A stretch of DNA of 61,166 bases from a phage: sequence record PZ386952.1. One strand, written 5' to 3'. A program made the translations under genes and the position numbers. The number at the start of each line of letters is the position of its first letter. Positions within the stretch are counted from its first letter, which is position 1. Positions 1 through 61,166 of the stretch are shown one piece after another. The notes below the pieces were generated by a model. It made no database searches. It worked only from the letters and a program-made list of their open reading frames with translations, and was not told the origin of the DNA.

Positions 1-1560
1 ATGGAGCTAAACCGACAACCTGATAACATGCCGCGAGTAGTCTGGAAGCCACATCCAGGTTCACAGACACTCGCTCTATCCTGTCCTGCTGATATCATTT
101 TATACCACGGTACTCGCGGTCCTGGAAAGACGGACTGCCAGCTTATGCGTTTCCGTAAGAATGTTGGCGTAGGGTACGGTAAATTCTGGAAGGGTATTAT
201 ATTCGATCGTGAATATAAAAACCTCGATGACCTTGTAACCAAATCACAGCGTTGGTTCCCTGAATTTAAAGATGGTGCTAAATTCCTTAGCTCCAAGTCT
301 GATTATAAATGGGTTTGGCCCACTGGGGAAGAATTGCTGTTCCGTGTTGCTTGCAAAGAAAAGGATTATTGGTCTTATCATGGTCACGAATACCCGTTTA
401 TCGGATGGAACGAATTAACAAAGTATCCAGACGGGCGTTTGTTTGAAGCTATGATGTCCTGTAACCGTTCATCTTTCTTACCAGAAGATAACCCAATTAT
501 CAATCCAGATGGTACGGTCACATATTTACCAGATATTCCTCTGGAAGTGTTTGCTACCAGTAACCCGTTTGGAGCGGGGCATAACTGGGTTAAGAAACGC
601 TTCATTGACGCTGCACCGATGGGCAAAATACTCAGGAAAACTACGCGAGTGTTTAACCCGCGGACGCAGAAAGAGGAAGATGTGGTTACGACGCAATGCC
701 ATATCTTCGGATCTTATCGTGAGAACAAAAACCTAAGCCCAAAATATATTGCAGAGCTTATGTCCATCACAGACCCGAACAAACGCGCTGCATGGTTGGG
801 TGGTAGCTGGGATATCACATCCGGTGGTATGTTCGATGACCTGTGGCGTAGCACTGTTCACAAAGTACGACCATTCCCGATTCCAGCAAGTTGGAAGATT
901 ACACGTTCGTTCGACTGGGGTTCTTCAAAACCTTTCTCTGTCGGTTGGTGGGCTATTAGTGATGGCTCGGATGTTGTGCGTGAAGATGGCACTACATTCT
1001 CTACGGTCCGCGGTGACCTGTTTAGGATTAACGAATGGTATGGGACCAACGGTAAAACAAACGAAGGTCTACATTTGCTGGACTCGGAAATTGCAAGCGG
1101 TATACTGGAGCGGGAATTGGCCTGGGGTATACACGATCGTGTAGTTCCTGGCCCTGCGGATAACTCCATTTGGGATCTGGAGAACAATAACTCCACCGCT
1201 GCAACAATGGCGAAGAAAATTCGTCTTAACGGGAAGTTATACAACGGTATACATTGGAAGCGCAGTGATAAGTCTGCTGGGTCGCGTAAACGCGGATGGC
1301 AGAAAATGCGTGAGTTTCTTAAAGCTGCACTGCGGGAAGATGCGAACGGTAAACCTTTGCCCGGTCCGCGCGAGAATCCGGCAATGTACATTTTTGATAA
1401 CTGCAACTATTTCTTTGAGCTGGTTCCAAGTCTACCTCGCGATGAAGTAGATCAGGACGACGTTGATACGGAATGTGAAGACCATATGGGTGATGAAGTT
1501 CGTTATATGGTTCTGGATCAAGCTGTTTATACAGGTGTTGGCAAAACTATCGGTATTTAA
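1..1560 (+). CDS. terminase large subunit
   Basis: 519-aa ORF; Walker A-like GTRGPGKT near N-terminus; directly followed by a portal-sized ORF; ATG is at window position 1 so upstream context is not visible. Confidence 0.8.
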   Translation: MELNRQPDNMPRVVWKPHPGSQTLALSCPADIILYHGTRGPGKTDCQLMRFRKNVGVGYGKFWKGIIFDREYKNLDDLVTKSQRWFPEFKDGAKFLSSKSDYKWVWPTGEELLFRVACKEKDYWSYHGHEYPFIGWNELTKYPDGRLFEAMMSCNRSSFLPEDNPIINPDGTVTYLPDIPLEVFATSNPFGAGHNWVKKRFIDAAPMGKILRKTTRVFNPRTQKEEDVVTTQCHIFGSYRENKNLSPKYIAELMSITDPNKRAAWLGGSWDITSGGMFDDLWRSTVHKVRPFPIPASWKITRSFDWGSSKPFSVGWWAISDGSDVVREDGTTFSTVRGDLFRINEWYGTNGKTNEGLHLLDSEIASGILERELAWGIHDRVVPGPADNSIWDLENNNSTAATMAKKIRLNGKLYNGIHWKRSDKSAGSRKRGWQKMREFLKAALREDANGKPLPGPRENPAMYIFDNCNYFFELVPSLPRDEVDQDDVDTECEDHMGDEVRYMVLDQAVYTGVGKTIGI

Positions 1561-1571
1561 CTGGAGGGTAT

Positions 1572-3068
1572 ATGGGTATTGATGCAACTCACCCGCTATA
1601 TGACAAGTGGAAGGACGCATGGGTTAAGTGCAACGATTGCTATGAGGGTGAAGATAAAATTAAGGAAGAAGGTGTTAAATATTTACCGCCTTTAGCTTCC
1701 ATGATTATTGATGGGATGAATAATCCTAATGATTTGGGCTTTCAACGTTGGCTCGCTTATCGTCTGCGTGCCAACTTCCCTGACGATTATTCAAGTGCCG
1801 TTACAAACAATTTAGGTCTGCTGCACCAGAAGCCACCTACAATCCAGCTTCCTCCTGAAATGGAGTACATGCGGGAGCTGTGTACTGCGGACGGTGAAGA
1901 CATTATTGCTCTGCTACGTCGCATCAACGAAATGCAGTTAAAAAATGGACGTTTGGGCTTGCTGCTGGACTTGCCAAAAGGTGAGGATGTAAATAACAGA
2001 CCGTATATTAGCGTTTATGATGCTTTATCCATTATCAACTGGGATGATGGTAAAGATGAATTAGGCAATATCAACTTGAACATGGTTGTTCTGGATGAAA
2101 GCGGTCCTGTACGTGTCAATCAGTTTGACTGGAAAGAAGAGAAGCGTTATCGTGTTCTGCAATTAGGTCCAATGGACACAGATGAAGTTGCAGGTGGGGC
2201 GGTCTACTCTCAACATCTGTTTATTAACAATACCAATTATGATGAAGGGCAAATGATTGCTCCTTATTATAAAGGTAATACGCTGGATGAAATACCTTTC
2301 CAGTTTGTCAATACAACAGATATTACCCCAGCACCGGAAGCACCGCCATTGTTGGGTCTTGCTAACATTTGTCTAAGCATGTACCGTAGTGACGCGGATT
2401 ACCGCCAAAGCTTGCATATGCAGGGTCAGGACACCTTAGTTGTTGTTGGTGGTACTGGGGAGAATGGGGATAAAGCCCCTCAACGCATTGGTCCTGGCGC
2501 TGTCATTAACGTTGCTATTGGTGGTGACGCTAAATATGTAGGTGTTAGCGGTGACGGTTTGTCCGAGCAACGTCTCGCACTAGCAGCGGATAAGCAAGAA
2601 GCCCAAATTAAAGCCGGGCAAATGGTAAACAACACCAAGAGCACGCAGGAATCAGGCGAAGCTATGAAAACGCGTATTGCTGCGCGTACAGCTAGCCTGA
2701 TTCGAATTGCGTATACTGGTGCGGCAGGTTTGGAAAACTTGCTGAAGGTTTGCGCTAAATGGATGGGTGCTGATCCAGAGAAAGTTGTGGTTAAGCCTAA
2801 TCTTGAATTTACCAAGAGCATGTTTAACGGTCAGGACTTTGTTCAAATTATTACTGCACGCAACCTTAAAGCTCCAATCAGCTTGCAGTCTATTCATGGC
2901 TGGCTTGTTGATCAGGGCTTAACCACACTAAGCTTTGAAGAAGAAATGGCAATTCTTGAGGAAGAGCTTAAGAAGTGGCCTCTGCCTGATGATGCTAAGG
3001 CTGATTTAAACGCAGAGCAGCAAGTAAACAAAGATCCTAAGGAAGACGACGCTTCCGATAAAGAATAG
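1572..3068 (+). CDS. portal protein
   Basis: 498-aa ORF immediately downstream of terminase large subunit; size and synteny; acidic C-terminus. Confidence 0.7.
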   Translation: MGIDATHPLYDKWKDAWVKCNDCYEGEDKIKEEGVKYLPPLASMIIDGMNNPNDLGFQRWLAYRLRANFPDDYSSAVTNNLGLLHQKPPTIQLPPEMEYMRELCTADGEDIIALLRRINEMQLKNGRLGLLLDLPKGEDVNNRPYISVYDALSIINWDDGKDELGNINLNMVVLDESGPVRVNQFDWKEEKRYRVLQLGPMDTDEVAGGAVYSQHLFINNTNYDEGQMIAPYYKGNTLDEIPFQFVNTTDITPAPEAPPLLGLANICLSMYRSDADYRQSLHMQGQDTLVVVGGTGENGDKAPQRIGPGAVINVAIGGDAKYVGVSGDGLSEQRLALAADKQEAQIKAGQMVNNTKSTQESGEAMKTRIAARTASLIRIAYTGAAGLENLLKVCAKWMGADPEKVVVKPNLEFTKSMFNGQDFVQIITARNLKAPISLQSIHGWLVDQGLTTLSFEEEMAILEEELKKWPLPDDAKADLNAEQQVNKDPKEDDASDKE

Positions 3069-3163
3069 TTGCAACTTCCAAATTGATTGGTTTATATTAA
3101 CGAACACGGGGCTGGGACGGCTCAGCCCCAAAAACGTCACACGGGTGACAACGGAGATAAGAA

Positions 3164-4036
3164 ATGCAAAAGAGTTCTGTAGCTATTAGTGTTGGTCTTG
3201 CTCTAATTAATCCACGCGCTCGCGGTGAAGGTGATGTGGAATTGCAATACGAGTATGCATCCGCGGAAGAAATCCCGGCGGAATTTGCAACTCTTTACGC
3301 AGAGCAGGGCGGTAAATACGTTCTTGCAAAAGTCAAAGGTGTAGCACCTGCTGATAGCGTTCGTCGTCTGGAAAGTGCGTTAGCAAAAGAGCGTAACGAT
3401 CATCGTCAGGTGAAACAACAAATTAGCGCACTGGGGCGTCCTGTTGAAGAAGTCCTGGCGGATTTGGATCGTATCCCTGAGCTGGAAGCTGCTGCTAACG
3501 GTAAAGGCAATCCGGAAGACATTGAGAAGATGGTCAAAGCCCGTCTTGCTCCGCTTGAGCGCCAATTGCAAACTGTTATCACCGAGCGTGACACGGTTAA
3601 GCAGGAAATTGAAGGTTACCGCACTCGCGAAACTAAAGCGAAGATTAAAGATGCAGTTATTGCCGCTGCTTCTGGTGCTAAATTGCGTCCATCTGCTATC
3701 GAAGATGCTGTAACTTATGCACAGTTGCAGATGACCGTCGACGAGAATGGCAATGTGGTTACGAAAGATGGGGCTGGTGTAACTCCTTACCTGACTCCGG
3801 CGGATTGGCTGAACGAAATCCTTCCGAAACGTCCGCACTGGGTTGAAGGCTCTGCTGGTGGCGGTGCATCTGGTCCTGGCGCTGGCGGTCATCACGGTGA
3901 AGACCCGTACAGTCACGATGGTTGGAACATCTCTAAGCAGATGAACCTCTGGAAAACTAATCAATCTTTAGCTAAACGCTTAGCTGAAAAGAATGGCGTA
4001 GACCCGCTGAAGCCTGTACGTCCTGCTAAGAAATAA
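3164..4036 (+). CDS. scaffolding-like / head morphogenesis protein
   Basis: 290-aa charged, helix-rich ORF between portal and major capsid genes; RBS GGAGA upstream; Gly-rich C-terminal segment. Confidence 0.45.
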   Translation: MQKSSVAISVGLALINPRARGEGDVELQYEYASAEEIPAEFATLYAEQGGKYVLAKVKGVAPADSVRRLESALAKERNDHRQVKQQISALGRPVEEVLADLDRIPELEAAANGKGNPEDIEKMVKARLAPLERQLQTVITERDTVKQEIEGYRTRETKAKIKDAVIAAASGAKLRPSAIEDAVTYAQLQMTVDENGNVVTKDGAGVTPYLTPADWLNEILPKRPHWVEGSAGGGASGPGAGGHHGEDPYSHDGWNISKQMNLWKTNQSLAKRLAEKNGVDPLKPVRPAKK

Positions 4037-4037
4037 G

Positions 4038-4066
4038 TTGACATCCCGACGTCCCTGATGTTAAGT
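4038..4066 (+). promoter_or_regulatory. candidate sigma70-type promoter upstream of major capsid gene
   Basis: TTGACA (4038-4043), 17-nt spacer, TTAAGT (4061-4066); a 9-bp stem-loop (4052-4060 / 4074-4082) overlaps spacer and 5'UTR. Confidence 0.3.
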
Positions 4067-4158
4067 TTCAACACATCAGGGACACGGGTTCCTAAACAGC
4101 CTTCCACGGGGAAAGGCTACCAACAGTAAACAAATCAATCCTTTTCCTGGAGACAAGT

Positions 4159-5220
4159 ATGTCTAAATCTAAAATTATTCTACCATTTGGTCGTGGTGAA
4201 ACTGACCTGACTCGTTTGAAGGATGTCATTGTCCCTGAGATCTTCACTGGTTATGTGCAGACGCAGACTGCTGAACTTTCTGCTCTGATTCAATCCGGTG
4301 CGGTTGTAATGGACGAGCGTTTATCTGCTAACCTTGCTGGTGCAGGTCTGACTTTTAACGAGCCATTCTATAATGACCTGAAAGACGAAGACGAAGATAT
4401 TGCGATCGATAAAGGTGCTCCGTCCAAACCGTCAAACATCACTACCGGATCTGAAGTTCAGGTTCGTATGAGTCGTTCAAAATCCTGGGGTTCTGCGGAT
4501 CTGGTATCTGCTTTGATTGGTAACGACCCAATGACCGCTATCGGTAATCGCGTGTCTGCGTGGTGGGTTCGCCGTCTGCAAGCTGCATACATTGCAACCT
4601 GGAAAGGTGTATTTGCTAATGCGAAGAAATCCCATAACGACGATTTAACTTTCGATATTTCTGGCGAGTCCTTTACGAATAACCAGACCAACTTTACCGC
4701 GTCTAACTTCATCAACGCAACGGCAACGATGGGTGATGCTGCTCGCGGTCTGACCATGATTATGGTACACTCTACCGTTCGTAACCGTATGCGTCAGTTG
4801 AACCTGATCGACTTCATTCCGGATGCTCGCGGTGAAACTCAGTTTGAGTATTATCAGGGTCTGCGTATTATTGAAGACGACTCCATGCCTCACAATCCGA
4901 CTACTGGTATCTTTGAAAGCTGGCTGTTCGGCCCGGGCGCTACCGCAATGGGTGCTGGTTCACCGAAAGTACCGACTGCGGTTGTTCGTGACGAAGCTGC
5001 TAACAATGGCGCTGGTGAAGAAGTTCTTCACAACCGTGTTGAATGGATTCTGCATCCAGTCGGTCATGCTTGGGCTGCTGCTCAAACTGCTAAAGGTGGT
5101 CCGTCTAACGCTGCAACTACTAACAACCTGGCCCATGCAGATTCCTGGCGTCGTGCGTTCCCTGAGCGCAAGCAGCTTAAAGTTGCTCGCCTGATTACTC
5201 GTGAGTATCAGGGTTCCTAA
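4159..5220 (+). CDS. major capsid protein
   Basis: 353-aa ORF after scaffold-like gene; followed by a strong intrinsic terminator; position and size typical of HK97-fold major capsid proteins. Confidence 0.75.
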   Translation: MSKSKIILPFGRGETDLTRLKDVIVPEIFTGYVQTQTAELSALIQSGAVVMDERLSANLAGAGLTFNEPFYNDLKDEDEDIAIDKGAPSKPSNITTGSEVQVRMSRSKSWGSADLVSALIGNDPMTAIGNRVSAWWVRRLQAAYIATWKGVFANAKKSHNDDLTFDISGESFTNNQTNFTASNFINATATMGDAARGLTMIMVHSTVRNRMRQLNLIDFIPDARGETQFEYYQGLRIIEDDSMPHNPTTGIFESWLFGPGATAMGAGSPKVPTAVVRDEAANNGAGEEVLHNRVEWILHPVGHAWAAAQTAKGGPSNAATTNNLAHADSWRRAFPERKQLKVARLITREYQGS

Positions 5221-5251
5221 GGCTTCACTCAACGCCGCGCTGTAGTATTTT

Positions 5252-5277
5252 GGGGACATTTATGTCCCCTCTTTTTT
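5252..5277 (+). terminator. rho-independent terminator
   Basis: GGGGACA-TTTA-TGTCCCC hairpin followed by TCTTTTTT. Confidence 0.7.
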
Positions 5278-5289
5278 AGGAGAACAACC

Positions 5290-5613
5290 ATGCGTTATCA
5301 ACGTTATGAACGACACGACTTGATGGAAAAATCGTTGCAGGTGGAGCCAATTTCGATTACTCTCGATCCTGCTAAGATTGACACCACAACTTCAGAAGTA
5401 AAGACGGTTACTGTTAAAATAAACTTTGTCCCGGGCGGAACTACAAACAAAGCGTATAGCGCGTCAGTTGACGGTTCCTCTGCTACAATTAAAGATAACG
5501 GGGACGGTACAATTACTGTAACCACAACCGAAAGCAGTGGTACTTCAAACTTGACAGTAACGTCCAAGGCAAAGGATAGTGTTACTGGTAAATGTGTTAT
5601 TAATGTGACCTAA
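5290..5613 (+). CDS. Ig-like (Big_2-like) domain protein, candidate head decoration
   Basis: 107 aa, Thr/Val-rich beta-strand pattern typical of bacterial Ig-like domains; RBS AGGAGA; just after capsid gene. Confidence 0.5.
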   Translation: MRYQRYERHDLMEKSLQVEPISITLDPAKIDTTTSEVKTVTVKINFVPGGTTNKAYSASVDGSSATIKDNGDGTITVTTTESSGTSNLTVTSKAKDSVTGKCVINVT

Positions 5614-5629
5614 AAATAAGGATTAAACA

Positions 5630-6283
5630 ATGAAGACATTAATTGAAGCACTGTTAGAACTTGATCCGGATAACCCGAATCATTGGACCAGCGATGGCTT
5701 ACCTAAAGTTGACGCTCTGCGGTTCGCTACCGCTAACCCGTCTTTAACCCGCGACGATATTACAACTGCCGCTCCGCTGTTTACCCGCGATAACCGCGTG
5801 CTGGAAGAGCCAGAACCAGTGGAACCTGTTAAATCTGCTGATCCAGTTTTACATGAAGCTGTCAAACAGGAGAAAGCTCATGAAGAACAAAAGAAAGTCG
5901 CGGTTGCAACGATGCAAATTGAAGTTAAGATTAGCGAAGCACTGCGTGCTCTTCTGGAGCCGGAAAAAATCGGTGACACTTCCAGCCTAAGCGATGAAGA
6001 GCTAAAAGCGAAGAGCGAAAAGCTTAGCAATGTGGTCAAAGAGATTGCTCACACCAAGCACGCGCTGGAGCTTGCTATTGCAGACGTTCAATCGGATCTG
6101 GATAAGATTATCGTTGAGCAGGAGCGTCGTCGTCCTAAGTCCGGTCTTACTGCAACTCAGATGTATCTTGAAGCGCAGAAAAAACGTAAACCTGAAGACA
6201 TGCTTTCCGACCATCGCTTCCAGAACCCTATTGACGATCCGGTTGCCCGTATGGTTGCACGTAATATGATGCGTCGAGGTTAA
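5630..6283 (+). CDS. hypothetical head-associated protein
   Basis: 217-aa ORF with RBS, in head module; no motif recognised. Confidence 0.4.
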   Translation: MKTLIEALLELDPDNPNHWTSDGLPKVDALRFATANPSLTRDDITTAAPLFTRDNRVLEEPEPVEPVKSADPVLHEAVKQEKAHEEQKKVAVATMQIEVKISEALRALLEPEKIGDTSSLSDEELKAKSEKLSNVVKEIAHTKHALELAIADVQSDLDKIIVEQERRRPKSGLTATQMYLEAQKKRKPEDMLSDHRFQNPIDDPVARMVARNMMRRG

Positions 6284-6337
6284 CCATGGAAATGAGCCAT
6301 AGACAATATGTGTTGTGGCTCCTCCGACGTAATAGAA

Positions 6338-6367
6338 AACGGCGTCAAGAAGACGCCGTTTCTGTTC
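6338..6367 (+). terminator. candidate terminator / stem-loop
   Basis: AACGGCGTC-AAGAA-GACGCCGTT perfect 9-bp stem followed by TCTGTTCC (weak U-tract). Confidence 0.3.
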
Positions 6368-6421
6368 CTGAAGAAGAGCTCCCGCCGCTTATCCCTACAA
6401 CCATCGCAATGAGGAAGAAAG

Positions 6422-6928
6422 ATGGAGATTCCACTGATAGTTGAAGATGGTACTGGTGTACCGGACGCCAATAGCTACATCACCATTGAACAAGCTCGAA
6501 CTTATGCAGCAATGCGAGGTATTGTTCTTCCAAGTGATGATGAAGATTTAAAGACAAAGATCTTCGACGCTATGGATTTTGTGGAAGGATACGGTCAACG
6601 GTTTAAGGGTTACAAAATGGACCCACAGCAACCGCTAAATTGGCCACGCTACGGGGTGTTTGTGGACGGGTTCGAGCTACCCCAAAGCCCTTTGCCAAAG
6701 GCGCTTATAAACGCGGTTTGCCAGCTTACAGCGGACTCAGCCACTGGCGGTCCTCTTAATGGAAAAACTACTGCATATGCAGTCAAAAGAACTAAAGTAG
6801 AAGGTCTTGAGATTGAATACGCAACTGGTAGTACCGCGCAATCCGGACCAGCAAAGACTTACGATAAAGCAATGACGTTTTTATCACCTTTGCTGGGTTA
6901 TCAAATGGGTAACAGATTAATACGGTGA
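6422..6928 (+). CDS. head-tail connector / adaptor protein
   Basis: 168 aa; N-terminal segment YITIEQARTYAAMRG resembles gp6-like head-tail connector signature; synteny. Confidence 0.5.
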   Translation: MEIPLIVEDGTGVPDANSYITIEQARTYAAMRGIVLPSDDEDLKTKIFDAMDFVEGYGQRFKGYKMDPQQPLNWPRYGVFVDGFELPQSPLPKALINAVCQLTADSATGGPLNGKTTAYAVKRTKVEGLEIEYATGSTAQSGPAKTYDKAMTFLSPLLGYQMGNRLIR

Positions 6929-6931
6929 TTT

Positions 6932-7312
6932 ATGAGCTTTCCTTATGAGCAGTTAGTTGAAGCTGCAAAGCAAATGATCAACGACGCTGGCGTGAACTGC
7001 ACCCTTGTAGTCATGGAAGAAGGAGAAGGTCAAGATGAGTGGGACGATCCTAGTGTTGAAAAACGCTACCCATTTATCGGAGCTTTCCTTTCTCCGAAGG
7101 AAAAAATGATCGGTGGGAGTCTTGTTGCCGCTGGCGAATTGAAAGTCCTAACCTATCCAATGACTCCACCATTGACACGCGATAAAGCAATGACTGCACG
7201 CATTGAGCGTATGTCTCCTGATGGTGAGTTGGAAGTATGGACAATTAACGAGTTCGTTGATACAAGACCTGCTAATGTTTCTGTTCTTTATACTTTCAAG
7301 GTGACGAGATAA
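6932..7312 (+). CDS. head-tail joining protein candidate
   Basis: 126-aa ORF tightly packed in connector region; synteny only. Confidence 0.4.
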   Translation: MSFPYEQLVEAAKQMINDAGVNCTLVVMEEGEGQDEWDDPSVEKRYPFIGAFLSPKEKMIGGSLVAAGELKVLTYPMTPPLTRDKAMTARIERMSPDGELEVWTINEFVDTRPANVSVLYTFKVTR

Positions 7313-7719
7313 TGGGATTCGGGGCGGATATACGGCGTGCAAGTCAAAAGGTGCTTGTCCAGACTGGGGAGCAAGCCAAAAAGGTTGTTGTCAAGTTCAC
7401 GGAGAATGTAATTCAGGATACTCCTGTTAAGACCGGACGTACAAAAGGCGGTTGGCGTTCATCCATTGGTGCACCATATGCGACGGAAACTATCCGCCTC
7501 GATCCTACTGGGGAGTTAGCTAAAGCGGAAGCTAGGGTTATCGTAAGACAGTTGCCAGATGATAAAGACTGGACTTTCTACTTTAGCAACTTAACCCCTT
7601 ATGCTCCGAAACTTGAATATCTTGGTTGGTCGCAGCAAGCGCCAAATGGCATGGTGCGTATTAACGTAGCGAAGCTTCCAATGTTGATACGCCAAGCTAT
7701 TGTAGAAGGAAAACTATAA
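7312..7719 (+). CDS. neck / tail completion protein candidate
   Basis: 135-aa ORF, start overlaps previous stop (ATGA); synteny only. Confidence 0.4.
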   Translation: MGFGADIRRASQKVLVQTGEQAKKVVVKFTENVIQDTPVKTGRTKGGWRSSIGAPYATETIRLDPTGELAKAEARVIVRQLPDDKDWTFYFSNLTPYAPKLEYLGWSQQAPNGMVRINVAKLPMLIRQAIVEGKL

Positions 7720-8168
7720 TGCTGGGATACGATTTTATCAATGACGCATTTAATAAGATGCTTCGCGAAGCCGTTGGACCGGATATCGGTATAGCTTGGA
7801 AGAACAAGAAGTTTACACCCAAAGCGAATCAGATGTGGTTAAAGGCAATCAACGCACCTGCATCCACATACGCAGCAACGTTAGGTGACAACGGTCTGAA
7901 TGAAATTCCAGGATTCTATCAAGTCACAGTGTACAGTCCGTTAAACACTGGAACGTCTAAACAGAATCAAATCTTGGATTCCATTCGGAAAAAGTTTAAA
8001 CTGGGCTTGCGTATCCAGTGCCCGGATGACCACACGATACGAATTGTCAGCTTAGACTTTTCGCAGGGTGGACAAACTTCGCTGAATGATTTTACCAAAG
8101 GCGGGGTTGAAGACAACTGGGACGTTAACTTTATTACAATCTATTGGTCGGCTCGTGAGCCGAGGTAA
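7719..8168 (+). CDS. tail terminator protein candidate
   Basis: 149-aa ORF immediately upstream of major tail protein; synteny only. Confidence 0.4.
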   Translation: MLGYDFINDAFNKMLREAVGPDIGIAWKNKKFTPKANQMWLKAINAPASTYAATLGDNGLNEIPGFYQVTVYSPLNTGTSKQNQILDSIRKKFKLGLRIQCPDDHTIRIVSLDFSQGGQTSLNDFTKGGVEDNWDVNFITIYWSAREPR

Positions 8169-8182
8169 GAGAGGATCTAAAT

Positions 8183-9106
8183 ATGGCTACAGGTTCACGT
8201 TATTCGTGTTGTTACGTCAAAGAAGATGTGAGCAACACAACTCCAGCAAGCGCGAAGTTTACCCCGTTTCGTGTAACGAGTTCCGGTCTGGATATTAACA
8301 TTGCAACGCTGGAGTCTGAAGAACTGCGTGATGACGCAGAAACCGCAGACTTCCGTCTTGGCGCTCGAAGCGTTGAAGGTACGGTAACGGGCGAAATGTC
8401 CTTCGGTACGTTTGACGACCTCATTGCGGCAGCGCTGCGCGGTGAATGGCAGGAGAACGTCCTTAAAGGTGGTATTGCTCGCCAGTCATTTACTTTTGTA
8501 GACTATAACGCAGATCTGCCATCAGGTAAATACACAATCTATCGCGGTTGTGAAGTTAACAGCATGACTTTCGCATTGTCAGCTGAAAACATGACCACAG
8601 TAGAGTTTGGTATTGTTGGTCGTTCCATGGAAATTGCTGAATCACTTCCTGCCGGTGCTTCCATTAAACCTCGTACAACTTCTTCACCGATGGACGGCTT
8701 CTCCGGTAGCTTGCTGGAAGGCGGTCAGGAAATTAGCGTTATTACGGAAATTGGTCTTACCGTTGAAAACGATATCTCCCCGCGCTTCGTTGTTGGCTCG
8801 AAGTTCTCCATTGAACCGTCTGCTGGTCGCCGTGCTGTAACTGGTACAGCTAACGTTTACTTCCTGGATAACAAACTGCGTAAGAAGTATCTGGATGAAG
8901 TGGAAACCTCAATCAAGTTTGATCTGATTGACCCAAGCAATCCGCAACAAAAATACACTGTGGAAATCCCTCGCGTGAAATTCACTGAAGCTCCACGCCC
9001 TATTGACGGTGAAGGGGATATCATGCTTAATATGGGCTACCGCGGATTGCTGGACCCAACAACCGCAAGTTCCATCAAAATTACCCGCGTTGTAGCGGGA
9101 GGATAA
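8183..9106 (+). CDS. major tail protein
   Basis: 307-aa ORF with RBS AGAGAGGA, directly upstream of chaperone/frameshift and tape measure genes. Confidence 0.6.
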   Translation: MATGSRYSCCYVKEDVSNTTPASAKFTPFRVTSSGLDINIATLESEELRDDAETADFRLGARSVEGTVTGEMSFGTFDDLIAAALRGEWQENVLKGGIARQSFTFVDYNADLPSGKYTIYRGCEVNSMTFALSAENMTTVEFGIVGRSMEIAESLPAGASIKPRTTSSPMDGFSGSLLEGGQEISVITEIGLTVENDISPRFVVGSKFSIEPSAGRRAVTGTANVYFLDNKLRKKYLDEVETSIKFDLIDPSNPQQKYTVEIPRVKFTEAPRPIDGEGDIMLNMGYRGLLDPTTASSIKITRVVAGG

Positions 9107-9115
9107 GGATAAGAA

Positions 9116-9523
9116 ATGACCGACACCAAAAAAGCCAAAGTTGCAGTAGCTAAAAGCTTTCGTGATTTTAAAACTGTGAGCCGGGCAAATGATCCGGCAA
9201 ACACTAAGCCTATGAATGTGGTTATTCCTGGTGTAGGCGACACTGGCGAAAAACTCTACATTCGTAGCCGCTACTGCACAGAGTACCGTGATGCTGAACT
9301 GAAAGCGCAACGTCAACTGTTGGCACTTATGCAGGGTAAAGACGGTGAAGTAACAGATGCTATGAAGGAAGACATCCTTACCCGTTCACTGTGTAACCTT
9401 GTAGCAGGTTGGACATTTGATGAGCCGCCGACTGTTGACAACGTGTTTGAGTTCTTAACGGAGAACCCAACTGTTCGAGAAGATCTTAACGTATTTGCCG
9501 CTAAAGATAGTAATTTTTTCTAA
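9116..9523 (+). CDS. tail assembly chaperone (lambda G-like)
   Basis: 135-aa ORF between major tail and tape measure genes; ends DSNFF* inside a slippery U-run. Confidence 0.65.
   Translation: MTDTKKAKVAVAKSFRDFKTVSRANDPANTKPMNVVIPGVGDTGEKLYIRSRYCTEYRDAELKAQRQLLALMQGKDGEVTDAMKEDILTRSLCNLVAGWTFDEPPTVDNVFEFLTENPTVREDLNVFAAKDSNFF
9514..9520 (+). promoter_or_regulatory. -1 ribosomal frameshift slippery heptamer T_TTT_TTC
   Basis: X_XXY_YYZ heptamer in the zero frame of the chaperone ORF, 1 nt before its stop codon. Confidence 0.6.
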
Positions 9524-9921
9524 AAGCGCGCAGACAGTTAATTGATAAGAAGATCCTCCAATGGGAACTAAATAGTAAAGTCCCCGGCGGGGGATCTTCT
9601 TTATTATCGCAACTGCAAAAGGTTGAAGAACAGTCTGGTAAGACGCCACCTAAGCTTAAAGAATATCGGGAAAAGGAAATACCGCTCTGCTTTGAATACC
9701 TGTCTACTTTATTTGATGATATTTACACTGGAGGAGATTTTAGTTATACAGAATTGCACAGCTATCAAGTGACAATGGGCTTACATCTTCAACCGTACGA
9801 ATGCGAAATACTGCGGCAGCTATGGCTTGAAAAGCGCGTGTCAGAAGCTGAGCAAAATGCTAAACTCATGGAAAGTCAAATGCAAAATCAAAATAAAGGT
9901 AGAAGAAAAAGGAGAAGATAA
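9514..9921 (+). CDS. tail assembly chaperone frameshift extension (G-T-like fusion, 9116..9520 joined to 9520..9921)
   Basis: -1 frame is open for 135 codons from the slippery site to a TAA overlapping the tape measure ATG (TAATG); no ATG start of its own, so absent from the ORF track. Confidence 0.6.
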   Translation, partial: FFLKARRQLIDKKILQWELNSKVPGGGSSLLSQLQKVEEQSGKTPPKLKEYREKEIPLCFEYLSTLFDDIYTGGDFSYTELHSYQVTMGLHLQPYECEILRQLWLEKRVSEAEQNAKLMESQMQNQNKGRRKRRR

Positions 9922-12900
9922 TGGCCGAAACCGCTTCGCTAGTAATCAGAGTTGACGCGAGAGGGATTAGTACCGCGGACTCTATGTTGCGGAACCTAGC
10001 GCGTACAGGTGACACAGCGGAGCGGTCTGCTCAACGTGTTACCTCCAGCTATAAAACATTGTCTAACACATCTAACGAACTTGCAACTGTCACAAGTCGT
10101 TTAGATGCTGCAATTTTAGGAATGGTTAGCGTTGACACTATTAGCCGTGTTATTTCGCTATCGGACTCCTGGACTATCCTCACCAACAAACTTGAACTAG
10201 CTCGTACTGGTAATGAAACCGTTGCGGATGCGCAGCAACGCGTGTTTGATATTGCCCAGCGGTCACGTACAAGCTTGGAAGCAACTGCAACTCTGTATTC
10301 CCGTCTCCAGCGTGCGATGAAGAATACTGGTATGACTGGTATGGAGCTTGGACGTATCACGGAAACAATCAACAAAGCAATGATCGTTTCTGGTGCAACG
10401 TCCCATGAAGCAAGTGCTGCTCTTATTCAGTTTTCGCAAGCAATGGCATCCGGTGTTCTGCGTGGAGATGAATTCCGCTCTGTTGCAGAACAAGCTCCGC
10501 GCTTAACTCAAATCATGTCCGATTCTTTAGGTGTTACCATTGGACAATTGCGCGAACTGGCTTACAGCGGCAAGTTAACCTCAGATGTGGTTATCAAATC
10601 GTTGTCTGGTGCTGCGGATACAATTGATAAAGAATTTAGCCGCACTATGCCAACGTTCAACCAGCAATGGACAGTTGCAACAAACAACCTGACTAAGTTT
10701 ATGGGCGAATCCCAAAAGACTCAAGGTGCTGTTGCGGCATTGGGACAGACGTTTGTTGCATTATCCGAAAACTTAGGAACGGTTGTAACGGTTGGTTCAG
10801 CTTTAGCCACAGTGATTACCGCCCGTATCATTACGGCAATGCTTGCTAAGACTAAAGCGTCTATAGCTGCTGCAAAAGCATCTCAGATGGAAGCTGCACA
10901 AACTGCGGCAACTACGGCGGTGATGCAAAGCTCTATTGGCGTTACCGCACAGAAAGCGGCTGCGGATCGTGCCGCTTCGCTTGCAGCGTTACAGGTTGCT
11001 CGCGGGTCATTAGCGGTTGCTAAGGGTACGGCAGCGGAAGCAGGTGCTCGTCTTGCGCTTATTAATGCTACCCGTGCACATTCTGCGGCAATTATGGCGG
11101 ACGTACAAGCGCGGCAGGCGCTCAATGCTGCTCTTAATGCAACTGTACCAGCCGCAAGCCGAGCAGCTACAGCAATGAGCGTGCTGCGCGGTGCTATGGG
11201 GTTAATTGGCGGTCCTGTTGGTGTAGCAATGCTGGCAGCGGGTGCAATTTACTCCTATAAAGCGTCGCTGGAAGCAGGTCGTGCGGAAAACAATCAGTTT
11301 GCGGATAGTGTTGATTCTGTACGCGAGAAACTGATGCAGATGACAGAAGCTCAGTTGGCAGCTAACGCAGTTAAAGCTCGCGCAATACTTCCGGAACTTG
11401 AAGAGCAAATGAAGCGCGAGCAAACCGCTCTTAAATCTGCAACGGAAACGCAGAAGTTCTATGAAGCACAATTGAAGCGTCGAGCTGCATCCGGTCGAGA
11501 TACTGCTAGTGCGGAAAAGAACTTACAAATTGCTACGGATAACGTCAAGCTAGCTGCTGAACGCGCGGAAGACGCACAACGTCGATATAACAATGTGCTT
11601 GAAATGACAAGCCCCGCTATAGAGAAAATAATCCCTCTAGCGCGTCAGCTTGCTGCGGATATGAAGGCTGTCCTTAACATTAAATCCGGTCCGTTAATTG
11701 ACGAAAAAGTATTGGATCGCTTTAAAGGTCAACTCGGAGACGTTAACCGTGAGATTGATGTTAACACGGTTAAAGGTGCTGGCAACGCGCGTCAAGCTGC
11801 AATCCTTAGAGGTCTGTATCAAACACTAGGTAAAGATGCAGACACCTACGGAAGTCTTATTCGCAAAGTAGCTATGGGTCAGGACGTTAGCTCAGAGGCA
11901 ACAAGCGAATCCGCTAAAGAGCTTGTTAAATATGCTCAAGATTTAGCCCAAGCTCTTGGCAAAAACTACGATCTTGAGGAAGCAGAGAAAAACCGAACCA
12001 AAGCTACAAAAGACGCTATTAAGGCGGATCAACAAAACGCTAAGGTTATTGACAATTTACGAAACAAGCTTAACGAAGTAACCACAGGAGTTAAGGAAAA
12101 CGCTAAAGCGAAAGCGCAAGCGGTGGCACTTAATAAGCTCAATGCGTCTGCAACGGCTGAGGAAAAAGCGGAAGTTGTTAGACTTGCTGCTGCAATCTAC
12201 GATGCAGAAGAAGCTCAAAAGAAACTGGACGAGCGTAAGAAGAATCGTAAGTTTGCTCAGGGTTTGTTAGATGAAGGTATGACAGACTATGAAAAAATCG
12301 CGTACGAGCAAAATACAAAGATTGCAGAGCTTAATGCAAAACAGCGAGCGGATGATTTAGCTTACTATCAGCTTTACGAAGATGCTAAAACACAAGTCCT
12401 GAAGAAAGCAAGTATGGAAAGGGAAAACCTGGATAAAGTTCTTATGAACCGAATGATATCCTTTTCTCAGGAATCATTGGGTGTTATATTGTCAGGTCTG
12501 GAAGAAGGTGTTAGTAAACAGAACTTTATTTATAAAGCAATGTTTGCAGCACAGAAAGCAATGCAAATTCCATCAATTCTTGCTAACACGGAAACAGCGG
12601 CATCTGCGGCACTTGCATGGGGTACACAGCAAGGCGGGGCTACAATGGGCGCAGCTATGGCTGGTATAGTAAAAGCTATGGGTTATGCGTCGGCTGCTAC
12701 TGTGGGTGGCTTAGCAATCGCTGGTATGGCACATGACGGTATTGATAATGTTCCGCGCGAAGGTACATGGTTATTGGATAAAGGTGAACGTGTACTTAAT
12801 GCTCCGTCTAATGACAAGTTAAACCGCTTCCTGGATAGCCAAGCTTCACAACAAGGTGGCGTGAATATGTCCGGTGGTGTTAGCATTGTTCAGTATATCA

Positions 12901-13037
12901 CGGTGCAAGGAAATGGCGATGCTGCACTCACGCAAGCCATGCAGCAAGCAGCTCGTGATGGTGCGGAGCAGGGATATAATAAAGTTCTTACTGACTTTGC
13001 ATCCCGAGGAACAATTCGTAGAACTGCAATGGGGTAA
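9921..13037 (+). CDS. tape measure protein
   Basis: 1038-aa Ala/Gln/Lys-rich helical ORF directly after chaperone frameshift region. Confidence 0.85.
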   Translation: MAETASLVIRVDARGISTADSMLRNLARTGDTAERSAQRVTSSYKTLSNTSNELATVTSRLDAAILGMVSVDTISRVISLSDSWTILTNKLELARTGNETVADAQQRVFDIAQRSRTSLEATATLYSRLQRAMKNTGMTGMELGRITETINKAMIVSGATSHEASAALIQFSQAMASGVLRGDEFRSVAEQAPRLTQIMSDSLGVTIGQLRELAYSGKLTSDVVIKSLSGAADTIDKEFSRTMPTFNQQWTVATNNLTKFMGESQKTQGAVAALGQTFVALSENLGTVVTVGSALATVITARIITAMLAKTKASIAAAKASQMEAAQTAATTAVMQSSIGVTAQKAAADRAASLAALQVARGSLAVAKGTAAEAGARLALINATRAHSAAIMADVQARQALNAALNATVPAASRAATAMSVLRGAMGLIGGPVGVAMLAAGAIYSYKASLEAGRAENNQFADSVDSVREKLMQMTEAQLAANAVKARAILPELEEQMKREQTALKSATETQKFYEAQLKRRAASGRDTASAEKNLQIATDNVKLAAERAEDAQRRYNNVLEMTSPAIEKIIPLARQLAADMKAVLNIKSGPLIDEKVLDRFKGQLGDVNREIDVNTVKGAGNARQAAILRGLYQTLGKDADTYGSLIRKVAMGQDVSSEATSESAKELVKYAQDLAQALGKNYDLEEAEKNRTKATKDAIKADQQNAKVIDNLRNKLNEVTTGVKENAKAKAQAVALNKLNASATAEEKAEVVRLAAAIYDAEEAQKKLDERKKNRKFAQGLLDEGMTDYEKIAYEQNTKIAELNAKQRADDLAYYQLYEDAKTQVLKKASMERENLDKVLMNRMISFSQESLGVILSGLEEGVSKQNFIYKAMFAAQKAMQIPSILANTETAASAALAWGTQQGGATMGAAMAGIVKAMGYASAATVGGLAIAGMAHDGIDNVPREGTWLLDKGERVLNAPSNDKLNRFLDSQASQQGGVNMSGGVSIVQYITVQGNGDAALTQAMQQAARDGAEQGYNKVLTDFASRGTIRRTAMG

Positions 13038-13040
13038 TAT

Positions 13041-13625
13041 ATGCTCATTTGGCCCGAAGAGCTTAGACCATCTGAAATGGAATGGTATCTAGTTTCAAAC
13101 GCTGTAGAATTTACAAGCCCCTTCAATGGGGCTTCCCAAACTGTGTCCTATCCTGGATCGCGATGGGAAGCTACGCTAACCTTTAGCAATTTAAATGACT
13201 GGCAATCCAGAAAGCTTGAATCGACGTTAGCTAAACTTGATGGTAAAGCTGGTCGAATCATGCTTCAGGATTTTGGTCGATGGGGGCGTGCGCCAATCGG
13301 AGTACCTGTGGTTAATGGTGCAAACAATACAGGGACAACTTTATCTACCAAAGGATGGAGCCCGAACCGCAAGGTTTTATGGGAAGGGGATTATATTGCT
13401 GTAAACAATGAATTGAAATTAATAACGGAAGATGCTTGGAGCGATGATTCCGGTAACGTAATTTTAAACATTGCACCTATGCTGAGGAGTATCCCTCCAA
13501 ATGGCGCGAAGATTGAAACTCAGAAGCCACAAGGAGCTTTCCGGTTAGCAGAAAACACTAACGGAGTTAAGCGTCAACCTGCTTTTAATAACTCCTTTAC
13601 TTTAAAATTTTCGGAGGCATTCTAA
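13041..13625 (+). CDS. minor tail protein (lambda gpM position)
   Basis: 194-aa ORF immediately after tape measure; synteny. Confidence 0.4.
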   Translation: MLIWPEELRPSEMEWYLVSNAVEFTSPFNGASQTVSYPGSRWEATLTFSNLNDWQSRKLESTLAKLDGKAGRIMLQDFGRWGRAPIGVPVVNGANNTGTTLSTKGWSPNRKVLWEGDYIAVNNELKLITEDAWSDDSGNVILNIAPMLRSIPPNGAKIETQKPQGAFRLAENTNGVKRQPAFNNSFTLKFSEAF

Positions 13626-14209
13626 TGCTATTCAGCCCATTCAGTGACGACCTTCTTAGCGCAATGGAACAACCGAACGTTGCATTGGTGCTGGCTGCGG
13701 AAATAGATTTCCCTTCCGGTGTAACAAGGGTTCACACAGGGACAGGAACTGTTATTATTAACGGTCAGACGTTTCTTGGAGTAGGTAATCTTGGGGATGT
13801 TGGTTCAGTTACTGAAGAAAACAGCACAAGCTCAAGTACGATGTCTATGGCACTTAGCGGTCTAGATATGAGTCTTGTAGGTGAAACTTTAAACGAAGAA
13901 GTTATCGGATGTAATGTTGTGTGCTATCTTGCAGTAATGAACGATCAAGGTGTTGTTACTGGCGCGAACGTATTATTCGAAGGGTTTATTACAGATACAT
14001 CCTTACAAGCAGGTCAACAAAACGCTTTGAGTTATGTTATTGCCAACGTGTTTGAGCGTTGGTCACAAGGTTTACCGGATCGCTATACGGATGAAAGCCA
14101 GCAGCGTTTATATCCAGGCGATCGCTTTTTTAGATATGTTGCACAAATGGCTGAACGTTCAATCTTTTGGGGGAGTAAAAAAGATGCGCCAGGATTCACA
14201 TATGAGTAA
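13625..14209 (+). CDS. minor tail protein (lambda gpL-like)
   Basis: 194-aa ORF; synteny with lambda-type tail tip module. Confidence 0.5.
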   Translation: MLFSPFSDDLLSAMEQPNVALVLAAEIDFPSGVTRVHTGTGTVIINGQTFLGVGNLGDVGSVTEENSTSSSTMSMALSGLDMSLVGETLNEEVIGCNVVCYLAVMNDQGVVTGANVLFEGFITDTSLQAGQQNALSYVIANVFERWSQGLPDRYTDESQQRLYPGDRFFRYVAQMAERSIFWGSKKDAPGFTYE

Positions 14210-14618
14210 ATTGCCAGGCTGGCAAACACGTTTATTAACCACAGTAAAGGAGTTGTCATCGACTCCTTTTTCTTGGGGCGAAAACGATTGCTGTACATTT
14301 GCTGCTAAATGTGTTGATGCGCAGTATGGTACTAATATCTATGAACAAATAGCAGGCAGATATAGCACTGAACTTGGAAGCAAACGGTTTTCAATTGAAA
14401 AGGTTGGAACAGCTTACCTTCCAACATTGCTGGATGCTTACCTGAGCAAGCGGGTTGATAAAAACTTTGCGCAACGCGGCGATGTGGTTACATTTGAGGG
14501 AGCATTGGGCGTAACTGCTGGCATATTATGGACTGGATATGTATGGGCTATGGGTCCGAACGGTGTGGAAACTTTCCCGCTTAATAAGATCGAAATTACG
14601 GATATTTGGAGGGTCTAA
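14184..14618 (+). CDS. tail assembly protein, gpK-like with NlpC/P60-type Cys motif
   Basis: ORF-track start at 14034 has no RBS; ATG at 14184 has GGGGGAG RBS (alternative ATG at 14202); NDCCTF cysteine motif; synteny. Confidence 0.45.
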   Translation: MRQDSHMSKLPGWQTRLLTTVKELSSTPFSWGENDCCTFAAKCVDAQYGTNIYEQIAGRYSTELGSKRFSIEKVGTAYLPTLLDAYLSKRVDKNFAQRGDVVTFEGALGVTAGILWTGYVWAMGPNGVETFPLNKIEITDIWRV

Positions 14619-17269
14619 TGCCACCAGCAATAATTGGAGCAGCAATAGCTTTAGGCGCTTCCGCTGCCGCTGCGGCGGGGTGGATTGCTACGGGTGTAGC
14701 TTTAGCTATTGGTATGGCTGCAACCGCGGCAGGTGCTCTTCTAACTAAGACACCTAATACAAACTTTAATGCTTATAAAGGTCAACAAGAACGTAAGCAA
14801 GTTTTACGAGCAGCCGCAGCCCCGCGTACCGTAGTCTATGGGACAACCGTTGCTTCCGGCGTTATGGTGTTTGCGGAAGAGCAACCGGGCGATCAAGAAG
14901 AAGACGAATTGCTGCACATGGCTTTAGTTATAGCAGGACACCCTCTTGATGGTATTGGGGATATATGGCTTGGGGATGACCTTGTTCAAACGTTTGAGGA
15001 TTATGTTACTTGGGAGTTTCATAATGACCGTCAAACTGTAGATCCTTTCATGAAAAAGAATTGTCCTTCCTGGAAGGAGGATATGATTGGTAAAGGGATT
15101 GCATGGCTTCGCATTAGTTTTAAATTTAATGCGGAGAAATTCCCGTCAGGCTTACCAAACGTCAAAATGCTGAAACGTGGTCGCCGTATATACGATCCAC
15201 GTTCCGGACAAACTGTATTCAGCGATAACGCTGCATTAGTTATACTCGATTATTTCCGTACTTACCTAAAACGTAAAGACGAGAATATTAACTGGGATCA
15301 GTTTAAAGAAGCGGCTAACATCTGCGATGAATACGTTCCTAACGCTGATGGTTCTACTGAACAGCGTTATAGAATTAATGGTGAGTTTGAAGTAGATGAA
15401 GCCCCTTCTAAGATCCTGGATGCTATGCTACAAGCTTGCGGTGGCGAACTGACATATGTAGCAGGTAAACATGGCTTGCTTGTTGGTGCATATTACGGCC
15501 CAGCTACAATGACGCTTGATGAAAGCTGCATTGCTGGAGATATTAAAATTGTTCCGGAGACTTCTTACAAGGAGCGCACCAACACCATTACAGGGACATT
15601 TATCGACCCGAAGCAGAACTATGTTGAAGCTGACTTCCCTCCAGTTGTGGTTAAGGAATGGGTGGAAAAGGATGGCGGCGAAATAACTCAGGACATGGAT
15701 TTCCGTTTTGTTGCTAGCGAGTATCAAGCTCAACGTCTAGCTAATATTGTTTTACGTCGTAAACGTGTCGGACGTACAATTGAAATCCCTTGTAACATGA
15801 GGGGTTATAAGTTCCGCCCCGGAATGTATGTAAAAGTTACTATTACGCAAATCGGTATGAAGAATGTCGAAATGCGTGTCACCAAATGGTCGTTTAACCC
15901 TAAAGGCGGAGTTAACCTAACATTACGCCAGGACTTCCTGGAAATGTGGGACGATGTTATTGGTAAACCTATGGAGCGTCCGGACCTTGTAGACCTACCT
16001 ACTGGTGGCGTTGCTCAACCTCAAAACCTTCAGTATCAAATACTACAGATCAGCGATGTTGTACAGGGGGTTTTATCCTGGACCAATATGGGACAGGTTG
16101 CGTATAACCGCGTAGCCGTGCGACAGGGGGGTACAACCATTTGGACCGCACAAGTCCCAGGCCAAAGTGTTCGCGTTACTGGGTTGCTGCGGGGCGCGTA
16201 TACAGCACACGTTCAAGCTGTATCCTATAGCGGCGCGGTGTCACCGGAAGCTTATCTGGAATTTAATATTCAAGCGCCACCTCCGCCAACGTCTGTTGAA
16301 GTGCAACAGGGTTACTTTGCAATAACCTTAATTCCTAAGTCTTCAGATATTGCAAACGTTAGTACACAATATGACTTCTGGACTTCTGGTGAAACAAGAC
16401 TTTCTTCTGCTTCTACAGATGTCGTAGAGCGCGATGCAACTCGTAAAGGTATGGGTACAACCTGGACTTCGGAAGGTTTGAAGAATGACCACACTTATTA
16501 CTGGTATGTACGGACAATTAACGCGTTCGGATCGTCTGCATTCGTAGAAGTTGCTGCAACATGCTTCACAACTGCTACAGAGCTAATGCCACAGATTGAT
16601 GCAGAACTCAAAAAGACTGAAACGTTTAAAGAGCTTACTGCTGAAATTACTGGTGTTAAAGATGGTGTTACTCAGCTTAGTCAAACTGTAGTAGAAACCG
16701 AACAACGTTTAAGTCAAAGTATTAGCAGCGTTCAGGAAAGCTTAAATGATGTTAGCGCAACTGTACAGGAGACAAGTAAAGCAGTTGTTGATCTGGAAGG
16801 CAATGTTAACGCTCAATGGGGTGCTAAAGTACAGGTTGATAATAAGGGGCAAAAATACGTTGCTGGTATCCAGTTAGGTATGGAGGGCTCCGGTGGTGCT
16901 GTTCAATCTTACTTCATGGTGAGTGCAAACAACTTTGCTGTTTATAACCCGACAAACAGTGTAGCTGAATTAGCCTTTGTGGTTAAGAACGGTCAGGTGT
17001 TCATGAAAGCTGCATTTATCGAAAACGGATCTATTGATAACGCTAAGATTGGTAACTATATTCAGTCCAACAACTATGTAAGCGGTTCTTCTGGCTGGAG
17101 GATTACTAAGGACGGGGCCTCGGAGTTTAATAATGTTGTCGTCAGAGGTGAGATACATGCAGCGGTTGGTAAATTTGGATTCGACGGGAATGGAGGTATA
17201 ACCATCAATAGTAACGGAATTACCGTCCCATTATCGGGCGGAGGTAAAGTTGTAGTTGGTAGATGGTAA
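14618..17269 (+). CDS. tail tip / host specificity protein (gpI-C-terminus-like N-terminus fused to gpJ-like)
   Basis: ATG at 14618 with GGAGGG RBS (track start 14606 is in frame); Gly/Ala-rich hydrophobic N-terminus then large beta-rich body; 883 aa. Confidence 0.6.
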   Translation: MPPAIIGAAIALGASAAAAAGWIATGVALAIGMAATAAGALLTKTPNTNFNAYKGQQERKQVLRAAAAPRTVVYGTTVASGVMVFAEEQPGDQEEDELLHMALVIAGHPLDGIGDIWLGDDLVQTFEDYVTWEFHNDRQTVDPFMKKNCPSWKEDMIGKGIAWLRISFKFNAEKFPSGLPNVKMLKRGRRIYDPRSGQTVFSDNAALVILDYFRTYLKRKDENINWDQFKEAANICDEYVPNADGSTEQRYRINGEFEVDEAPSKILDAMLQACGGELTYVAGKHGLLVGAYYGPATMTLDESCIAGDIKIVPETSYKERTNTITGTFIDPKQNYVEADFPPVVVKEWVEKDGGEITQDMDFRFVASEYQAQRLANIVLRRKRVGRTIEIPCNMRGYKFRPGMYVKVTITQIGMKNVEMRVTKWSFNPKGGVNLTLRQDFLEMWDDVIGKPMERPDLVDLPTGGVAQPQNLQYQILQISDVVQGVLSWTNMGQVAYNRVAVRQGGTTIWTAQVPGQSVRVTGLLRGAYTAHVQAVSYSGAVSPEAYLEFNIQAPPPPTSVEVQQGYFAITLIPKSSDIANVSTQYDFWTSGETRLSSASTDVVERDATRKGMGTTWTSEGLKNDHTYYWYVRTINAFGSSAFVEVAATCFTTATELMPQIDAELKKTETFKELTAEITGVKDGVTQLSQTVVETEQRLSQSISSVQESLNDVSATVQETSKAVVDLEGNVNAQWGAKVQVDNKGQKYVAGIQLGMEGSGGAVQSYFMVSANNFAVYNPTNSVAELAFVVKNGQVFMKAAFIENGSIDNAKIGNYIQSNNYVSGSSGWRITKDGASEFNNVVVRGEIHAAVGKFGFDGNGGITINSNGITVPLSGGGKVVVGRW

Positions 17270-17272
17270 CAA

Positions 17273-17290
17273 AAGGGGCGAAAGCCCCTT
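17273..17290. terminator. bidirectional stem-loop between convergent genes
   Basis: AAGGGGC-GAAA-GCCCCTT perfect hairpin at junction of + strand tail tip gene and - strand ORF. Confidence 0.55.
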
Positions 17291-18270
17291 TAATACATAT
17301 TTGGTAATGCGATAATTGGTGTCGGGATAACAATATTTCTTTCAGGTGCTGTTAGGGAGCCTAAGCTGTAGTTCCCTATCCGCTGATTTCTTTCAGCGCG
17401 TACTTTATTGTTATACATATGAACACCATTATAACGCACATTGTGATAACCGCCTGTATTAATTGTCCTCATTCCGTAGAACCCAAGTTGAATTAATCTA
17501 TCGCCAATATCCTGATCACTTGGTGTCAAAGTTAAAGTTTTATCAAATAAGAAAGGTTTCTTTACTGTGGAGAACGTAACCTGACCAGCGTTATTTGTCA
17601 TTGTAATACCGTCGCCCGGAGTTGGTGGGGTATTATTAAATATCACCAGCTCCATTGTTACACTAGCCGAAACATCATCCGTCCCAGAATAGGAAGAGTT
17701 TCTGACAATTATATTATTACCGTCAAACCCAACGGATATTCCGTTAGCATTCCATCTTGCAAAAGGGATACCCGATACTGGAAGTTGCATACTTCCGTTA
17801 ACTGTAACAGTACCAGCATACTGACAAGTCATTAATTTTGCATTATTTGAAATAGCTGTGAAATCCGTAGAGTTTGACACATACAGACCCGTGTTATATG
17901 TAGAAGCAGGTAATACTTCCATAATAGATCCTGCCCATTGTGGGAGTTTTCCAGTATACCCAAAAGGATTACCACCCCTTAAAATAACACCAGAATTACC
18001 ATTCCTGGAGATGGAGGAGATGTAGAAAGGTGAAGGGACTACAAGCCCCTGATCGTATACTTCGATAATTTCAACAGGTTTAGTAGGAATTACAAAAACT
18101 TCAGAAGCTTGGGTAAGAGTTGTATTAATTGTTAAAGTTTGATCAGACTGACAACGCTGATTAAAGTTAGCACAAAAAGATAAAGCCCGTAGACCTGACG
18201 TTATTTGCATTGCAGGTCTACCGTCATTGTAGTTTATGTAAATACCTTCAGGCATCATAGCCTCCAACAA
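17290..18270 (-). CDS. hypothetical beta-rich protein, candidate receptor-binding / host-range protein
   Basis: 326-aa Ser/Thr/Asn/Gly-rich ORF on the opposite strand inside the tail module; no signal peptide or lipobox. Confidence 0.4.
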   Translation of the reverse strand: MLEAMMPEGIYINYNDGRPAMQITSGLRALSFCANFNQRCQSDQTLTINTTLTQASEVFVIPTKPVEIIEVYDQGLVVPSPFYISSISRNGNSGVILRGGNPFGYTGKLPQWAGSIMEVLPASTYNTGLYVSNSTDFTAISNNAKLMTCQYAGTVTVNGSMQLPVSGIPFARWNANGISVGFDGNNIIVRNSSYSGTDDVSASVTMELVIFNNTPPTPGDGITMTNNAGQVTFSTVKKPFLFDKTLTLTPSDQDIGDRLIQLGFYGMRTINTGGYHNVRYNGVHMYNNKVRAERNQRIGNYSLGSLTAPERNIVIPTPIIALPNMY

Positions 18271-18381
18271 TGTGGTTAAAGATGATAGACAATATTGTTT
18301 TATATTCTAATTTAATTTACCATATTTGTATGCCATGGTGCATCCATTAATTGATCAACTCTGCAAGACAAGAGGTAAAAA

Positions 18382-21300
18382 ATGGCAACTCGTTTATATG
18401 GTGTTTTGCTTGACGGCTTAAAAAAACCAATCGTTAATGCAACAGTCGTTCTCTTAGCAAAAGGAAACACGATAACCGTCCTTAACGGTAGCGAAGCAAT
18501 CTTTAAGACCGACGCTCAGGGTGCGTACAATGTTACTGTGCAATCAGGATACTATAAAGTAATTATAGGTCCACAAGGTACTGAACCTTATAAAGCTGGG
18601 GAAATTGCAATATATGCTGATAGTCAGGAAGGGTCGCTTAACAATTATTTAGTTAACTGGGCGGAAGAAGATCTAACACCTGAAGTTATTAAACAAGTCA
18701 AAGAGCTTGTAGCGGTTTCAGAACAGTATTCGCTTCAAGCTGGAAGGTCAGCTGCCGCTGCACAAGCGGATGCTACAGATGCACGCAATAGTAAAGCTTC
18801 CGCTGCCCAATCTGCCGCAGATGCACTTGTGTATAAAAATGATTCCAAAGCTAATGCTGACGCCGCTAAACAAGCACAAGCTGGGGCTGCTGGGTCTGCT
18901 AATACCGCTAACGCCGCTGTCGCCACAATACGGGCTATACAACAGGATGTTACAGCATCCAAAGACCGAGCAATAACTGCTGAAACCAATGCAAAAGCTA
19001 GTCAAGATGCGTCTGCAAACTCAGCCGGGGCAGCAAAAGTATCGGAAACCAACGCAAAGTCCAGTGAAACTAAAGCTAAAGAGTACATGCAAACGGCGCA
19101 AAGCCTTGCCAGCCCTTTGACGCAATACAATTGGCCCGTTGAAACCAGCAATAAAGACGCTTACGTTAAGATTGCTAAACTTAGCGACCCAGGGGCATCA
19201 AGCTGCCACTTAACGCTAATGGTTACAAATGGTGGCGGCTACGGTGTAACTTACGGGAATATTGACTTTATAGAGATCTCCGCTCGCGGTCTTAACAGTA
19301 CAGGTGAAATAACCAGCGAAAACGTAATTAAGTTTTTAAGTGTTCGCCGCCTCGGTTCACCAAGCCTTTCCAATAGTAGTCAAATTAATTATGGCCTGGT
19401 AGGAGGTGATGGTTATTTTGAGGTATGGTGTTATCAGCGAACATTTATTAAAGAGACAAAGGTAGCTGTGCTGGCGCAGACTGATAAAAACGTGGAGTTA
19501 TACATTCCCGAAGGATTTGTTACTCAAACCGACGCACCCGCTGGATATATAGAAAGCAAGGCAAGGAGGATTTACGACGAGGGAAACAAACCTACTAAGG
19601 AAGATGTTGGCCTTTCCAATGCTCTACTAAAAGGTGATTTTGGTCTTGGTGGTAGCGGGTCAGTAATAAGCGGTAAGATGAGCGATGCTGAGCTATTACA
19701 ATACCTGCGTAGTAGAGGAGGTCAATTCTGGCGCAGTGATAAGCCGACCGGAAGCACGGCGACCATTTATAGCCACGGTTCGGGTATATTCTCGCGTTGC
19801 GGCGATACGTGGTCAGCGATCAATATCGACTACTCAACCGGTAAAGTCAAGGTTTACGCTGGTAACGACAATGGACTTAACTCTGGTAATTTTTCCATCA
19901 ACGAGCTATACGGAACTAAAAATAAGCCGTCGAAATCGGATGTTGGACTTAGCAACGTAACTAACGATACGCAGGTTAGAAAATCCGGCGATGCTATGTC
20001 AGGTGACTTGATAATCCAAAAAGGTACACCTTCACTCTACCTGCGGTCAAAAAGTGGAACCGCCCATGTATGGTTCCAAAATGAGGATCAGTCGGAACGC
20101 GGCGTTATTTGGGCGCCTACAAATACTGCCTCGCTTGGTGAGATCCGCATTCGGGCAAAGACCGCTGACGGCACGGCTACCGGTGATTTTGTTGTTCGTC
20201 ATGATGGACGAATCGAAGCGAAAGACGCAAAGATCAGCTATAAGGTGTCCTCTCGTACTGCTGAGTTCGCCAACGACGACACGAACACGATGGTGAACAC
20301 GTTAAAAATCATCGGTAAACAGCATACGCCGTTACTTTTAACGCGTACCGGTTATTCTGAAAACCTATCCATTGGTTTTAAGGTTGACAACGTTGTCCAA
20401 AAATATCTCGGAATTAATGGCAGTGGAGATCTGTGTTTTGGTGATTATGCTGATCAAAAAACAAACAGTAGAGTAATTACACAAGCAATACTAGATAGCG
20501 GGGTAACCGCCAGTTCATTAACCACACAGAAGGTTATTCTTGGTAATGTTACTCTTCGACAAATAAACGAGGACGAAGGTACGGGGATAGGTGTTGTTTT
20601 TGATGGTTCTAACTCTACTGAAAACACCTTCGGAATAGTTAATACTGGTGGCGGTTCGGCTGTTTTTCACAATTATGCTAAACCAGCTGATTCCTCCGCT
20701 GTTAATACGGGCGTTCTGATAGGGGGCTATGGATCAAGACCGTGGACAGGTAGCACCTATACAGAACACGGTAATGTGTCACAACACTTTCTTATGGATG
20801 GTGTAGCTTCTGCAACTAACCACGGTGGTTGGTTCCGTTTGTTAACCACACCATTAAATGCGACCGTAGACGAGCGTCGACAGACATTTGCTACAAGTAA
20901 TAATGGCGACCTTTATATAGGTTACGATGTACCTATGGGGCTGTACAAGCTGGATGCTGCAAATTACAACGGCTTGGACATATTAAACGGTCGCGGTCTT
21001 AAGCAAGTAAATAACACCGCTAATGAAATAGCCTTAATCACTCCACGAAACGGGGCAACAGCTTATCTAAATTTCAGAGGTGTTGCTTTTGATGGCACAA
21101 TGACTGGAACTAAGGGTGCAACTCAGCAGGGTGACAACTTGTGGTTATCTTTTGCAGGACATGATGGTGTAAAATTCACCGGAGCGGCGGCTGGTATCAG
21201 AATACAGGCTTCAACTGGTTGGAGCACGACCTCAACTCAATGCGGGATAACATTTGCAACAACTGCTCAAGGGAGCACAAAAAGAACGGATAGATGGGCA

Positions 21301-21798
21301 ATAACAAGTGACGGCACTCTATCACCTGCACAAGATAATACTTACGCAATTGGTAGTTCTGTTAGCCGCGCTACGTCAATCTTTGCAACTAATGGTGCAA
21401 TACAGACATCAGATGCAAGAATGAAAACAGATGTCCGAAAAATGTCAGACGCCGAACTTTCAGCCGCTAAAGATATAGCCAGAGAGTTTGGCTTCTTTCA
21501 GTGGATTGAAAGAGTTAAAACGGAGGGTGACGCTGCAAGGTGGCACGCAGGTATAACAGTCCAACGCGTCATTAGTATTATGACTTCTTACGGCTTAGAC
21601 CCAATGGCGTATGGATTTGTCTGTTATGATTCTTGGGAAGAACAGGAAATTGTATCTGTAGACCCAGATAATCAATCGAAGACTATCACAAAAATAGAAG
21701 CAGGGGATAGATATAGCTTACGTTATTCAGAACTTAGCATTTTCATAGCCAGAGGGTTGGAACAGAGGATTTCGGAGTTGGAGGACAAACTTTTGTAA
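18382..21798 (+). CDS. long tail fiber with C-terminal intramolecular chaperone (peptidase S74-like) domain
   Basis: 1138 aa; Ala-rich repeat segment near N-terminus; C-terminal ~130 aa resemble the auto-cleaving chaperone domain of T5 L-shaped fiber / endosialidases (TSDARMKTDV junction). Confidence 0.75.
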   Translation: MATRLYGVLLDGLKKPIVNATVVLLAKGNTITVLNGSEAIFKTDAQGAYNVTVQSGYYKVIIGPQGTEPYKAGEIAIYADSQEGSLNNYLVNWAEEDLTPEVIKQVKELVAVSEQYSLQAGRSAAAAQADATDARNSKASAAQSAADALVYKNDSKANADAAKQAQAGAAGSANTANAAVATIRAIQQDVTASKDRAITAETNAKASQDASANSAGAAKVSETNAKSSETKAKEYMQTAQSLASPLTQYNWPVETSNKDAYVKIAKLSDPGASSCHLTLMVTNGGGYGVTYGNIDFIEISARGLNSTGEITSENVIKFLSVRRLGSPSLSNSSQINYGLVGGDGYFEVWCYQRTFIKETKVAVLAQTDKNVELYIPEGFVTQTDAPAGYIESKARRIYDEGNKPTKEDVGLSNALLKGDFGLGGSGSVISGKMSDAELLQYLRSRGGQFWRSDKPTGSTATIYSHGSGIFSRCGDTWSAINIDYSTGKVKVYAGNDNGLNSGNFSINELYGTKNKPSKSDVGLSNVTNDTQVRKSGDAMSGDLIIQKGTPSLYLRSKSGTAHVWFQNEDQSERGVIWAPTNTASLGEIRIRAKTADGTATGDFVVRHDGRIEAKDAKISYKVSSRTAEFANDDTNTMVNTLKIIGKQHTPLLLTRTGYSENLSIGFKVDNVVQKYLGINGSGDLCFGDYADQKTNSRVITQAILDSGVTASSLTTQKVILGNVTLRQINEDEGTGIGVVFDGSNSTENTFGIVNTGGGSAVFHNYAKPADSSAVNTGVLIGGYGSRPWTGSTYTEHGNVSQHFLMDGVASATNHGGWFRLLTTPLNATVDERRQTFATSNNGDLYIGYDVPMGLYKLDAANYNGLDILNGRGLKQVNNTANEIALITPRNGATAYLNFRGVAFDGTMTGTKGATQQGDNLWLSFAGHDGVKFTGAAAGIRIQASTGWSTTSTQCGITFATTAQGSTKRTDRWAITSDGTLSPAQDNTYAIGSSVSRATSIFATNGAIQTSDARMKTDVRKMSDAELSAAKDIAREFGFFQWIERVKTEGDAARWHAGITVQRVISIMTSYGLDPMAYGFVCYDSWEEQEIVSVDPDNQSKTITKIEAGDRYSLRYSELSIFIARGLEQRISELEDKLL

Positions 21799-21803
21799 TG
21801 ATA

Positions 21804-21830
21804 AAAAGCCCTGCAATGCAGGGCTTTTTA
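21804..21830 (+). terminator. rho-independent terminator
   Basis: AAGCCCTGCA-A-TGCAGGGCTT hairpin followed by TTTTA. Confidence 0.8.
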
Positions 21831-21959
21831 TTGACTGTCAATCCTAATTTACAAAATCTTTACATTTGGATCATTGTAAAAAGCATGTTAAGGGGTATGC
21901 TTTACTTCGTAACCAGTTGGTTACATCCGCTTAACAAATCCATATATGGAGATTTTCCT

Positions 21960-22664
21960 ATGTCTGACATGACTCTTTTACCTACTAATCTCGGTGGCGA
22001 CGGTTTCGGCGGCGAAGCTGGTGCGGCTGGTATCGGTGGTGCGATCGGTGGTTTGATTGGTTCCTGGATCGGTAACGGTTGGGGTGGCAATGGTTGGGGT
22101 GGTCGCGGTAACTTCGCTGGTCCGGTGGAAGTGCAAGCTTCTGTTGACACCAACGCAATTCTGCAAGCTATCAACAACGGTACTCTTCAGACCATTCAGG
22201 GACAGAACGGTACTAACCTGACTGTTGAGCGCTCCGCCGCTTCTACCTATAACGGTATCACTCAGCAGAACACTCAGAACATGCTGGCTTCCGTTCAGGG
22301 CTTTGCCGGTCTGAACACTCAGATTCAGGGTAGCACCAGCCAAGTGCTTGCAGCTCTGTGTAGCAACGAAGCGGCTAACATTACCCGTTCTTTCCAGGCT
22401 CAGTTAGAAGCTCAGAAGTGTTGCTGCGAAACCAACCTGAACATCGAGCGTCAAGCAGAAGCTACTCGTGCTCTCCTGCGCGATCAGCACGCACAAGCGC
22501 AAGCTGTTCTAATCTGTGACCTGAAGTCCCAGTTGCAGGAAGCTCGCTTTGCAAACTCTCAGTTGGCGCAGACAGCTAGCCTTACCTGTAAAATCAATCA
22601 GGTTGAGCAGTTAGTTAACTTTAAACTGCCAACTCCTCCGACTCCTCCGACTGGCTGCTGCTAA
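21960..22664 (+). CDS. Gly/Trp-rich, Cys-containing hypothetical protein
   Basis: Track ORF starts 21798 inside terminator; ATG at 21960 has GGAGA RBS; Gly-rich N-terminus (GWGGNGWGG), Gln-rich helical middle, CCC and C-terminal GCC. Confidence 0.45.
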   Translation: MSDMTLLPTNLGGDGFGGEAGAAGIGGAIGGLIGSWIGNGWGGNGWGGRGNFAGPVEVQASVDTNAILQAINNGTLQTIQGQNGTNLTVERSAASTYNGITQQNTQNMLASVQGFAGLNTQIQGSTSQVLAALCSNEAANITRSFQAQLEAQKCCCETNLNIERQAEATRALLRDQHAQAQAVLICDLKSQLQEARFANSQLAQTASLTCKINQVEQLVNFKLPTPPTPPTGCC

Positions 22665-22685
22665 TCGTTGAAGTGTGGTTAAACT

Positions 22686-22721
22686 AAAGCGCCTTTCGCT
22701 CCTCCGCTTGGGGCGCTTTTA
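22686..22721 (+). terminator. candidate terminator
   Basis: AAAGCGCC ... GGCGCTTT 8-bp stem with internal loop, then TT. Confidence 0.35.
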
Positions 22722-22735
22722 ACAGAGGTACTATC

Positions 22736-23104
22736 ATGAGCCACATTAAAATCGCAACGATTGGAATGCCACTGGTCAAATTGCCTAAGGTTGCTTTACC
22801 TCGTATTAGCGTAGGTGAGCACCACCATGAACATGAGAAAGAGGGATACAAACATGCTCACTCTTATGCTCGAGATCATGAACATATGGCAGCTATGTCA
22901 AATGTTCTTGACCGGATGGAAGAACCTCCGCATACGTGGGCGGCGTACCACGACAAGCCCGGCGGTATGATGTCCATTGTTGAAATGGAATACCGCGAAT
23001 TAATGGAGTGTAAGAAAGGAGGCGACCAAGCAGGTATCATGAATGAGTTGACTGATCTTGCCGCAGCCTGTATTTGCGCTCTTCAAAAAATGAAAGATAT
23101 GTAA
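22736..23104 (+). CDS. His-rich protein with MazG-like C-terminal region (putative NTP pyrophosphohydrolase)
   Basis: 122 aa; His-rich stretch GEHHHEHEKEGYKHAHSYARDHEH; C-terminal EMEYRELMEC ... ELTDLAAACICAL resembles MazG/HisE helices; weak. Confidence 0.3.
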   Translation: MSHIKIATIGMPLVKLPKVALPRISVGEHHHEHEKEGYKHAHSYARDHEHMAAMSNVLDRMEEPPHTWAAYHDKPGGMMSIVEMEYRELMECKKGGDQAGIMNELTDLAAACICALQKMKDM

Positions 23105-23119
23105 GAATAGGAAGCCGAC

Positions 23120-23650
23120 ATGCAAAACGTAAACGCAGGAATGGGCGTAACCCAGTTCAACGGGATGAAACCGAAAAACTCCATCAACATGGGCGGTGTT
23201 GTTTGGACGTTACGTCGGGACGCTACCGATTCAACTACCATGTTCCCACACCAGAAGGTTAGCTGGCTTAATGCTGGCTGTGAACCTATGGGTGATGGAA
23301 GGGTTCATTACTGTTGGATTATGGGAGTGATACCGCCTACGCCGGGCACTATCGAACGACCCGTGAATGTGATGTATGTCGGCTTCCACCAGTTCAAGAT
23401 TACAATTGCCCCAAACTCCATTAGTCAGTCGGATCTTGATCGTATGCACGTTTACGTCAGCGATGGTACAGACTTCGCAGGGGATTTTATTAATAAGTTT
23501 CTTGGCGTGCAACCGGAGCAACCTGTAGAAGCCCGCGAACATATTAGTCCGTGGCCGCCGATGATTGACCAGGAAGTGTTGCAGCCGAAGACCGCTCAAA
23601 CGGTCCCTCAGAAACCGGAGCAGAAGGTAAAACCAAATGACGAAGAATGA
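23120..23650 (+). CDS. hypothetical protein
   Basis: 176-aa ORF with RBS GGAAG; no motif recognised. Confidence 0.4.
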   Translation: MQNVNAGMGVTQFNGMKPKNSINMGGVVWTLRRDATDSTTMFPHQKVSWLNAGCEPMGDGRVHYCWIMGVIPPTPGTIERPVNVMYVGFHQFKITIAPNSISQSDLDRMHVYVSDGTDFAGDFINKFLGVQPEQPVEAREHISPWPPMIDQEVLQPKTAQTVPQKPEQKVKPNDEE

Positions 23651-23942
23651 AGGTATTGATAAAGTTGTTGAAGAACTTTCTATTCGCGCTCATGTTATAG
23701 CCGATGAAGGTCATAATCAACTTACTATTATGAAATCCGCATTCAGCGATTTCAAGTCGCTTGGAAACTTAAGCGGGTTAATGACGGTGCTGTCGACCGG
23801 AAAATTAACCCAACAGCAAATCAGTCTGGCTCAGCGTATTGCTGTTAAAGTTATTGCGGTACTTGGGATGATTGAAGCTGAAAGCCCAGTTCCAAGCAGG
23901 ATAACGAAAGCGACCTTTAAGGAGGTCTACTATGTGTGGTAA
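23637..23942 (+). CDS. hypothetical protein
   Basis: 101-aa ORF overlapping neighbours by a few nt. Confidence 0.4.
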   Translation: MTKNEGIDKVVEELSIRAHVIADEGHNQLTIMKSAFSDFKSLGNLSGLMTVLSTGKLTQQQISLAQRIAVKVIAVLGMIEAESPVPSRITKATFKEVYYVW

Positions 23943-24135
23943 TACTAACCGTTGCTGTTTAGGCAGTCCTGCAACACAAGCAGGTATACTTCAGGGGCAA
24001 TTGGCTCAAGCAGCGTGTAATTGCAAAACTTTTCAACCAGTAGCGCCAACTCCTGTGTTTGTGAATGCTTTTGCCCCGCCTGTTTTCAATACTTTTGGCG
24101 TATACCCATACGGTGCTTTCTTTCGTATATTCTAA
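23932..24135 (+). CDS. small Cys-rich hypothetical protein
   Basis: 67 aa, 6 Cys; last + strand ORF before terminator. Confidence 0.3.
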   Translation: MCGNTNRCCLGSPATQAGILQGQLAQAACNCKTFQPVAPTPVFVNAFAPPVFNTFGVYPYGAFFRIF

Positions 24136-24142
24136 GAAGAGA

Positions 24143-24166
24143 AAAGGGGCAAACGCCCCCTTTCTT
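24143..24166. terminator. bidirectional terminator between + and - gene blocks
   Basis: GGGGC-AAAC-GCCCC hairpin flanked by A-run and CTTTCTTT. Confidence 0.55.
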
Positions 24167-24486
24167 TAACGCTTATGAAAAGCTGACAGGATTGCAAGTG
24201 TTACAGCACCCAATCCAAAGACGGTAGCATAAGTGAGTTGATGTTGAACTTTAACAAAACCGTAATATGTGCTAGGGATCTCCACAATCCCAAACGCCAT
24301 AGCAAAACTTGTCCCAAGAAGTGAAACCGAAAGGGCGCGTAATAACGCCCTGCTCATTGCTGCCAAACCTTTCTCGTTACTGTCTCCGGTCATTATAACC
24401 ACAATAATAAGAAACAGCGCAACAATTACTAGCAGGTATTCCATCAACGTCTTCTCTGTACATGTATTGATCATACGCAGTCGCAA
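24166..24486 (-). CDS. small membrane protein (true start probably internal)
   Basis: Hydrophobic helices; overlaps next ORF in another frame, so start is uncertain. Confidence 0.3.
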   Translation of the reverse strand: MRLRMINTCTEKTLMEYLLVIVALFLIIVVIMTGDSNEKGLAAMSRALLRALSVSLLGTSFAMAFGIVEIPSTYYGFVKVQHQLTYATVFGLGAVTLAILSAFHKR

Positions 24487-24649
24487 TAATAGTGACGGGC
24501 CAGCAAGCGAGTATACATAGAAGACTTACAATCTTCTCCCAACGTTTCTTATGGGCTAGCGCATAATCATAGTTATTCCAACAAAAGAAATAAGTCATTA
24601 CCGCAATGATTGCACCAATTACAAAATACATAACCACATATTCATTCAT
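24377..24649 (-). CDS. small membrane protein
   Basis: 90 aa with two hydrophobic segments. Confidence 0.3.
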   Translation of the reverse strand: MNEYVVMYFVIGAIIAVMTYFFCWNNYDYALAHKKRWEKIVSLLCILACWPVTIIATAYDQYMYREDVDGIPASNCCAVSYYCGYNDRRQ

Positions 24650-24831
24650 TTAGCAAACTCCCAGATCAGATTATAATTATTTCCCACTGGTACATATCGC
24701 CCTGGACGTGGATCGAAGCTTTTCACTGAAAACTCCAGCGTTCCGGCGCTATATAGTTGCACCTTTTGTCCGTCCCACGGTCCGCCTATCAATTTAAAAG
24801 TCTGCCGATAACCTTTTGCAGCTTTAGCCAT
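24646..24831 (-). CDS. hypothetical protein
   Basis: 61 aa, RBS AAGGAG upstream. Confidence 0.35.
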   Translation of the reverse strand: MAKAAKGYRQTFKLIGGPWDGQKVQLYSAGTLEFSVKSFDPRPGRYVPVGNNYNLIWEFAK

Positions 24832-24843
24832 GCTCGCTCCTTA

Positions 24844-24867
24844 AATACCCGCGCGAACGCGGGTATT
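24844..24867 (+). other. perfect 10-bp stem-loop; terminator-like on + strand
   Basis: AATACCCGCG-CGAA-CGCGGGTATT followed on + strand by ATTTTATT; on - strand it sits between a stop codon and the next RBS without a U-tract. Confidence 0.45.
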
Positions 24868-24873
24868 ATTTTA

Positions 24874-25080
24874 TTACGCTTCCGGTGTTTCCGGTGATGG
24901 TTCATTAGGAACAACAATAACGTCGGCTAAAACTTTTAATGCTTCTTGTTGCTCCGCGGTCATATTATTCCAGTAATAGACGTGAATGTAAACTACTGGT
25001 TTATCCCCATGTTGCCACGGTTCACGACTTACTACATCCGCAGCTAAATCGCTTGCTACGCTCTTTTCTTTACCAGCCAT
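24874..25080 (-). CDS. hypothetical protein
   Basis: 68-aa ORF. Confidence 0.35.
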   Translation of the reverse strand: MAGKEKSVASDLAADVVSREPWQHGDKPVVYIHVYYWNNMTAEQQEALKVLADVIVVPNEPSPETPEA

Positions 25081-25112
25081 GCTAATGTACCCCTTTAAGG
25101 TTTTACACGCGG

Positions 25113-25406
25113 CTAGCCCCCAAAAGTACCCCTATGATCAAGGGTTCTAATGCGCTGCTCCAGCCAACGTGCGTTCTTTTCAAAATGTTTATTGGTACGC
25201 GCTGCTTTGCACGCATCAATAATACCTAACTCACATCCAAGCTGCGTTTGGCCCATTACGTAAGAATGGGTTAACATGCTGGATACAAGCTCTTCACATT
25301 GTAACTTAATAGGATGGTCTTGGCATAGTTTCTTTGCTGCATCTTTTAAATCCACAGCTTGGGCACCAGGAGCTATCAGTAAAGTTACGAGTAATAAACG
25401 TTTCAT
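25113..25406 (-). CDS. secreted Cys-containing protein (signal peptide)
   Basis: N-terminal MKRLLLVTLLIAPGAQA signal-like sequence; 4 Cys. Confidence 0.45.
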   Translation of the reverse strand: MKRLLLVTLLIAPGAQAVDLKDAAKKLCQDHPIKLQCEELVSSMLTHSYVMGQTQLGCELGIIDACKAARTNKHFEKNARWLEQRIRTLDHRGTFGG

Positions 25407-25747
25407 TATGCTTTTCCTTTACGGCATAAGGCCTGAAGTTCCAGAAGCGCATCAATGTCTTCCTGTGGAGTTACACCAACGCGAATTGGATATTTAGTGC
25501 GACATTGATTGCCAACTTCAACAGTGTGGTTAATGTAGCCGTAAACACATCCACCAATAACAGTGAAGATAAGCGCAACAATCATTGTAAGGTATTTACC
25601 TTGTTTGCGTTCTTCATTTTGTTTATTAAGCTGACGGTTAAGTTCCACCGCGTCGATTTTACCTTTGTTGTAATCGTCTACTAAGCTCATTTTGCATCTC
25701 CTCTTGTTGTATGCATATATTAAAACAGACCCGCGAAGGGTCTGCAA
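25406..25747 (-). CDS. membrane protein
   Basis: 113 aa with one strong transmembrane helix. Confidence 0.4.
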   Translation of the reverse strand: MQTLRGSVLIYAYNKRRCKMSLVDDYNKGKIDAVELNRQLNKQNEERKQGKYLTMIVALIFTVIGGCVYGYINHTVEVGNQCRTKYPIRVGVTPQEDIDALLELQALCRKGKA

Positions 25748-25754
25748 GTAGAAT

Positions 25755-27740
25755 TTAGGCGTACCCCATGTCTTCGAGATACTTCTCTGCTTTAGCTATA
25801 TAAGCATCATAATCTATGTCGTCCGGTACTTTATCCGGTAGCGTCATGATTGGGACACCACCCGAGCTACCAGCTACACGGTTGCCCGAGTTAGCATAGA
25901 TTATTTCAGGTGTTTCTTCATTAGTGCTTAAGTACCAGCGTACAACCTTACCCAAAAATTCGCCATTCCATACTGCGCCGCCTTTTACCGCACGTAGGAT
26001 AATGAATTTTCTAATATCGTTGCAATTGCGTATAGTATGAGAAACAGGCGTACCGTGGGCCAAACATTCACATACAGCTTCCATAATAATTTCACCAGTA
26101 CAGTTCTTTTGAAGACCTGTCTTGGCAAACCAGCCTTTACGCTTAACTTCAATGTTGCCTTCTGCATCAGGTTCTTTGACAGCTACATAGTTGTTAACGT
26201 TTGCACTGTATAGCTTGTCATAATAAGTGGATTCCATTTCAAAACCTGTTATGGATTCCCACCACTTGATCATATTATCAACGAAGTCCTGCATGTGGTC
26301 CGGATACTTAACCACAATACCATCCGTGTTCGCTGAAATTACTTTAACACCGTTCAGCTCAAATGCTTCAATAAGCATTAACAGCGATAACTGTCCCGTT
26401 AATGTAACTTGTATCAACAATTGCGGAGCGTACAGTACGGACCACATTGAACCCAATTTACCAAACGATCCGTTAATCACGATCTTCAGCGTATTGGCTG
26501 TGTTCTTGTCCCCTGAGTGCTTAGCTGCAATACGTCGGTCTACAATGCTTTTATAAACACGAAGAAACGCTGGTCCCAACTGCTCAGGGTATAAGCCCTG
26601 ATTAAGAATAATTGAAGGGTAATAGGACGTTACGTCAATGTCCCGCTTCTTAATACCCGGCTCTTTACCGTGACCGGCACACTCTTCGGAGCTGTGTAGC
26701 CCACCAATACCCATACGGTAGACACCGTCCGCAATCTTAATCTCCAGACCTGTTAATGCAGGAGGTAAGCTAACACCACCGTTATCGCTAACAATAAAGC
26801 GACAGTCCCGAACAATATCCAAAACACTATTCATCAAAGGTGTTTGAAAACGAATAAAGTCCGGTATGTTGTATGCATACTTTGTTCCAGGATAAACTTG
26901 CGGACGCTGTGGGCGCACACCCGTCAACGCTTGAATTTCGTGTTTAATTACGTCTTCTGCAATCTGCGCATCGGAGCGTGAACGCAGGTCTACACCGTAT
27001 TCTTGCGACATGATTTCACGCAAGTGAATAGGCTCTTGTAATGCAATAAAACATTCTTCCGTCTGTACAAGGTCGTTAATACAGTACCAGCGCACAATAA
27101 GCATCTGGTCTTGCGTCAACATTGTATTAGGCTTAAACGGTAAATCCTGCATACGGCGAGTATGTACTCGTCCGCCATATTGTTTCAAACCGCCGGATCC
27201 AGGCAGAACTTCCATAATATCAATGTGGTTAACGTTCTGCATACGCTTAAGGCGGTAACTCTTCAACACATCGGAAGGACGCCAGTCTTCCACGATTATC
27301 TTATCGGTTGCATCTTTAAGCTGAGCATTAGAGCAGCCGTTAAGCGCAAGCGTAGCAATTGGCATATCGTACCCGTTACCGTTAAAGCTTACGATAAGGA
27401 AGTTTGTCATTATCCAGTTAAGTAACAAGCAATTCAAACTACAACCGTGATACATTTCGAAGTAGACAACTTTCTTAGTCCGTACTCCGCGAAATGCAAT
27501 TAAGAAATAGTTTGGATAACATTCAATATCGTATACAAGCGGTTCGCGGTTAATCCATGCTTGAATAAGTTCGTCCTGTGTGTACAGGTTGTATTGGAAG
27601 TTCCGCGCTTCCTCAAGATTGGGCAAATAATCCGGGCGCTCCCAAGTGCGCTCCGGCGGTAAACGTTTAACCTTTTCTTTCTTTGCTTTTGGCTCAGGCG
27701 GTAAGTCCTGCCAAAAGAAACCAATAGCATCAGTCCTCAT
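25755..27740 (-). CDS. DNA polymerase (family B-like)
   Basis: 661 aa; YDIECYPNYF (exo I-like DxE), DVTSYYPSII (motif A-like DxxSLYPS), SANTDGI (motif C-like); RBS GGAGT. Confidence 0.75.
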   Translation of the reverse strand: MRTDAIGFFWQDLPPEPKAKKEKVKRLPPERTWERPDYLPNLEEARNFQYNLYTQDELIQAWINREPLVYDIECYPNYFLIAFRGVRTKKVVYFEMYHGCSLNCLLLNWIMTNFLIVSFNGNGYDMPIATLALNGCSNAQLKDATDKIIVEDWRPSDVLKSYRLKRMQNVNHIDIMEVLPGSGGLKQYGGRVHTRRMQDLPFKPNTMLTQDQMLIVRWYCINDLVQTEECFIALQEPIHLREIMSQEYGVDLRSRSDAQIAEDVIKHEIQALTGVRPQRPQVYPGTKYAYNIPDFIRFQTPLMNSVLDIVRDCRFIVSDNGGVSLPPALTGLEIKIADGVYRMGIGGLHSSEECAGHGKEPGIKKRDIDVTSYYPSIILNQGLYPEQLGPAFLRVYKSIVDRRIAAKHSGDKNTANTLKIVINGSFGKLGSMWSVLYAPQLLIQVTLTGQLSLLMLIEAFELNGVKVISANTDGIVVKYPDHMQDFVDNMIKWWESITGFEMESTYYDKLYSANVNNYVAVKEPDAEGNIEVKRKGWFAKTGLQKNCTGEIIMEAVCECLAHGTPVSHTIRNCNDIRKFIILRAVKGGAVWNGEFLGKVVRWYLSTNEETPEIIYANSGNRVAGSSGGVPIMTLPDKVPDDIDYDAYIAKAEKYLEDMGYA

Positions 27741-27876
27741 CTTTAAATGACTCCAACCATTTTAAAAGTTCATCGTCGCTTAACCCTTCCGGGACAGGTG
27801 TGGATTTATGGTTTTTATTTGAGCGCGAAAGTATAACCTTATCACAAGCTCCTTTATATGTTTCTTCATTTGTCAT
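27730..27876 (-). CDS. small hypothetical protein
   Basis: ATG at 27876 with GGAGA RBS; 48 aa. Confidence 0.3.
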   Translation of the reverse strand: MTNEETYKGACDKVILSRSNKNHKSTPVPEGLSDDELLKWLESFKDED

Positions 27877-28826
27877 ACACGTTCTCCAATTAATACACCG
27901 CGAAGGTTTTCCCCAAAGAATGCGCAAGGTTGCGGATACAAACTAAAGTCCGCAGTCTTAACCACATTTTCGAGCAATAGCAGGATATCAATATTGTACA
28001 CTCCCGTTATTGTGCGGTCCTGTAATACGAAGCTTGCACCTTCTGCATCATCGTAATGAGTACGCGCTAGACCGTTTTCAATATATACGCGAGGACGATC
28101 TTCCGCAAAAGGTTTGATTTTATGCAAGCCCTCAAAAAGACCTGGATCAACAGGATGCGCATTGCATTGAACATTTAAAATACGACGTATATCTGGCCAC
28201 TCTGCATCAATAAGCTGTGTGCGCAACCAGCGACCTTCCGGATAATGAAACGTTACGTTATTTTTACTAACCTGAATATGCGTCGGGTTAGCTTTAATAC
28301 GCAGTATTTCTTTAATAGCAACAGACGGTATTATGCAGTCAATAGGGAACTGATTACCAAACCAGTATTCCGCAATAGTGACGTTATTTGTAGCAAACAG
28401 ACTACCGTTATTAATCAGGATACCGCAAGCCCACGGGCGGGACGCATCTGAGCCTACAAACGGAGCGACAGACTTCACACCGTGTACAAAGCGAGCACCG
28501 TCTATTTCGTACAAATCGCCTTCAGGGAATACGTGCGGCGTTTCTTTATCAATGCAGCGTATAGCAACACGAAACGGACCTGACTTGATATTCAGCTTAC
28601 CGTTAGCCATCATTGTTAACTGCACTGTTTCATCACAGTTTGAGATAGCTTTAATCATAGGCCCAGCTTCGGGCTTGCAATCAATATCCAACTCAATAGG
28701 GCTACCCAGTGCGATAACACCGTTAAAGCCTTGCACCTGCCCGTCACGAATAAGAAAGCTGGTAAGCCCTTCTACCAGTTCTTTCTTTGCTACGGAACCT
28801 TGAACAAATTTAAGAGCGTCAAGCAT
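27873..28826 (-). CDS. sliding clamp-like protein (DnaN/beta-clamp-like)
   Basis: 317 aa; N-terminal ALKFVQGSV and internal segments (SGPFRVAIR...FP, DIRRILN) recall the beta-clamp fold pattern; adjacent to DNA polymerase; not verified. Confidence 0.4.
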   Translation of the reverse strand: MLDALKFVQGSVAKKELVEGLTSFLIRDGQVQGFNGVIALGSPIELDIDCKPEAGPMIKAISNCDETVQLTMMANGKLNIKSGPFRVAIRCIDKETPHVFPEGDLYEIDGARFVHGVKSVAPFVGSDASRPWACGILINNGSLFATNNVTIAEYWFGNQFPIDCIIPSVAIKEILRIKANPTHIQVSKNNVTFHYPEGRWLRTQLIDAEWPDIRRILNVQCNAHPVDPGLFEGLHKIKPFAEDRPRVYIENGLARTHYDDAEGASFVLQDRTITGVYNIDILLLLENVVKTADFSLYPQPCAFFGENLRGVLIGERV

Positions 28827-29059
28827 TAGGAATCCCCATCTAAGTCTACAAGATACTCAATCTTTAATCTAAAAGGCCCCATATACGATGTAATGGCCAT
28901 AATACGACCCTCGTTTTTCTCCCATATCCAGGGCTCAGGGGGCGGTGGGTAACTTTTGGTACATAGCCCGCGTTTGTTAACTTAGCGATAGCAACACGAC
29001 CTACCGCTTTACCCCAGCTTTAGATTGGGAAGTAATATATTCTTCACACACTGGTGTCA

Positions 29060-29287
29060 TTAGCGGTCCTCGATTGCTCTAATTGTGGTTAAGTCTAATT
29101 CACAAGTTGGAGGGTATCCATAAAGTCCCATTTGTTTTCCTTGTGCATTAAACCATGTACCTGACGGATCCTGCCACTGCTTAGGTGTCTTGTGGAGAAA
29201 TACTACTCTGTTTTCACCGTAATAATTAATTCTTACGCCTGTGTGAGTATATTTACGTTTTCCTTTTGGTCTTCTTAAGTTAGCCAT
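29060..29287 (-). CDS. hypothetical protein
   Basis: 75-aa basic ORF directly downstream of DpdA. Confidence 0.4.
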   Translation of the reverse strand: MANLRRPKGKRKYTHTGVRINYYGENRVVFLHKTPKQWQDPSGTWFNAQGKQMGLYGYPPTCELDLTTIRAIEDR

Positions 29288-30207
29288 CAGAACAACTCCA
29301 TTACACGATCACGGAATGTACCGTCATGGGTAGCGTTAATGTTTGCAGCAATTACACCATACGCCCATAAGTTGAAGGCGGCACGTGATTCATAGATTGT
29401 TGATAAACGTTCGTAAGTGAAACCGTTTTGCTCAAGGTATTTAAGGACAGCGTCTTGTTCAATTTCAGTTAATGTTGAGACATGCTTACCAAAATGATGG
29501 CGGTCCGGTGACTTATCCGATACGCGCATTGGTCCCCACGGAGGGGTAACCACACTTCCGAACGCTGCCGCTTGAATCCAGGAGGATGAGTCACAGCTAT
29601 ACCACGGATAACGCTCCATAATGGTTGTGGACGTAATACCAAACGCATGAAGTTTAATCTTAGCACGTCCGCTACCGTCGCAAATATATTTGTCCCACAT
29701 GCGGTCAAGCCAAGTCTTAAGCGTGTCCGTGGAACGCCCTACCATGCCCCCGATGGTGATATATTCGTAGTTCTTCATGTAGTATTCAAGATAGCGGAAG
29801 TCTTCACCAAAGTGAAAGCAAGGTAACGGTTTAGCACCGCGTGCTTCCATTTCAAGCTGATTACGGTAGGTTTGTAACGGATCGCCGATACCATCGAGTA
29901 CCGACGCCATTACCGCACCATCTTCTACCCGCAGGATATCTTTATTGCGTTTGATGTACTCACAGTATTCAACAATATCAATGTGAGCACCTAACGAGTG
30001 CGCAGAGAATGCACCGGAGTCAAGAAACACTTTAGCCCCGTCCGCACGCATCTGATCAACATACTTCTGACGTCCAACGTAGTGGTAGGATTCCAAAATA
30101 TGGGGCAGATTGCGCGTGATATTTTTCTCATGCTCTGACAGTTTTTCATAACGCTGCTGCCCAGGCATATATCCGTTCGTGTAAACTGCTGCCATAAAAA
30201 CGTTCAT
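29287..30207 (-). CDS. dpdA: 7-deazaguanine DNA transglycosylase (tRNA-guanine transglycosylase-like, DpdA)
   Basis: 306 aa; TGT-like FLDSGAFS aspartate motif; located in preQ0 biosynthesis cluster. Confidence 0.75.
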   Translation of the reverse strand: MNVFMAAVYTNGYMPGQQRYEKLSEHEKNITRNLPHILESYHYVGRQKYVDQMRADGAKVFLDSGAFSAHSLGAHIDIVEYCEYIKRNKDILRVEDGAVMASVLDGIGDPLQTYRNQLEMEARGAKPLPCFHFGEDFRYLEYYMKNYEYITIGGMVGRSTDTLKTWLDRMWDKYICDGSGRAKIKLHAFGITSTTIMERYPWYSCDSSSWIQAAAFGSVVTPPWGPMRVSDKSPDRHHFGKHVSTLTEIEQDAVLKYLEQNGFTYERLSTIYESRAAFNLWAYGVIAANINATHDGTFRDRVMELF

Positions 30208-30437
30208 TTTTGGAAGGGCCCTCCAAACTGGTCAATTAATTCTAAAGTACGCCACGCTTCATTAAATGCTTCGTCCGCGCGATGTTTAGCGTCAATAAGC
30301 TGCTGCTTTAAAACATCTGTAGGCGCATCATTCTGTATTGCAGAGCAAGCATCCGCAGTACCTGCTTTAAGCTGGTAGAATGCTGTCTCTAATATTAGTT
30401 GTCTTGACATATTTCCTCCAATGACTAAAAAGCCCAT
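30204..30437 (-). CDS. hypothetical protein in deazaguanine cluster
   Basis: 77-aa ORF between FolE and DpdA, overlapping DpdA start. Confidence 0.4.
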   Translation of the reverse strand: MGFLVIGGNMSRQLILETAFYQLKAGTADACSAIQNDAPTDVLKQQLIDAKHRADEAFNEAWRTLELIDQFGGPFQK

Positions 30438-30481
30438 ACCAGTATTATGACCGATATGGGCTTGATCTGTAAAGCTATCTA

Positions 30482-31084
30482 TTATTTACAAGCTTCAAGG
30501 AACTCACGGCGCCAAACAGCGCCCATTGTCCCATCCCCACGGTTGAGGGTAGCACCGCGGAATGCTTTAGTGATAGTAGAGCTACCGCATACCTGCTTAA
30601 CTCCGCGCGACTCCATGCACATATGTTTCGCGTCAATATAAACACAAACAGCTTTCGGGTCTAAATGCTCCTGGATAGCATCTGCAATCTGGTTAGTAAG
30701 ACGTTCCTGAACTTGCAGTCGACGACTAAAAGCATCCACAACGCGAGACAGCTTACTAAGCCCAACGATCTTCCCATTGGGGACATAACCCACAACAGCG
30801 CGACCGATAATGGGGGCCATGTGATGTTCACAATGACTGTATACAGGAATATCACGGACAATGACCATTTCATCCGTACCTTCCGCACCATCTTCAAAGG
30901 TTTTAAACAATCCAGCAATATCTACATCGTAACCGCCAAACCACGTTGCATAAGCTTTAGCGACGCGCGATGGAGTTTCAACCAGGCCTTCACGCAGGTT
31001 ATCTCCACCTTCAATCAACTTTAAAATCTTTTCAATGCTGTGCGAAATTTCTGCTCTGTTTGTCATCTTTGTAAATTCATTCAT
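30482..31084 (-). CDS. folE: GTP cyclohydrolase I
   Basis: VYSHCEHHMAPIIG and HMCMESRG active-site motifs; GLSKLSRVVD...QVQERLT. Confidence 0.9.
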   Translation of the reverse strand: MNEFTKMTNRAEISHSIEKILKLIEGGDNLREGLVETPSRVAKAYATWFGGYDVDIAGLFKTFEDGAEGTDEMVIVRDIPVYSHCEHHMAPIIGRAVVGYVPNGKIVGLSKLSRVVDAFSRRLQVQERLTNQIADAIQEHLDPKAVCVYIDAKHMCMESRGVKQVCGSSTITKAFRGATLNRGDGTMGAVWRREFLEACK

Positions 31085-31119
31085 GGTTTACAGTTTCCTT
31101 GTTGTTAATGTGGTCATAC

Positions 31120-31641
31120 TTACAGGCTATAGTTTACGTGACATTTCGAAGTTTCTTCGATGGTGCATTCTACAAGTTGAACACCATGTTCGTCAAGCAG
31201 TTGCGGCCCAATTACTTCAACCATGTACGCAGCTAAGTTTTCAGCGGTCGGGTTGAATGGAAGTGACACCAGCGAACCTAAATAATCCATTTGATCCCGA
31301 TGCGACATATTATCCATAGTTGTCGTATCTACAAATTTATTTAAGCTCTCAATGAGCGGATCATGCTCCCAGTGCAGGAACTTATGGTCCCAATTATCTT
31401 CCAACCACTGGCAGAGCGTAGTTTTAACCACACTGAAATCGATAACGCGACCAACGCTGTCCAGCTTATTTTTTTCTAAAGTTAACCCTTGCCCATTAGA
31501 GGGCGCAGTCACTTTCAACTTTGGTGCAACCTTAAAATGAAACTTATAGTTATGCCCGTGAAGGTGGCGGCATTTGCTTTCATGACCTACAACACGATGT
31601 CCAGCGCAAATTTCATGTGAACGAATTACTGTATAGCTCAT
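31120..31641 (-). CDS. queD: 6-carboxy-5,6,7,8-tetrahydropterin synthase
   Basis: CAGHR ... CRHLHGHNY (CxxxHGH zinc motif) typical of QueD/PTPS family. Confidence 0.85.
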   Translation of the reverse strand: MSYTVIRSHEICAGHRVVGHESKCRHLHGHNYKFHFKVAPKLKVTAPSNGQGLTLEKNKLDSVGRVIDFSVVKTTLCQWLEDNWDHKFLHWEHDPLIESLNKFVDTTTMDNMSHRDQMDYLGSLVSLPFNPTAENLAAYMVEVIGPQLLDEHGVQLVECTIEETSKCHVNYSL

Positions 31642-32207
31642 TTTAATACCTCTTTAGATTGTTCAATTTCCAGCGCACGTTGTGCGGACGCAATAATGTC
31701 TTTCAAATCTTCTACCAGACTTTTATGACCGCGTTCGCCCGGCTGCAACGCTTTTTTGATTAAATGCTGCAAAGCTGGGTTAGTTGTTTCCCAGGCGGTA
31801 AGAACATCATACACATCTACAACAATTGAAGCAACATGCCCGTCAATATCTTTACCGCGGATAAGGCGCTGGTATTTGGTCAGACGGTTATCTTCAGGAT
31901 AGCTCTGGTAACGTGCTTCTGGAACCGTCATTGCAATTTCCATCACTTCTTTAAACTCGTGCTCGGTTATCGGACCTTCGCTAGCTTGTTTGACGTAATC
32001 ATCCGCAACGATATATCGCCAGGCTACTACATCCGACATCTTGAGTGGTAATGGTTTGAGGTTGTCTGTATACCAATCCCAACCAGTTCTATAATTCTTA
32101 ACAATATTACCGCTAGCTAATTGAACTTCAAACTGCTCGTTTTGTAGAAAGATAGGCATCCCTTTGCCATCATGCTTGTGCCAAATTTTATTCAAATTAT
32201 CTTTCAT
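31638..32207 (-). CDS. hypothetical protein embedded in deazaguanine cluster
   Basis: ATG at 32207 with RBS GAGAGCG (track start 32252); 189 aa; no motif recognised. Confidence 0.45.
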   Translation of the reverse strand: MKDNLNKIWHKHDGKGMPIFLQNEQFEVQLASGNIVKNYRTGWDWYTDNLKPLPLKMSDVVAWRYIVADDYVKQASEGPITEHEFKEVMEIAMTVPEARYQSYPEDNRLTKYQRLIRGKDIDGHVASIVVDVYDVLTAWETTNPALQHLIKKALQPGERGHKSLVEDLKDIIASAQRALEIEQSKEVLK

Positions 32208-32209
32208 TT

Positions 32210-32689
32210 TTACGCTCTCGCTGTACGTGAATGAACTTCGTAAACAACCCAAAGGATCGCGGATGCTGTGAACTTACTTAAGCTCATTGCCACCATCGAT
32301 CCCGGATTAACAATACCTATAATACTTAAGAATACAATGGAGTCAATTGGTACAGCTACTAAAGAGCTGATAAATACACGTTGATGGAACGGCTTCTTAG
32401 TAATCGTGTATACCGCATAGTCCGCAAACTCGCTAAGAGCAAAGGACGCAACAGATGCAACTACAACCGCAGGATTGCCAAACACCCAGCTAAGGACGCA
32501 ACCGACAATCATTGCAGGGATAACGCCTTTACCAGCGTTACGCTGTGCATAGTCGCGCAACACAAAGATAATACCTACAAAGAAAGCCATCATTGGGACT
32601 ACGCCAAGCGGCGTGTTAAGCATCGGAAGGTAGGAAAAGCCCAGGTTTACGAATGTAATTGCAGCCAGATAAGCAACGATAAATTTCAT
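32210..32689 (-). CDS. membrane transporter, YhhQ/VUT-like (putative queuosine precursor transporter)
   Basis: 159 aa, multiple TM helices; placement between QueD and QueC; family assignment by context. Confidence 0.45.
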   Translation of the reverse strand: MKFIVAYLAAITFVNLGFSYLPMLNTPLGVVPMMAFFVGIIFVLRDYAQRNAGKGVIPAMIVGCVLSWVFGNPAVVVASVASFALSEFADYAVYTITKKPFHQRVFISSLVAVPIDSIVFLSIIGIVNPGSMVAMSLSKFTASAILWVVYEVHSRTARA

Positions 32690-32764
32690 ACTTTTGTTCT
32701 CCAGTTTTAACAGCGCTATTCGCTGGTTGTTGGGTTTAAAAGCTTTAGTAGTATAGTTGGGTTA

Positions 32765-32800
32765 CCGCACCCTAAACAATGCGCTAGCGGTGCGGTTTTC
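32765..32800 (+). other. stem-loop with + strand U-tract between YhhQ-like and QueC genes
   Basis: ACCGCACC ... GGTGCGGT 8-bp stem followed by TTTC on + strand. Confidence 0.35.
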
Positions 32801-32809
32801 GCGGTAAGA

Positions 32810-33532
32810 TCAAACGTGTTTGCTGTAAGCGTTATCCATAAATTCAGTGTAACCCTTAGCACGGAGTTTACACGCCGGGCATTCCCCGCAACCGTATCCC
32901 CAGTCATGCAGAGTACGACGGACGCCGTTATAGCAAGTATGGGACTGCTCAATTACTGTGGTTAAGAAGCCAACCTTATCCGCCAGCTCAAACGTTTCTG
33001 CTTTATTTAAACGCATAAGCGGAGTAACAAAATGGATATCTGTTTCATATCCAACGTTTAACGTAGCTTCAAGCAGATCTACAAACTGCTGGCGGCAATC
33101 CGGATAACCGCTATAGTCTGTTTCACAAACGCCTGTAACCACATATCGAGCTCCAACCTTCTGCGCGTAGGCGTGCGCGGTAGTCAGGAAAAGAGCATTA
33201 CGGTTTGGCACAAAGCTTGCCGGAAGGTTGTTGTGCTGTTCGTGATGTTCGTTAACATCACCTTCATTCCCGATTAAAGCGCTATTGCCAATCTGTCTCA
33301 AAGCAGGTAATTCAAAGACAACAAATGGGACATTATGCTCTTTACAAATTTGATTAGCACAAGCCAGCTCAATGTTATGACGTTGACCGTATGCAAAACC
33401 AATAGCGTAAACTTTATCATAGTTATTAAGCGCAAGACCTAGGCAAGTCACGCTGTCCTGGCCGCCAGACAGGACCACAACGGCGGAGTTATGATTTTTT
33501 ACAGGGAATACCAGTTTATCTAATTTATTCAT
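32810..33532 (-). CDS. queC: 7-cyano-7-deazaguanine synthase
   Basis: VVLSGGQDS PP-loop; C-terminal CYNG...CGECPACKLR zinc-binding Cys cluster; 240 aa, no fused amidotransferase domain. Confidence 0.9.
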   Translation of the reverse strand: MNKLDKLVFPVKNHNSAVVVLSGGQDSVTCLGLALNNYDKVYAIGFAYGQRHNIELACANQICKEHNVPFVVFELPALRQIGNSALIGNEGDVNEHHEQHNNLPASFVPNRNALFLTTAHAYAQKVGARYVVTGVCETDYSGYPDCRQQFVDLLEATLNVGYETDIHFVTPLMRLNKAETFELADKVGFLTTVIEQSHTCYNGVRRTLHDWGYGCGECPACKLRAKGYTEFMDNAYSKHV

Positions 33533-33533
33533 T

Positions 33534-33722
33534 TTAGAAACCTTTAAGACTAATATTGAGGTTAATGACTACTTGTTCCACCACCGCTTCAGATGTTACC
33601 TGACGCTGGTGTATTTCAAGCTCCGAATGTATTTTCTTTGATGCAGCGCGGCAAATAGCGTCATTCAACTCGTCCTGTAAACGTTGCATCTTCTGCATAA
33701 GAATCACAATCTCTTCATTCAT
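33534..33722 (-). CDS. small helical hypothetical protein
   Basis: 62-aa ORF between QueE and QueC. Confidence 0.35.
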   Translation of the reverse strand: MNEEIVILMQKMQRLQDELNDAICRAASKKIHSELEIHQRQVTSEAVVEQVVINLNISLKGF

Positions 33723-33927
33723 CTTCTACACCTTTAATATCACAAGGATTGATTGTTACATTTGACATCACAATTGGATGATTGCGTGCCCCGATTGTAC
33801 TAACGTGATTAATATCTAATTCTACATGCACTCCCTGCATGGTAGCGTGAGCAATTGCAGAATTAAGTTTTTTCTACCAGCTCAGTGATCATTTCCTGAT
33901 GCTGTTTCGCTTCTTCCAAAGTGATCA

Positions 33928-34635
33928 TTATTCCACCCCAATATATTTGTGAACCTGAAGCTGCAACGTGTACCCGTGTTTCATACAGCTTTGGACAACC
34001 GCTTGGATGTTACTGTGGTTAAGATCTTCATCCTGCTCGTCCATTGGCTGTAAATATATCTTACCCTTGAACCCCTTCGGAGGTCTAGCGATAAATGGCG
34101 TAGCTTGATGATCTAATGCTTGAAGAGGTAAACCGTCTTCCACGTTTACACAGCACGCTTTAAGTACATATTTAAATGCATTAGCGCGGTACAGCACAGA
34201 AGGATGAATCTTTGAAGTCTTAGGACTGCATACAATGACAGGTAGCTGGGAAAAGTTCTTAGGTAAAGGCATAGACCCATTAGTTTCAATTTGCACCAAA
34301 TAACCCCGCGATAACAGTTGTTCAATAAACGGGTTAATTTGCTGACGGAACGGTTCACCCCCAGTAATAACCACAAGTGAAGTGGTGTTGCCGGATTCCA
34401 GCTTACGGCTTTCAATTATGCGCATAATATCAACAATGTGATAAAGACTACGACCAATAGTATAATCCGTATCACAGCCCGGACATTGCAGGTTGCACCC
34501 AGCAAGACGCACAAATACAGCAGGCTGGCCGCAGAATGGACCTTCGCCCTGAATGGTAGAGAATACCGAATGCACGTCTAAATATATATCGTTTTCTTTA
34601 GAACGAGACTCGGGAGCTTGTTGATTAATATTCAT
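33928..34635 (-). CDS. queE: 7-carboxy-7-deazaguanine synthase (radical SAM)
   Basis: FSTIQGEGPFCGQPAVFVRLAGCNLQCPGCDTDYT signature with Cys triad; ITGGEP. Confidence 0.9.
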   Translation of the reverse strand: MNINQQAPESRSKENDIYLDVHSVFSTIQGEGPFCGQPAVFVRLAGCNLQCPGCDTDYTIGRSLYHIVDIMRIIESRKLESGNTTSLVVITGGEPFRQQINPFIEQLLSRGYLVQIETNGSMPLPKNFSQLPVIVCSPKTSKIHPSVLYRANAFKYVLKACCVNVEDGLPLQALDHQATPFIARPPKGFKGKIYLQPMDEQDEDLNHSNIQAVVQSCMKHGYTLQLQVHKYIGVE

Positions 34636-34644
34636 CTTAAATCC

Positions 34645-34679
34645 TCTAGTGAAAAAGAAAGCGCCTCATTGGGCGCTTT
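34645..34679 (-). terminator. rho-independent terminator (minus strand)
   Basis: AAAGCGCC-CAATGA-GGCGCTTT hairpin followed on - strand by CTTTTTCACT. Confidence 0.45.
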
Positions 34680-34704
34680 CATTATAACGTGATATGTTTT
34701 GATA

Positions 34705-35517
34705 TTACAAGCCGTTCAGGGCTTCCGGTACTGGTACAGGTACGCGACCAGTCACACCATTAAATTTCTTCCAGCGTGCATACTGGGTTTTAACAGTATC
34801 TTCGTTCAGACCATGTCGACCAGCCAGGTTCAGAACATAAGAGATCGGAGCAGGCTGACCCAGCGTAGCGCTAATCTGGTCCATCAGAGCCCAGGCACGA
34901 CCGCAGGAAGTTTCCGGTTGTGGACGACGAACACCGTTCTGTTCCGGCATACGATTAGCTTCTTTTTCTTTCTCGCGGAGCTCTTTAGCGCGTGCTTTTT
35001 CCGCTTCTTTTTCTGCCTGTTTTGCAGCACGGATCTTGTCTTTGAAGCCTTTAATAGTAGCTTCCAGACCATCCACCAGACCCTGGGCAGAAGTTACAGC
35101 ACCGGACAGGTCTTCACCTTTAGACTTCTTAACGACAGCTTTCAGCTCTTTCAGAGCTTCTTTAATGGTCTTCAGGTTTGCAGATCCCTGAGTTTCTGCT
35201 TCCGTGATTTGTTCAACAGTGCTTTCGTCGGTGACGGTAGCCAAAGAGTTTTTCAGGATTTCAGCAGCGTTAGCAATCGCATTGAATTTGTTTTCCGCTT
35301 CAGTGCGGATTTCAGCTTGTTTCTTTTCAGCGGCAGCTTTTTTCTCTGCTTCTTTTTTCTCTTTTGCTACGCGTGCAGCTTCAGCGGCAGCGGCTTTCTT
35401 AGCTTCTGCATCATTCACAGTAGCTTCTTTCTTTGCAGGTTTAGCAGATTTTGCAGCGGCAGCAGCGGCAGCAGCGGCAGCAGCTTTTTTATCTTCAATG
35501 TTGCTCATTCTCTTCAC
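34705..35517 (-). CDS. Ala/Lys-rich protein with C-terminal putative DNA-binding domain
   Basis: 270 aa; poly-Ala run, KEKKEAEKK-type charged helices; C-terminal ~60 aa globular with HTH-like character. Confidence 0.5.
   Translation of the reverse strand: MKRMSNIEDKKAAAAAAAAAAAKSAKPAKKEATVNDAEAKKAAAAEAARVAKEKKEAEKKAAAEKKQAEIRTEAENKFNAIANAAEILKNSLATVTDESTVEQITEAETQGSANLKTIKEALKELKAVVKKSKGEDLSGAVTSAQGLVDGLEATIKGFKDKIRAAKQAEKEAEKARAKELREKEKEANRMPEQNGVRRPQPETSCGRAWALMDQISATLGQPAPISYVLNLAGRHGLNEDTVKTQYARWKKFNGVTGRVPVPVPEALNGL
35450..35486 (-). repeat. GCN trinucleotide repeat encoding poly-Ala
   Basis: (GCAGCGGCA)n-type run read directly in sequence. Confidence 0.8.
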
Positions 35518-35635
35518 TCCGAATTGTTATGGGTTCGTTTGTTACCAACGGGGTTAAATGTACCAAAGGATTTTGTGACACGCAACCCCTTATCTGAATA
35601 TTTTTAAAAATATTTTTGATCAAGCTTAGAACTTA

Positions 35636-36130
35636 CTAGCTCTTTGCCCCTCTGCCCGGCGTCCATGCAGCTTGCAATGCAGGTTGCTCACAAACGACCC
35701 TGGCACCGGAAATAATACCACCCTCCCGTTCAGCATCGTATTTGACACGGGCAGGTTTCCAAAGTCCTTCATCCATTGACGGAACGTATTGCCCAATTTG
35801 AGGTGAGCAAAAGCCTTGGATATCGTATTCCACACAGAATTCTGCTTGTGCGCTGATTTGGGCGTGATCCAGGATTGTTTCTGGAAGTTGCGTAAAGTAA
35901 TCAAACAAAATGCGCTCAACGATTTCCCGTTCATAAGGTGCAGCTCCTAAATTTTCTGTCAAGTTAATATAAAGCATTTGAAGATCAACATCTTCAAGAT
36001 CGTGTAAATCGTCTACTGGTGTTACCAGTGTTGACTCTGGACAACAGATAATTCCAAGTTGGTGTAGTGTCAACCAATTGGGATGCTTTGCCAAGAGTTC
36101 AAATTTATCTGTATCAATTAAGATATACAT
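35636..36130 (-). CDS. hypothetical protein
   Basis: 164-aa acidic ORF. Confidence 0.4.
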   Translation of the reverse strand: MYILIDTDKFELLAKHPNWLTLHQLGIICCPESTLVTPVDDLHDLEDVDLQMLYINLTENLGAAPYEREIVERILFDYFTQLPETILDHAQISAQAEFCVEYDIQGFCSPQIGQYVPSMDEGLWKPARVKYDAEREGGIISGARVVCEQPALQAAWTPGRGAKS

Positions 36131-36441
36131 TAGCGGTATACCTGCGTAGCGTTGATGAGCGCTTCCAACTTGTGAGCAATATAGGACAAGTGATTACCGT
36201 AGTCCTGATTGTTTTTGTACTCAAACCAGGCTTCAAAGAGTTTAACACCTTCATGTTCGCCAACACGAAATGTATCATGAGTTGTGGTTACGACAGATTC
36301 TCCACTATGCGGATGCGCACCGCTAATAGAGACAACAGTACCAAGATCAATAACCGTACCTCCTTTTAACTGATAAAGAGCGCAACCATTATCAACTTCA
36401 AGTCCGCGAACAATACGATTTGCCATTTGTCTACCCTCCAA
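36130..36441 (-). CDS. hypothetical protein
   Basis: 103-aa ORF, stop overlaps next start. Confidence 0.4.
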   Translation of the reverse strand: MEGRQMANRIVRGLEVDNGCALYQLKGGTVIDLGTVVSISGAHPHSGESVVTTTHDTFRVGEHEGVKLFEAWFEYKNNQDYGNHLSYIAHKLEALINATQVYR

Positions 36442-36485
36442 ATAAGTAATGCCCCAATAGTAGGGGCATTAAATGTTGAAGTCAA

Positions 36486-38462
36486 TTAGAACGGAACGTA
36501 ATCCGGATCATCTACTTGCACAGGATTAACCACATTGTTCACCGTTATGCCTTGCGTATTCTGTGAAACAATATCATCCCAGCTCACATCATCGTTATAG
36601 CTCGGACCTTCTGTTGTTCCATCCTGACCGTATACTTTAACCTGAATAGCTTCGTCGTCCTGTGGAGCTTCAAACTTACCGAAACAAGTACCGTCATAAT
36701 CATAGTTCAATATCTCAGGCCATTTCTTATTGGTATGAACTTTGATGTATTTCGGCGTTTTGAGCATTGCAGCAACACCGAGAGCTTCTTCAATAGTCTG
36801 TGGTAAAGGTAAATGTGTCCTTTTCTTCCACCATGCAACAGCTTTACGACCTGCCCAGTCCCCATGCAGCAAAGCTACCCATTCACTGAATATTTTACTA
36901 CCGCAATAATAAGTCACCTTCATTGTTGGAGGTTTAGAGCTGTCATTGCGTTTAGTGTGCTTCGCATAAGTAACATGCGTAACTTTAAAGTCTTCAACTA
37001 CTGGAATATCCTGCTTGATCAGGGCTTCCGTACTTGCAGCTTTCTTGAGTTTGGTCTGGAACTTGAACTCATGACCGCAAAAGCCTTCTTTAACGTAATC
37101 CGTCCCGCGTAGTCTAAATCCTTTCAGATATAATTGTTGAACTTGTTCCTGTGTAACGCTGTCCATTGGGATTGGTGCGAAGCCACCGCAATAACGAGCG
37201 GATGCATGATTATACGACCCGCACACATCGCATTCTTTAACCGGAGCAGTACCAGCACCTTTTTCGCCCGGGCGCTTGGGTTTAACAGGGTCGTTAATAG
37301 GACCCAAACGACGCGTATTACCGCTGAAATCCAGTACAAGGCAGTTCTGCTTAGGGCTTGCTGCAATAGCTTGCAAGCGGCCTTCCTGCGTGGAAAGATC
37401 AAAACCCTCCGCGTACACCGGACGCGTACCGCGACCTAACATCTGGACCCATAGCACCGCCGACGCAGTTGGGCGGAGCATGATAATTAAGTCCAGCATT
37501 GGGTGATCAAAACCTGTGGTTAAGACGTTATTGTTAGTTAATGCTCGAAATTCACCGCGCTTGAATTTTTCAATAATCTCGTCACGTTCTTTTGCATCAA
37601 GCTTAGAGTGAATACATCCACAGCTAATACCCATATTGTTCAGCATATCGCACGCGTCTTTAGCGTGTTCAATACCAGAACAAAATATAAGCCAGCTTTG
37701 ACGGTCTTCACCACATTCAATCGCTTCCTCAAGTGCGCGGAGTGTTGCGTCATCGCGATTTACCGCACTTTGCAACTCACTCTGGATAAACTCACCGCCG
37801 CGTTTACCTACCCCGTTGAGGTCCAGTTCCATCTTAGTACGCTTTGGCACAACCGGAAGAAGATAACCTTGCTCCAGGAACCAGTTGAAGGCTTCCGGAG
37901 TAGTTGCATCGAATGTTACCTTATCAAATAACGCATCATCGTCTTCGTTTTCCTTAACAATTGAGCCGTAACCAAGTCGGTAAGGTGTAGCGGTAAGACC
38001 GATGATTTTTAAATACGGGTTAACTTCACGCAATGCTGCAAAGAACTTCTTATACATTGTTGCATCACGCGGACTAATAAGGTGCGCTTCATCTACAAAG
38101 ATTAGATCAACCTTGCCGAACTTTTTAGGATGCTTAGCAACGGATGCAATCCCCGCAAATGTGATAAGATTATAAACTTCTTTACGCTTCAAACCTGCGC
38201 TGTAAATACCTGCTGGCGCTTCAGGCCAGACTTTCATTAATTTATCATAGTTTTGCGCAATTAACTCTTTGACGTGAGTTAACATCATTACGCGCTGGTT
38301 TGGATACCATTTATAAAGCAGATCGAGGAACCCCGCGATAACGAGCGATTTTCCTGTCCCTGTTGGTAACAGGATCAAAGGGTTCCCCGCGTTACCCTTT
38401 TCAGCATCAAAATAGCGAAATACGCTATAAACTGCTTCCTGTTGATAATCGCGGAGCTGCAT
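36486..38462 (-). CDS. SF2 DNA helicase (DEAD/DEAH-like)
   Basis: LLPTGTGKS Walker A, FVDEAH motif II, GLTATP motif III; ATG at 38462 (track start 38468 is TTG). Confidence 0.85.
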   Translation of the reverse strand: MQLRDYQQEAVYSVFRYFDAEKGNAGNPLILLPTGTGKSLVIAGFLDLLYKWYPNQRVMMLTHVKELIAQNYDKLMKVWPEAPAGIYSAGLKRKEVYNLITFAGIASVAKHPKKFGKVDLIFVDEAHLISPRDATMYKKFFAALREVNPYLKIIGLTATPYRLGYGSIVKENEDDDALFDKVTFDATTPEAFNWFLEQGYLLPVVPKRTKMELDLNGVGKRGGEFIQSELQSAVNRDDATLRALEEAIECGEDRQSWLIFCSGIEHAKDACDMLNNMGISCGCIHSKLDAKERDEIIEKFKRGEFRALTNNNVLTTGFDHPMLDLIIMLRPTASAVLWVQMLGRGTRPVYAEGFDLSTQEGRLQAIAASPKQNCLVLDFSGNTRRLGPINDPVKPKRPGEKGAGTAPVKECDVCGSYNHASARYCGGFAPIPMDSVTQEQVQQLYLKGFRLRGTDYVKEGFCGHEFKFQTKLKKAASTEALIKQDIPVVEDFKVTHVTYAKHTKRNDSSKPPTMKVTYYCGSKIFSEWVALLHGDWAGRKAVAWWKKRTHLPLPQTIEEALGVAAMLKTPKYIKVHTNKKWPEILNYDYDGTCFGKFEAPQDDEAIQVKVYGQDGTTEGPSYNDDVSWDDIVSQNTQGITVNNVVNPVQVDDPDYVPF

Positions 38463-38464
38463 AA

Positions 38465-39373
38465 TCAATCTTTCCCGTAATAGTTAGCTACTTGATAGTT
38501 TTGACAACCAACTTTTTGGCCCTGAGTATCTACTGCAACGGAATGGAAATTGCAATACCATGTTCCATCATCTTTTGGCTCAAGAAATTGACATGTGCGA
38601 CAGTTTACTTCCGGCATAGTTTTACGCCAACACAATGAGGAGTGGTTGCACCATTTGCATTCGAAGAATGTAGAGTCTTTAAAAGCACGGTCAGGAATAT
38701 CCGTAGCAATAGCAATCTGCACACCACGATCAATATACATGTCCGCAGTGACCGGATCAAATGGAATAATTTCTGCGTAAACTTCATCGTCATTCTTGTT
38801 TACAGCAAGATATAACGCTGCACCAAGTCCAAGCTTTCGCATGTACACGTTCATCTGCACATAGTGCTCAGGTTTAGCTTCTTTGACACCTTTAGCTTTC
38901 AGCTTCTTGAAAGACTTATCGTTGTGGGTCTTCATTTCAGTAAGCACGGGCATTCCAGGCTGAACGTCCGGACAACCTATAACCACACCATCGCAGGAAC
39001 CGCCAAAGTGTCCGCCAGCTTCGCTGATACGGAACTGGTGTCCGTTTTCATCCTGCTGATAGACTTGCATACCTGCCGCAAGAAGCATAGCAATGAAACG
39101 CGCTTCTTCCAGATGTCCGCGGTTAAATAAGCGGAGCTGGCGTCCGTCGAATTCTTTACGCGTAGCCCAGCGATATCCGTAGAACAGCTTGCGAGCACAT
39201 TGCTGTCCAATAAGGGAAGCGCCTAAGTGACTGCGATTTCCGCTTTCAGGGCGATATGCGTCCTCAATTGTGGGAATGACTACGCCAAGATACTTACGGT
39301 AAGTCCCACCCTGATCTTTTTGCACACCATCATTGATTGCTTGAAGTGTTTTTTCTGCAATGTAAATAGCCAT
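38465..39373 (-). CDS. PD-(D/E)XK exonuclease (YqaJ/lambda-Exo-like) with C-terminal Cys cluster
   Basis: GASLIGQQCARKLFY YqaJ-like motif; C-terminal CKWCNH...CRTC cysteines; next to SSB/Sak4. Confidence 0.55.
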   Translation of the reverse strand: MAIYIAEKTLQAINDGVQKDQGGTYRKYLGVVIPTIEDAYRPESGNRSHLGASLIGQQCARKLFYGYRWATRKEFDGRQLRLFNRGHLEEARFIAMLLAAGMQVYQQDENGHQFRISEAGGHFGGSCDGVVIGCPDVQPGMPVLTEMKTHNDKSFKKLKAKGVKEAKPEHYVQMNVYMRKLGLGAALYLAVNKNDDEVYAEIIPFDPVTADMYIDRGVQIAIATDIPDRAFKDSTFFECKWCNHSSLCWRKTMPEVNCRTCQFLEPKDDGTWYCNFHSVAVDTQGQKVGCQNYQVANYYGKD

Positions 39374-39437
39374 TGGAGTACCTTAGAAAAATAAGCCGTC
39401 TTTCGACGGCTTATGAATGCTACAAAGGAGGGTTATC

Positions 39438-40319
39438 TTACTGCTGCCACGGCGGAACTGCGGATTGTGCCGGATGCGGTTCAGCTTGCTGCTGTGGTTG
39501 CGCTTGCTGCGCTGGCGCTGCTGCCTGGCCAGGCTGCGCTACCTGCTGCGCCCACGGTTGCTGAGCTGCTTCCGGTGCTACTGGCTGTTGTACCGGAGCT
39601 TGCTGAACTGGCTGCTGCGGCGCTGCGTTTTGAGCAGGATTATCCCACGGCTGCGGTGCTGCGTTCTGCCACGGTTGAGCTGCTGCGCTCTGCTGCGGTG
39701 CTGGTTGCTGCACAGGCTGCTGAACTGGCTGCTGTTGCTGTACCGGAGCTTGCTGCTGTACAGGTGCTTGCTGTTGCTGAGCAAACGGGTTAGCTGCTGG
39801 CTGCTGTGGCGCTGCGCCCGGGAAAGTCGGTTGCTGTGCTGGCGCACCTGCACCAAACGGGTTAGCTACTGCTGGAGCGCCCATTGCCGGAGCACCTGCT
39901 TCTTTTTCTGCATATTTAACCGGATCGTTAATGTTAGCGTAACCGTTAGGCTCGTTGCTGTCTTCATAACCTTCCTGAGAACGAACTTTCAGACGCAGGT
40001 TCAGCGGAATGTTATGCAGCTGAGCAGGGGTATCCCAGCGAATTACACCAACCGCATGGGACAGAGCGCCCAGTTGCTCGTAAGCGATACGTACAGTATC
40101 TTCGTTGTCATTGATGACGTTATAACGAGCAAAGATTTTACGCCCTTTAGCAAAACCGTCAATGATGCTAAACGTTACCTGGATTGCCATACCGCCATTT
40201 TTGGTCGGTTTAAATTCAGATGCTTCAATTACTGCTTTATACCAACCTTTCGGCAATGCGCCGTAAGAAGGTGCTTGATAGCTGCTCGCGTCAAAGTGGA
40301 AATTAGTTGGCATAGTCAT
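39438..40319 (-). CDS. ssDNA-binding-like protein with long Gln/Pro/Ala-rich C-terminal tail
   Basis: N-terminal ~150-aa globular domain followed by ~140 aa of QQPxQQ/AAPQ low complexity; adjacent to Sak4-like ATPase. Confidence 0.45.
   Translation of the reverse strand: MTMPTNFHFDASSYQAPSYGALPKGWYKAVIEASEFKPTKNGGMAIQVTFSIIDGFAKGRKIFARYNVINDNEDTVRIAYEQLGALSHAVGVIRWDTPAQLHNIPLNLRLKVRSQEGYEDSNEPNGYANINDPVKYAEKEAGAPAMGAPAVANPFGAGAPAQQPTFPGAAPQQPAANPFAQQQQAPVQQQAPVQQQQPVQQPVQQPAPQQSAAAQPWQNAAPQPWDNPAQNAAPQQPVQQAPVQQPVAPEAAQQPWAQQVAQPGQAAAPAQQAQPQQQAEPHPAQSAVPPWQQ
39440..39850 (-). repeat. low-complexity CAG/CTG-rich coding repeat
   Basis: Repeated GCTGCTG / CTGGCTG units on + strand; generates long spurious antisense ORFs. 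Confidence 0.8.
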
Positions 40320-41047
40320 TAGTTGATACCTTTCATTTTGTTGATAACAGAACCTAAGTGTGGGACTTCAACCGCATCTAAACGTCCCGAACGATCCTTA
40401 GCGATTGTATTAAAGTCCGGTTGAGTTTGCAAGTAACGATATGAGTTACCTTGCTGATCCTTATTTACATTCAGACGAAACACTTCGTCGAAGAAGTAAG
40501 GGAGCATTTGCCCCAATTTGGACCCAGGCATTGATGGAGCATACGCGGTAACACCGGAGACTTCATCTTTGTCTTTGCCCATTTTAGCAGACATATAAAC
40601 ATGTTTGCCAGGAATATCGCGAAATTTACGGATCAAATCTTGCATCTTTTCAAGCAAAGTACCATAAGCTTGACGAGGATCTTTTGTTCCTTTTTTCGCA
40701 TTGTTTAAACATTGTTCAGCAATTTCGCTTAAGCTGTCAAGCGCAATAGAATCGAAATACTGCTGGTTAGCTGGAGTTACACACCACTGATAAGCAGCTT
40801 CAACGTCCTCCAGACATTTAACTTCGATAACTGGGATGTCATAAACAATCGGCAATCCCATGTTACCATAAACGCGATTAAGGTTTTCCGCTGCAATAGA
40901 CAACAGACCGGATTCTGCGCTAATCAAAATTGGTTTAGGTAATGTGGCTACAAGGCTGGTTTTACCCATACCCGCTTCACCGTAAACCAGAATTTTAACA
41001 CCTGTGTCCTGCACAACTTGCGAAGACATTTTAATTTCAATGGCCAT
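40319..41047 (-). CDS. RecA-like ATPase (Sak4-like recombination ATPase)
   Basis: ILVYGEAGMGKTS Walker A; 242 aa; flanked by SSB-like and ligase genes. Confidence 0.55.
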   Translation of the reverse strand: MAIEIKMSSQVVQDTGVKILVYGEAGMGKTSLVATLPKPILISAESGLLSIAAENLNRVYGNMGLPIVYDIPVIEVKCLEDVEAAYQWCVTPANQQYFDSIALDSLSEIAEQCLNNAKKGTKDPRQAYGTLLEKMQDLIRKFRDIPGKHVYMSAKMGKDKDEVSGVTAYAPSMPGSKLGQMLPYFFDEVFRLNVNKDQQGNSYRYLQTQPDFNTIAKDRSGRLDAVEVPHLGSVINKMKGIN

Positions 41048-41112
41048 TTAACGCCTCTCTTTTAAGTTCGCGCTCATTGTAACGTAATATACTTTGAACC
41101 CTCAATTACTTT

Positions 41113-42027
41113 TTAATCTAAAGCCTGATCACTTTCATCGCGGAAATGCATAAAGTTTGCAAAACGCGGTTTATCTTTCACGCCATGAGGGAAGTGTTTA
41201 TATGAAATAGTCCGACCTTTAATTTTGTCAGGGTTATTCCAATAATAAATCTTATCCTCTTGCGTTAGTTTACCAGGACTAACGTTGATGGTATTGCCCG
41301 TCTTAACGTCTTTACAAACAAGCGTCCCGATCATACCGTTAGGAACTTTATTCTCCTGATGTGAAGATCGTGTAGTCCTTCCCAGCTCGTTAACAGTAGC
41401 TTCATTAAGATTAGTTTCACCCTCAATAATATCGAGGACAATAGCGTCTTCCTGAATAAAGCGTTTAATACGAAGATATCCACCTTCGCGAACTGTACCG
41501 CGCCCATGCTTATAGGGCTTACCTGGATCACGGATAATGATACCTTCATAACCCATATCAAGCCAAATGTTTTCCCAGTAAAGCAGCTCTTGCAAAGACT
41601 TAACCACATACATTGGCACAACTTGCAGGTCGAGCAATTCGCCTTTAGCGTGCTGTGTGGTTATAAAGTCTTTCATCATGTTGTAGCGTGCTTCATAGCC
41701 CAGCTCTGCAACACTTTCCGCGCACAGATCAAAGATGTGCCATTTCAGGAATGGTTCACCTTCAATTGTGTTTACCGCACTGGTTGTTTTACGGCACAGA
41801 TCCGGGTCCGTTTCAACTCCTGCCGCAAGCTCACCGTCATAGCCCATGTATTGAGGGCCGCTGAAAATTGCGCTTGTATGGCGGTTTTTAAACAGCTTTA
41901 AGCTGCGCCCTACTATTTGCCCATCCGGATTTAAACCGCGCACACCGTCGATTTTAGGCAGTATACAGCACGGAAACTTAATCTTTTCTTCAACAGCGTC
42001 AGTCGCTAAATGTGGTTTGAATGCCAT
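41113..42027 (-). CDS. ATP-dependent DNA ligase
   Basis: KIDGVRG (KxDG motif I); ATG at 42027 with GAGG RBS (track start 42039). Confidence 0.75.
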   Translation of the reverse strand: MAFKPHLATDAVEEKIKFPCCILPKIDGVRGLNPDGQIVGRSLKLFKNRHTSAIFSGPQYMGYDGELAAGVETDPDLCRKTTSAVNTIEGEPFLKWHIFDLCAESVAELGYEARYNMMKDFITTQHAKGELLDLQVVPMYVVKSLQELLYWENIWLDMGYEGIIIRDPGKPYKHGRGTVREGGYLRIKRFIQEDAIVLDIIEGETNLNEATVNELGRTTRSSHQENKVPNGMIGTLVCKDVKTGNTINVSPGKLTQEDKIYYWNNPDKIKGRTISYKHFPHGVKDKPRFANFMHFRDESDQALD

Positions 42028-42035
42028 TGTTAACC

Positions 42036-42659
42036 TCATTCATAATAATCATGTTGATGGGAACTGCTGCGTATACCGCAACGTTCTAAAAGTATCGCAG
42101 CTTTTTGAGCTTTCTCTTTCATACGGGTATTACGGCGTAAATGTCCGCTACCCTTTTTAGGTCTATTTTCCTTTTTCTTTGCTTCGGAAATAAGCTCTTT
42201 GCATTCTTGCAAACGGATCTTACTTCTTTCCAATCGCATAGCAGAACGCGCACGTTCATTACAAAATCTTTGAGCTTTGCTACGCTGGTCCTGATTACTT
42301 GTATGACCTTTAACGTGGCGAAACTCAATAGTAAGGTTATATTTACGAAGTTGATCGTTCAACCATTTGAAAGCTGTACCTTCCTGTTCGCTTTTCCAGC
42401 TTGCCTCTTTATACACTTTAATAGCTGTTGAACAATCTGTTTGCACAATTAAATGATCACCCGATTGAATTAAATTAGCTTTCAATCCTTCCCAAATGAC
42501 ATTACAAATTGCCATTGTTTCGGCTGCATTATTATCCGGAGCACCGCGTAATGGACCACCGTTAGCATTGCTGCCACGGTTACAAACTACCCATCCACCA
42601 TATCCCGCGGCTTTTGTATTTGGGCAAAAACTTGCATCAGAAATAATTGTTACTCGCAT
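42036..42659 (-). CDS. ribonuclease H
   Basis: TIISDASF...GYGGWV and HVKGHTSNQDQ motifs; ATG at 42659 with RBS CAGGAG (track start 42770). Confidence 0.65.
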   Translation of the reverse strand: MRVTIISDASFCPNTKAAGYGGWVVCNRGSNANGGPLRGAPDNNAAETMAICNVIWEGLKANLIQSGDHLIVQTDCSTAIKVYKEASWKSEQEGTAFKWLNDQLRKYNLTIEFRHVKGHTSNQDQRSKAQRFCNERARSAMRLERSKIRLQECKELISEAKKKENRPKKGSGHLRRNTRMKEKAQKAAILLERCGIRSSSHQHDYYE

Positions 42660-42702
42660 AATAACTCCTGTTAAAAAGGGGTCTTTTGACCCCTTTAGTT
42701 TA

Positions 42703-43494
42703 TCACAGTTTGTTTTTGAACTCTTCGATATATTGCTCGATCGGGTACTGCTTACGCTTGAAACGATCAAACAAGATTTTAGCTGCGGTTACGTCTTCTT
42801 TATTTTCCTTGTTTGCGCCCGGTGCCATAAAATCACGCCAGGTGAAACCGTTCAGAGTGTGCATGTTTGCAATGTGTTTATTGTAACGACTTTCCCAGTC
42901 CACACGCGGACCTTCCATTGTGCGTAAACCGCGTCCAAGGACTTGCATATATGCAGATTTCTGACGTTGTACAGCTTCACCATTATAAGATCCGGTTTTA
43001 AACTCAACAACACTACCGTTAAGATCTGCACCATCTGCAAAATTTTGCAACAGAGTGTCAATAACGTCATTGAGCGTCGGGACCATCACTTTTCCCTGAG
43101 CAATACCTGCCAAATAACCGACATTTTCTTCACCGTACAACTCGATCAGTTCTTTCTTGGTCGCCTCTGCTTCTTTGTTTGCGGACAAAGCCAACATCTG
43201 TTGTTCGAACATGTGTTCCTGTTCCAGGAAGTGGGCATAGCGTTCTTCGTCCACTTTACACACAATCCATTTATATTCAACATCCTTGCTGAAGTCCGGA
43301 TACTGATCCACTTCTACTACTTCCGTAGTAAAGAACTTGCCGTTATATTGAATAACAACAGTATTGCCCGGTTGCAACTCGTCACTTTCCAGGGCACGGT
43401 AGGTATAAAGACGACCACCTGCTTCAAACTTAACTTTGACAGTTACAACACCTTTCAGCAGGGCATGGTAAGCTTTCTGAAATTCTTTACGCAT
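42703..43494 (-). CDS. hypothetical protein
   Basis: 263-aa ORF with RBS AAGAGGA. Confidence 0.45.
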   Translation of the reverse strand: MRKEFQKAYHALLKGVVTVKVKFEAGGRLYTYRALESDELQPGNTVVIQYNGKFFTTEVVEVDQYPDFSKDVEYKWIVCKVDEERYAHFLEQEHMFEQQMLALSANKEAEATKKELIELYGEENVGYLAGIAQGKVMVPTLNDVIDTLLQNFADGADLNGSVVEFKTGSYNGEAVQRQKSAYMQVLGRGLRTMEGPRVDWESRYNKHIANMHTLNGFTWRDFMAPGANKENKEDVTAAKILFDRFKRKQYPIEQYIEEFKNKL

Positions 43495-43535
43495 TTTAGT
43501 TTCCTCTTGGGCGGATTGACCGCCCGTTAATGTGG

Positions 43536-43946
43536 TTAAGCTTTATTTGGAACAATTTCCAGAGACGCAGAACCAACTTTCGATTCAACGCACTGGTTAA
43601 AGACTGCGGCCTGCTCCGCTGTAAGTTTACGCCAAGCCGCGACTTTCAATACAGGTTTATTTTCCACAAGCTGATCAACGTTAACACCAACTTTAATCAG
43701 ATCGCCCAGGATTCCGTTAAGACTTGGAAGGTCAATCTTACGATCAATCTTGTGGGTCATTTTCATAACCCCGCCAGTAATTTCAACTTTATTAGTCCCC
43801 TCAGACGGCGCTGGGAAATAGGACTTAATAATCTTATCACGGAGTGCTCGCTCGCGAGCTTGAAGCTTTTGTAATTCTGCTTTGGTTTTATACCACTCAA
43901 TAACATCTGCTTCGGTTGCTTGTACTGCTTTATCTGCGTCGAACAT
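43536..43946 (-). CDS. hypothetical protein
   Basis: ATG at 43946 with RBS GAGGA (track start 44006); 136 aa. Confidence 0.4.
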   Translation of the reverse strand: MFDADKAVQATEADVIEWYKTKAELQKLQARERALRDKIIKSYFPAPSEGTNKVEITGGVMKMTHKIDRKIDLPSLNGILGDLIKVGVNVDQLVENKPVLKVAAWRKLTAEQAAVFNQCVESKVGSASLEIVPNKA

Positions 43947-44009
43947 TTTTCTATCCTCTGTTGTGTTTCGATGTATGTATAATAGCACATCCATGTGACA
44001 GGGCAAGAA

Positions 44010-44603
44010 TTATTTTTTATCTAAATGACGTGAAGTCATAATTGGATGCAAAGACACTTCTTCCTCTGCTGTAACCACATTGGTAGATGTTCCGGTAGAT
44101 CCGAAACCGTTAGCACCGCGCTCGGTAGCCTTAAGTTCGTCTACTTCTACCAGTTGCACGCAAGGCACCTTAATAAGCATAGCTTGCGCAATACGGTCAC
44201 CATGACTAACAGTGAAGCCCCAATCGTTATCAATGGTGAGTTTAACCTTAACTTCCCCAGTGTAGTCGCTGTCAATAACGCCTACACAGTTAGCTAAGCG
44301 AACGTCATTTTTAAACCCGTGACCGCTACGGGAATAGACCATAAGCGCATACCCTTTAGGGATATCAAATGCTAAACCTGTTCGAAATATGTGGTCACCT
44401 GAGAAAAGGACTTGCTCACAACCGTCTTCACACTTAAGATCCGCGTGTAGATCAAAGCAAGCTGCCCCAGTAGTAGCGAACACTGGTAGAATTGCGGTGT
44501 CTGTTAAGCGTTTTACCCCGAGGAGAGTTGGCGCAAAGGATGTAGCAGTTATGCTAGAATTGGTTATAGAAATAGTGTGCATGTTATTTAATACGTCAGT
44601 CAT
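44010..44603 (-). CDS. dut: dUTP diphosphatase
   Basis: Trimeric dUTPase motifs: AAGFDL-like AACFDL, RSG, GVIDSDYTGE, GDRIAQ, RGANGFGSTG. Confidence 0.85.
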   Translation of the reverse strand: MTDVLNNMHTISITNSSITATSFAPTLLGVKRLTDTAILPVFATTGAACFDLHADLKCEDGCEQVLFSGDHIFRTGLAFDIPKGYALMVYSRSGHGFKNDVRLANCVGVIDSDYTGEVKVKLTIDNDWGFTVSHGDRIAQAMLIKVPCVQLVEVDELKATERGANGFGSTGTSTNVVTAEEEVSLHPIMTSRHLDKK

Positions 44604-44611
44604 AATTCACC

Positions 44612-45079
44612 TTATTGGATTGAGCCGCGATCAATTAACCATTGTTTCGCGTGAGCTTTAAAAATAATGCGGTAGTCATCAAGACTAATCTCCGCGCGGA
44701 TGGAGTCTTTAACTTCGTACCATTGCCATTCCCCATTGCTGAAGACTACTGGGTTAAGCGGTAGAACAACCTTCCATCCTTTACGTTCTATTTTATACAT
44801 AAGAACTGGATATCTGCCAAGCTCTTTAGCAGATTGAACAGTCTGCTTCCACCATGTGTTGACCTGTGGGGTAGCATGGTTCTTTACCTCTACAGCGTGG
44901 TGGCAGGTGTTGCTAATGTCACAACCACCGACAGCACTTTGATTCTGGTTACGCTGTGCAATAGGTTTTTCCGGTAATTGCATTCCCAGCTCTGCGTAAA
45001 TTTCGGCATAAATTGCATTAAAGAAATCGCATACCTCCCGCTCACCGCGTTGACCTTTAGCGCGAATATTTACTGCCAT
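44612..45079 (-). CDS. PD-(D/E)XK-like nuclease candidate
   Basis: ATG at 45079 with GGAGA RBS; D...EVK arrangement (CDISNTCHHAVEVK); weak. Confidence 0.35.
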   Translation of the reverse strand: MAVNIRAKGQRGEREVCDFFNAIYAEIYAELGMQLPEKPIAQRNQNQSAVGGCDISNTCHHAVEVKNHATPQVNTWWKQTVQSAKELGRYPVLMYKIERKGWKVVLPLNPVVFSNGEWQWYEVKDSIRAEISLDDYRIIFKAHAKQWLIDRGSIQ

Positions 45080-45151
45080 GTTTGTCTCCATAACTTTAAT
45101 GTAAAACACTTCATAAAGAATTTTATATTGAAGTTGTGTTGATCTCAAGGA

Positions 45152-45183
45152 ACAAAAAAGCCCAGGCATAAGGATTCCTGGGC
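45152..45183 (-). terminator. rho-independent terminator (minus strand)
   Basis: AGCCCAGG ... CCTGGGCT stem followed on - strand by TTTTTTGT. Confidence 0.5.
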
Positions 45184-45496
45184 TCTCTTGATTGTCGGAT
45201 AGCTTACTTTGACTGCCGTCTTCGTCTATCCTGGCCTACTTGTACAGCCTCGCCAAAGGCTGGTGACGGTTTGGTACATCTGGCGCCGTCGCGTTAAACA
45301 TCGTTCACATCGTTCAGTAAGTTGCGGGTTTACCCTGTCCGCTCCAGGAAGCCCAGCGAAAGTAGTTGCTGTAAGGAGGTACAGCTACCGCTTTCAAGGG
45401 CTTGAGTTAAGCATCGTTCACTAAGTTAATGTTGTTAAATTGTTAAACCTCGTTAACTGTGGTTATCTTAAAGGATGCAGTCTTGAATGGCAAGCT

Positions 45497-45802
45497 TCAA
45501 TTTTGCGCGGTTCCCTTTGCCGCTTTTGGTGCTAAAATACCACCTTTCAAAAGTATTTGAAAACCTTCTACTTCATAAGTTGGCACAATAGCATAGCCCA
45601 TGATTGTAAGTACAATAGATTCGTCCTCACGACGCGGATAATAAATATGACACCAATGAGGAAATGCATTGTCGTGACGAATGTCTGCATAAGTTTTATG
45701 ATCAACCAAAATCTTTTGGATTTGGTCATTGTCCTCATTATTTACATTTTCACGGATAAGCTCCGCATAAATTGCTTCACAGATAGTATTTACAATACTC
45801 AT
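45497..45802 (-). CDS. hypothetical protein
   Basis: 101-aa ORF. Confidence 0.4.
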   Translation of the reverse strand: MSIVNTICEAIYAELIRENVNNEDNDQIQKILVDHKTYADIRHDNAFPHWCHIYYPRREDESIVLTIMGYAIVPTYEVEGFQILLKGGILAPKAAKGTAQN

Positions 45803-45858
45803 TTGAACACCTCTTGAAAAGTTAATAATGCGTCACGTATAGCTTTAATAGTTTCTTA

Positions 45859-46074
45859 TTACATTAATGTAATATCATCTACAGAGAATAAGCTATCATC
45901 TTGAATACATTTACGTCTGTTAATAATGTCGTCAGTATTATAATCCATAAGGGAAGGATATTCAACCTCGTCGCGCATACAAGGTCCATAAACGCTTAGA
46001 CCTAATTCAGACAGGTGTTGCATAAACCCTTCTATAGCTTTTTTGGTGTAAATAGTTGTTTTCAATTTACTCAT
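45859..46074 (-). CDS. small hypothetical protein
   Basis: Internal ATG at 46074 chosen; overlaps next ORF; uncertain. Confidence 0.25.
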   Translation of the reverse strand: MSKLKTTIYTKKAIEGFMQHLSELGLSVYGPCMRDEVEYPSLMDYNTDDIINRRKCIQDDSLFSVDDITLM

Positions 46075-46252
46075 CTTTATCGCCCTCATAAGAAATAACA
46101 ACCAATGAAGCTGAACCAATAGTGCAGCTAATACCATATGCTATCACATAAAGTATCCCTAGGCCAGTTTGCTTGTCAACCCATACAATAAGAATAACTG
46201 TAAGAATAGTCCAAATTGTCCAATATAAATTCTTTAATAATTTGTGATTCAT
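46067..46252 (-). CDS. small membrane protein
   Basis: 61 aa, two hydrophobic helices. Confidence 0.3.
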   Translation of the reverse strand: MNHKLLKNLYWTIWTILTVILIVWVDKQTGLGILYVIAYGISCTIGSASLVVISYEGDKDE

Positions 46253-46509
46253 TATTTCAGCTCCTCAATAGCTTGCAAGACCCAACGAGGATCATGTGTT
46301 CCACCGGCCAAACGACCTAATGATAGACACATTGTGTAAATAGATTCTGTTAAATGGTATCCTTTAATATCATCGTATTTACACAATTCACGAATTGAAA
46401 TAATGTCCTCAGCAAGATTATTTGGATCGTGCTGCTCGTTGATTTCTCTGCGCATCTTGTAATATTCTGCGGCTACAATTAGTTTTGGTATAATGATGTT
46501 TTTATGCAT
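46252..46509 (-). CDS. hypothetical protein
   Basis: 85-aa ORF. Confidence 0.35.
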   Translation of the reverse strand: MHKNIIIPKLIVAAEYYKMRREINEQHDPNNLAEDIISIRELCKYDDIKGYHLTESIYTMCLSLGRLAGGTHDPRWVLQAIEELK

Positions 46510-46512
46510 TAT

Positions 46513-46719
46513 TTATCCCCTTAAATTCTGAATCATTCTATCGCAGGCAGCTTTTACAGAAGAGTTCTGCCAGGATTCTTCTCGTGCTTCACAGTCAATA
46601 GGATATCCTTCATGATTATACAGACTGTCGGCTTCGGAGTAACCTTCAATATAAGCCTGCTTTGCGGTATCTATTATTGCTTGTAAAGCAATATTGAATA
46701 GTTGTTGATCCATACTCAC
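46513..46719 (-). CDS. hypothetical protein
   Basis: 68-aa ORF. Confidence 0.35.
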   Translation of the reverse strand: MSMDQQLFNIALQAIIDTAKQAYIEGYSEADSLYNHEGYPIDCEAREESWQNSSVKAACDRMIQNLRG

Positions 46720-47039
46720 TCCTTAAGCTTGACTACTGTTCTATATCTAAGAAGCTGTGCAATACATTTATTCAATTCACTTATACGGAGTTTAATCCTG
46801 AGCTTTTTGCGCAATTGCCCAATATTATTAATTTTCAGTTTTTCTAACTCTTTTGTTAAATGGTTGAGAAGATTTAATTGGTAATCTAAAATAAACCCTA
46901 TTCTAAAATATGTGCTAGTAGACTTAGGCGGTATCACTCTAGGTAACACAGGAAAATTGTCAATGTTCATTCTATACCTCACAGTCTTTGATATTTTTAG
47001 GAATGAGAAAATATCGATTGTGTTTTGGAAAATTATCAC
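46716..47039 (-). CDS. hypothetical protein
   Basis: 107-aa ORF, start uncertain. Confidence 0.3.
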   Translation of the reverse strand: MIIFQNTIDIFSFLKISKTVRYRMNIDNFPVLPRVIPPKSTSTYFRIGFILDYQLNLLNHLTKELEKLKINNIGQLRKKLRIKLRISELNKCIAQLLRYRTVVKLKE

Positions 47040-47187
47040 TGCAACAATTACAAAGACCTCCCATTACATTTTGATTACCTACAGCATGTAAAGAACCGTC
47101 TAATCCGATAATAATTACGTCATTATCAATGTAACCAAATTCATCAACCGGAGCCTGTCCTTCAATAACTTCTAATTCAATTTTCAT
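46972..47187 (-). CDS. hypothetical protein
   Basis: ATG at 47187 with RBS GAGGTG (track start 47361); CNCC motif. Confidence 0.35.
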   Translation of the reverse strand: MKIELEVIEGQAPVDEFGYIDNDVIIIGLDGSLHAVGNQNVMGGLCNCCSDNFPKHNRYFLIPKNIKDCEV

Positions 47188-47195
47188 CTTACACC

Positions 47196-47270
47196 TCACA
47201 GAATGTACATAAACCAAAAATAACCAGCTACGAAAATAGCACCCGCAAATAATTTTAAAAGCTCGAACAT
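47196..47270 (-). CDS. 24-aa hydrophobic micro-ORF
   Basis: ATG with GGAGGG RBS 5 nt upstream; MFELLKLFAGAIFVAGYFWFMYIL; below ORF-track size cutoff. Confidence 0.3.
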   Translation of the reverse strand: MFELLKLFAGAIFVAGYFWFMYIL

Positions 47271-47428
47271 TGTTCCCTCCGTTAACTTTATGCTGTAAGT
47301 ATAGCAGGACTTGCGATGTATGCAACAACTTTAGACTTGAAATACATCTATAAAATAGCACGATTTGCCTTTACCTCTGATCCGTCTAGCTGTACTATTA
47401 ACCCATAAACAGAGCGGAGGATTACAAA

Positions 47429-47653
47429 ATGGTCATGCTGAATAAAGTATATAGCACAATGGGCGCGGATTATAAAGTTGTACGTCACCCGCGTACTGGT
47501 AAATTTGAAGCATACATCCGTCCAATGGGTGAAGGTTGGATGTATTACGGTACTTATGACGACGCTGAGCAAGCTTATAAAGAAGCGGAAAGTACAGCGG
47601 AAGCATCCGAAATTATGGCAAGGTACGACGTCGATGATTACTATCTCAACTAA
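47429..47653 (+). CDS. small hypothetical protein on opposite strand inside replication block
   Basis: 74 aa; strong RBS GGAGGA; followed by hairpin terminator; overlapping - strand ORF 47348-47656 is likely spurious. Confidence 0.5.
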   Translation: MVMLNKVYSTMGADYKVVRHPRTGKFEAYIRPMGEGWMYYGTYDDAEQAYKEAESTAEASEIMARYDVDDYYLN

Positions 47654-47657
47654 CAAT

Positions 47658-47677
47658 AAAGGGCCTTTCGGCCCTTT
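47658..47677. terminator. bidirectional terminator
   Basis: AAAGGGCC-TTTC-GGCCCTTT flanked by A-run and T-run. Confidence 0.65.
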
Positions 47678-47679
47678 AT

Positions 47680-50016
47680 TTATTTGCTTAAGTCTTTGAA
47701 AACACTCTCAATCGACTCGTCTATATACCATCCCAACCCCCTGAAATTACGCTTCAATGCATCCTCACGCGTAACCGGAACAAGCGCGCCCATGTCTACA
47801 AGTTGTTTGATAGTGAGGTCTGTTGCCGTACCTGCTCCCATCCTGTGATTCTTGAATGCTGCTAGCCCGTAGGTTCTGCGTGTGATAGTTGCCTTCGGAA
47901 TAATACCGTCAACGCGAAGCTCCTTACGATCACATGCAATTTTACCGCCAAGATAGTCTTTGCAGACCTGGCAAATAGCCTTCACGCGCGTTTCATCATC
48001 ACCACCAATAGTACCTTTTTCCCATGCGTTGATCATGATGTCCTGCCCATGCGTAACAAAATCTACCGCCCATTGCATGTGATTGGGCTGAACGACAGGA
48101 TTGATCCAGTTTTCCCCTACCGCTAGCAGGGACGCAAGGCGCAGAGCTTTAAGGTGCGCACGGTTCCATGGCTGACGAATAGCTTCGTCTTTAGTTGCGT
48201 TAATGTGTTCATCACACAACAAGTTAAACTCCCGCTCAATCCTTGCAGCTTCCGGGCTTAACTGGACGGTAACGGTCTGGAACTTCGCCATTGTTACTAA
48301 CGTGTGGTTAACAAGATGGCACACCATGTCCTTTAATTGCTGAGGCATTGTGATTTCAGGATTCTCGTTTGCAGGAACTCGATCCCCTTCATATTGCACA
48401 ATGTGGAAACGGGACAAGAAACCGTCTTCCATCATTTCACGTGTTAACGCTTCAAAGAATGTGTCCGGTGTTGTTTCGCCCAAAACGCTGAACGCCACCC
48501 CTTCCATTGTCTTGGTATTATTGGCCTTATCAGAATATCCAATACCGCCAACAACATCCATCGCACCAGATTTTTGATACACATCTGTAATAGTTTGCTT
48601 CAAGGTGTAGTTCGCAGTGCCTGGCTGAGCTGTCGCCATACCTTTAATGGTTTTACCAAACTCACCGTTAATATTCACAAACGAAGTATGATCCGCAAAA
48701 CTTTTACGCAAGGCAGGACCGGAAGCATAGTTAGTCATGTCTACAAATTCATGCACTTGCGGCAATTGCTCGCCTACCTGCTTACAAATATAACTGGGCC
48801 CAGCGTGAAGCATTTCTTTACCCACACCTGATCGGGCAATAAGCACAAAGTAACCGTTCAACCCTGTGTTGGTGATAGTATTCCACACCTTGCCGCATAC
48901 GCCGGACAAGAATGCTAACGATGCAGTGATTGCAATTTCTTTCACCGGACGCTGCGATGCTTTGTAGATATACTTCGCAAGCTCACCAGCAAGACCCGGC
49001 GGCCATTCAATAGCGGTTGCATCAATGGACGTGCTTTCAGCAACTACAATTTCACCAGACGGGCTAACTGTGGTTACAGGCATTTCCGTTACCTGCTGCA
49101 TTGTGCTGTGTGCGGCTTGCATACGGGCAGCGTAATCCCGCGCCAGCGCCGCTACGTTCTCCTGAGCAATGCGTTCACGCTCCATGCGACCGCGGCACAT
49201 ACGCAAACAACGGTCAATATGAACGTTGTTCTTGTTAGCCTTCTCACGTTTACCCAGTGCACTGTAACGGAATAAACGACGACATTGCTCATTACTTTCC
49301 GTATAAAAAGCATACATGGAAATAAGAGCAAGATCTGCTTCAGACTGGGAAGGGAATCCCATTTCAACCCATTCCCCGTTGAATAACCGTGCATACTTGT
49401 CACCGTTGTCTGCTTCCAGTGCCCGCTGGTGAATAGTTGCGTCGTCTTCTACTGGATCTTTTTCTACCAGTTCGATTTCATATGTCTTGCGCTGAAGATC
49501 AATTTCATTCACAAGCATAGTAAGATAATGATCACGTTCGGCAACTGGTTTGTTATAGACAGGATTGCCCGTGCAGATAATAAAACGCTCCTGACTATAA
49601 ACCTCGACACCATCACGTCGACGACCTTTACCGATGTTGCCTCTTAACCACAGGTGAACGCCCAATCCTGAGCGACTTACTTCGGTGTAAGTATCGAACG
49701 CGGTCATGATCTGTTCAAAGCGGCGCAACTGTTCCGGCGTCGTGTGCTTCTTGGGATCCGGTTCATTGGTTGCGTTCTTCACATCCAGATCGATGCAGGT
49801 GAACGGGTCTTGTGCAGTAAGCACGAAGCCGATGTAAGGTTTGTTGAAATGCGCGGCGCAACCTTTAGCAGCTTCAAATGTCATAAGCATATCCGGATCG
49901 GTAACGTCTGCCACCATCAAACGTCCGATATCGTTGTCCCACACAAGCGGCTTTTTATCCGCATCGGCGACCGCCCATTGTGGGAAAGCTTTAATTTCAG
50001 CGGGAAACAGTTCCAT
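47680..50016 (-). CDS. DNA primase (prim-pol N-terminal domain with C-terminal NTPase-like region)
   Basis: 778 aa; CIDLD and SGLGVHLW prim-pol-like motifs; RBS AAGGT. Confidence 0.6.
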   Translation of the reverse strand: MELFPAEIKAFPQWAVADADKKPLVWDNDIGRLMVADVTDPDMLMTFEAAKGCAAHFNKPYIGFVLTAQDPFTCIDLDVKNATNEPDPKKHTTPEQLRRFEQIMTAFDTYTEVSRSGLGVHLWLRGNIGKGRRRDGVEVYSQERFIICTGNPVYNKPVAERDHYLTMLVNEIDLQRKTYEIELVEKDPVEDDATIHQRALEADNGDKYARLFNGEWVEMGFPSQSEADLALISMYAFYTESNEQCRRLFRYSALGKREKANKNNVHIDRCLRMCRGRMERERIAQENVAALARDYAARMQAAHSTMQQVTEMPVTTVSPSGEIVVAESTSIDATAIEWPPGLAGELAKYIYKASQRPVKEIAITASLAFLSGVCGKVWNTITNTGLNGYFVLIARSGVGKEMLHAGPSYICKQVGEQLPQVHEFVDMTNYASGPALRKSFADHTSFVNINGEFGKTIKGMATAQPGTANYTLKQTITDVYQKSGAMDVVGGIGYSDKANNTKTMEGVAFSVLGETTPDTFFEALTREMMEDGFLSRFHIVQYEGDRVPANENPEITMPQQLKDMVCHLVNHTLVTMAKFQTVTVQLSPEAARIEREFNLLCDEHINATKDEAIRQPWNRAHLKALRLASLLAVGENWINPVVQPNHMQWAVDFVTHGQDIMINAWEKGTIGGDDETRVKAICQVCKDYLGGKIACDRKELRVDGIIPKATITRRTYGLAAFKNHRMGAGTATDLTIKQLVDMGALVPVTREDALKRNFRGLGWYIDESIESVFKDLSK

Positions 50017-50345
50017 TATTTACCTTCGTTAGCAATCACTTTTAACAGGGATGTAATCACATCCTTAACTTTATCAACAGTGTTGAAAGCTGTATCTAAC
50101 GTGGCATAAGTGCCAATATAATGATATTCGTCCATAACTCTGATAAATGCGCGATATGAAGTAGGCTCACCTTTTAATTCCGCCTGCTCATCCACAGGTT
50201 GACAATAAGCGCATACTTCCTCAGATTGCCCATCCCCTTGCCATGGAGCAGGAACTCGAAACGTTTCTTTACCCCTTAATGGAATTATTCTAGCCATAGA
50301 TCTGTTTCCTCCGCCATTCTTCGTATGCTGAATTATTTGCGTCAT
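50016..50345 (-). CDS. hypothetical protein
   Basis: 109-aa ORF. Confidence 0.35.
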   Translation of the reverse strand: MTQIIQHTKNGGGNRSMARIIPLRGKETFRVPAPWQGDGQSEEVCAYCQPVDEQAELKGEPTSYRAFIRVMDEYHYIGTYATLDTAFNTVDKVKDVITSLLKVIANEGK

Positions 50346-50589
50346 ATACTTCGCAAGCGTCTTTCATGCTGTCGTACAGTCCAAGGAAAGTTCGCCTTGT
50401 TTCCCCGCCTGCATCTACCCATGTTAATCGGGCGAGCCATTTACCCGTTTTGTAATCGAAAGTAACGCCCTCACGCCCGCTCACATTCTCCCGCGGCACT
50501 CGCGGTTTCCGGCGTGCAAGCCCGCGCCCTTTGAAGTTGCTCCCCGGCACCGTGCGGCACTTACGACCCACGACCAACCTCCGACACAA
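50290..50589 (-). CDS. AP2-like DNA-binding domain protein
   Basis: GVTFDYKTGKWLARLTWVDAGGETRRTFLGLYDS...ACEVYDA resembles AP2/integrase-type DNA-binding domain; start uncertain. Confidence 0.4.
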   Translation of the reverse strand: MCRRLVVGRKCRTVPGSNFKGRGLARRKPRVPRENVSGREGVTFDYKTGKWLARLTWVDAGGETRRTFLGLYDSMKDACEVYDANNSAYEEWRRKQIYG

Positions 50590-50776
50590 TCCGACCAGCG
50601 TGCAACATTAAGACAGGCTCTGCAACTTCGCGCACGTAAACGTAAACGTTAGCAATTTTAACTTCGCCCGGCAGTTTACCGCGCAGCGAACACAACTTGC
50701 GACGGCTAAGACCGAAGCGGTTTTCAATTTCTGATGTGGTTATGTATTTAAGATCAAATTCTTTTTGACAGTCCAT
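50561..50776 (-). CDS. small HTH-like DNA-binding protein
   Basis: 71 aa; ITTSEIENRFGLSRRKLCSLR helix-turn-helix-like segment; GGAGGT RBS; first gene downstream of large non-coding region. Confidence 0.4.
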   Translation of the reverse strand: MDCQKEFDLKYITTSEIENRFGLSRRKLCSLRGKLPGEVKIANVYVYVREVAEPVLMLHAGRIVSEVGRGS

Positions 50777-50882
50777 ACCTACCTCCTAACAGCACTATAC
50801 ACAATCCATAGTAATGCAGCCACAATTATTCCACATGAAGTTATGATGTGAGCGGATTGTTAATATATAACCACATGTGATG

Positions 50883-50975
50883 GAAAGTTTTGGGTAGGAA
50901 TAGTTGGTGCTCCACAGTTTGCACAATGTGACGGAAAGTTTTGTGAGTTTTGCAAAGTTTTGCGAAGTTTTGTGG
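50883..50975. repeat. iteron-like direct repeats (A)AGTTTTG
   Basis: Five copies, four of them at 9-11 bp spacing (50936-50974). Confidence 0.7.
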
Positions 50976-51129
50976 TGCCACTGTTGCTAAAAACTTTAAT
51001 AAAAACAATAAGTTGGTGCAGTAAGTTTTTGCGTTTTGGGGTAAAACGCATTTTTTACCCTAACACCCAAATCCCGACTGTTAGTAAAAAACGTATATAA
51101 ATCAATAGCATAGATACTAAATGAGTAGC

Positions 51130-51495
51130 GATTGGAATGGGTAGAAATCCAAATGATGGAAGTGGAATAAATTATTCCTACTTGATAGAATAATGGAATC
51201 GGTACTCCAGAGCGCAAAAACCTAAAACTTTCAGTCAACAGGCTAAAAACGGATAGAAACTAAAAGTTAATAAGTAATACCATAACTATATATAAAATAA
51301 GGATTTATTATTAATGTATATAGTACCTATTGGTATTATTTGAATGTTTTTTGGTCATTGTTAAAAAGTCCCAAAACTCACAAAAAGTGAAAGAATACAA
51401 TTCGTGACAGGATTGTTAATGGAATATGGTGTATGGATATACAGTATTATTCCAGATTCCGGAATAATTGGAATAATGGAATAAATTATTGAACT
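51130..51495. repeat. TGGAATAA direct repeats and 15-bp palindrome GGAATAA-A-TTATTCC
   Basis: Palindrome at 51164-51178; tandem GGAATAATTGGAATAATGGAATAAATTATT near 51461-51490. Confidence 0.7.
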
Positions 51496-51605
51496 ATTGT
51501 GATCGGAAGGTATATCAAGCTATAATGCGCTTAATCGCGGGATATTGGAGGAGGACTTTATTGCGCGGTTAACCGGACCAGTAGGAGGGCTGGCCCGGAA
51601 GTAGT

Positions 51606-51932
51606 TTAGAGCTGTACAGGTGTGAAGTGGGCTAGCGTACCGTCGGACATAACACCCGACAGTTTTTCGCTCACCCATTCGGACCAAATGCTATCCGGTT
51701 CCTGGCGGTGCACAAACCAGATTTCGGATGTGCCTTCTTTGCGCATCGGTTGTACTTCTACGAGGAACTTGTCCTGCATAAGGCGAGTGAAGCATACGCT
51801 GGTCATTGGAACCGGCTTTTCGTGTTTATTGTAATAAGGGATTAATATTTTATTTCCGAAGTCGGCAACTTCATAAACTGTTCCTTTGCGTAGACCCCGG
51901 ATGTCAGTGTAAGAGCGGATGAACGTTTTCAT
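51606..51932 (-). CDS. hypothetical protein
   Basis: 108-aa ORF. Confidence 0.4.
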   Translation of the reverse strand: MKTFIRSYTDIRGLRKGTVYEVADFGNKILIPYYNKHEKPVPMTSVCFTRLMQDKFLVEVQPMRKEGTSEIWFVHRQEPDSIWSEWVSEKLSGVMSDGTLAHFTPVQL

Positions 51933-51934
51933 GT

Positions 51935-52111
51935 TTATTTCCTTACGAACACAGAGCCGACAAATAATGTTGATTGAGTAGCAGCTTGCTCGATTAATTC
52001 GCCAACAAGCTGGGACTGCGTCAGAGGTTTAAGGTCTTCTTTGGCGCGTGCTTCATTTACACGGCGCTGAAGGTCTTTTAGGTATTGAGTTGCGAAGCCG
52101 TCTAATTGCAT
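51935..52111 (-). CDS. small hypothetical protein (58 aa)
   Basis: ATG with AGGAGT RBS; MQLDGFATQYLKDLQRR...; below ORF-track cutoff. Confidence 0.4.
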   Translation of the reverse strand: MQLDGFATQYLKDLQRRVNEARAKEDLKPLTQSQLVGELIEQAATQSTLFVGSVFVRK

Positions 52112-52168
52112 TTTCGTTACTCCTAGGGCTCCCGCAGAAGCCCGTTGGTTGAACAGTGTGGTTATAGA

Positions 52169-52783
52169 TTATGCGTCCAGTCCGTTGTATTTGCGCCAGG
52201 CGTAGAACTGAATGGCCACCGTTGTTCCGTTGTAAGAAGGCATTGCAGCTTTCATTTCTTTCAGCCCCGGCGTGCGGCCCAGTTCCTTCAGAAGTTTGTC
52301 GCCCATTGCCCACACTTCGGCGGTTTTTCCTTTGAGAGGCTTGCGAGCGCCATTTTTGAAATCACAGCGAGCAGCTTTTGCATTCTGTTTTGACGAGGCA
52401 GCTTTTGGCTCTTCAATTTTGATTTCAGAAACCTGCGTGGCAGCTTTTGCATGTTTCATATCTTTCTCTTCCTCCTGCTCCAGAGCTTCGAGGCAGCTTT
52501 TGACGATTTCCGGATTTACCATCGGGCGCAGTACCGAGACGCTGGCAGCTGGCGCGGCGGTCGGTGCCGGGACTTTCTGCTCAGGCTGTTGCGCTTTTTC
52601 ATGATCGCGCAGCACCTGAAGAACTTCCTTCTCGATAATGTAAAAACCGATCTCGTCCTGATGGATAAGCTGTTCGTGTGCGTCGCGTGCAACCTGGCCC
52701 CAGCGGGTCTTCAGGGCGCGGCGTGCATTCGTTTTCATGGTGTAGCGCATTTTGTCCTGTTCGCGGTGAGTTACTTTAGACAT
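52169..52783 (-). CDS. hypothetical protein
   Basis: ATG at 52783 with AAAGGAG RBS (track start 52843); Ala/Pro/Lys-rich middle. Confidence 0.4.
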   Translation of the reverse strand: MSKVTHREQDKMRYTMKTNARRALKTRWGQVARDAHEQLIHQDEIGFYIIEKEVLQVLRDHEKAQQPEQKVPAPTAAPAASVSVLRPMVNPEIVKSCLEALEQEEEKDMKHAKAATQVSEIKIEEPKAASSKQNAKAARCDFKNGARKPLKGKTAEVWAMGDKLLKELGRTPGLKEMKAAMPSYNGTTVAIQFYAWRKYNGLDA

Positions 52784-52856
52784 GGTATAGCTCCTTTCGT
52801 TAAAGTTAGTTTGCTTATTATTGCCCACCGTGATAGTAGGCAATGTATAAGAAAAC

Positions 52857-53105
52857 TTATTGCACGATTGCTACGAAATCGGCGGTTGCGATATCCATGC
52901 TTGCGAAAGCAACGATGCCATAGTCGGTGTCGTTTTCGGCGTTAAACGCTTTGAGGAACTGCTGTACCGCTGCTTTATGGTTAAGCGTTACGTCGATAGC
53001 ATAGTCCCAGCTATAGACTTTGCGCTTGCCAAAACCTTTAACTGCAATGCGAGCGCCTTTAGTGTTGGTTGGTGCCAAAAATTTGGTGACGATAGAAGTA
53101 GCCAT
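52857..53105 (-). CDS. hypothetical protein
   Basis: 82-aa ORF. Confidence 0.4.
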   Translation of the reverse strand: MATSIVTKFLAPTNTKGARIAVKGFGKRKVYSWDYAIDVTLNHKAAVQQFLKAFNAENDTDYGIVAFASMDIATADFVAIVQ

Positions 53106-53174
53106 GATGTATATCCTCGTTTTGTTTAAGTTGACTTATTATTGCCCAGTCAGATCAACTAGGCAAGATATAAA

Positions 53175-53327
53175 TCACTTAATTTGTACCAAATCGTATT
53201 CTTTGTAAATTTCGCTAATGTACATATCGAACTGGCCCATTAAGAAGATTTCGGCTTCCTCCCAGCTTGGAGCAGATACATAACCAGCTATTTTACCGGA
53301 CTCGAGTTCCACTAATTTGAATTCCAT
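53175..53327 (-). CDS. small hypothetical protein
   Basis: ATG at 53327 with AAGGG RBS; TGTGGTTAAG copy lies just upstream on + strand. Confidence 0.3.
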   Translation of the reverse strand: MEFKLVELESGKIAGYVSAPSWEEAEIFLMGQFDMYISEIYKEYDLVQIK

Positions 53328-53570
53328 GATGTAACCCTTAATGTGGTTAAGCAGTATTGCTTTGTTGAAGTAATAATAGCCTTGCATCGTGATATTGAAT
53401 AGGCCAAAAGTGCTATTTTGATATTGTTTTGCATCTAGTGAAATTTATGCTTGCCCTGCATGTTTAGCACTAATGGCCTAACTAACATCACACCATCTGG
53501 AGTATTCGCGCGGGCGCACACATACATATAAAGCTGCCAAATATTTTTTATAAAAAGATGCAAAAAGGTG

Positions 53571-53599
53571 TAGACACATGATCGGTCTAGCGCTACTAT
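53571..53599 (+). promoter_or_regulatory. candidate sigma70-type promoter for + strand early-type gene block
   Basis: TAGACA, 17-nt spacer, TACTAT; ~50 nt upstream of ATG at 53649; lies in divergent intergenic region. Confidence 0.3.
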
Positions 53600-53648
53600 A
53601 TACACATACCGCAAGGGTACTACAAATTAACTTAAAGGGGTTTACATC

Positions 53649-53933
53649 ATGTCCATTGTTACTATGTCATTCTTCGACCATTGCAATAACGAAAAACAAA
53701 TTATCGTTAACCTGCAAAAAGGATCTGTTGTTGCACGCAATGCAAACCGCCAATGCATCGCGCTAACCGATTTCGCATTCCGCCTTAACGTGGACAACGC
53801 CACCGCTAAAAATATCGTTCACGATACAGCGTTGGAAGCTGCCCACGCTGCGAAGGATAAAGGTATCCGCGCCGCACGCGAAATCATGCACAAGGCGCTC
53901 GGCATTACGTTCTTCATTGGCGTTAAGGGGTAA
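53649..53933 (+). CDS. hypothetical protein
   Basis: 94-aa ORF, RBS AAAGGGG; first gene of + strand block. Confidence 0.45.
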   Translation: MSIVTMSFFDHCNNEKQIIVNLQKGSVVARNANRQCIALTDFAFRLNVDNATAKNIVHDTALEAAHAAKDKGIRAAREIMHKALGITFFIGVKG

Positions 53934-53938
53934 CTACT

Positions 53939-54079
53939 ATGGCACGCAAATACACGCTTACACGCGAACAGCACGCGTTATTGATTGCAGCAATGCGCGC
54001 AGAATATGCAGTACACGGCTGGCATAGCGCCATGATGCGAGGTAAAAGCATATATGCGGACATATGCTCTCAAGAATAA
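53939..54079 (+). CDS. small hypothetical protein (46 aa)
   Basis: ATG with AAGGGG RBS; MARKYTLTREQHALL...; below ORF-track cutoff. Confidence 0.35.
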   Translation: MARKYTLTREQHALLIAAMRAEYAVHGWHSAMMRGKSIYADICSQE

Positions 54080-54641
54080 CGCACACAGCAGCACCACAGC
54101 GAGCTAAAGCTCAAAGGTAATGGTAATGCATTACTAACACACAACGAGCGCGCTTTACCCCAAAAAGCGGCGCTAATTTCAACACTCACAAGCTGTACGT
54201 TAACGCGTACGGCTTGCTCTGCTATATGCGCCATGTATATAGCTAGCTCACGATATACATCAATATAATGACGAATGAAATAGATTTGTTTGGAAGAATA
54301 ACGGATCTTACAGTCACAGACAGGTCCAATGAGCTGACTCATAGACCCCACCTAGGATCATCAGGGTACTAATAATCACCCGAGGGCGCCTTATCCATCC
54401 TGATAGTAAGTGCTTGCCTAAATCTCACCTATCACCTCACTATCCACCTACATCCATGACCCCACCTACCTTCTTTTTGAATATATTGCGCTCATCCTTT
54501 CTAAATATATGGATTTTGGTAGTAAATTCTAAGTCGTCAACGTATAATTCGTCTTGTAGCTGCTCCATAGCTACCATCTTTGAGCGGATGCAACCAATTT
54601 CTATCAATTCACACCTGTTTTAGAGCATCAAGGAGGTATTT
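54080..54641 (+). other. palindrome-rich non-coding region
   Basis: GTAATGCATTAC (54123-54134), ACGTTAACGCGT (54198-54209), GCTATAT...ATATAGC (54221-54243), CACCT x5 (54424-54470); internal ORFs (54070-54351 -, 54414-54623 +) look spurious. Confidence 0.5.
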
Positions 54642-54893
54642 ATGTGCGACTCCAGTGCAAGCGCTACACCCAGCACCTCCAGCAATGTGGTTACAGAGGT
54701 AAATGCAATGCGATTAGGTCCATATCGCGGCTATTATGGTCGTGCTGCATGGAATGACGCTACTCAACGTTTTGAAGGCTGGATTATCTGTCCGGAACGT
54801 GTTAAATTTCACTCCGTAAAAGAGAAAAATATCGTTCTTAATTTTCAAAAATGTGTCACTAAATATGTAGAGGAGCAAGAAGAATGCGTGTAG
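54642..54893 (+). CDS. hypothetical protein
   Basis: 83-aa ORF with RBS AAGGAGG. Confidence 0.45.
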   Translation: MCDSSASATPSTSSNVVTEVNAMRLGPYRGYYGRAAWNDATQRFEGWIICPERVKFHSVKEKNIVLNFQKCVTKYVEEQEECV

Positions 54894-55162
54894 AAGAGAT
54901 TGTTAAAGGTAAAGAGTATCGTTTACTGGCTGATATTGGCGGTGTTGGGTATAGTCCGGGCGATGGTGTTGAGTTCCGGGAACTGAAAGCTGGTTCTATT
55001 GTTACTGTTAATAAGGTGGTGTTTGATCTGCATAGCCTTTTCGGGCAGTGGAACCATACTGTAATTGTTAGCCAGGGTGACGATAAATACAATGAAGAAG
55101 AGGATGCTTACGAAATCAGTTATACTGGTCTTGTAGGCGCCAATTTCCTGGAGAAAGTGTAA
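54884..55162 (+). CDS. hypothetical protein
   Basis: 92-aa ORF overlapping previous stop. Confidence 0.4.
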   Translation: MRVEEIVKGKEYRLLADIGGVGYSPGDGVEFRELKAGSIVTVNKVVFDLHSLFGQWNHTVIVSQGDDKYNEEEDAYEISYTGLVGANFLEKV

Positions 55163-55212
55163 TTATCAATCTATAATGGGCTCTACGGAGCCCTTAATTA
55201 TCTGGAGGAGAT

Positions 55213-55455
55213 GTGTTTCCGCGGAACGGTTTAAAGTGGACTGCAAGGGATCTTGCTTTGCTAAAGGTTAACGCTGGCAAGATTTCGGCGGAAGAAATAG
55301 CTTACTATCTTAGAAGAGACGTTGAATCTGTACATATCAAAGCAAGTAGGCTAAAGTTGTCCTTAGTAACAAACAGATGCAAGCGCGGGCACGAACGGGT
55401 ATACCGCAAAGGGCGCTGGCGCTGCAATGAATGTCGTAAACTTAAAGGGTACTGA
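55213..55455 (+). CDS. small basic protein with Cys/His cluster (putative DNA-binding)
   Basis: 80 aa; C-terminal CKRGHERVYRKGRWRCNEC. Confidence 0.35.
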   Translation: MFPRNGLKWTARDLALLKVNAGKISAEEIAYYLRRDVESVHIKASRLKLSLVTNRCKRGHERVYRKGRWRCNECRKLKGY

Positions 55456-55457
55456 CT

Positions 55458-55754
55458 ATGTTGTATTTAGGTATGGATGAAACTGGACACGAAATTCCTT
55501 CTGTTAGCAAAGAGACGCAAGTATTTACCGACTATTATGGGTCTACTATCCCTGTTGAGCCTTGGGCTAACTTTATTGCTGTAGATGCAGACGGTAAAGT
55601 TCATTGCTATGACGAAAAACCTTATTCGTATAAAGCTGGTAGGCAATGGATGATTGGTTGTGATGGTACAAAAGTTCGTTACTGCGGTGAAGTTGACCTT
55701 GAAGGTATGGACTGGCGCGATACATTGAAGGAGATTAAACATGTCCACAGCTGA
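55458..55754 (+). CDS. hypothetical protein
   Basis: 98-aa ORF. Confidence 0.4.
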   Translation: MLYLGMDETGHEIPSVSKETQVFTDYYGSTIPVEPWANFIAVDADGKVHCYDEKPYSYKAGRQWMIGCDGTKVRYCGEVDLEGMDWRDTLKEIKHVHS

Positions 55755-55830
55755 AGTTACCACATTCATAATAGCTTTTGCGGTTGCTTTATTTCTTCTA
55801 GCTAAGTTAGATTTATTTATTGGGTGACTT

Positions 55831-56022
55831 ATGCAAAGACTGTCAGATGATCGTGTTGCTAAGCTTGCGGAATATGACTGTGCAAGCAATGACGAAGTTA
55901 TGTCGTTGGCACAAGAAGTAAAGGAACTTCGTGCTGTAGCAAAGGACTTCCTGCGTCGTAACAAATATGGTCCTTTGTTCTATCGTGATTTGTATAACCG
56001 TTTTAAGGAGATTGTGAAATGA
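55831..56022 (+). CDS. hypothetical protein
   Basis: 63-aa ORF. Confidence 0.35.
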   Translation: MQRLSDDRVAKLAEYDCASNDEVMSLAQEVKELRAVAKDFLRRNKYGPLFYRDLYNRFKEIVK

Positions 56023-56288
56023 TTACTGCTCAAGAAGCTCGTGATAAAGTCGAACAAATTAATATTCAGGAATGTATTATGTATCTGTCTTCATGTATAA
56101 CTAAAGCCGCAGAGGACGGGAAGAGAAGCATCGATTTGCATAGTCGTCCTTATAATATGATAGGTTCACCAGACGCTAATGATGAAATAAAACGTGTTTG
56201 TGACCTTCTTGTGGAAAATGGTTTCATTATTGAACACAATTCCGCGTCGACCCAATTAGATAATGATAAAGTAAGGATTTCATGGTGA
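56019..56288 (+). CDS. hypothetical protein
   Basis: 89-aa ORF overlapping previous stop. Confidence 0.4.
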   Translation: MITAQEARDKVEQINIQECIMYLSSCITKAAEDGKRSIDLHSRPYNMIGSPDANDEIKRVCDLLVENGFIIEHNSASTQLDNDKVRISW

Positions 56289-56346
56289 TTGAACAAGAGC
56301 TTTTACACTGGAAAGATTTCATTAAAGAAATGTTAGGAGAGGAATA

Positions 56347-56739
56347 ATGCTATTAGTTGTCACCGGAGGTCGAGATTTTAAACATGTAGAGTATATTTAT
56401 GCTCAACTGGATAAGTTGCATATGCAAAGAAGGATAACCACACTTCGCCACGGTGACGCTGACGGTGTTGACCGCATTTGCGCACATTGGGCAGAGCGCA
56501 ACGGTATTAAGACAGAAGCGTTCCCTGCCCCGTGGGACAATCTTTCCTTACCAAATACCAAGATACGGTATAACGCCAAAGGTGCTTATAATGCACAAGC
56601 TGGCGCTTACCGCAATCAATTAATGTTGGATACTGATCCTAAACCAGATCACGCTATTGTGTTTCCTGGCGGAGCTGGTACTATGGATATGTACAGAAGG
56701 ATTAAAGCATCCGGTATTCCTTACACTTTAGCGGAGTAA
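56347..56739 (+). CDS. SLOG-family (DUF2493-like) protein
   Basis: VVTGGRDF ... HGDADGVDR ... FPGGAGT Rossmann-like glycine motifs. Confidence 0.45.
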   Translation: MLLVVTGGRDFKHVEYIYAQLDKLHMQRRITTLRHGDADGVDRICAHWAERNGIKTEAFPAPWDNLSLPNTKIRYNAKGAYNAQAGAYRNQLMLDTDPKPDHAIVFPGGAGTMDMYRRIKASGIPYTLAE

Positions 56740-56742
56740 ATA

Positions 56743-57213
56743 ATGGCTGACGTTAAAACTATTGTTGATGCAATGGACGAATCCAAAGAGTGCCAACTGA
56801 AGAAGTCGTTTGAAGTAAAACAGGTTACAGAGACGCAGTTGATAGCCAACTTTGCGCGTTATTGCGGATTGGGGCGCGGGAAAGACTGGAACGGGCTTAT
56901 TGTTATGCCCACGTCACAGATCCTTGTCTATGTCCGTAATGTTGTAGAAGATCTTTTACGTCTTCAAATAGATATTGGTGACGTAGAAATTAACATGACC
57001 GCGAGCTCTACCATTGTGGTTAAATGGCAGTCGGGCGAGACACTTCGTTTGGAAGCGTGTCATTGTGCTAAAAGCTTGCACCACCTGCGCGGCTGTCATT
57101 ACCAGTTTGTTGGGTTTGTGCATCCGCAAGGGTTAAGCGAGCGTACGGCGCTGGTAGCGCGTTTGCTGCTGTGTCCTTATAATAACGAGCCAGAAGTTAT
57201 ATACGAGGCATAA
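56743..57213 (+). CDS. hypothetical protein
   Basis: 156-aa ORF. Confidence 0.4.
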   Translation: MADVKTIVDAMDESKECQLKKSFEVKQVTETQLIANFARYCGLGRGKDWNGLIVMPTSQILVYVRNVVEDLLRLQIDIGDVEINMTASSTIVVKWQSGETLRLEACHCAKSLHHLRGCHYQFVGFVHPQGLSERTALVARLLLCPYNNEPEVIYEA

Positions 57214-57214
57214 G

Positions 57215-57637
57215 ATGATTAAACACGTCAAGCAACCAACATTGAATACATGCGTTTCTGCGTGTTTGGCAATGATTCTTAATAGACCTGTAGAAGAAGT
57301 AATTGCGGAATTTCATGATCGATATTACAACAACTGGGAAATAACAATTTCCGAATATCTAGTACAAAACAATGTTGACCACATCTGTTCTGTAGGCGGT
57401 GGGCGTGAAACTATATACATGGGAGGTTTGTTTTTGTGCACTGTCCCAAGTCTGAATGTTCCTGGAGCACTGCATCAGGTTGTGATCGATACAACTAATC
57501 ATAAGTTTATTGTACATGACCCAATTAAAGGTTGGGAAGGTAAAAAGTTCTACGTTGGCCCGGATCAAGATCCTGAACAGCCAGGAGCATTCATCATTCA
57601 TACTTGGGTTAAAGACGTTGAGATTGTGCTTAATTAA
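57215..57637 (+). CDS. C39-like (papain-fold) cysteine peptidase domain protein
   Basis: VKQPTLNTCVSACLAMIL matches the Q...C..ACLAMIL catalytic-Cys signature of peptidase C39 domains; downstream His/Asp (IVHDP). Confidence 0.5.
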   Translation: MIKHVKQPTLNTCVSACLAMILNRPVEEVIAEFHDRYYNNWEITISEYLVQNNVDHICSVGGGRETIYMGGLFLCTVPSLNVPGALHQVVIDTTNHKFIVHDPIKGWEGKKFYVGPDQDPEQPGAFIIHTWVKDVEIVLN

Positions 57638-57699
57638 AACCCTTGCTATCAGATAACCCTTCATTGTATTGTGTACCCATCGAATAAGAGGGGTACACA

Positions 57700-57885
57700 A
57701 TGACCAAACTATACGCCGGATTGTTTTTATTTGCGACGTTAATGTTCGCTGGCCTTTATACCTATACAGTAGTTGAACAACCTTCCACGGTTATCCGAAT
57801 CTTTGCAAGTACAGGGCTTTGTATCTGTCTTATTCTATTTGTTTTATGCATTGTTATTATCCAAGACCAAAGGAAAATTAAATGA
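57700..57885 (+). CDS. small membrane protein
   Basis: 61 aa with two hydrophobic helices. Confidence 0.35.
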   Translation: MTKLYAGLFLFATLMFAGLYTYTVVEQPSTVIRIFASTGLCICLILFVLCIVIIQDQRKIK

Positions 57886-58352
57886 CTGAAGAATGGAAAA
57901 TGATTCCTTTATTTCCAAAATATGAGGTTTCCACTTTAGGTAGAGTTAGGAGAGTTAATAACCACAGACCTCTGTCCGGCTACATCTTGGAGGGACGTAG
58001 ACGTTATACTTTGCGTCATAACGGTAAGAAATACGGAGTTGATGCTGCAAGACTGATGTGTTACGCGTTTAGAGGACTTATTGAAGGTTACGAGAAACTA
58101 GATGCAAGACATCTTGACGGCAATCCGTTAAATAATGTGTTATCTAATGTGGATTGGGGTACGCGTAAAGACAATATGATAGACATGGTTCACCATGGTA
58201 ATGCTTGCCATTCTTTTACAAAGGAAGAAGTGCTAAGTATTAGGGAAAGAGCAGCTAATGGGGAGAGTCAAGCTTCTATCGCAAGAAGTATGGGCAGGTC
58301 TGTAGCTCTTATTAACTGTATTGTATTAAGAAAAACCTATAACGAATATTAA
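57882..58352 (+). CDS. HNH homing endonuclease (NUMOD4 + HNH)
   Basis: IPLFPKYEVSTLGRVRR (NUMOD4-like) and HLDGNPLNN...WGTRKDN (HNH motif). Confidence 0.7.
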   Translation: MTEEWKMIPLFPKYEVSTLGRVRRVNNHRPLSGYILEGRRRYTLRHNGKKYGVDAARLMCYAFRGLIEGYEKLDARHLDGNPLNNVLSNVDWGTRKDNMIDMVHHGNACHSFTKEEVLSIRERAANGESQASIARSMGRSVALINCIVLRKTYNEY

Positions 58353-58415
58353 TGGGGGTGGGTTATCACTACTATAGCGTTTGATGGAAAAGTATTAGCT
58401 GCGGACCGTGGCGTT

Positions 58416-58829
58416 ATGCGCGGGGAAGCTGTGACTGCTTATAAGAAAGTTCATAGCGTGAATGGACATCGTGGACGGTTTTTACTGGGCTTGTGCGGCC
58501 TTACAGCATTTACCGATCAGGTGTTGCGTTATTTTAATAGCGCGGAACCTGTTAAGTTTCCTGATATTAAACTTTATAGTAAAGATGATGATTACGGGCA
58601 AACTTGCGGTCTTGCGGTTACTCCGGAAGGTACTTGCCATTTTATTTATAATGATGGTACTTTGAGCGAGCCCATGCTGGATGGATGGGGATCTGAGGGT
58701 AGCGGTTGTGTGTTTGCCGCTGGCGCGTTGGCTGCTGGTGCAAGTGCGAGCGAAGCTATCGAGCTAGCAATCAAGCATACCACATGTGCATTTCTTGGCG
58801 TTGATACAATATCGTTTGAGGGTTTTTAA
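58416..58829 (+). CDS. hypothetical protein
   Basis: 137-aa ORF; start uncertain. Confidence 0.35.
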   Translation: MRGEAVTAYKKVHSVNGHRGRFLLGLCGLTAFTDQVLRYFNSAEPVKFPDIKLYSKDDDYGQTCGLAVTPEGTCHFIYNDGTLSEPMLDGWGSEGSGCVFAAGALAAGASASEAIELAIKHTTCAFLGVDTISFEGF

Positions 58830-59090
58830 ATGACTACATTCAGTCACCTGATCCCACCTGCTTATCATAGTAAGGTAGTTGACCACGGGACGCATGTTGT
58901 AATTGGTGGCGAAATCTTTATCACAGATAACGAGGAAATCGCCATTGCAATTATTGACAGCACTCAGCATGACTTTATGGTTATCCTGCAACACGAACCC
59001 GATAACTTCACTTTTTACTCCAGCTACGGGGTCGATAAAGGTGGAAAAGGTCTTGTTAGCTGGTACATTAGCGAGTGGTTTGACGGGTAA
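58830..59090 (+). CDS. hypothetical protein
   Basis: 86-aa ORF abutting previous stop. Confidence 0.4.
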   Translation: MTTFSHLIPPAYHSKVVDHGTHVVIGGEIFITDNEEIAIAIIDSTQHDFMVILQHEPDNFTFYSSYGVDKGGKGLVSWYISEWFDG

Positions 59091-59172
59091 TCTCCTTAGA
59101 TCAATTCTCCTTGCGCCGTATCAAGTTTCTCTGTTACCCTTCAGTGGTTCATGTCAAGCGGAGGAACTCGAT

Positions 59173-59610
59173 ATGGCGCTTCAACCTCGTGGTATTCGTA
59201 ACAACAATCCAGGTAACATTCGCTGGGGTGATAATTGGCAGGGATTGGTCCCTGTTGATAAGCGGACCGATAAATCTTTTGCTCAATTCACGCAACCGAT
59301 TTACGGCATTCGTGCGCTAGCGAAAATCCTGACAAACTACACCAAACGTGAAGGCATGCCCAATGTAGGTAAGAAAAACATCGACACTGTACGTGAAATT
59401 ATCGCTCGTTGGGCACCGCCTAACGAAAACGATACGGAAGCGTATATTCGCTCTGTTGCCAAAGCAATTGGTGTTCAACCTAACGATCCAATTAATGTCT
59501 TCGACAAGGCAATTATGTCAGGATTGGTGAAAGCAATCATTCGTCATGAAAATGGCATGATGCCCTATACCGACGACGTAATTAACCGCGCTATTGCAAT
59601 GGTACTTTAA
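59173..59610 (+). CDS. putative endolysin / cell-wall hydrolase
   Basis: ATG at 59173 with GGAGGA RBS (track start 58903); 145 aa, RNNNPGNIRWG motif; call is mainly positional (next to holin and spanins). Confidence 0.4.
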   Translation: MALQPRGIRNNNPGNIRWGDNWQGLVPVDKRTDKSFAQFTQPIYGIRALAKILTNYTKREGMPNVGKKNIDTVREIIARWAPPNENDTEAYIRSVAKAIGVQPNDPINVFDKAIMSGLVKAIIRHENGMMPYTDDVINRAIAMVL

Positions 59611-59646
59611 CTGACGGGGCGTTAGCCCCTTTTATTTGGAGGGAAC

Positions 59647-59991
59647 ATGTTCAATTCACCCAACGAACATTGGGCAGTTCTAGCGGGGTTTGCGTTTATC
59701 TCCCTCATTGGGGGAGCTCTCGGTTATGTCATGCGTACAATAGACGCTGGTAAGAAAGTACGGGCAAGCATTGCATTTCTTGAAGGCTTATCCGCCGCTT
59801 TCTTTGGCGTTATAATGTATGCGATCTACAGGGAGTTTAACATCAGCCTTTGGTTCGCTTTTGGCCTTGCTGGCCTATTTGCTTGGGCAGGTTCACGTGC
59901 TACGCTAAAAGCCCTAACGTCGCTTATAGCTTCACGGACAGGGATCAAACTCGATTCAGGGGACTGCAAACATGAAAACGATTCTAAATAA
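59647..59991 (+). CDS. holin candidate
   Basis: 114 aa with three hydrophobic helices and charged C-terminus; between endolysin candidate and spanins. Confidence 0.5.
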   Translation: MFNSPNEHWAVLAGFAFISLIGGALGYVMRTIDAGKKVRASIAFLEGLSAAFFGVIMYAIYREFNISLWFAFGLAGLFAWAGSRATLKALTSLIASRTGIKLDSGDCKHENDSK

Positions 59992-60448
59992 CTTCTTCGG
60001 TTTTATAAAAACTAAACCGCGTCTGTTTATCGAGTATTTGATGATCGGCGCGGTTGTGTTTTTATGCGGGGTGGCCGCATACTTGTGGTCACAAAACGAG
60101 CTGAGCAAAACTAATTTAAAACACGCTGAGCAAAGACTAACCGTTGTAGAACAGGACAATGCAAAGCTGGGCGAAGCTGTTGTATTTCTTGCATCCCAAC
60201 GGGAGAAGGATACTGAATCTTATAGAAAATTGGCTTCAGCAATTAAAAGTGAGCAACATAACCACAGGTTGCTTCAGGACAAATTAAAAGCACTGGAGAA
60301 AAGCAATGCCGACGTCAAAGCTTATCTTAATGAGCGTGTTCCTGATGATTTGCGCAGGCTGCTCGACGCAGACTCAACCTCCCCCAGCTCCACAGATAGT
60401 GAAGGTAAGACTGCCCGCGCATCTACTGGTGGAATGTCGGGAAGTTGA
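59972..60448 (+). CDS. i-spanin (Rz-like)
   Basis: N-terminal TM helix followed by coiled-coil periplasmic domain. Confidence 0.55.
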   Translation: MKTILNNFFGFIKTKPRLFIEYLMIGAVVFLCGVAAYLWSQNELSKTNLKHAEQRLTVVEQDNAKLGEAVVFLASQREKDTESYRKLASAIKSEQHNHRLLQDKLKALEKSNADVKAYLNERVPDDLRRLLDADSTSPSSTDSEGKTARASTGGMSGS

Positions 60449-60611
60449 GAAAATTCCTTTGGTTTATACGAGGGATATTATCCAACGTTTGCAGGATACA
60501 GAAACAGCTCTGACTGAATGTAAACTGAGGGTTAAGGAAATCATACGCTATGAAGCTGAAAATGTTTCGCTTGATTTTGTAGGATCAAGCAATTATATTC
60601 AGCCTAAATAG
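60306..60611 (+). CDS. o-spanin (Rz1-like lipoprotein), overlapped with i-spanin
   Basis: Signal plus lipobox-like LMICAGCS; Pro-rich; starts inside i-spanin gene in another frame and extends past it. Confidence 0.5.
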   Translation: MPTSKLILMSVFLMICAGCSTQTQPPPAPQIVKVRLPAHLLVECREVEKIPLVYTRDIIQRLQDTETALTECKLRVKEIIRYEAENVSLDFVGSSNYIQPK

Positions 60612-60631
60612 CAATAAGAAAGGGGGCTTCC

Positions 60632-61166
60632 ATGAACGGGGCAAGTCAAGAGCAATATGATCGTGACTGGACGAATTACATCCAGTATGCAAATAGCTTG
60701 TCCGCTGAAGAGATGGCAATACGTGACAAAGTTGTTGCTGAGTACATGTTCGACTACAATTGGACTAACGCTTGCATGAGATGCGGGTTCAATGCTATGT
60801 TTGCACAGGAGCTTGGCCAACGCTTTGCCACGGACTGTTATGTTCGATGGAAGCTCAAGGAGATTGAAAGATCCCGTGTTCAACGTACTTCTGAGCAAGC
60901 TAACATTGAAGCAGACCTTGAGCGTCAGCATATCATTGAAGCATTAAAACGTGAAGCTCATTATACAGGACCGGGATCTTCTCAAGCTGCTAGAGTGGCT
61001 GCATTGGGCAAGCTTGCACAAATTTATGATTTGGATGCTCCCAAGAAGGCTAAAATTGATGTTACTAACAGAGGCGGCGTAATGATAGTCCCTGCTGTAG
61101 CAAATATTGACGAATGGGAAAAAACTGCATCCGAGTCTCAACAACGACTAGTTAAAGAGACTGAAG
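60632..61166 (+). CDS. terminase small subunit candidate (3' partial, runs off window)
   Basis: ATG with AAGAAAGGGGG RBS; 178 codons open to the window end; not in ORF track; sits just before terminase large subunit if the molecule is circular. Confidence 0.45.
   Translation, partial: MNGASQEQYDRDWTNYIQYANSLSAEEMAIRDKVVAEYMFDYNWTNACMRCGFNAMFAQELGQRFATDCYVRWKLKEIERSRVQRTSEQANIEADLERQHIIEALKREAHYTGPGSSQAARVAALGKLAQIYDLDAPKKAKIDVTNRGGVMIVPAVANIDEWEKTASESQQRLVKETE

Follow-up and report, generated by a model that had tools for sequence, protein, structure and literature searches.

A conserved non-coding control region, and candidate replication origin, heading the replication genes of a Seuratvirus

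The 829-bp gap at 50777-51605 of record PZ386952.1, a Seuratvirus (Queuovirinae) phage of E. coli whose 61,166 nt were analyzed in full (the window), is a non-coding cis-acting control region that heads the replication-gene operon. It is also the best candidate for the replication origin. That the gap combines a promoter/operator region with an origin is put at slightly better than even odds (a probability of about 0.55); the origin function, like each binding event and transcription start that is placed in the gap below, is something that we infer. A literature search found no papers on the origin, transcription starts or binding in Seuratviruses. The proposal of an origin and/or multi-operator region made in the initial annotation fits the non-coding state of the gap, its clustered repeats, its easily melted AT-rich segment and its sequence constraint; against it, DnaA boxes and classic iterons are missing.

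The gap is flanked by two minus-strand genes, and the genes directly downstream of it are, as first described, those of a small DNA-binding protein, AP2-like proteins and a primase:

50561-50776, minus strand: 71-aa ORF whose start adjoins the left end of the gap; the nearest gene downstream
50290-50589 and 50016-50345, minus strand: two small AP2-like proteins (99 and 109 aa), downstream of the 71-aa gene
47680-50016, minus strand: 778-aa primase-polymerase/SF3 helicase of NrS-1 type, downstream of the AP2-like genes
51606-51932, minus strand: 108-aa ORF, its stop bordering the right edge of the gap

The annotation of relatives places a divergent early region farther out, at 53388-53648. Cumulative GC skew has its minimum at ~50.6-50.8 kb, the left edge of the gap; since the skew here largely tracks gene orientation, this is weak evidence.

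The gap had been called the longest ORF-free stretch of the genome. Mechanical ORFs of 43-80 aa do overlap its left part, but none of them is conserved, and the longest stretch free of ORFs of at least 60 aa on either strand is 51239-51605. Hidden small genes are very improbable: such ORFs exist, and one relative, OddieOddie, annotates a 63-aa ORF (gp67, corresponding to 50860-51051 on the minus strand), yet annotation tables leave all 829 bp empty in five of six close relatives, and the 63-aa ORF has no meaningful match in Pfam or PHROG. Comparison with the 72%-identical Salmonella phage STP-SP5 disposes of gp67 as a gene. None of the ORFs in the gap is conserved there, indels of 10, 21 and 11 nt break the frames, and six-frame comparison yields short matches only. 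Several frames, from either strand, score about equally well, which is the pattern expected of conserved DNA and not of coding sequence.

The conservation of the gap exceeds that of its surroundings. The initial annotation had named poor conservation among close relatives as an argument against itself; the gap is instead 96-100% identical among close relatives, versus 90-98% for the flanking ORFs, and 10 phages share it at 96-99%. To judge from these identities, it is under stronger constraint than the neighboring genes. An unannotated stretch of 526-1340 bp occupies the same position in every Seuratvirus examined. (A 15-mer scan of IMG/VR with AAACTTTCAGTCAAC gave 76 matches, only three of them on real Seuratvirus contigs.)

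The region is at the same time a hotspot of mosaic breakpoints. Three lineages carry different repeat families at this one place (AGTTTTG plus TGGAATAA, GCCACTAT, or CCCTATA), and which family a phage has goes with its version of the 71-aa protein (lineage A has LSRRKLCSLRGK, B has ISKFKLSRMREC and C has VSRYKLCRNRDI) and with the gp62-like or AP2-like genes linked to it. Physical linkage alone could produce this co-variation. That lineages exchange one repeat family for another speaks for the repeats as protein-binding sites. The primase-helicase is not an iteron-specific initiator for the lineage-specific repeats: SA126VB, with its GCCACTAT module, has a primase-helicase of 100% identical sequence. 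Among window ORFs of at least 40 aa, none fits as the TGGAATAA binder by its presence in Dru_SM1 and STP-SP5, which have the motif, and absence from SA126VB and CAjan, which do not. Both results weigh against the combined reading.

The elements of the gap, read from the replication genes outward, are the following:

50735-50742 (plus strand) and 50868-50875 (minus strand): inverted, outward-facing pair of the octamer TGTGGTTA, bracketing the 71-aa gene start and candidate promoter
50794-50852, minus strand: candidate leftward promoter(s) for the 71-aa/AP2-like/primase operon, from promoter scan and invariant blocks
50845-50876, no strand assigned: conserved block TGATGTGAGCGGATTGTTAATATATAACCACAT, near-invariant in comparison with STP-SP5, L042 and L096-L098
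50878-50974, plus strand: five-unit (A)AGTTTTG array, from enrichment and Tandem Repeats Finder (period 10)
51030-51056, plus strand only: hairpin TGCGTTTTGGGGTAAAACGCA followed by T6, intrinsic-terminator-like, from terminator scan and fold
51130-51205, no strand assigned: left TGGAATAA cluster, holding the palindrome GGAATAAATTATTCC (51164-51178) and GATAGAATAATGGAATCGG
51213-51265, minus strand: phased A-tract array, the reverse orientation of GTTTT units, holding an inverted 14-mer
51253-51352, no strand assigned: AT-rich core, candidate DNA-unwinding element; lowest GC, least stable duplex, conserved
51362-51386, minus strand: three more (A)GTTTT(G)-type units, reading AAAAAGTCCCAAAACTCACAAAAAG on the plus strand
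51420-51486, no strand assigned: right TGGAATAA cluster; dyad ATTATTCCAGA-T-TCCGGAATAAT at 51446-51468, plus (C/T)GGAATAA units repeated in tandem every 8-9 bp at 51460-51485
51488-51526, plus strand: outward sigma-70-type promoter; A/T-rich upstream stretch, TTGTGA at 51497-51502, 18-nt spacer, TATAAT at 51521-51526
51531-51605, plus strand: G-rich structured transcript region; stem-loop SL1 (51531-51572) exposes GGAGGAGGA, SL2 (51573-51598) exposes AGGAGG

Nearest the replication genes would lie the promoter of the 71-aa/AP2-like/primase operon. The promoter scan offers CTCACA-16-TGGAATAAT, whose extended -10 occupies 50833-50825; the second candidate is TATAGT at 50799-50794, which is invariant, and the GGAGG ribosome-binding site is at 50787-50783. 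These leftward candidates are weaker than the outward TTGTGA-18-TATAAT. The blocks GCCACAAyTATTCCA and GCACTATACA are invariant in relatives of 72-89% identity, and the 17-nt core GTGAGCGGATTGTTAAT of the conserved block at 50845-50876 recurs as a direct repeat at 51404-51420.

The five AGTTTTG repeats are spaced roughly by the helical turn, as had been noticed: plus-strand copies start at 50886, 50937, 50946, 50956 and 50966, so that four follow one another every 9-10 bp and one stands 51 bp upstream of them, and a single minus-strand copy is at 51372. The gap holds six of the 14 genome copies of AGTTTTG; at the density seen outside the gap, 0.11 would be expected (Poisson P = 2e-9). Two direct 14-mers TGAYGGAAAGTTTT at 50878 and 50929 are likewise 51 bp apart; the 14-mer TGAYNGAAAGTTTT has three copies in the genome, all within the gap, two of them direct and the third inverted (TGACTGAAAGTTTT, 51224-51237, minus strand). 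The inverted copy is found in every Seuratvirus examined. Farther right, 51362-51386 forms an inverted repeat with 50939-50961 (83% complementary) and is itself a tandem repeat of period 9. A wedge model (with provisional parameters) puts the highest predicted curvature of the genome at 50951, in the AGTTTTG array, and the third-highest at 51230, coinciding with the A-tract array, so that these two peaks flank the central part of the gap; AA/TT periodicity in the gap lies at the 96th-99.8th percentile. The T-tract phasing of the array is retained in STP-SP5 despite sequence change. "Iteron-like", the term first applied to these repeats, is apt for direct repeats in helical register; the units, at 7-14 bp, are nevertheless shorter than the 17-22 bp of classic iterons, and are better described as short phased T-tracts that predict static curvature.

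The AGTTTTG array is a candidate binding site of the adjacent 71-aa protein, which models as a MerR-like/excisionase-type winged helix and is probably DNA-binding. This classification came from structure prediction (pLDDT 84), sequence searches having returned no family: no Pfam family matches at E up to 0.1 (HTH_17, Phage_AlpA and MerR included), the PDB sequence search gives nothing below E = 0.6, the only PHROG matched is 11967, of unknown function, and among 1.8 billion representative proteins there are six relatives and no named family. Proteins of the same fold act on direct repeats elsewhere. BldC binds them as a cooperative multimer (PMC5859096), as do RdfS (PMC11963761) and D29 Gp36, a small MerR-like protein that acts as a repressor in a lytic mycobacteriophage (PMC12266134). 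In the proposed anatomy the phased AGTTTTG/T-tract array would bend the DNA and the 71-aa protein would probably coat it, in the manner of BldC, Xis, Cox and D29 Gp36 on direct repeats. GTTTT-type units are also present in the universal core of lineage B, where the variant of the 71-aa protein differs, so the array could be a static bend only.

In distant phages a small wHTH gene directly precedes the primase-helicase gene, with no large gap directly upstream of the pair, the latter a point against the favored reading; here, and likewise in closer relatives, small genes (one or two, in the window) lie between. The 778-aa protein matches Pfam NrS1-1_pol-like_HBD and DUF3987, as well as PHROG 3022, annotated as DNA primase. 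The Pfam match to AP2 is weak (E = 2.5e-4, below the curated cut-off); the small proteins of the window share an AP2-like signature with proteins of 147-151 aa and 94 aa in L096 and STP-SP5.

The second family of sites is strongly clustered as well. Seven of the 16 genome copies of GGAATAA are in the gap (P = 8e-11), as are five of the ten copies of TGGAATAA, for which whole-genome shuffles average 2.7 copies and never reach 10. (The copies of TGGAATAA and AAGTTTTG at 24-25 kb are inside ORFs, apparently by chance.) The copies in the gap form two clusters, at about 51133-51201 and 51420-51485, much where the initial annotation had placed them, and its 15-bp palindrome at 51164-51178 is real: GGAATAA-A-TTATTCC, two 7-nt arms about one central base. 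In the left cluster the block TCCAAATGATGGAAGTGGAATAAATTATTCCTACTTGATAGAATAATGGAATCGG is nearly invariant across lineage A. The right cluster occurs only in lineage A, STP-SP5 and Dru_SM1, other phages having an unrelated, shorter stretch in its place; in L096 and L098 one tandem unit is absent and the dyad is present as its own reverse complement, so that its symmetry is retained. The TGGAATAAT dyads and tandem units would serve a second binder, for which the AP2-like proteins are candidates; the same sites also resemble extended -10 promoter elements.

Between the clusters, the AT-rich tracts of the initial annotation resolve into a core at 51253-51352 with 17% GC; no other 100 bp of the 61-kb genome has so low a GC content or so unstable a duplex (-102 kcal/mol, versus -110 for the next window of that size). 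Its sequence is kept at 83-96% in all the lineages of Seuratviruses examined. The proposed anatomy sets this most easily melted segment beside the oppositely oriented A-tract array. Sites for the usual host factors were not found within 50700-51650: there is no TTATCCACA with at most one mismatch, no perfect TTWTNCACA, and no IHF consensus WATCAANNNNTTR.

The outward promoter faces away from the replication genes and matches the consensus at 10 of 12 positions; its spacer contains GATC. It is near-invariant in 10 phages and is the sole promoter-like site that all the lineages scanned have in common. Two unrelated HNH endonuclease genes lie downstream of it on the plus strand, one in STP-SP5 and the other in Dru_SM1 and SLUR76, and in these phages homology to the window stops right after the -10 hexamer. 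The segment that follows is G-rich (GC skew +0.37); close relatives have it at 98-100% identity, and lineages B and C have the identical sequence. Its plus-strand RNA, 51531-51612, is predicted to fold at -31 kcal/mol (z = -4.1; none of 200 shuffled sequences matched this stability), versus -21.8 kcal/mol (z = -2.2) for the minus strand. On the minus strand SL2 is a hairpin just past the stop of the 108-aa gene, and its equivalent in SA126VB is annotated as a terminator. The conserved promoter would fire outward into a G-rich, folded RNA of ~70 nt whose second hairpin would also end the upstream leftward early operon. The other hairpin, at 51030-51056, is present in close relatives, but L096-L098 and STP-SP5 lack it; it can probably be dispensed with, and was set aside as an essential terminator or sRNA end.

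The octamer TGTGGTTA is a feature of the whole genome. What had been noted as a TGTGGTTAT variant (50867-50875, minus strand) is not a DnaA box: it has two mismatches to the DnaA-box consensus and belongs to the 53 genome-wide copies of TGTGGTTA, which are 24 times the number expected from base composition and are not enriched in the gap. They are evenly spaced, alternate between strands more than chance would have it, and are kept in place by selection; both members of the outward-facing pair are conserved in all lineage-A relatives, STP-SP5 and L096 included. The motifs of DpdA modification in CAjan (GA, GGC and GGT; PMC10484667) are not an 8-mer, which eliminates a modification motif as the source of TGTGGTTA. 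A literature search found nothing on TGTGGTTA in phages. In L102 the dominant octamer is AGATCGTT instead. TGTGGTTA contains GTGG and matches the recognition site of the NrS-1 primase, TTTGGTTA, at seven of eight positions, and the primase encoded in the window matches the NrS-1 helix-bundle domain, the reader of that site. It is conceivable, if rather doubtful, that the gap is a Seuratvirus origin with a dedicated priming code in which TGTGGTTA is the template recognition site of an NrS-1-type primase-polymerase. The outward-facing pair at 50735/50875, which brackets the left edge of the gap beside bent arrays and melted core, would then launch two leading strands, and priming of the lagging strand would use the dispersed copies. 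The timing of origin firing would be set by winged-helix and AP2-like proteins, particular to each lineage, on the swappable modules. The likeness to NrS-1 has its bounds: the octamer of the window is dispersed over the genome, not confined to the gap, and an NrS-1-like specificity of the primase is putative.

Origins of the SaPI/PICI and P4 type adjoin a primase/SF3-helicase gene (pri-rep, P4 alpha), often with an AlpA-type winged-helix gene upstream. The window shares with them a replication enzyme that joins a primase to an SF3 helicase of DUF3987/D5 type, a small AlpA/excisionase-like winged-helix gene just upstream of the gene for that enzyme, two sets of short non-coding repeats around an AT-rich segment, and a repeat specificity that varies among otherwise near-identical elements. 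It differs in that the gap is upstream of the operon and not downstream of rep; that its repeat units are 7-14 bp long, with no indication of helicase binding; and that, in contrast to the Rep-iteron pairing of SaPI and P4, its repeats co-vary with winged-helix, AP2-like and gp62-like genes and not with the primase-helicase.

The primary origin of T7 consists of promoters 1.1A and 1.1B and an AT-rich region, and oriF and oriG of T4 of a middle promoter and a DNA-unwinding element, with an R-loop as primer. The conserved promoters of the window are, similarly, directly beside the most meltable segment of the genome, and the G-rich transcript would favor a stable RNA-DNA hybrid. The outward promoter, however, points away from the AT-rich core, and the phage encodes no RNA polymerase; an R-loop or priming by transcripts is hypothetical here.

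The origin of lambda lies inside gene O, with four 19-bp iterons bound by the O protein. Its cII-oop-ori region resembles the gap in having a short structured RNA with a constitutive-looking promoter, located between early genes and replication genes and running toward the 3' end of the early operon upstream. The difference is that the RNA of the window would overlap only the 3' untranslated hairpin and no coding region, and has neither sequence similarity to it nor an Rfam match. Lambda Xis and P2 Cox are small winged-helix proteins that coat direct repeats. With these, and with BldC, RdfS and Gp36, the 71-aa protein has its predicted fold and its size in common, along with a head-to-tail array of 4-5 short repeats at ~10 bp immediately upstream of its gene. 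The repeats of the window are, in contrast, T-tract based and their binding is putative, the 71-aa protein has no Pfam match, and the repeats of lineages B and C are in both orientations and not head-to-tail.

These facts must also be weighed against a purely transcriptional control region, a serious contender that falls short of even odds. The gap would then consist of the early-operon terminator, regulated middle promoter(s) with operators and bent DNA, and the outward antisense promoter, the origin being elsewhere, for example inside a gene. Conservation of the outward promoter accords with it, as do the hairpin past the 108-aa gene with its annotated counterpart, the match of TGGAATAAT to an extended -10 (TGnTATAAT-like) 49-57 bp upstream of the 71-aa ATG, and the co-variation of repeat modules with small regulators and not with the primase. 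Curved DNA upstream of promoters is a known activator, and counts on the same side; so does repression via direct repeats by small MerR-like proteins such as D29 Gp36 (PMC12266134). What transcriptional control alone leaves unexplained is the universal presence of the least stable duplex between oppositely oriented arrays, and 829 bp constrained more tightly than coding DNA. It is, moreover, compatible with a role as origin, the origins of T7 and T4 being promoters joined to an unwinding element.

That non-coding RNAs are the main products of the gap is unlikely. The proposal is of a ~70-nt RNA (51533 to ~51600), an antisense or decoy like lambda oop with exposed GGAGG loops, and maybe a second plus-strand RNA that ends at 51030-51056, where the hairpin and T6 resemble a plus-strand terminator. 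The stability of the plus-strand fold relative to the minus strand, the promoter directly upstream, and the invariance of the segment in lineages A, B and C while the neighboring core varies speak for an RNA. Rfam 15 has no match at gathering thresholds anywhere in the window, and within the gap, at E up to 10, two chance-level matches (E = 2 and E = 8) far below gathering scores; a tRNA/tmRNA scan found none. Since the segment does not vary, it offers no covariation; its sole variant, in L042, breaks the base of SL1 and is uncompensated. No U-tract follows SL2, replacement by HNH genes in three phages makes the segment dispensable or replaceable, neither L096 nor STP-SP5 conserves the 51030 hairpin, and RNAs would in any case account for at best ~120 of the 829 bp. 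Still less probable, at a few chances in a hundred, is a packaging (pac/cos) site or a functionless, recombination-scarred mosaic junction. Breakpoints do concentrate here and some database records begin nearby (SLUR76, for example), but record start points are arbitrary. Pac and cos sites normally adjoin terminase genes, and some 10 kb separate the gap from the presumed large terminase gene, a 519-aa ORF at position 1; conservation above that of the coding flanks, and motifs kept at 72% overall identity, argue for function.

On the favored interpretation, a promoter/operator region combined with an origin, the AT-rich core would be opened jointly by proteins on the bent flanks and by transcription from the promoters on either side. 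DNA synthesis by the NrS-1-type primase-helicase would follow, and the same sites would time when the replication genes are expressed.

Phages of E. coli and Salmonella with 7-deazaguanine DNA, the Queuovirinae, Seuratviruses among them, have been isolated widely, are represented in the BASEL collection and are considered for therapy; their origin and their switch from early to middle genes are unmapped. The gap offers an 829-bp target whose parts can be tested one by one: the promoter, the structured RNA, the unwinding element, the bent arrays, both families of sites and the candidate binder. Three lineages that swap site modules in otherwise near-identical genomes constitute a natural experiment on specificity. 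A conserved, evenly spaced octamer that resembles a known primase site could make the template specificity of phage primase-polymerases testable in vivo. Should the gap prove to be the origin, phage engineering and the building of phage-dependent plasmids would have to spare it or could put it to use.

Every element that the initial annotation listed in the gap at 50777-51605 is found where it had been placed, and the repeats exceed chance by far. The palindrome is GGAATAA-A-TTATTCC (51164-51178); among the AT-rich tracts, 51253-51352 is, at 17% GC, the lowest-GC 100 bp of the genome and also, thermodynamically, its least stable.

Repeats in the gap and in the genome
AGTTTTG: 6 in the gap (0.11 expected, P = 2e-9), 14 in the genome
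GGAATAA: 7 in the gap (P = 8e-11), 16 in the genome
TGGAATAA: 5 in the gap, 10 in the genome (whole-genome shuffles: mean 2.7, 10 never reached)
14-mer TGAYNGAAAGTTTT, at most one mismatch: 3 in the gap, 3 in the genome, at 50878 (+), 50929 (+) and 51224 (-)

Mechanical calling yields ORFs that overlap the gap in its left part. The gap is treated here as non-coding, because the annotation tables of five of six close relatives leave the whole of it empty and because indels destroy its every reading frame in Salmonella phage STP-SP5 (72% identical). Nor is it poorly conserved among close relatives: in six of them, the identity of four sub-segments is 92-100%, mostly 96-100%, against 90-98% for the flanking AP2-like, 71-aa, 108-aa, 58-aa and 204-aa genes. 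Conservation above that of its coding neighbors argues that the gap must hold dense function.

Megablast with 50500-51950 matches 34 phage records, 33 of which are Seuratvirus (Queuovirinae) or clearly related, with Escherichia phage OddieOddie as top match (97%). The gene order of the window agrees with that of annotated relatives; a scan finds no tRNA genes in the window, and an Rfam search finds no Rfam families there.

Layout of the genome and borders of the gap
Up to ~24 kb, plus strand: structural genes
~24.1-53.4 kb, minus strand: long block of DNA polymerase, queuosine-pathway, recombination and primase genes
50561-50776, minus strand: 71-aa ORF, its start forming the left border of the gap
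51606-51932, minus strand: 108-aa ORF, its stop forming the right border
53.65 kb onward, plus strand: second plus-strand block

A minus-strand 326-aa ORF (17290-18270), with short unassigned stretches on either side, interrupts the otherwise plus-strand structural block, and at 54424-54468 a 12-nt unit, CTCACCTATCAC, is repeated imperfectly in tandem ~3.7 times within a C-rich stretch upstream of the plus-strand gene starting at 54642. In the minus-strand genes at 51606-53105 AT skew is strongly negative (down to -0.40) and GC skew is positive, opposite to the negative GC skew of the rest of the minus-strand block; the local switch at the gap is therefore not simply a matter of gene orientation.

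BLAST and alignments against 15 relatives split the gap into four modules.

Modules of the gap
50777-51215: left module, lineage A only
51216-51400: very AT-rich core, every Seuratvirus (83-96%)
51400-51483: right TGGAATAA cluster, lineage A and the recombinant Dru_SM1 only
51484-51600: right end, all lineages, almost invariant

Lineage A comprises the window, OddieOddie, ECP2304, GottfriedDienst, Skure, SLUR25/63, VogelGryff, KS_W4, PLYYY01, RCIP0359, STP-SP5 and the more divergent contigs L042 and L096-L098; lineage B comprises SA126VB, WildeMaa, CSP1C, Dru_SM1 and KurtStettler; lineage C comprises Seurat, CAjan and SLUR76. Lineages B and C have, in place of the left module, a 242-260-aa gene (PHROG 27223, function unknown) and ~300 bp of different non-coding DNA that carries repeats of its own in both orientations: GCCACTAT four to five times in lineage B, CCCTATA six to seven times in lineage C. 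Three repeat families at one locus, in genomes otherwise 90%-plus identical, appear to be the signature of exchangeable protein/binding-site modules, with nearby small genes as candidate binders. The 71-aa homologue varies between lineages in its predicted recognition region, and STP-SP5 and L096 retain the lineage-A recognition sequence together with the AGTTTTG array; physical linkage alone could also explain this co-variation. The primase-helicase breaks the lineage pattern, the window copy being 100% identical to that of lineage-B SA126VB. Two small AP2-like proteins are encoded between the 71-aa gene and the primase in lineage A (window 50016-50589, minus strand; L096 3206-3930; STP-SP5, record L014, 3300-3755), and in lineages B and C the PHROG 27223 protein is encoded between the 71-aa homologue and the gap (record L002, 2926-3708); the two look like alternative, exchangeable cassettes.

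Sequence methods place the 71-aa protein in no named family; its AlphaFold2 model (pLDDT 84) has the winged-helix order of helices and strands. Distant phages carry homologues (41-47% identity) immediately upstream of NrS-1-type primase-helicase genes, and this retained pairing suggests that the two genes are an old module; in the closer relative L096 two small genes separate them. The pair is reminiscent of satellites, in which alpA is followed by pri-rep. The distant phage L102 (Logan SRR20958181 contig, 6.2 kb) likewise pairs a small winged-helix gene with a primase-helicase gene. BldC forms cooperative head-to-tail multimers on direct repeats (PMC5859096); the MerR-like Gp36 of lytic phage D29 also binds direct repeats, repressing genes that lie downstream (PMC12266134); RdfS is reported to be an oligomeric winged-helix protein, in a class whose members often form oligomers on DNA (PMC11963761).

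The TGGAATAA sites take several forms.

TGGAATAA sites
50825-50833, minus strand: single copy, 49-57 bp upstream of the ATG of the 71-aa gene
51164-51178: palindrome with 7-bp arms
51446-51468: divergent dyad
51460-51485: two to three tandem units, 8-9 bp apart

At the single copy, TGGAATAAT reads as a putative extended -10 element. In the region aligned to 51446-51485, L096 and L098 have one tandem unit fewer (two vs three) and carry the 23-bp dyad in reverse-complement form; symmetry is therefore the preserved feature. No gene was found that is present in the motif-bearing Dru_SM1 and STP-SP5 yet missing from SA126VB and CAjan; the two lineage-A AP2-like proteins are candidates that may bind TGGAATAA.

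The AGTTTTG units supply T4 tracts from 50939, 50948, 50958 and 50968, with one more at 50888. STP-SP5 keeps the ~10-bp phasing with altered unit sequences (AAAGTTTTGTG, CTTTTTGC, AAAGTTTTGC, AACTTTTTGG and GGTACTTTTTGCGG). Wedge-model curvature of the whole genome, an approximate calculation, places the strongest predicted bend at 50951 and the third-strongest at 51230, the site of opposite-orientation A-tracts; parameter-free AA/TT periodicity at both lies in the 96th-99.8th percentile. From curvature and periodicity, the AGTTTTG array is predicted to be bent, and it may bind protein as well. A strongly conserved block contains TGTGAGCGGAT (50847-50857; partial copy at 51404-51420), which matches the core of the lac operator O1 of E. 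coli over 11 bases in a row. LacI binding at 50847-50857 is unlikely, because the second half-site is absent.

Near-invariant in ten phages, TTGTGA-18-TATAAT at the right end (51497-51526, plus strand) is the one promoter-like element that every scanned lineage shares. Homology to the window stops immediately past its -10 hexamer in STP-SP5, Dru_SM1 and SLUR76, where unrelated plus-strand HNH endonuclease genes, acquired independently in STP-SP5 and in Dru_SM1 and SLUR76, replace the hairpin region and the 108-aa gene (STP-SP5, L014 4783-5259; Dru_SM1, L012 2940-3269; SLUR76, L013 3171-3500). The STP-SP5 gene encodes an HNH-AP2 endonuclease (Pfam); the 109-110-aa gene of Dru_SM1 and SLUR76 has no Pfam match and is a putative HNH endonuclease by annotation in SLUR76 only. 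This placement of HNH genes suggests that the outward promoter is active and exploited by selfish genes. In the window this promoter runs into G-rich sequence (GC skew +0.37) whose plus-strand RNA folds into two hairpins (-31 kcal/mol, z = -4.1; none of 200 shuffles was as stable), compared with -21.8 kcal/mol and z = -2.2 for the minus strand. Just past the stop of the leftward 108-aa gene lies the second hairpin, which carries a terminator annotation in SA126VB. The segment is invariant apart from a single variant (L042), which is uncompensated, and therefore offers no covariation.

The initial annotation read the gap as an origin and/or a multi-operator control region, and this stands in part. 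For a protein-bound region controlling transcription of the replication operon we estimate a probability of about three quarters; that replication starts in the gap is slightly short of an even bet, and the two are compatible. An origin is favored by the adjoining replication genes, by a universal, extremely unstable core between oppositely oriented repeat arrays and bends, by promoters on both sides and by a cumulative GC-skew minimum at the gap's left edge. Against it, or neutral, are the absence of DnaA and IHF sites from a scan of the gap, a primase that does not co-vary with the repeats, and GC skew that in the window largely tracks gene orientation. A literature search found no experimental data on Seuratvirus origins, transcription starts or binding.

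The main correction concerns the TGTGGTTAT element: it is a copy of the dispersed octamer TGTGGTTA, whose 53 copies in 61 kb compare with 2.2 predicted by base composition (24-fold; sites include 681, 2786, 24403, 50735, 50868 and 60259). No octamer is commoner than TGTGGTTA in the window or in the four Seuratvirus relatives tested. More distant Queuovirinae-like contigs also have it often (4-6 copies per 6.2 kb), but the 6.2-kb L102 lacks it; records that carry it include L016-L019 and L099-L101. Copies lie on both strands and within coding regions in any frame, and G is never the next base (0 of 53). Spacing is more regular than random (CV 0.60 vs 0.97, P < 2e-4), strands alternate above chance (P = 0.007), and in STP-SP5 69% of aligned sites are intact vs 20% of control octamers (P = 1.6e-8). 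No literature on TGTGGTTA was found. TGTGGTTA is not the DpdA modification motif of CAjan, reported as GA, GGC or GGT (PMC10484667). The NrS-1 primase-polymerase recognizes 5'-TTTGGTTA-3' and, also efficiently, GTGG (PMC8718748); TGTGGTTA matches TTTGGTTA at seven of eight positions, differing in one base, and contains GTGG, and the NrS-1-type helix-bundle domain, which reads sites of this kind, is present in the window primase. The copies at 50735 (+) and 50875 (-) face outward: were priming to begin, as it does in NrS-1, on the template immediately 5' of the site, synthesis from the pair would proceed in opposite directions away from the gap's left edge. Because similar close pairs occur elsewhere in the genome, this pair is a lead, not evidence. 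In L102, AGATCGTT occurs five times against 0.24 expected; it may be another dispersed octamer, one that goes with a different primase.

As a control region of a phage replication operon and a candidate origin, the gap belongs to a familiar class, of which it is an uncharacterized member. It is a good target for experiments because its architecture is cleanly modular and its binding-site modules are swapped between lineages. The genome-wide octamer TGTGGTTA is a more surprising result than the gap itself and merits its own follow-up.

Follow-up and report, generated by a model that had tools for sequence, protein, structure and literature searches.

A gap of about 630 bases (54080-54707) lies between two small phage genes in the genome of an E. 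coli Seuratvirus (Queuovirinae), and the question raised by this locus is what such a stretch does if it does not encode a protein. The DNA analyzed here, called the window, is the complete genome of that phage (61,166 nucleotides; PZ386952.1). A first-pass annotation had marked 54080-54641 as a palindrome-dense non-coding region that may encode a structured non-coding RNA, host-factor binding sites, or an alternative origin. The non-coding region was real but was drawn too short: since the conserved downstream gene begins at 54708 and not at 54642, the gap probably reaches 54707. On balance, we regard the gap as probably a control region, non-coding and mosaic, that lies at the boundary of two operons, an ordinary function and the most likely one. 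Its non-coding status, modularity, conservation pattern, and standing as a compositional outlier were all established.

Modular organization of the gap

Comparison with relatives showed that the gap is built of modules, namely a variable left part, Unit L, and Unit R. No coding signature was found on either strand across about 40 relatives, which supported the earlier view of the region as non-coding regulatory DNA. The flanking genes matched only families of unknown function and did not inform the mechanism, and a search of 5,426 E. coli genomes for the source of the gap DNA gave no match.

The left part begins with an end-of-module segment after the upstream gene (54076-54134, + strand), which holds the direct repeat GGTAATG-GTAATG as well as the palindrome GTAATGCATTAC with the core TAATGCATTA. 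This segment was retained with 81-84% identity behind differing upstream genes in Seurat, RCIP0359, Greed, and slur01, and in the short-allele phages its counterpart was found within a longer inverted repeat, AGCTAATG...CATTAGCT. Sequence-divergent hairpins occupied the equivalent post-gene position in Seurat, STP-SP5, and yong3, those of STP-SP5 and yong3 being of unlike sequence at the position of the 54123 palindrome segment. The segment is followed by a variable filler, the long allele (54134-54340, + strand), which was present in eight GenBank records, all of Seuratvirus, and at this locus alone. The remaining relatives carried in its place a C-rich allele of about 75 bp with GCACAGC and GACCC repeats. 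Among its carriers the long allele was 86-92% identical, and the identity of the flanks was higher.

Within the long allele, the strong hairpin CAAGCTGTACG-(TTAACG)-CGTACGGCTTG (54189-54216, + strand) has a stem of 12 bp, with a folding energy of -18 to -21 kcal/mol in seven of the eight phages and one compensatory exchange from A-U to G-C. In the SA126VB record this hairpin was annotated as a terminator by WebGeSTer and TransTermHP. Our scan for intrinsic terminators within 54080-54641 found none, and the hairpin is followed by GCUCUGCUAUAU, which is not a U-tract. Because a U-tract is missing behind either hairpin, intrinsic termination was not supported. The 54189-54216 hairpin is a candidate 3'-end-protecting or terminator stem. 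Downstream of it, the promoter-like site P1 (54240-54269, + strand), recognized by consensus match only, consists of TAGCTA, an 18-nt spacer, and TATAAT. Its -35 hexamer reads TAGCCA in relatives versus TAGCTA in the window, its TATAAT was kept in all eight long-allele phages, and the SA126VB record annotates the site as a promoter.

The palindromes that had been pointed out in this part fared unequally. The 12-nt GTAATGCATTAC at 54123-54134 is indeed a perfect palindrome, and the 7-nt inverted arms GCTATAT and ATATAGC stand at 54221 and 54237. By contrast, ACGTTAACGCGT, described as a perfect palindrome at 54198, starts at 54197 and is not palindromic; it consists of GTTAAC overlapping ACGCGT and lies within the loop and the top of the 12-bp hairpin at 54189-54216. 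Five palindromes of at least 8 nt placed the region in the top 3% or so of 562-nt windows, a density that is moderately unusual. The palindromes were mostly not conserved in relatives; the GCTATAT/ATATAGC arms and a hairpin at 54147-54174 had decayed there. The comparison indicates that most of the palindromes are incidental.

Unit L and the C-rich tract

Unit L (54344-54471, + strand) is a conserved non-coding block that was present in every relative examined. It contains GACCCCACCTA at both 54344 and 54458, ATCCATCCTGATAGTA at 54393-54408, and three of the five CCACCTA copies of the genome. All of the 19 loci that were read had kept the unit, and these covered the HNH-cassette variants, SD04, Salmonella phage STP-SP5, and Hafnia phage yong3 as well. 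The first-pass annotation had counted five CACCT units within 50 nt; the cluster exists, but it comprises four units within 54426-54467 (at 54426, 54433, 54445, and 54463), and further copies lie outside it at 54349 and 54612. A run of three CACCT at the allowed spacing was expected 0.02 times in genome shuffles, and its sole occurrence was in this region. A role of CACCT or CCACCTA as a genome-wide operator was rejected, since repeats elsewhere in the genome were only chance-level 10-12-mers.

The C-rich, G-poor tract at 54417-54486 (+ strand; 27 C and 2 G) is a candidate rut site. Among the 70-nt windows of the 61-kb genome it ranked first for the excess of C over G and was also the lowest in G, and it was the only one of the ten most C-over-G-skewed windows to fall in a + strand gene block. 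It lies 338 nt past the preceding stop codon (54079), and no conserved ORF intervenes. The C-over-G asymmetry (31-36 C and 10-13 G per 100 nt) persisted in Seurat, STP-SP5, and yong3 despite their differing sequence, and the C-rich, G-poor property was thereby kept in four lineages. The tract has the composition of a Rho-dependent terminator, being untranslated, C-rich, G-poor, weakly structured, and about 70-80 nt long. Judged from composition alone, 54417-54486 is likely the Rho-loading tract on rightward read-through RNA. The strict conservation of ATCCATCCTGATAGTA and GACCCCACCTA exceeds the needs of a rut site and suggests that these blocks may have a protein-binding or DNA-level role.

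Unit R and the promoter-like sites

Unit R (54473-54641, + strand) is a portable, replaceable module, a putative promoter and leader. Positions 54446-54595 were near-invariant in the E. coli group and 54596-54640 were variable, and nucleotide diversity was 0.013-0.035 in the core versus 0.11-0.18 in the flanks. Unit R was absent from Skure, Dru_SM1, and WildeMaa; in these phages and in phiG7 its position was taken by an HNH cassette that carries a TGnTAAAAT promoter of its own. The cassette replaced 54472-54683 in Skure and WildeMaa, and in Dru_SM1 and phiG7 its junction differed slightly; the junctions recurred immediately 3' of CCCCACCTACC. The same four phages and SA80RD carried a divergent form of the downstream gene, and the cassette sequence was read in four of these five, SA80RD being the one not read. 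In SD04 only 54505-54641 of Unit R was kept, downstream of inserted genes. The window itself has no endonuclease gene.

The promoter-like site P(+) (54520-54548, + strand) consists of TAGTAA, a 17-nt spacer, and TATAAT, with an AT-rich tract upstream. Its perfect TATAAT, which had been placed at about 54544, was confirmed at 54543-54548, and a second one, the -10 hexamer of P1 at 54264-54269, had been overlooked. The -10 of P(+) was conserved in the E. coli group, was TATACT in STP-SP5, and was not conserved in yong3. Back-to-back with P(+) and overlapping it is P(-) (54513-54540, - strand), which consists of TTGACG, a 16-nt spacer, and CAAAAT and scored 9/12 in the consensus scan. The position and spacing of P(-) were common to four lineages, with GTGACG-16-TAAAAT in yong3 and CTGACA-16-CTAAAT in STP-SP5. 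P(-) was the sole promoter-like site of the region that passed the scan rules, while P(+) and P1 combined a perfect -10 with only three of six matches at the -35. Promoter-like sites were not in excess (six versus 4.8 expected in shuffles), and their hexamers were conserved across lineages. A hairpin, GTAGCT-GCTCCAT-AGCTAC (54556-54574, + strand), is found where the P(+) transcript is predicted to begin; its counterpart in STP-SP5 is GTACC-AGTATAA-GGTAC with one exchange of G-C to C-G, and yong3 lacks it.

In every alternative module a promoter-like element was found just past Unit L, namely the native TATAAT, TGCTAAAAT in the HNH cassettes, and TGTTAAAAT in SD04. The presence of such an element in each replacement is expected if transcription stops at Unit L. 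The earlier suggestion of host-factor binding sites is plausible in an ordinary sense only, as promoter-like hexamers for RNA polymerase and a C-rich tract suited to Rho.

A proposed model of a probable operon boundary

From these features we infer promoter activity, Rho dependence, and transcript ends as follows. Transcription that has passed rightward through the short early genes (53649-54079) would continue into a stretch of untranslated RNA, which would first fold stable hairpins at the 54123 palindrome and, in this allele, at 54189-54216. The RNA would next expose the C-rich, G-poor 70-nt tract 54417-54486, of which the CACCT/CCACCTA units are the visible part. Since the composition of this tract fits Rho loading, transcripts are probably terminated in or just past Unit L, and the terminated transcripts are probably trimmed back to the hairpins. 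The portable module 54473-54641 would then restart transcription for the next gene, the conserved CDS from 54708, by means of its AT-rich upstream tract, the TATAAT at 54543, the overlapping leftward promoter-like site, and the 5' hairpin. The curators of the SA126VB record independently annotated both a terminator and a promoter in the gap.

A possible terminal repeat

A second reading, which is possible but doubtful and is compatible with the operon boundary, takes Unit L as the right boundary of a long direct terminal repeat that would span 51165-54392 of the window (about 3.2-3.7 kb). Unit L would then mark a physical end of the packaged chromosome, ATCCATCCTGATAGTA would lie one base outside the cut and would serve, together with the flanking CCACCTA/GACCC repeats, as a terminase or concatemer-processing signal, and the repeat would carry the divergent early genes. 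The main evidence is the linear GenBank record of ECP2304 (OR880647.1; 63,590 bp), which contains an exact 3,695-bp duplication at both ends. Positions 1-3695 of that record equal 59896-63590, and the ends align to 51165 and 54392 of the window. The right end of the duplication (54392-54393) falls inside the gap, with diverged sequence to the left and near-identical sequence to the right. This is, however, a single database record, and an untrimmed long-read assembly overlap or a headful end would look alike; no other record begins or ends at 51165 or 54392.

The placement of the two boundaries speaks for a terminal repeat. Both lie in non-coding DNA. The left one is within the repeat TGGAATAAATTATT, which has an exact second copy at 51477, and is about 50 bp from a mosaic junction, while the right one is at a mosaic junction, one base ahead of the most conserved non-coding block. 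On the other hand, the palindrome of the left boundary was missing in Seurat-type phages, and mosaic junctions are so dense that a coincidence within a few bases has about a 7% chance by our own estimate. A cut-site motif shared by 51165 and 54392 was sought and rejected, as only a loose TGATAG resemblance at differing distances was seen.

Related phages gave further support. In the sister-genus phage 9g, a physical end was mapped by reads to the equivalent intergenic region, and crossing reads pointed to a terminal repeat (PMC4276943). Phage iggy has a measured direct terminal repeat of 1,091 bp and a TerL in a clade with that of Seuratvirus, which counts in favor of a terminal repeat in the genus as well (PMC10484667). 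Nevertheless, the end-containing region of 9g had no significant similarity to the region studied here (z<=1.7 against the window and <=3.5 in any comparison), and the short motifs shared between them, ATCACCTCAC and AGGTGGATAGT, were not statistically significant. The large terminase matched only a generic terminase domain and had no PDB relative, so the packaging type cannot be inferred from it. A literature search covering any Seuratvirus found no transcriptome and no terminus mapping.

The presence of Unit L in every relative, as against the replaceable Unit R, also agrees with a terminal repeat, which would explain why Unit L, alone among the parts of the gap, was never lost, why mosaic junctions cluster at 54392, and why every right-hand module has a promoter. 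Such a repeat would define the physical ends and the packaging signal of a widely used E. coli phage group that includes CAjan and several phages of the BASEL collection. Each virion would then hold two copies of the early genes, with a bearing on phage engineering, sequencing coverage, and the order of gene entry into the cell.

Non-coding RNA

Another reading, which we consider unlikely, is that a non-coding or antisense RNA is transcribed leftward, with the conserved core supplying both its promoter and its body. Such an RNA would start near 54506 from P(-), would be rich in G and AGGUGG motifs, and would be antisense to the 3' portion of the rightward early unit. It gains from P(-), which alone passed the promoter rules (TTGACG-16-CAAAAT), held its spacing and position in four lineages, even in yong3 without the + strand TATAAT, and is followed on the minus strand by the conserved Unit L blocks. 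The -10 hexamer of P(-) is weak, however (four of six matches; CTAAAT in STP-SP5), the phages with the HNH cassette had lost P(-) along with Unit R but kept Unit L, and no terminator could be recognized for the RNA.

The more general proposal of a structured non-coding RNA found no positive evidence in Rfam, fold stability, or covariation, and these results weigh against a leftward RNA as well. Rfam gave no match, whether for the whole window at gathering scores or for the locus at E<=5, and a tRNA/tmRNA search found none. The fold z-scores of the conserved core, -0.94 for the + strand and -0.06 for the minus strand, indicate ordinary stability. Consensus folding of 24 distinct sequences with RNAalifold on both strands gave no helix with convincing covariation, the covariation seen being single events confined to poorly aligned distant relatives. 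Pattern scans of IMG/VR and metagenomes for distant relatives returned E. coli-group Seuratviruses only, which reduced the power of the covariation tests.

Coding potential and replication origin

Very improbable, too, is the encoding of small proteins, either by a minus-strand ORF of 45-55 aa (54440-54607) or by the plus-strand gp70 of Seurat. In most relatives the minus-strand reading frame is open; it coincides roughly with the conserved block and is annotated as a CDS in SHIN8, KS_A3, ECP2304, Greed, and OddieOddie; a + strand ORF is annotated across the region in Seurat and CAjan. Yet the minus-strand ORF (54443-54577) had 2 synonymous versus 13 non-synonymous changes, and the plus-strand frame had 9 versus 33 and was interrupted by a stop in one relative, as against 12 versus 1 in the neighboring control gene (54708-54890). 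Frameshifting indels occurred within both ORFs (-1 nt in CAjan, +2 nt in the metagenome contig L044), on inspection of the sequence neither ATG of the minus-strand ORF was preceded by a Shine-Dalgarno, the plus-strand product is low in complexity, and the ORF region was missing in the HNH-cassette phages. A 93-aa minus-strand ORF in the long allele occurred only in the window, where it was created by a 2-nt deletion; its counterpart stopped after 40 codons in all seven relatives compared, and the changes were mostly non-synonymous. Pfam and PHROG searches with all candidate small ORFs of the region gave no family match. These results did not support a protein-coding gene, and the initial statement that no ORF fits here was right in substance, as the ORFs of 34-93 aa on both strands were rejected by the comparative evidence.

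The same approach placed the start of the downstream gene. The segment 54642-54707 (+ strand), a leader ORF or variable N-terminal extension, has a strong Shine-Dalgarno and an ATG followed by 22 poorly constrained codons. It showed 4 synonymous versus 8 non-synonymous changes, compared with 12 versus 1 from 54708 on, and frameshifting indels in five genomes. The downstream gene starts with a GTG equivalent to 54708 in the HNH-cassette phages, and its 61-aa form is annotated in SLUR25, ECP2304, and Skure.

An iteron-type or alternative origin, in which CACCT iterons would stand beside an AT-rich unwinding tract at 54470-54535, can be set aside as hardly credible: the significant repeat cluster does adjoin an AT-rich stretch, and there are 7/9 DnaA-box matches at 54391 and 54441 (a perfect TTATCCACA in one metagenomic variant), but the AT-rich, TATAAT-containing half was missing in Skure, Dru_SM1, and WildeMaa with the HNH cassette instead there and in phiG7, the similar phage SA80RD matched neither half of the region in searches, the CACCT spacing is irregular (7, 12, and 18 nt) with one of the four copies specific to the window, the CACCT/CCACCTA motif was not found near the replication genes, and the GC-skew turn merely tracks the change of gene orientation. 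The repeat-dense non-coding stretch at 50780-51600 is far more origin-like and is near the primase gene, which was assigned by homology to an ECP2304 CDS annotated as primase.

Comparison with known systems

If the gap is a normal operon boundary, as is most likely, these results chiefly serve to improve annotation across the genus. Some six small CDS calls in its GenBank records are spurious and can be removed, for the conserved family PHROG 24875 the gene start shifts from 54642 to 54708, and the locus is identified as a hotspot for recombination and homing endonucleases.

The closest model for the order of elements is phage lambda, in which tR1 with its rut sites is a Rho-dependent terminator followed by a restart promoter. 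The region studied here shares with tR1 the untranslated RNA past a stop codon, a C-rich, G-poor, poorly structured tract of at least 70 nt, upstream stem-loops that could set processed 3' ends, and a new, here predicted, promoter for the next unit. Unlike tR1, it has no recognized boxA/boxB-like antitermination signals, it is known from sequence alone, and in Unit L conservation extends to specific sequence blocks, beyond what a rut site would require.

In T7, the short-repeat arrays SRL and SRR reportedly flank the terminal repeat (credited to Dunn and Studier 1983). They are said to consist of C/A/T-rich, G-poor units such as CACCTAAAG just outside the 160-bp repeat, with one heptamer in common between the arrays on both sides. 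The CCACCTA units resemble them in beginning 34 nt outside the putative repeat boundary. In contrast to T7, the AAGTTTTG units that lie beyond the left boundary (50880-50975) form an array of unrelated sequence, and the repeat itself is putative.

The Nonagvirus phage 9g has a physical end and a terminal repeat in a 603-bp intergenic region with opposed promoters (PMC4276943). It belongs to the same subfamily, and in both phages a long untranslated region, with predicted opposed promoters, lies close to where the leftward early block meets the rightward block. CACCT-type units, which also occur here, flank the mapped end of 9g on both sides. The regions differ in having no significant sequence similarity, that of 9g is by gene order nearer to 53400-53650 of the window, and a terminal repeat is indicated here by the record of the relative ECP2304 only. 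Finally, the insertion of a promoter-bearing HNH cassette is like that at the hotspots of free-standing homing endonucleases in intergenic regions of lytic phages, and such a hotspot accounts for the mosaicism of the locus, not for its function.

Extent and coding status of the gap

The phage is an E. coli Seuratvirus of the subfamily Queuovirinae, with a complete genome of 61,166 bp. Its large terminase gene begins at position 1. Gene orientation is rightward over the first ~24 kb, switches to leftward as far as 53.4 kb, and is rightward again from 53.65 kb up to the end of the genome. The stretch at 54080-54641 lies ~430 bp inside the last rightward block, flanked by a 46-aa gene (53939..54079) on the left and an ORF beginning at 54642 on the right. 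Nucleotide comparison of the 900 bases around it gave matches to 31 phage records, with identities of 90-99%. Almost all of these are Seuratviruses of Escherichia, among them CAjan, Seurat, slur01 and GottfriedDienst of the BASEL collection.

ORFs of 34-93 aa were present on both strands, and different annotators chose different ones in their gene calls. In 15 aligned genomes, the minus-strand ORF 54443..54577 carried 2 synonymous and 13 non-synonymous substitutions, and the plus-strand frame named "gp70" in Seurat carried 9 and 33, plus one stop codon, against 12 and 1 in the neighbouring control gene (54708..54890). Indels were found inside both ORFs (a 1-nt deletion in CAjan and a 2-nt insertion in metagenome contig L044). 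The 93-aa minus-strand ORF was the product of a 2-nt deletion seen only in the window; its counterpart in seven relatives stopped after 40 codons and evolved freely. The protein-family search of the candidate small ORFs also gave zero matches. Together these results ruled out a protein-coding region, and the non-coding status proposed in the first-pass annotation was upheld.

Codons 1-22 of the 54642 ORF, which follow a strong SD and open with ATG, showed no constraint, with 4 synonymous against 8 non-synonymous substitutions, and frameshifts disrupt them in five genomes; they are for this reason a variable extension or a leader ORF. Where a homing-endonuclease cassette is present, the phage begins this gene with GTG at the equivalent of 54708. 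The conserved gene within 54642-54893 (PHROG 24875, function unknown) thus appears to start at 54708 (MRLGPYRGYYG...), and the gap probably extends over 54080-54707.

Modular structure of the gap

Comparison of relatives showed that the gap is assembled from successive modules that meet at sharp junctions. The first (54076-54134), which includes a hairpin-forming inverted repeat, was retained behind differing upstream genes; in STP-SP5 (Salmonella) and yong3 (Hafnia) the same position holds a hairpin of other sequence. The second (54134 to ~54340) occurs as two unrelated alleles, and the long one, carried by the window, is the least conserved part of the region (86-92% identity). Just two elements were maintained within it: the hairpin at 54189-54216, with a folding energy of -18 to -21 kcal/mol and a single compensatory exchange, and a perfect TATAAT at 54264, which the first-pass annotation had not listed. 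The locus takes the short-allele form in metagenome contig L050 (ERZ1026901 NODE-154), possibly a phage closely related to this one.

Most of the features listed in the first-pass annotation were confirmed. In palindrome density, the region ranked no higher than the top 3% of windows. The palindromes listed are for the most part incidental, and the remaining two palindromic hairpins of the long allele decay in relatives. The 12-nt palindrome GTAATGCATTAC was present at 54123 and the GCTATAT/ATATAGC arms at 54221 and 54237, whereas ACGTTAACGCGT, starting at 54197, is not palindromic and forms part of a real 12-bp hairpin.

Unit L (54344-54471) was found in every relative examined and carries GACCCCACCTA in two copies, CCACCTA in three, and the block ATCCATCCTGATAGTA. 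The reported CACCT cluster is a genuine part of this conserved C-rich unit, although it has four copies in 54426-54467 rather than five, the second being window-specific. The cluster is clearly not a product of chance: 0.02 were expected in shuffles, and there was no second occurrence genome-wide. With 27 C and 2 G, 54417-54486 is the genome's most C-over-G-skewed 70-nt window and also its lowest in G. Of the ten windows with the strongest skew, no other falls within a + strand gene block. The skew was retained in Seurat, STP-SP5 and yong3, even without sequence conservation. A diverged variant in metagenome contig L048 (ERZ1031095 NODE-64, ~2070-2090) has TTATCCACACTGATAGTA as its conserved block, where other phages have TTATCCATC or TGTCCATCC; this makes a perfect DnaA-box consensus, TTATCCACA, which is probably a coincidence.

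The core of Unit R (54473-54641), at 54446-54595, is almost invariant: its nucleotide diversity is 0.013-0.035, close to that of the adjacent gene, compared with 0.11-0.18 for the flanks. Despite this core, Unit R is missing from Skure, Dru_SM1 and WildeMaa. In these phages and in phiG7, an HNH homing endonuclease of 157 aa with its own extended -10 promoter-like element replaces window 54472-54683, at a slightly different junction in Dru_SM1 and phiG7 (Skure L007 2644-3117; Dru_SM1 L011 2645-3118; WildeMaa L017 2159-2632; phiG7 L024 1508-1981), and SA80RD was grouped with these variants by its downstream gene. In SD04, ~430 bp of inserted small ORFs separate Unit L from Unit R. Cassette junctions recurred directly after CCCCACCTACC, which makes the locus an insertion hotspot. 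SD04 and phiG7 also have a small ORF encoding a hydrophobic peptide (MSLIGLASAFVLG...); it lacks annotation in the SD04 record, while the phiG7 record lists it as a 31-aa protein.

The TATAAT noted earlier in the right half was confirmed at 54543 as the perfect -10 of a rightward (+) promoter-like site in Unit R; the -35 of this site is weak, and an AT-rich tract lies upstream. A leftward promoter-like site on the minus strand (TTGACG-16-CAAAAT, 54540..54513) overlaps it, and a hairpin (54556-54574) lies at the predicted start of the rightward transcript. Position and spacing of the leftward site were constant in all four lineages, and the rightward -10 was conserved in three of them. Because the replacement cassettes carry an extended -10 (TGCTAAAAT or TGTTAAAAT) within ~100-130 bp after Unit L, in addition to the native -10 of Unit R, each version of the locus brings a fresh putative promoter right after Unit L.

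Interpretation of the region

The finding is a real control region, non-coding and conserved yet modular, and its most probable role is that of a terminator-plus-promoter boundary. Rho-loading sites are conventionally recognised as untranslated RNA that is rich in C and poor in G, and processed 3' ends are commonly set by stable hairpins lying upstream of them. On balance, we favour an operon boundary, in which a short rightward early transcript would end in the gap via hairpins and probable Rho-dependent termination in Unit L, and Unit R would restart transcription for the 54708 gene and the genes beyond. The comparisons establish the modular structure, the absence of coding and the outlying composition, whereas promoter use, Rho dependence and transcript ends are inferred. 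Such an element is of an ordinary kind; its delimitation is new for this genus. In the next intergenic gap, 55149-55203 holds a promoter-like TGGAGA-17-TATAAT (10/12 match), directly followed by a terminator-like hairpin, GGGCTCTACGGAGCCC, with a T-rich tail.

A more tentative possibility, compatible with the operon boundary, is that Unit L is a terminal-repeat boundary and processing signal. The GenBank record of ECP2304, a close relative, is linear (63,590 bp), with an exact 3,695-bp duplication at both ends. Its right boundary aligns with window 54392; the invariant block ATCCATCCTGATAGTA starts at the next base, and this is the exact point where diverged sequence switches to near-identical sequence. 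The left one aligns with 51165, within a TGGAATAAATTATT repeat that recurs exactly at 51477, and this left boundary is also ~50 bp from another mosaic junction. However, the duplication is known from this single record and could be an untrimmed assembly overlap, and no other record begins or finishes at 51165 or 54392.

An alternative origin, as the first-pass annotation suggested, is unlikely at the finding because its AT-rich half is dispensable and its repeats are irregular. Far more origin-like is 50780-51600, ~800 bp of non-coding, repeat-dense sequence lying upstream of the primase-homologous gene block by a few hundred bases; as an origin or an early control region it is a stronger candidate than the finding. 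Its AT-rich core (51222-51345), conserved in five aligned lineages, lies between exact repeats (copies of TGGAATAAATTATT at 51163 and 51477 and of GAATAATGGAAT at 51188 and 51471); AAGTTTTG units are arrayed over 50880-50975, and the left part has two unrelated alleles. The left end (51165) of the ECP2304 terminal duplication also falls within this region. Elsewhere in the genome, the longest perfect palindromes, AATATTTTTAAAAATATT and TATTACATTAATGTAATA (18 nt each), lie at 35597-35614 and 45857-45874, and the lowest-GC kilobase is 46001-47000 (34.7%). The structured ncRNA also proposed was unsupported, as Rfam gave no match at the locus with E<=5 included, fold z-scores were ordinary and consensus folding of the relatives' sequences revealed no convincing covariation.

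Comparison with known systems

The most interesting point is 54392 as a possible physical genome end. Besides the ECP2304 duplication ends, this possibility draws on phage iggy, which has a measured terminal repeat of 1,091 bp and a terminase in a clade with Seuratvirus (PMC10484667), and on phage 9g of the sister genus, where a read-mapped physical end, with terminal-repeat evidence, lies in a comparable intergenic region (PMC4276943). The 9g region (L058 1770-2376, record 27770-28375) has no significant similarity to the present one, which counts against the terminal-repeat reading. Without sequence homology, it shows the same style of short-repeat architecture: ATACCAGGTA occurs three times at a spacing of 26-27 nt, GTTATAGTA also three times, and the mapped end has CACCT units to either side.

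Follow-up and report, generated by a model that had tools for sequence, protein, structure and literature searches.

A stand-alone phage protein family related to C39 peptidase domains and predicted to be catalytically active

We analysed a gene encoding a stand-alone C39-like cysteine peptidase of 140 residues (57215..57637) in a 61,166-nt stretch of phage DNA, referred to here as the window, which is the complete genome of a CAjan/Seurat-like Escherichia coli siphovirus (Queuovirinae, Seuratvirus). All features of the window described below lie on the plus strand. Our analysis reveals that the protein belongs to a phage family that is homologous to C39 domains at the level of sequence profiles, that is predicted to adopt a papain-like fold closest to that of C39 domains, and that retains four predicted catalytic residues in every homolog aligned. 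Within the C39-like peptidases, the family forms a divergent branch that is stand-alone and carried by phages. The protein is very probably an active C39-like peptidase, its catalytic activity being predicted from these comparisons.

Relationship to C39 domains and conservation of the catalytic residues

A sequence-only reading of the window had noted that the N-terminus of the protein (residues 5–22, VKQPTLNTCVSACLAMIL) resembles the catalytic-cysteine signature of C39 domains. Taken alone, the motif does not reach significance: the Pfam Peptidase_C39 model, PF03412 (MEROPS C39), aligns with residues 3–24 only, at 13.7 bits and E = 0.058, below its gathering cutoff of 22 bits. The same model gives weak matches to 9 of 17 relatives (best E = 0.016) and reaches the cutoff in none of the 17. 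The second Pfam model, PF13529 (Peptidase_C39_2), has no significant match, aligning with one of 17 members at E = 1.6. Searches of NCBIfam and PADLOC with the protein returned no match. Among PDB sequences, neither the single sequence nor either of two family profiles gave a significant match, the alignments to LahT150 and PfhB2 being weak.

Comparison of profile with profile, in contrast to the Pfam searches, supports the resemblance. Alignment by hhalign of the phage family with 29 canonical LahT150-like C39 domains, every one of which carries PF03412, has a probability of 88.3% and an E-value of 2.8e-6 over 103 columns, and places Gln7, Cys13, His87, and Asp102 of the phage family on Gln21, Cys27, His101, and Asp117, each invariant in the C39 set. 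The structure prediction that had been proposed as a check agrees with regard to the fold: the model is papain-like and nearest to solved C39 domains, with LahT150, ComA, and PCAT1 as structural neighbours, at Foldseek TM-scores of only about 0.5. Because conservation, profile–profile alignment, and fold agree, the C39-like motif is not a random match, even though it is not significant by itself. Because the family falls below the Pfam threshold and has no transporter context, we do not class it as a member of PF03412.

The candidate histidine and aspartate that the sequence-only reading placed downstream of the cysteine are borne out by a family alignment of 107 sequences, 28–62% identical to the query. 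In this alignment, Gln7, Cys13, His87, Asp102, and Pro103 are each conserved in 107 of 107 sequences and are the only invariant columns; the invariance of the first four is already visible among close homologs. Specifically, Gln7 (codon CAA, 57233..57235), six residues N-terminal to the nucleophile, is the predicted oxyanion-hole residue; Cys13 (codon TGC, 57251..57253), at the N-terminal end of helix 13–22 as assigned by DSSP on the model, is the predicted nucleophile; His87 (codon CAT, 57473..57475), which opens strand 86–92 of the model, is the predicted general base; and Asp102 (57518–57520), which together with Pro103 forms an invariant 'DP' motif (codons GAC CCA, 57518..57523), is the predicted third member of the triad. 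The positions of Cys13 and His87 relative to these helix and strand elements are consistent with a Cys–His catalytic pair. The spacings across the 107 homologs are 5–6 for Gln–Cys, 70–79 for Cys–His, and 14–21 for His–Asp. The most conserved stretch outside the catalytic residues is the block Val77-Pro-Ser-Leu-Asn81 (57443..57457; each position 90–97% conserved, n = 107), which is located on the strand preceding the His strand (72–78 in the model) and may contribute a substrate-binding surface.

This conservation bears on the option, also raised by the sequence-only reading, that the protein is a non-catalytic C39-like module that only binds a partner, as does the C39-like CLD of HlyB. The CLD of HlyB-type RTX exporters has lost the catalytic Cys and serves as a binding module, whereas the phage family keeps every catalytic residue, down to 28% identity, and is not a CLD. 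Because the catalytic tetrad never changes in the family, we regard the protein as an enzyme, not as a scaffold for binding, and a purely non-catalytic role as highly improbable.

The gene, its protein, and their surroundings in the window

The open reading frame is present exactly as first described, with an ATG start and 140 codons, and is preceded by a GAGG Shine-Dalgarno sequence (57205..57208) located 6 nt 5′ of the ATG. The TAA of the preceding 156-aa open reading frame occupies 57211–57213 and is separated from the ATG by a single base, a spacing from which we infer probable translational coupling between them. The protein starts almost directly with the catalytic domain, having its Gln at position 7. 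Inspection of its sequence revealed no signal peptide, membrane segment, or anchor, which points to a cytoplasmic location. It belongs to phrog_4049, has 100% identical counterparts in phages CSP1C and phiG7, and has as its ortholog in CAjan gp84, a 'hypothetical protein'. The DNA of the region is 92–95% identical to that of SeppeHuegi, CSP1, phiG7, and CAjan.

The only lower-confidence loop of the model contains Gly61-Gly-Gly63 and Gly70-Gly71 (residues 61–71, 57395–57427; pLDDT of 78 for block 61–70), and the Gly-Gly-Gly is kept only in closer relatives (at least 56% identity). Self-cleavage at this Gly-rich loop is conceivable, by analogy to the C39 toxin StbD-CT, which auto-processes.

The gene is part of a cluster of small plus-strand genes on the right-hand side of the genome, a short distance 5′ of the lysis cassette, and the earlier description of its setting as an early-type region was overstated. 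Upstream are a gene for a YAcAr/YspA-type SLOG domain protein (56347–56739; PF10686, E = 5e-18) and the gene for the 156-aa protein, which is phrog_25149 (56743–57213) and is restricted to the Seuratvirus group. The latter starts 3 nt past the SLOG gene and is separated from the C39-like gene by 1 nt, and the three genes are therefore tightly packed. Downstream, the order is a 61-aa membrane protein, an HNH homing endonuclease, an HslV-like protein, an 86-aa protein, and endolysin/holin/spanin. Scans for promoters and terminators near the C39-like gene gave nothing above shuffled expectation, so that no transcription unit or timing is assignable from them.

Several features of the downstream genes were observed. 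The 62-nt gap past the C39-like gene contains a stable RNA hairpin (57667–57702; 12+2 bp, −20.1 kcal/mol, z = −3.5 relative to shuffled sequences), which encloses the AAGAGGGG ribosome-binding site, extends to the ATG at 57700 that starts the gene for the 61-aa membrane protein, and has no T-run on its 3′ side. The hairpin may control translation of the membrane-protein gene. The HNH homing endonuclease gene (57882–58352; 156 aa; NUMOD4, HNH_3, and HTH_38), between the genes for the 61-aa membrane protein and the HslV-like protein, looks like a mobile insertion, because CAjan has no such gene at the equivalent position and has gp85 directly followed by gp86. The HslV-like protein (58416–58829; 137 aa) is a putative second protease by its match to phrog_1040, 'peptidase HslV family' (E = 5e-22); Pfam models gave no match to it. 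Its gene co-occurs with the C39-like gene in Queuovirinae-like phages only.

A Cys-His-Asp triad on a papain fold also occurs in amidases, deamidases, transglutaminases, and acyltransferases. An alternative is therefore that the protein is not a protein endopeptidase but one of these enzymes, or an isopeptidase, with a small molecule, a peptidoglycan stem, or an isopeptide-linked ubiquitin-like conjugate as its substrate. We consider such an activity unlikely. The proteins that match best, by profile and by structure, are true endopeptidases; the protein lacks any signal peptide or membrane anchor with which to reach the cell wall; this phage encodes a separate endolysin; and closeness to lysis genes is conserved only within Queuovirinae-like phages.

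Distribution of the family and proposed function

The sequence-only reading was right that the domain is free-standing, as family members are nearly all 135–160 aa long and no ABC transporter is present in the neighbourhoods examined. Its view that such a gene is unusual in phages does not hold; such genes are common. An exhaustive profile search at the level of 50%-identity clusters recovered 929 representatives, of which 595 have E ≤ 1e-10, and by tblastn 197 deposited phage genomes carry a family member (53 Vibrio, 46 Escherichia, 34 Salmonella, and 18 Pseudomonas, together with Erwinia, Klebsiella, and others). Seuratvirus and Nonagvirus are among the carriers, as are Ackermannviridae, V. 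cholerae podophages, and jumbo phages. Sipho-, myo-, podo-, and jumbo phages are all represented, and their structural and lysis modules are unrelated. Almost all copies in the 197 genomes are annotated as 'hypothetical protein' and none as a peptidase.

The gene has no constant companion. Viral contigs with family members (80 in number) fall into 21 lineage groups, and no neighbouring gene is common to different groups. The largest group, about 37 IMG/VR contigs, matches Pseudomonas prophages. In lambdoid prophages of Pseudomonas, the C39-like gene is always located between a DnaC/IstB-like helicase loader and NinB/NinG, the order being CI-like repressor, Rha, DnaT-domain protein, DnaC-like loader, C39-like gene, NinB, and NinG; there it heads the nin accessory region, away from morphogenesis genes. 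A profile scan of genome contigs with a shallower alignment identified eight loci, seven in Pseudomonas and one in Methylophaga. Longer family members carry no delivery domain; the only fusions observed in them are to a YunG-like domain and to a sub-threshold zinc-ribbon match, and these fusions, some of which may be gene-calling artefacts, are uninformative on function.

Two further observations concern adjacent genes. A Cys-rich coiled-coil open reading frame of 157–173 aa is often located directly 5′ of the C39-like gene in the Pseudomonas lambdoid prophages. A recurrent adjacent open reading frame of ~156–158 aa was considered as a partner or immunity protein and rejected, since all-against-all BLAST showed these proteins to be mutually unrelated, some being NinB.

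Because the gene travels alone through unrelated phages, among early or accessory genes, we propose that its product is an endopeptidase that acts in trans, in the cytoplasm, on a substrate whose gene is not its neighbour. Specifically, the gene would encode a minimal clan-CA cysteine endopeptidase of C39 type that consists of one catalytically competent domain, in which Gln7 would form the oxyanion hole, Cys13 would act as nucleophile, His87 as general base, and Asp102 as orienting residue. The protein would be synthesized in the cytoplasm of the infected cell as the product of a solitary phage accessory gene, with no transporter, delivery domain, or dedicated partner gene, and would act in trans on a protein or peptide encoded elsewhere. 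Its target would most probably be a host protein conserved among Gammaproteobacteria, cleaved at a small-residue (Gly-Gly-type) site, with host takeover or counter-defence as the outcome. As a complete explanation, we give this slightly better than an even chance. Its parts differ in strength. Gly-Gly-type specificity is suggested by analogy, since to our knowledge every characterised C39 peptidase cleaves at a Gly-Gly motif, and we regard it as evenly balanced for the phage enzyme. A host protein as target, in takeover or counter-defence, is a tentative assignment that falls a little short of even; a PADLOC search for a link of the family to a defence system gave no match.

The packing of the gene in the window, between the gene for the 156-aa protein and those for the 61-aa membrane protein and the lysis cassette, would suit a different role, namely that of a maturation protease removing a leader or propeptide from a phage precursor, such as a small membrane, lysis, or structural protein. 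Leader removal is also the canonical function of C39 domains (PF03412), including the structural neighbours LahT150, ComA, and PCAT1. Against such a role, there are zero conserved neighbours over the 21 lineage groups, and the ~156-aa neighbours that do recur are non-homologous. Moreover, the family occurs in phages whose structural and lysis modules are unrelated, the lambdoid prophage copy is in the nin region and far from morphogenesis genes, and the 61-aa downstream protein has no Gly-Gly leader. We therefore give a maturation role a low probability.

Within host takeover, the substrate of related toxins provides a concrete candidate target. The phage peptidase could cut the LHAGGKF loop of the ATP lid of host GyrB and ParE, as do the toxins Cpe1 and StbD-CT, and in this way stop replication and segregation of the host chromosome during the lytic cycle. 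Unlike the toxins, the phage family has neither a delivery domain nor an immunity gene, and cleavage of gyrase would harm the replication of most phages as well. For these three reasons, we rate GyrB/ParE as an improbable target. Rather doubtful, too, is a broader proposal, in which the family would be a widespread trans-acting 'clipping' protease that disables one specific host protein at a Gly-Gly site, be it GyrB/ParE, as in the case of the toxins, or, within an antiphage defence system, a component or a ubiquitin-like conjugate. Were the clipping proposal correct, the family would represent a new class of phage factors that act by proteolysis in host takeover or anti-defence, common to Queuovirinae, Ackermannviridae, Vibrio cholerae podophages, and Pseudomonas lambdoid prophages.

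The assignment as a C39-type peptidase matters because the 929-cluster family, found in 197 deposited phages that include therapy-relevant Kuttervirus and Seuratvirus/BASEL phages, is not labelled as a peptidase in the deposits. A conserved, apparently active, free C39-type protease, as predicted here, would provide a testable biochemical identity for these 'hypothetical protein' genes, and the clipping of GyrB/ParE by free C39 toxins provides a concrete lead for the phage enzyme. If its substrate is a host or defence protein, the enzyme would extend the takeover or anti-defence repertoire of phages by a proteolytic mechanism and would provide a small, specific Gly-Gly protease for use as a tool; if it trims only a phage protein, the result is an ordinary improvement in annotation.

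Comparison with known C39 systems

The link of the family to C39 has already been made at the level of annotation by Gendre et al., with no functional work, and one Bacillus phage protein in BFVD, of 143 aa, already bears the label 'Peptidase C39 domain-containing'. Other stand-alone C39-like peptidases are represented by PF13529 (Peptidase_C39_2; PDB 3erv; Bacillus phage vB_BcoS-136). The phage family described here differs from them in having no significant match to PF13529; these proteins are functionally uncharacterised too, and offer no mechanism to borrow.

The interbacterial C39 toxins Cpe1, StbD-CT, EvpQ, and TsaP are C-terminal domains or cargo of T6SS/CDI carriers, with a cognate immunity gene on the 3′ side (PMC12136450; bioRxiv 10.64898/2026.05.07.723447; PDB 8ssm). 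Cpe1 and StbD-CT cut GyrB and ParE at LHAGGKF, and the bacteria are killed (PMC12136450; bioRxiv 10.64898/2026.05.07.723447). A C39 profile search of the PDB did not retrieve the Cpe1/StbD toxin sequences. Toxins of the Cpe1/StbD-CT type have a T6SS/CDI module and an immunity gene, whereas the phage gene has neither, and its neighbours are phage genes.

The C39 domains of PCAT/AMS transporters, ABC exporters of bacteriocins and peptides (PF03412; PCAT1; LahT150, 6mpz; ComA-PEP, 3k8u/5xe8), share their catalytic tetrad with the phage family. Differences include the context, the residues that follow the nucleophile, and the site of action. In particular, the transporter C39 is the N-terminal domain of an ABC transporter, whereas the phage gene is neither fused to nor located beside one; the nucleophile of transporter C39 domains is followed by Gly ('CG'), whereas the phage family has C-V/T-S-A-C; and transporter C39 domains cut double-glycine leaders, whereas the phage protein is phage-encoded and predicted to be cytoplasmic.
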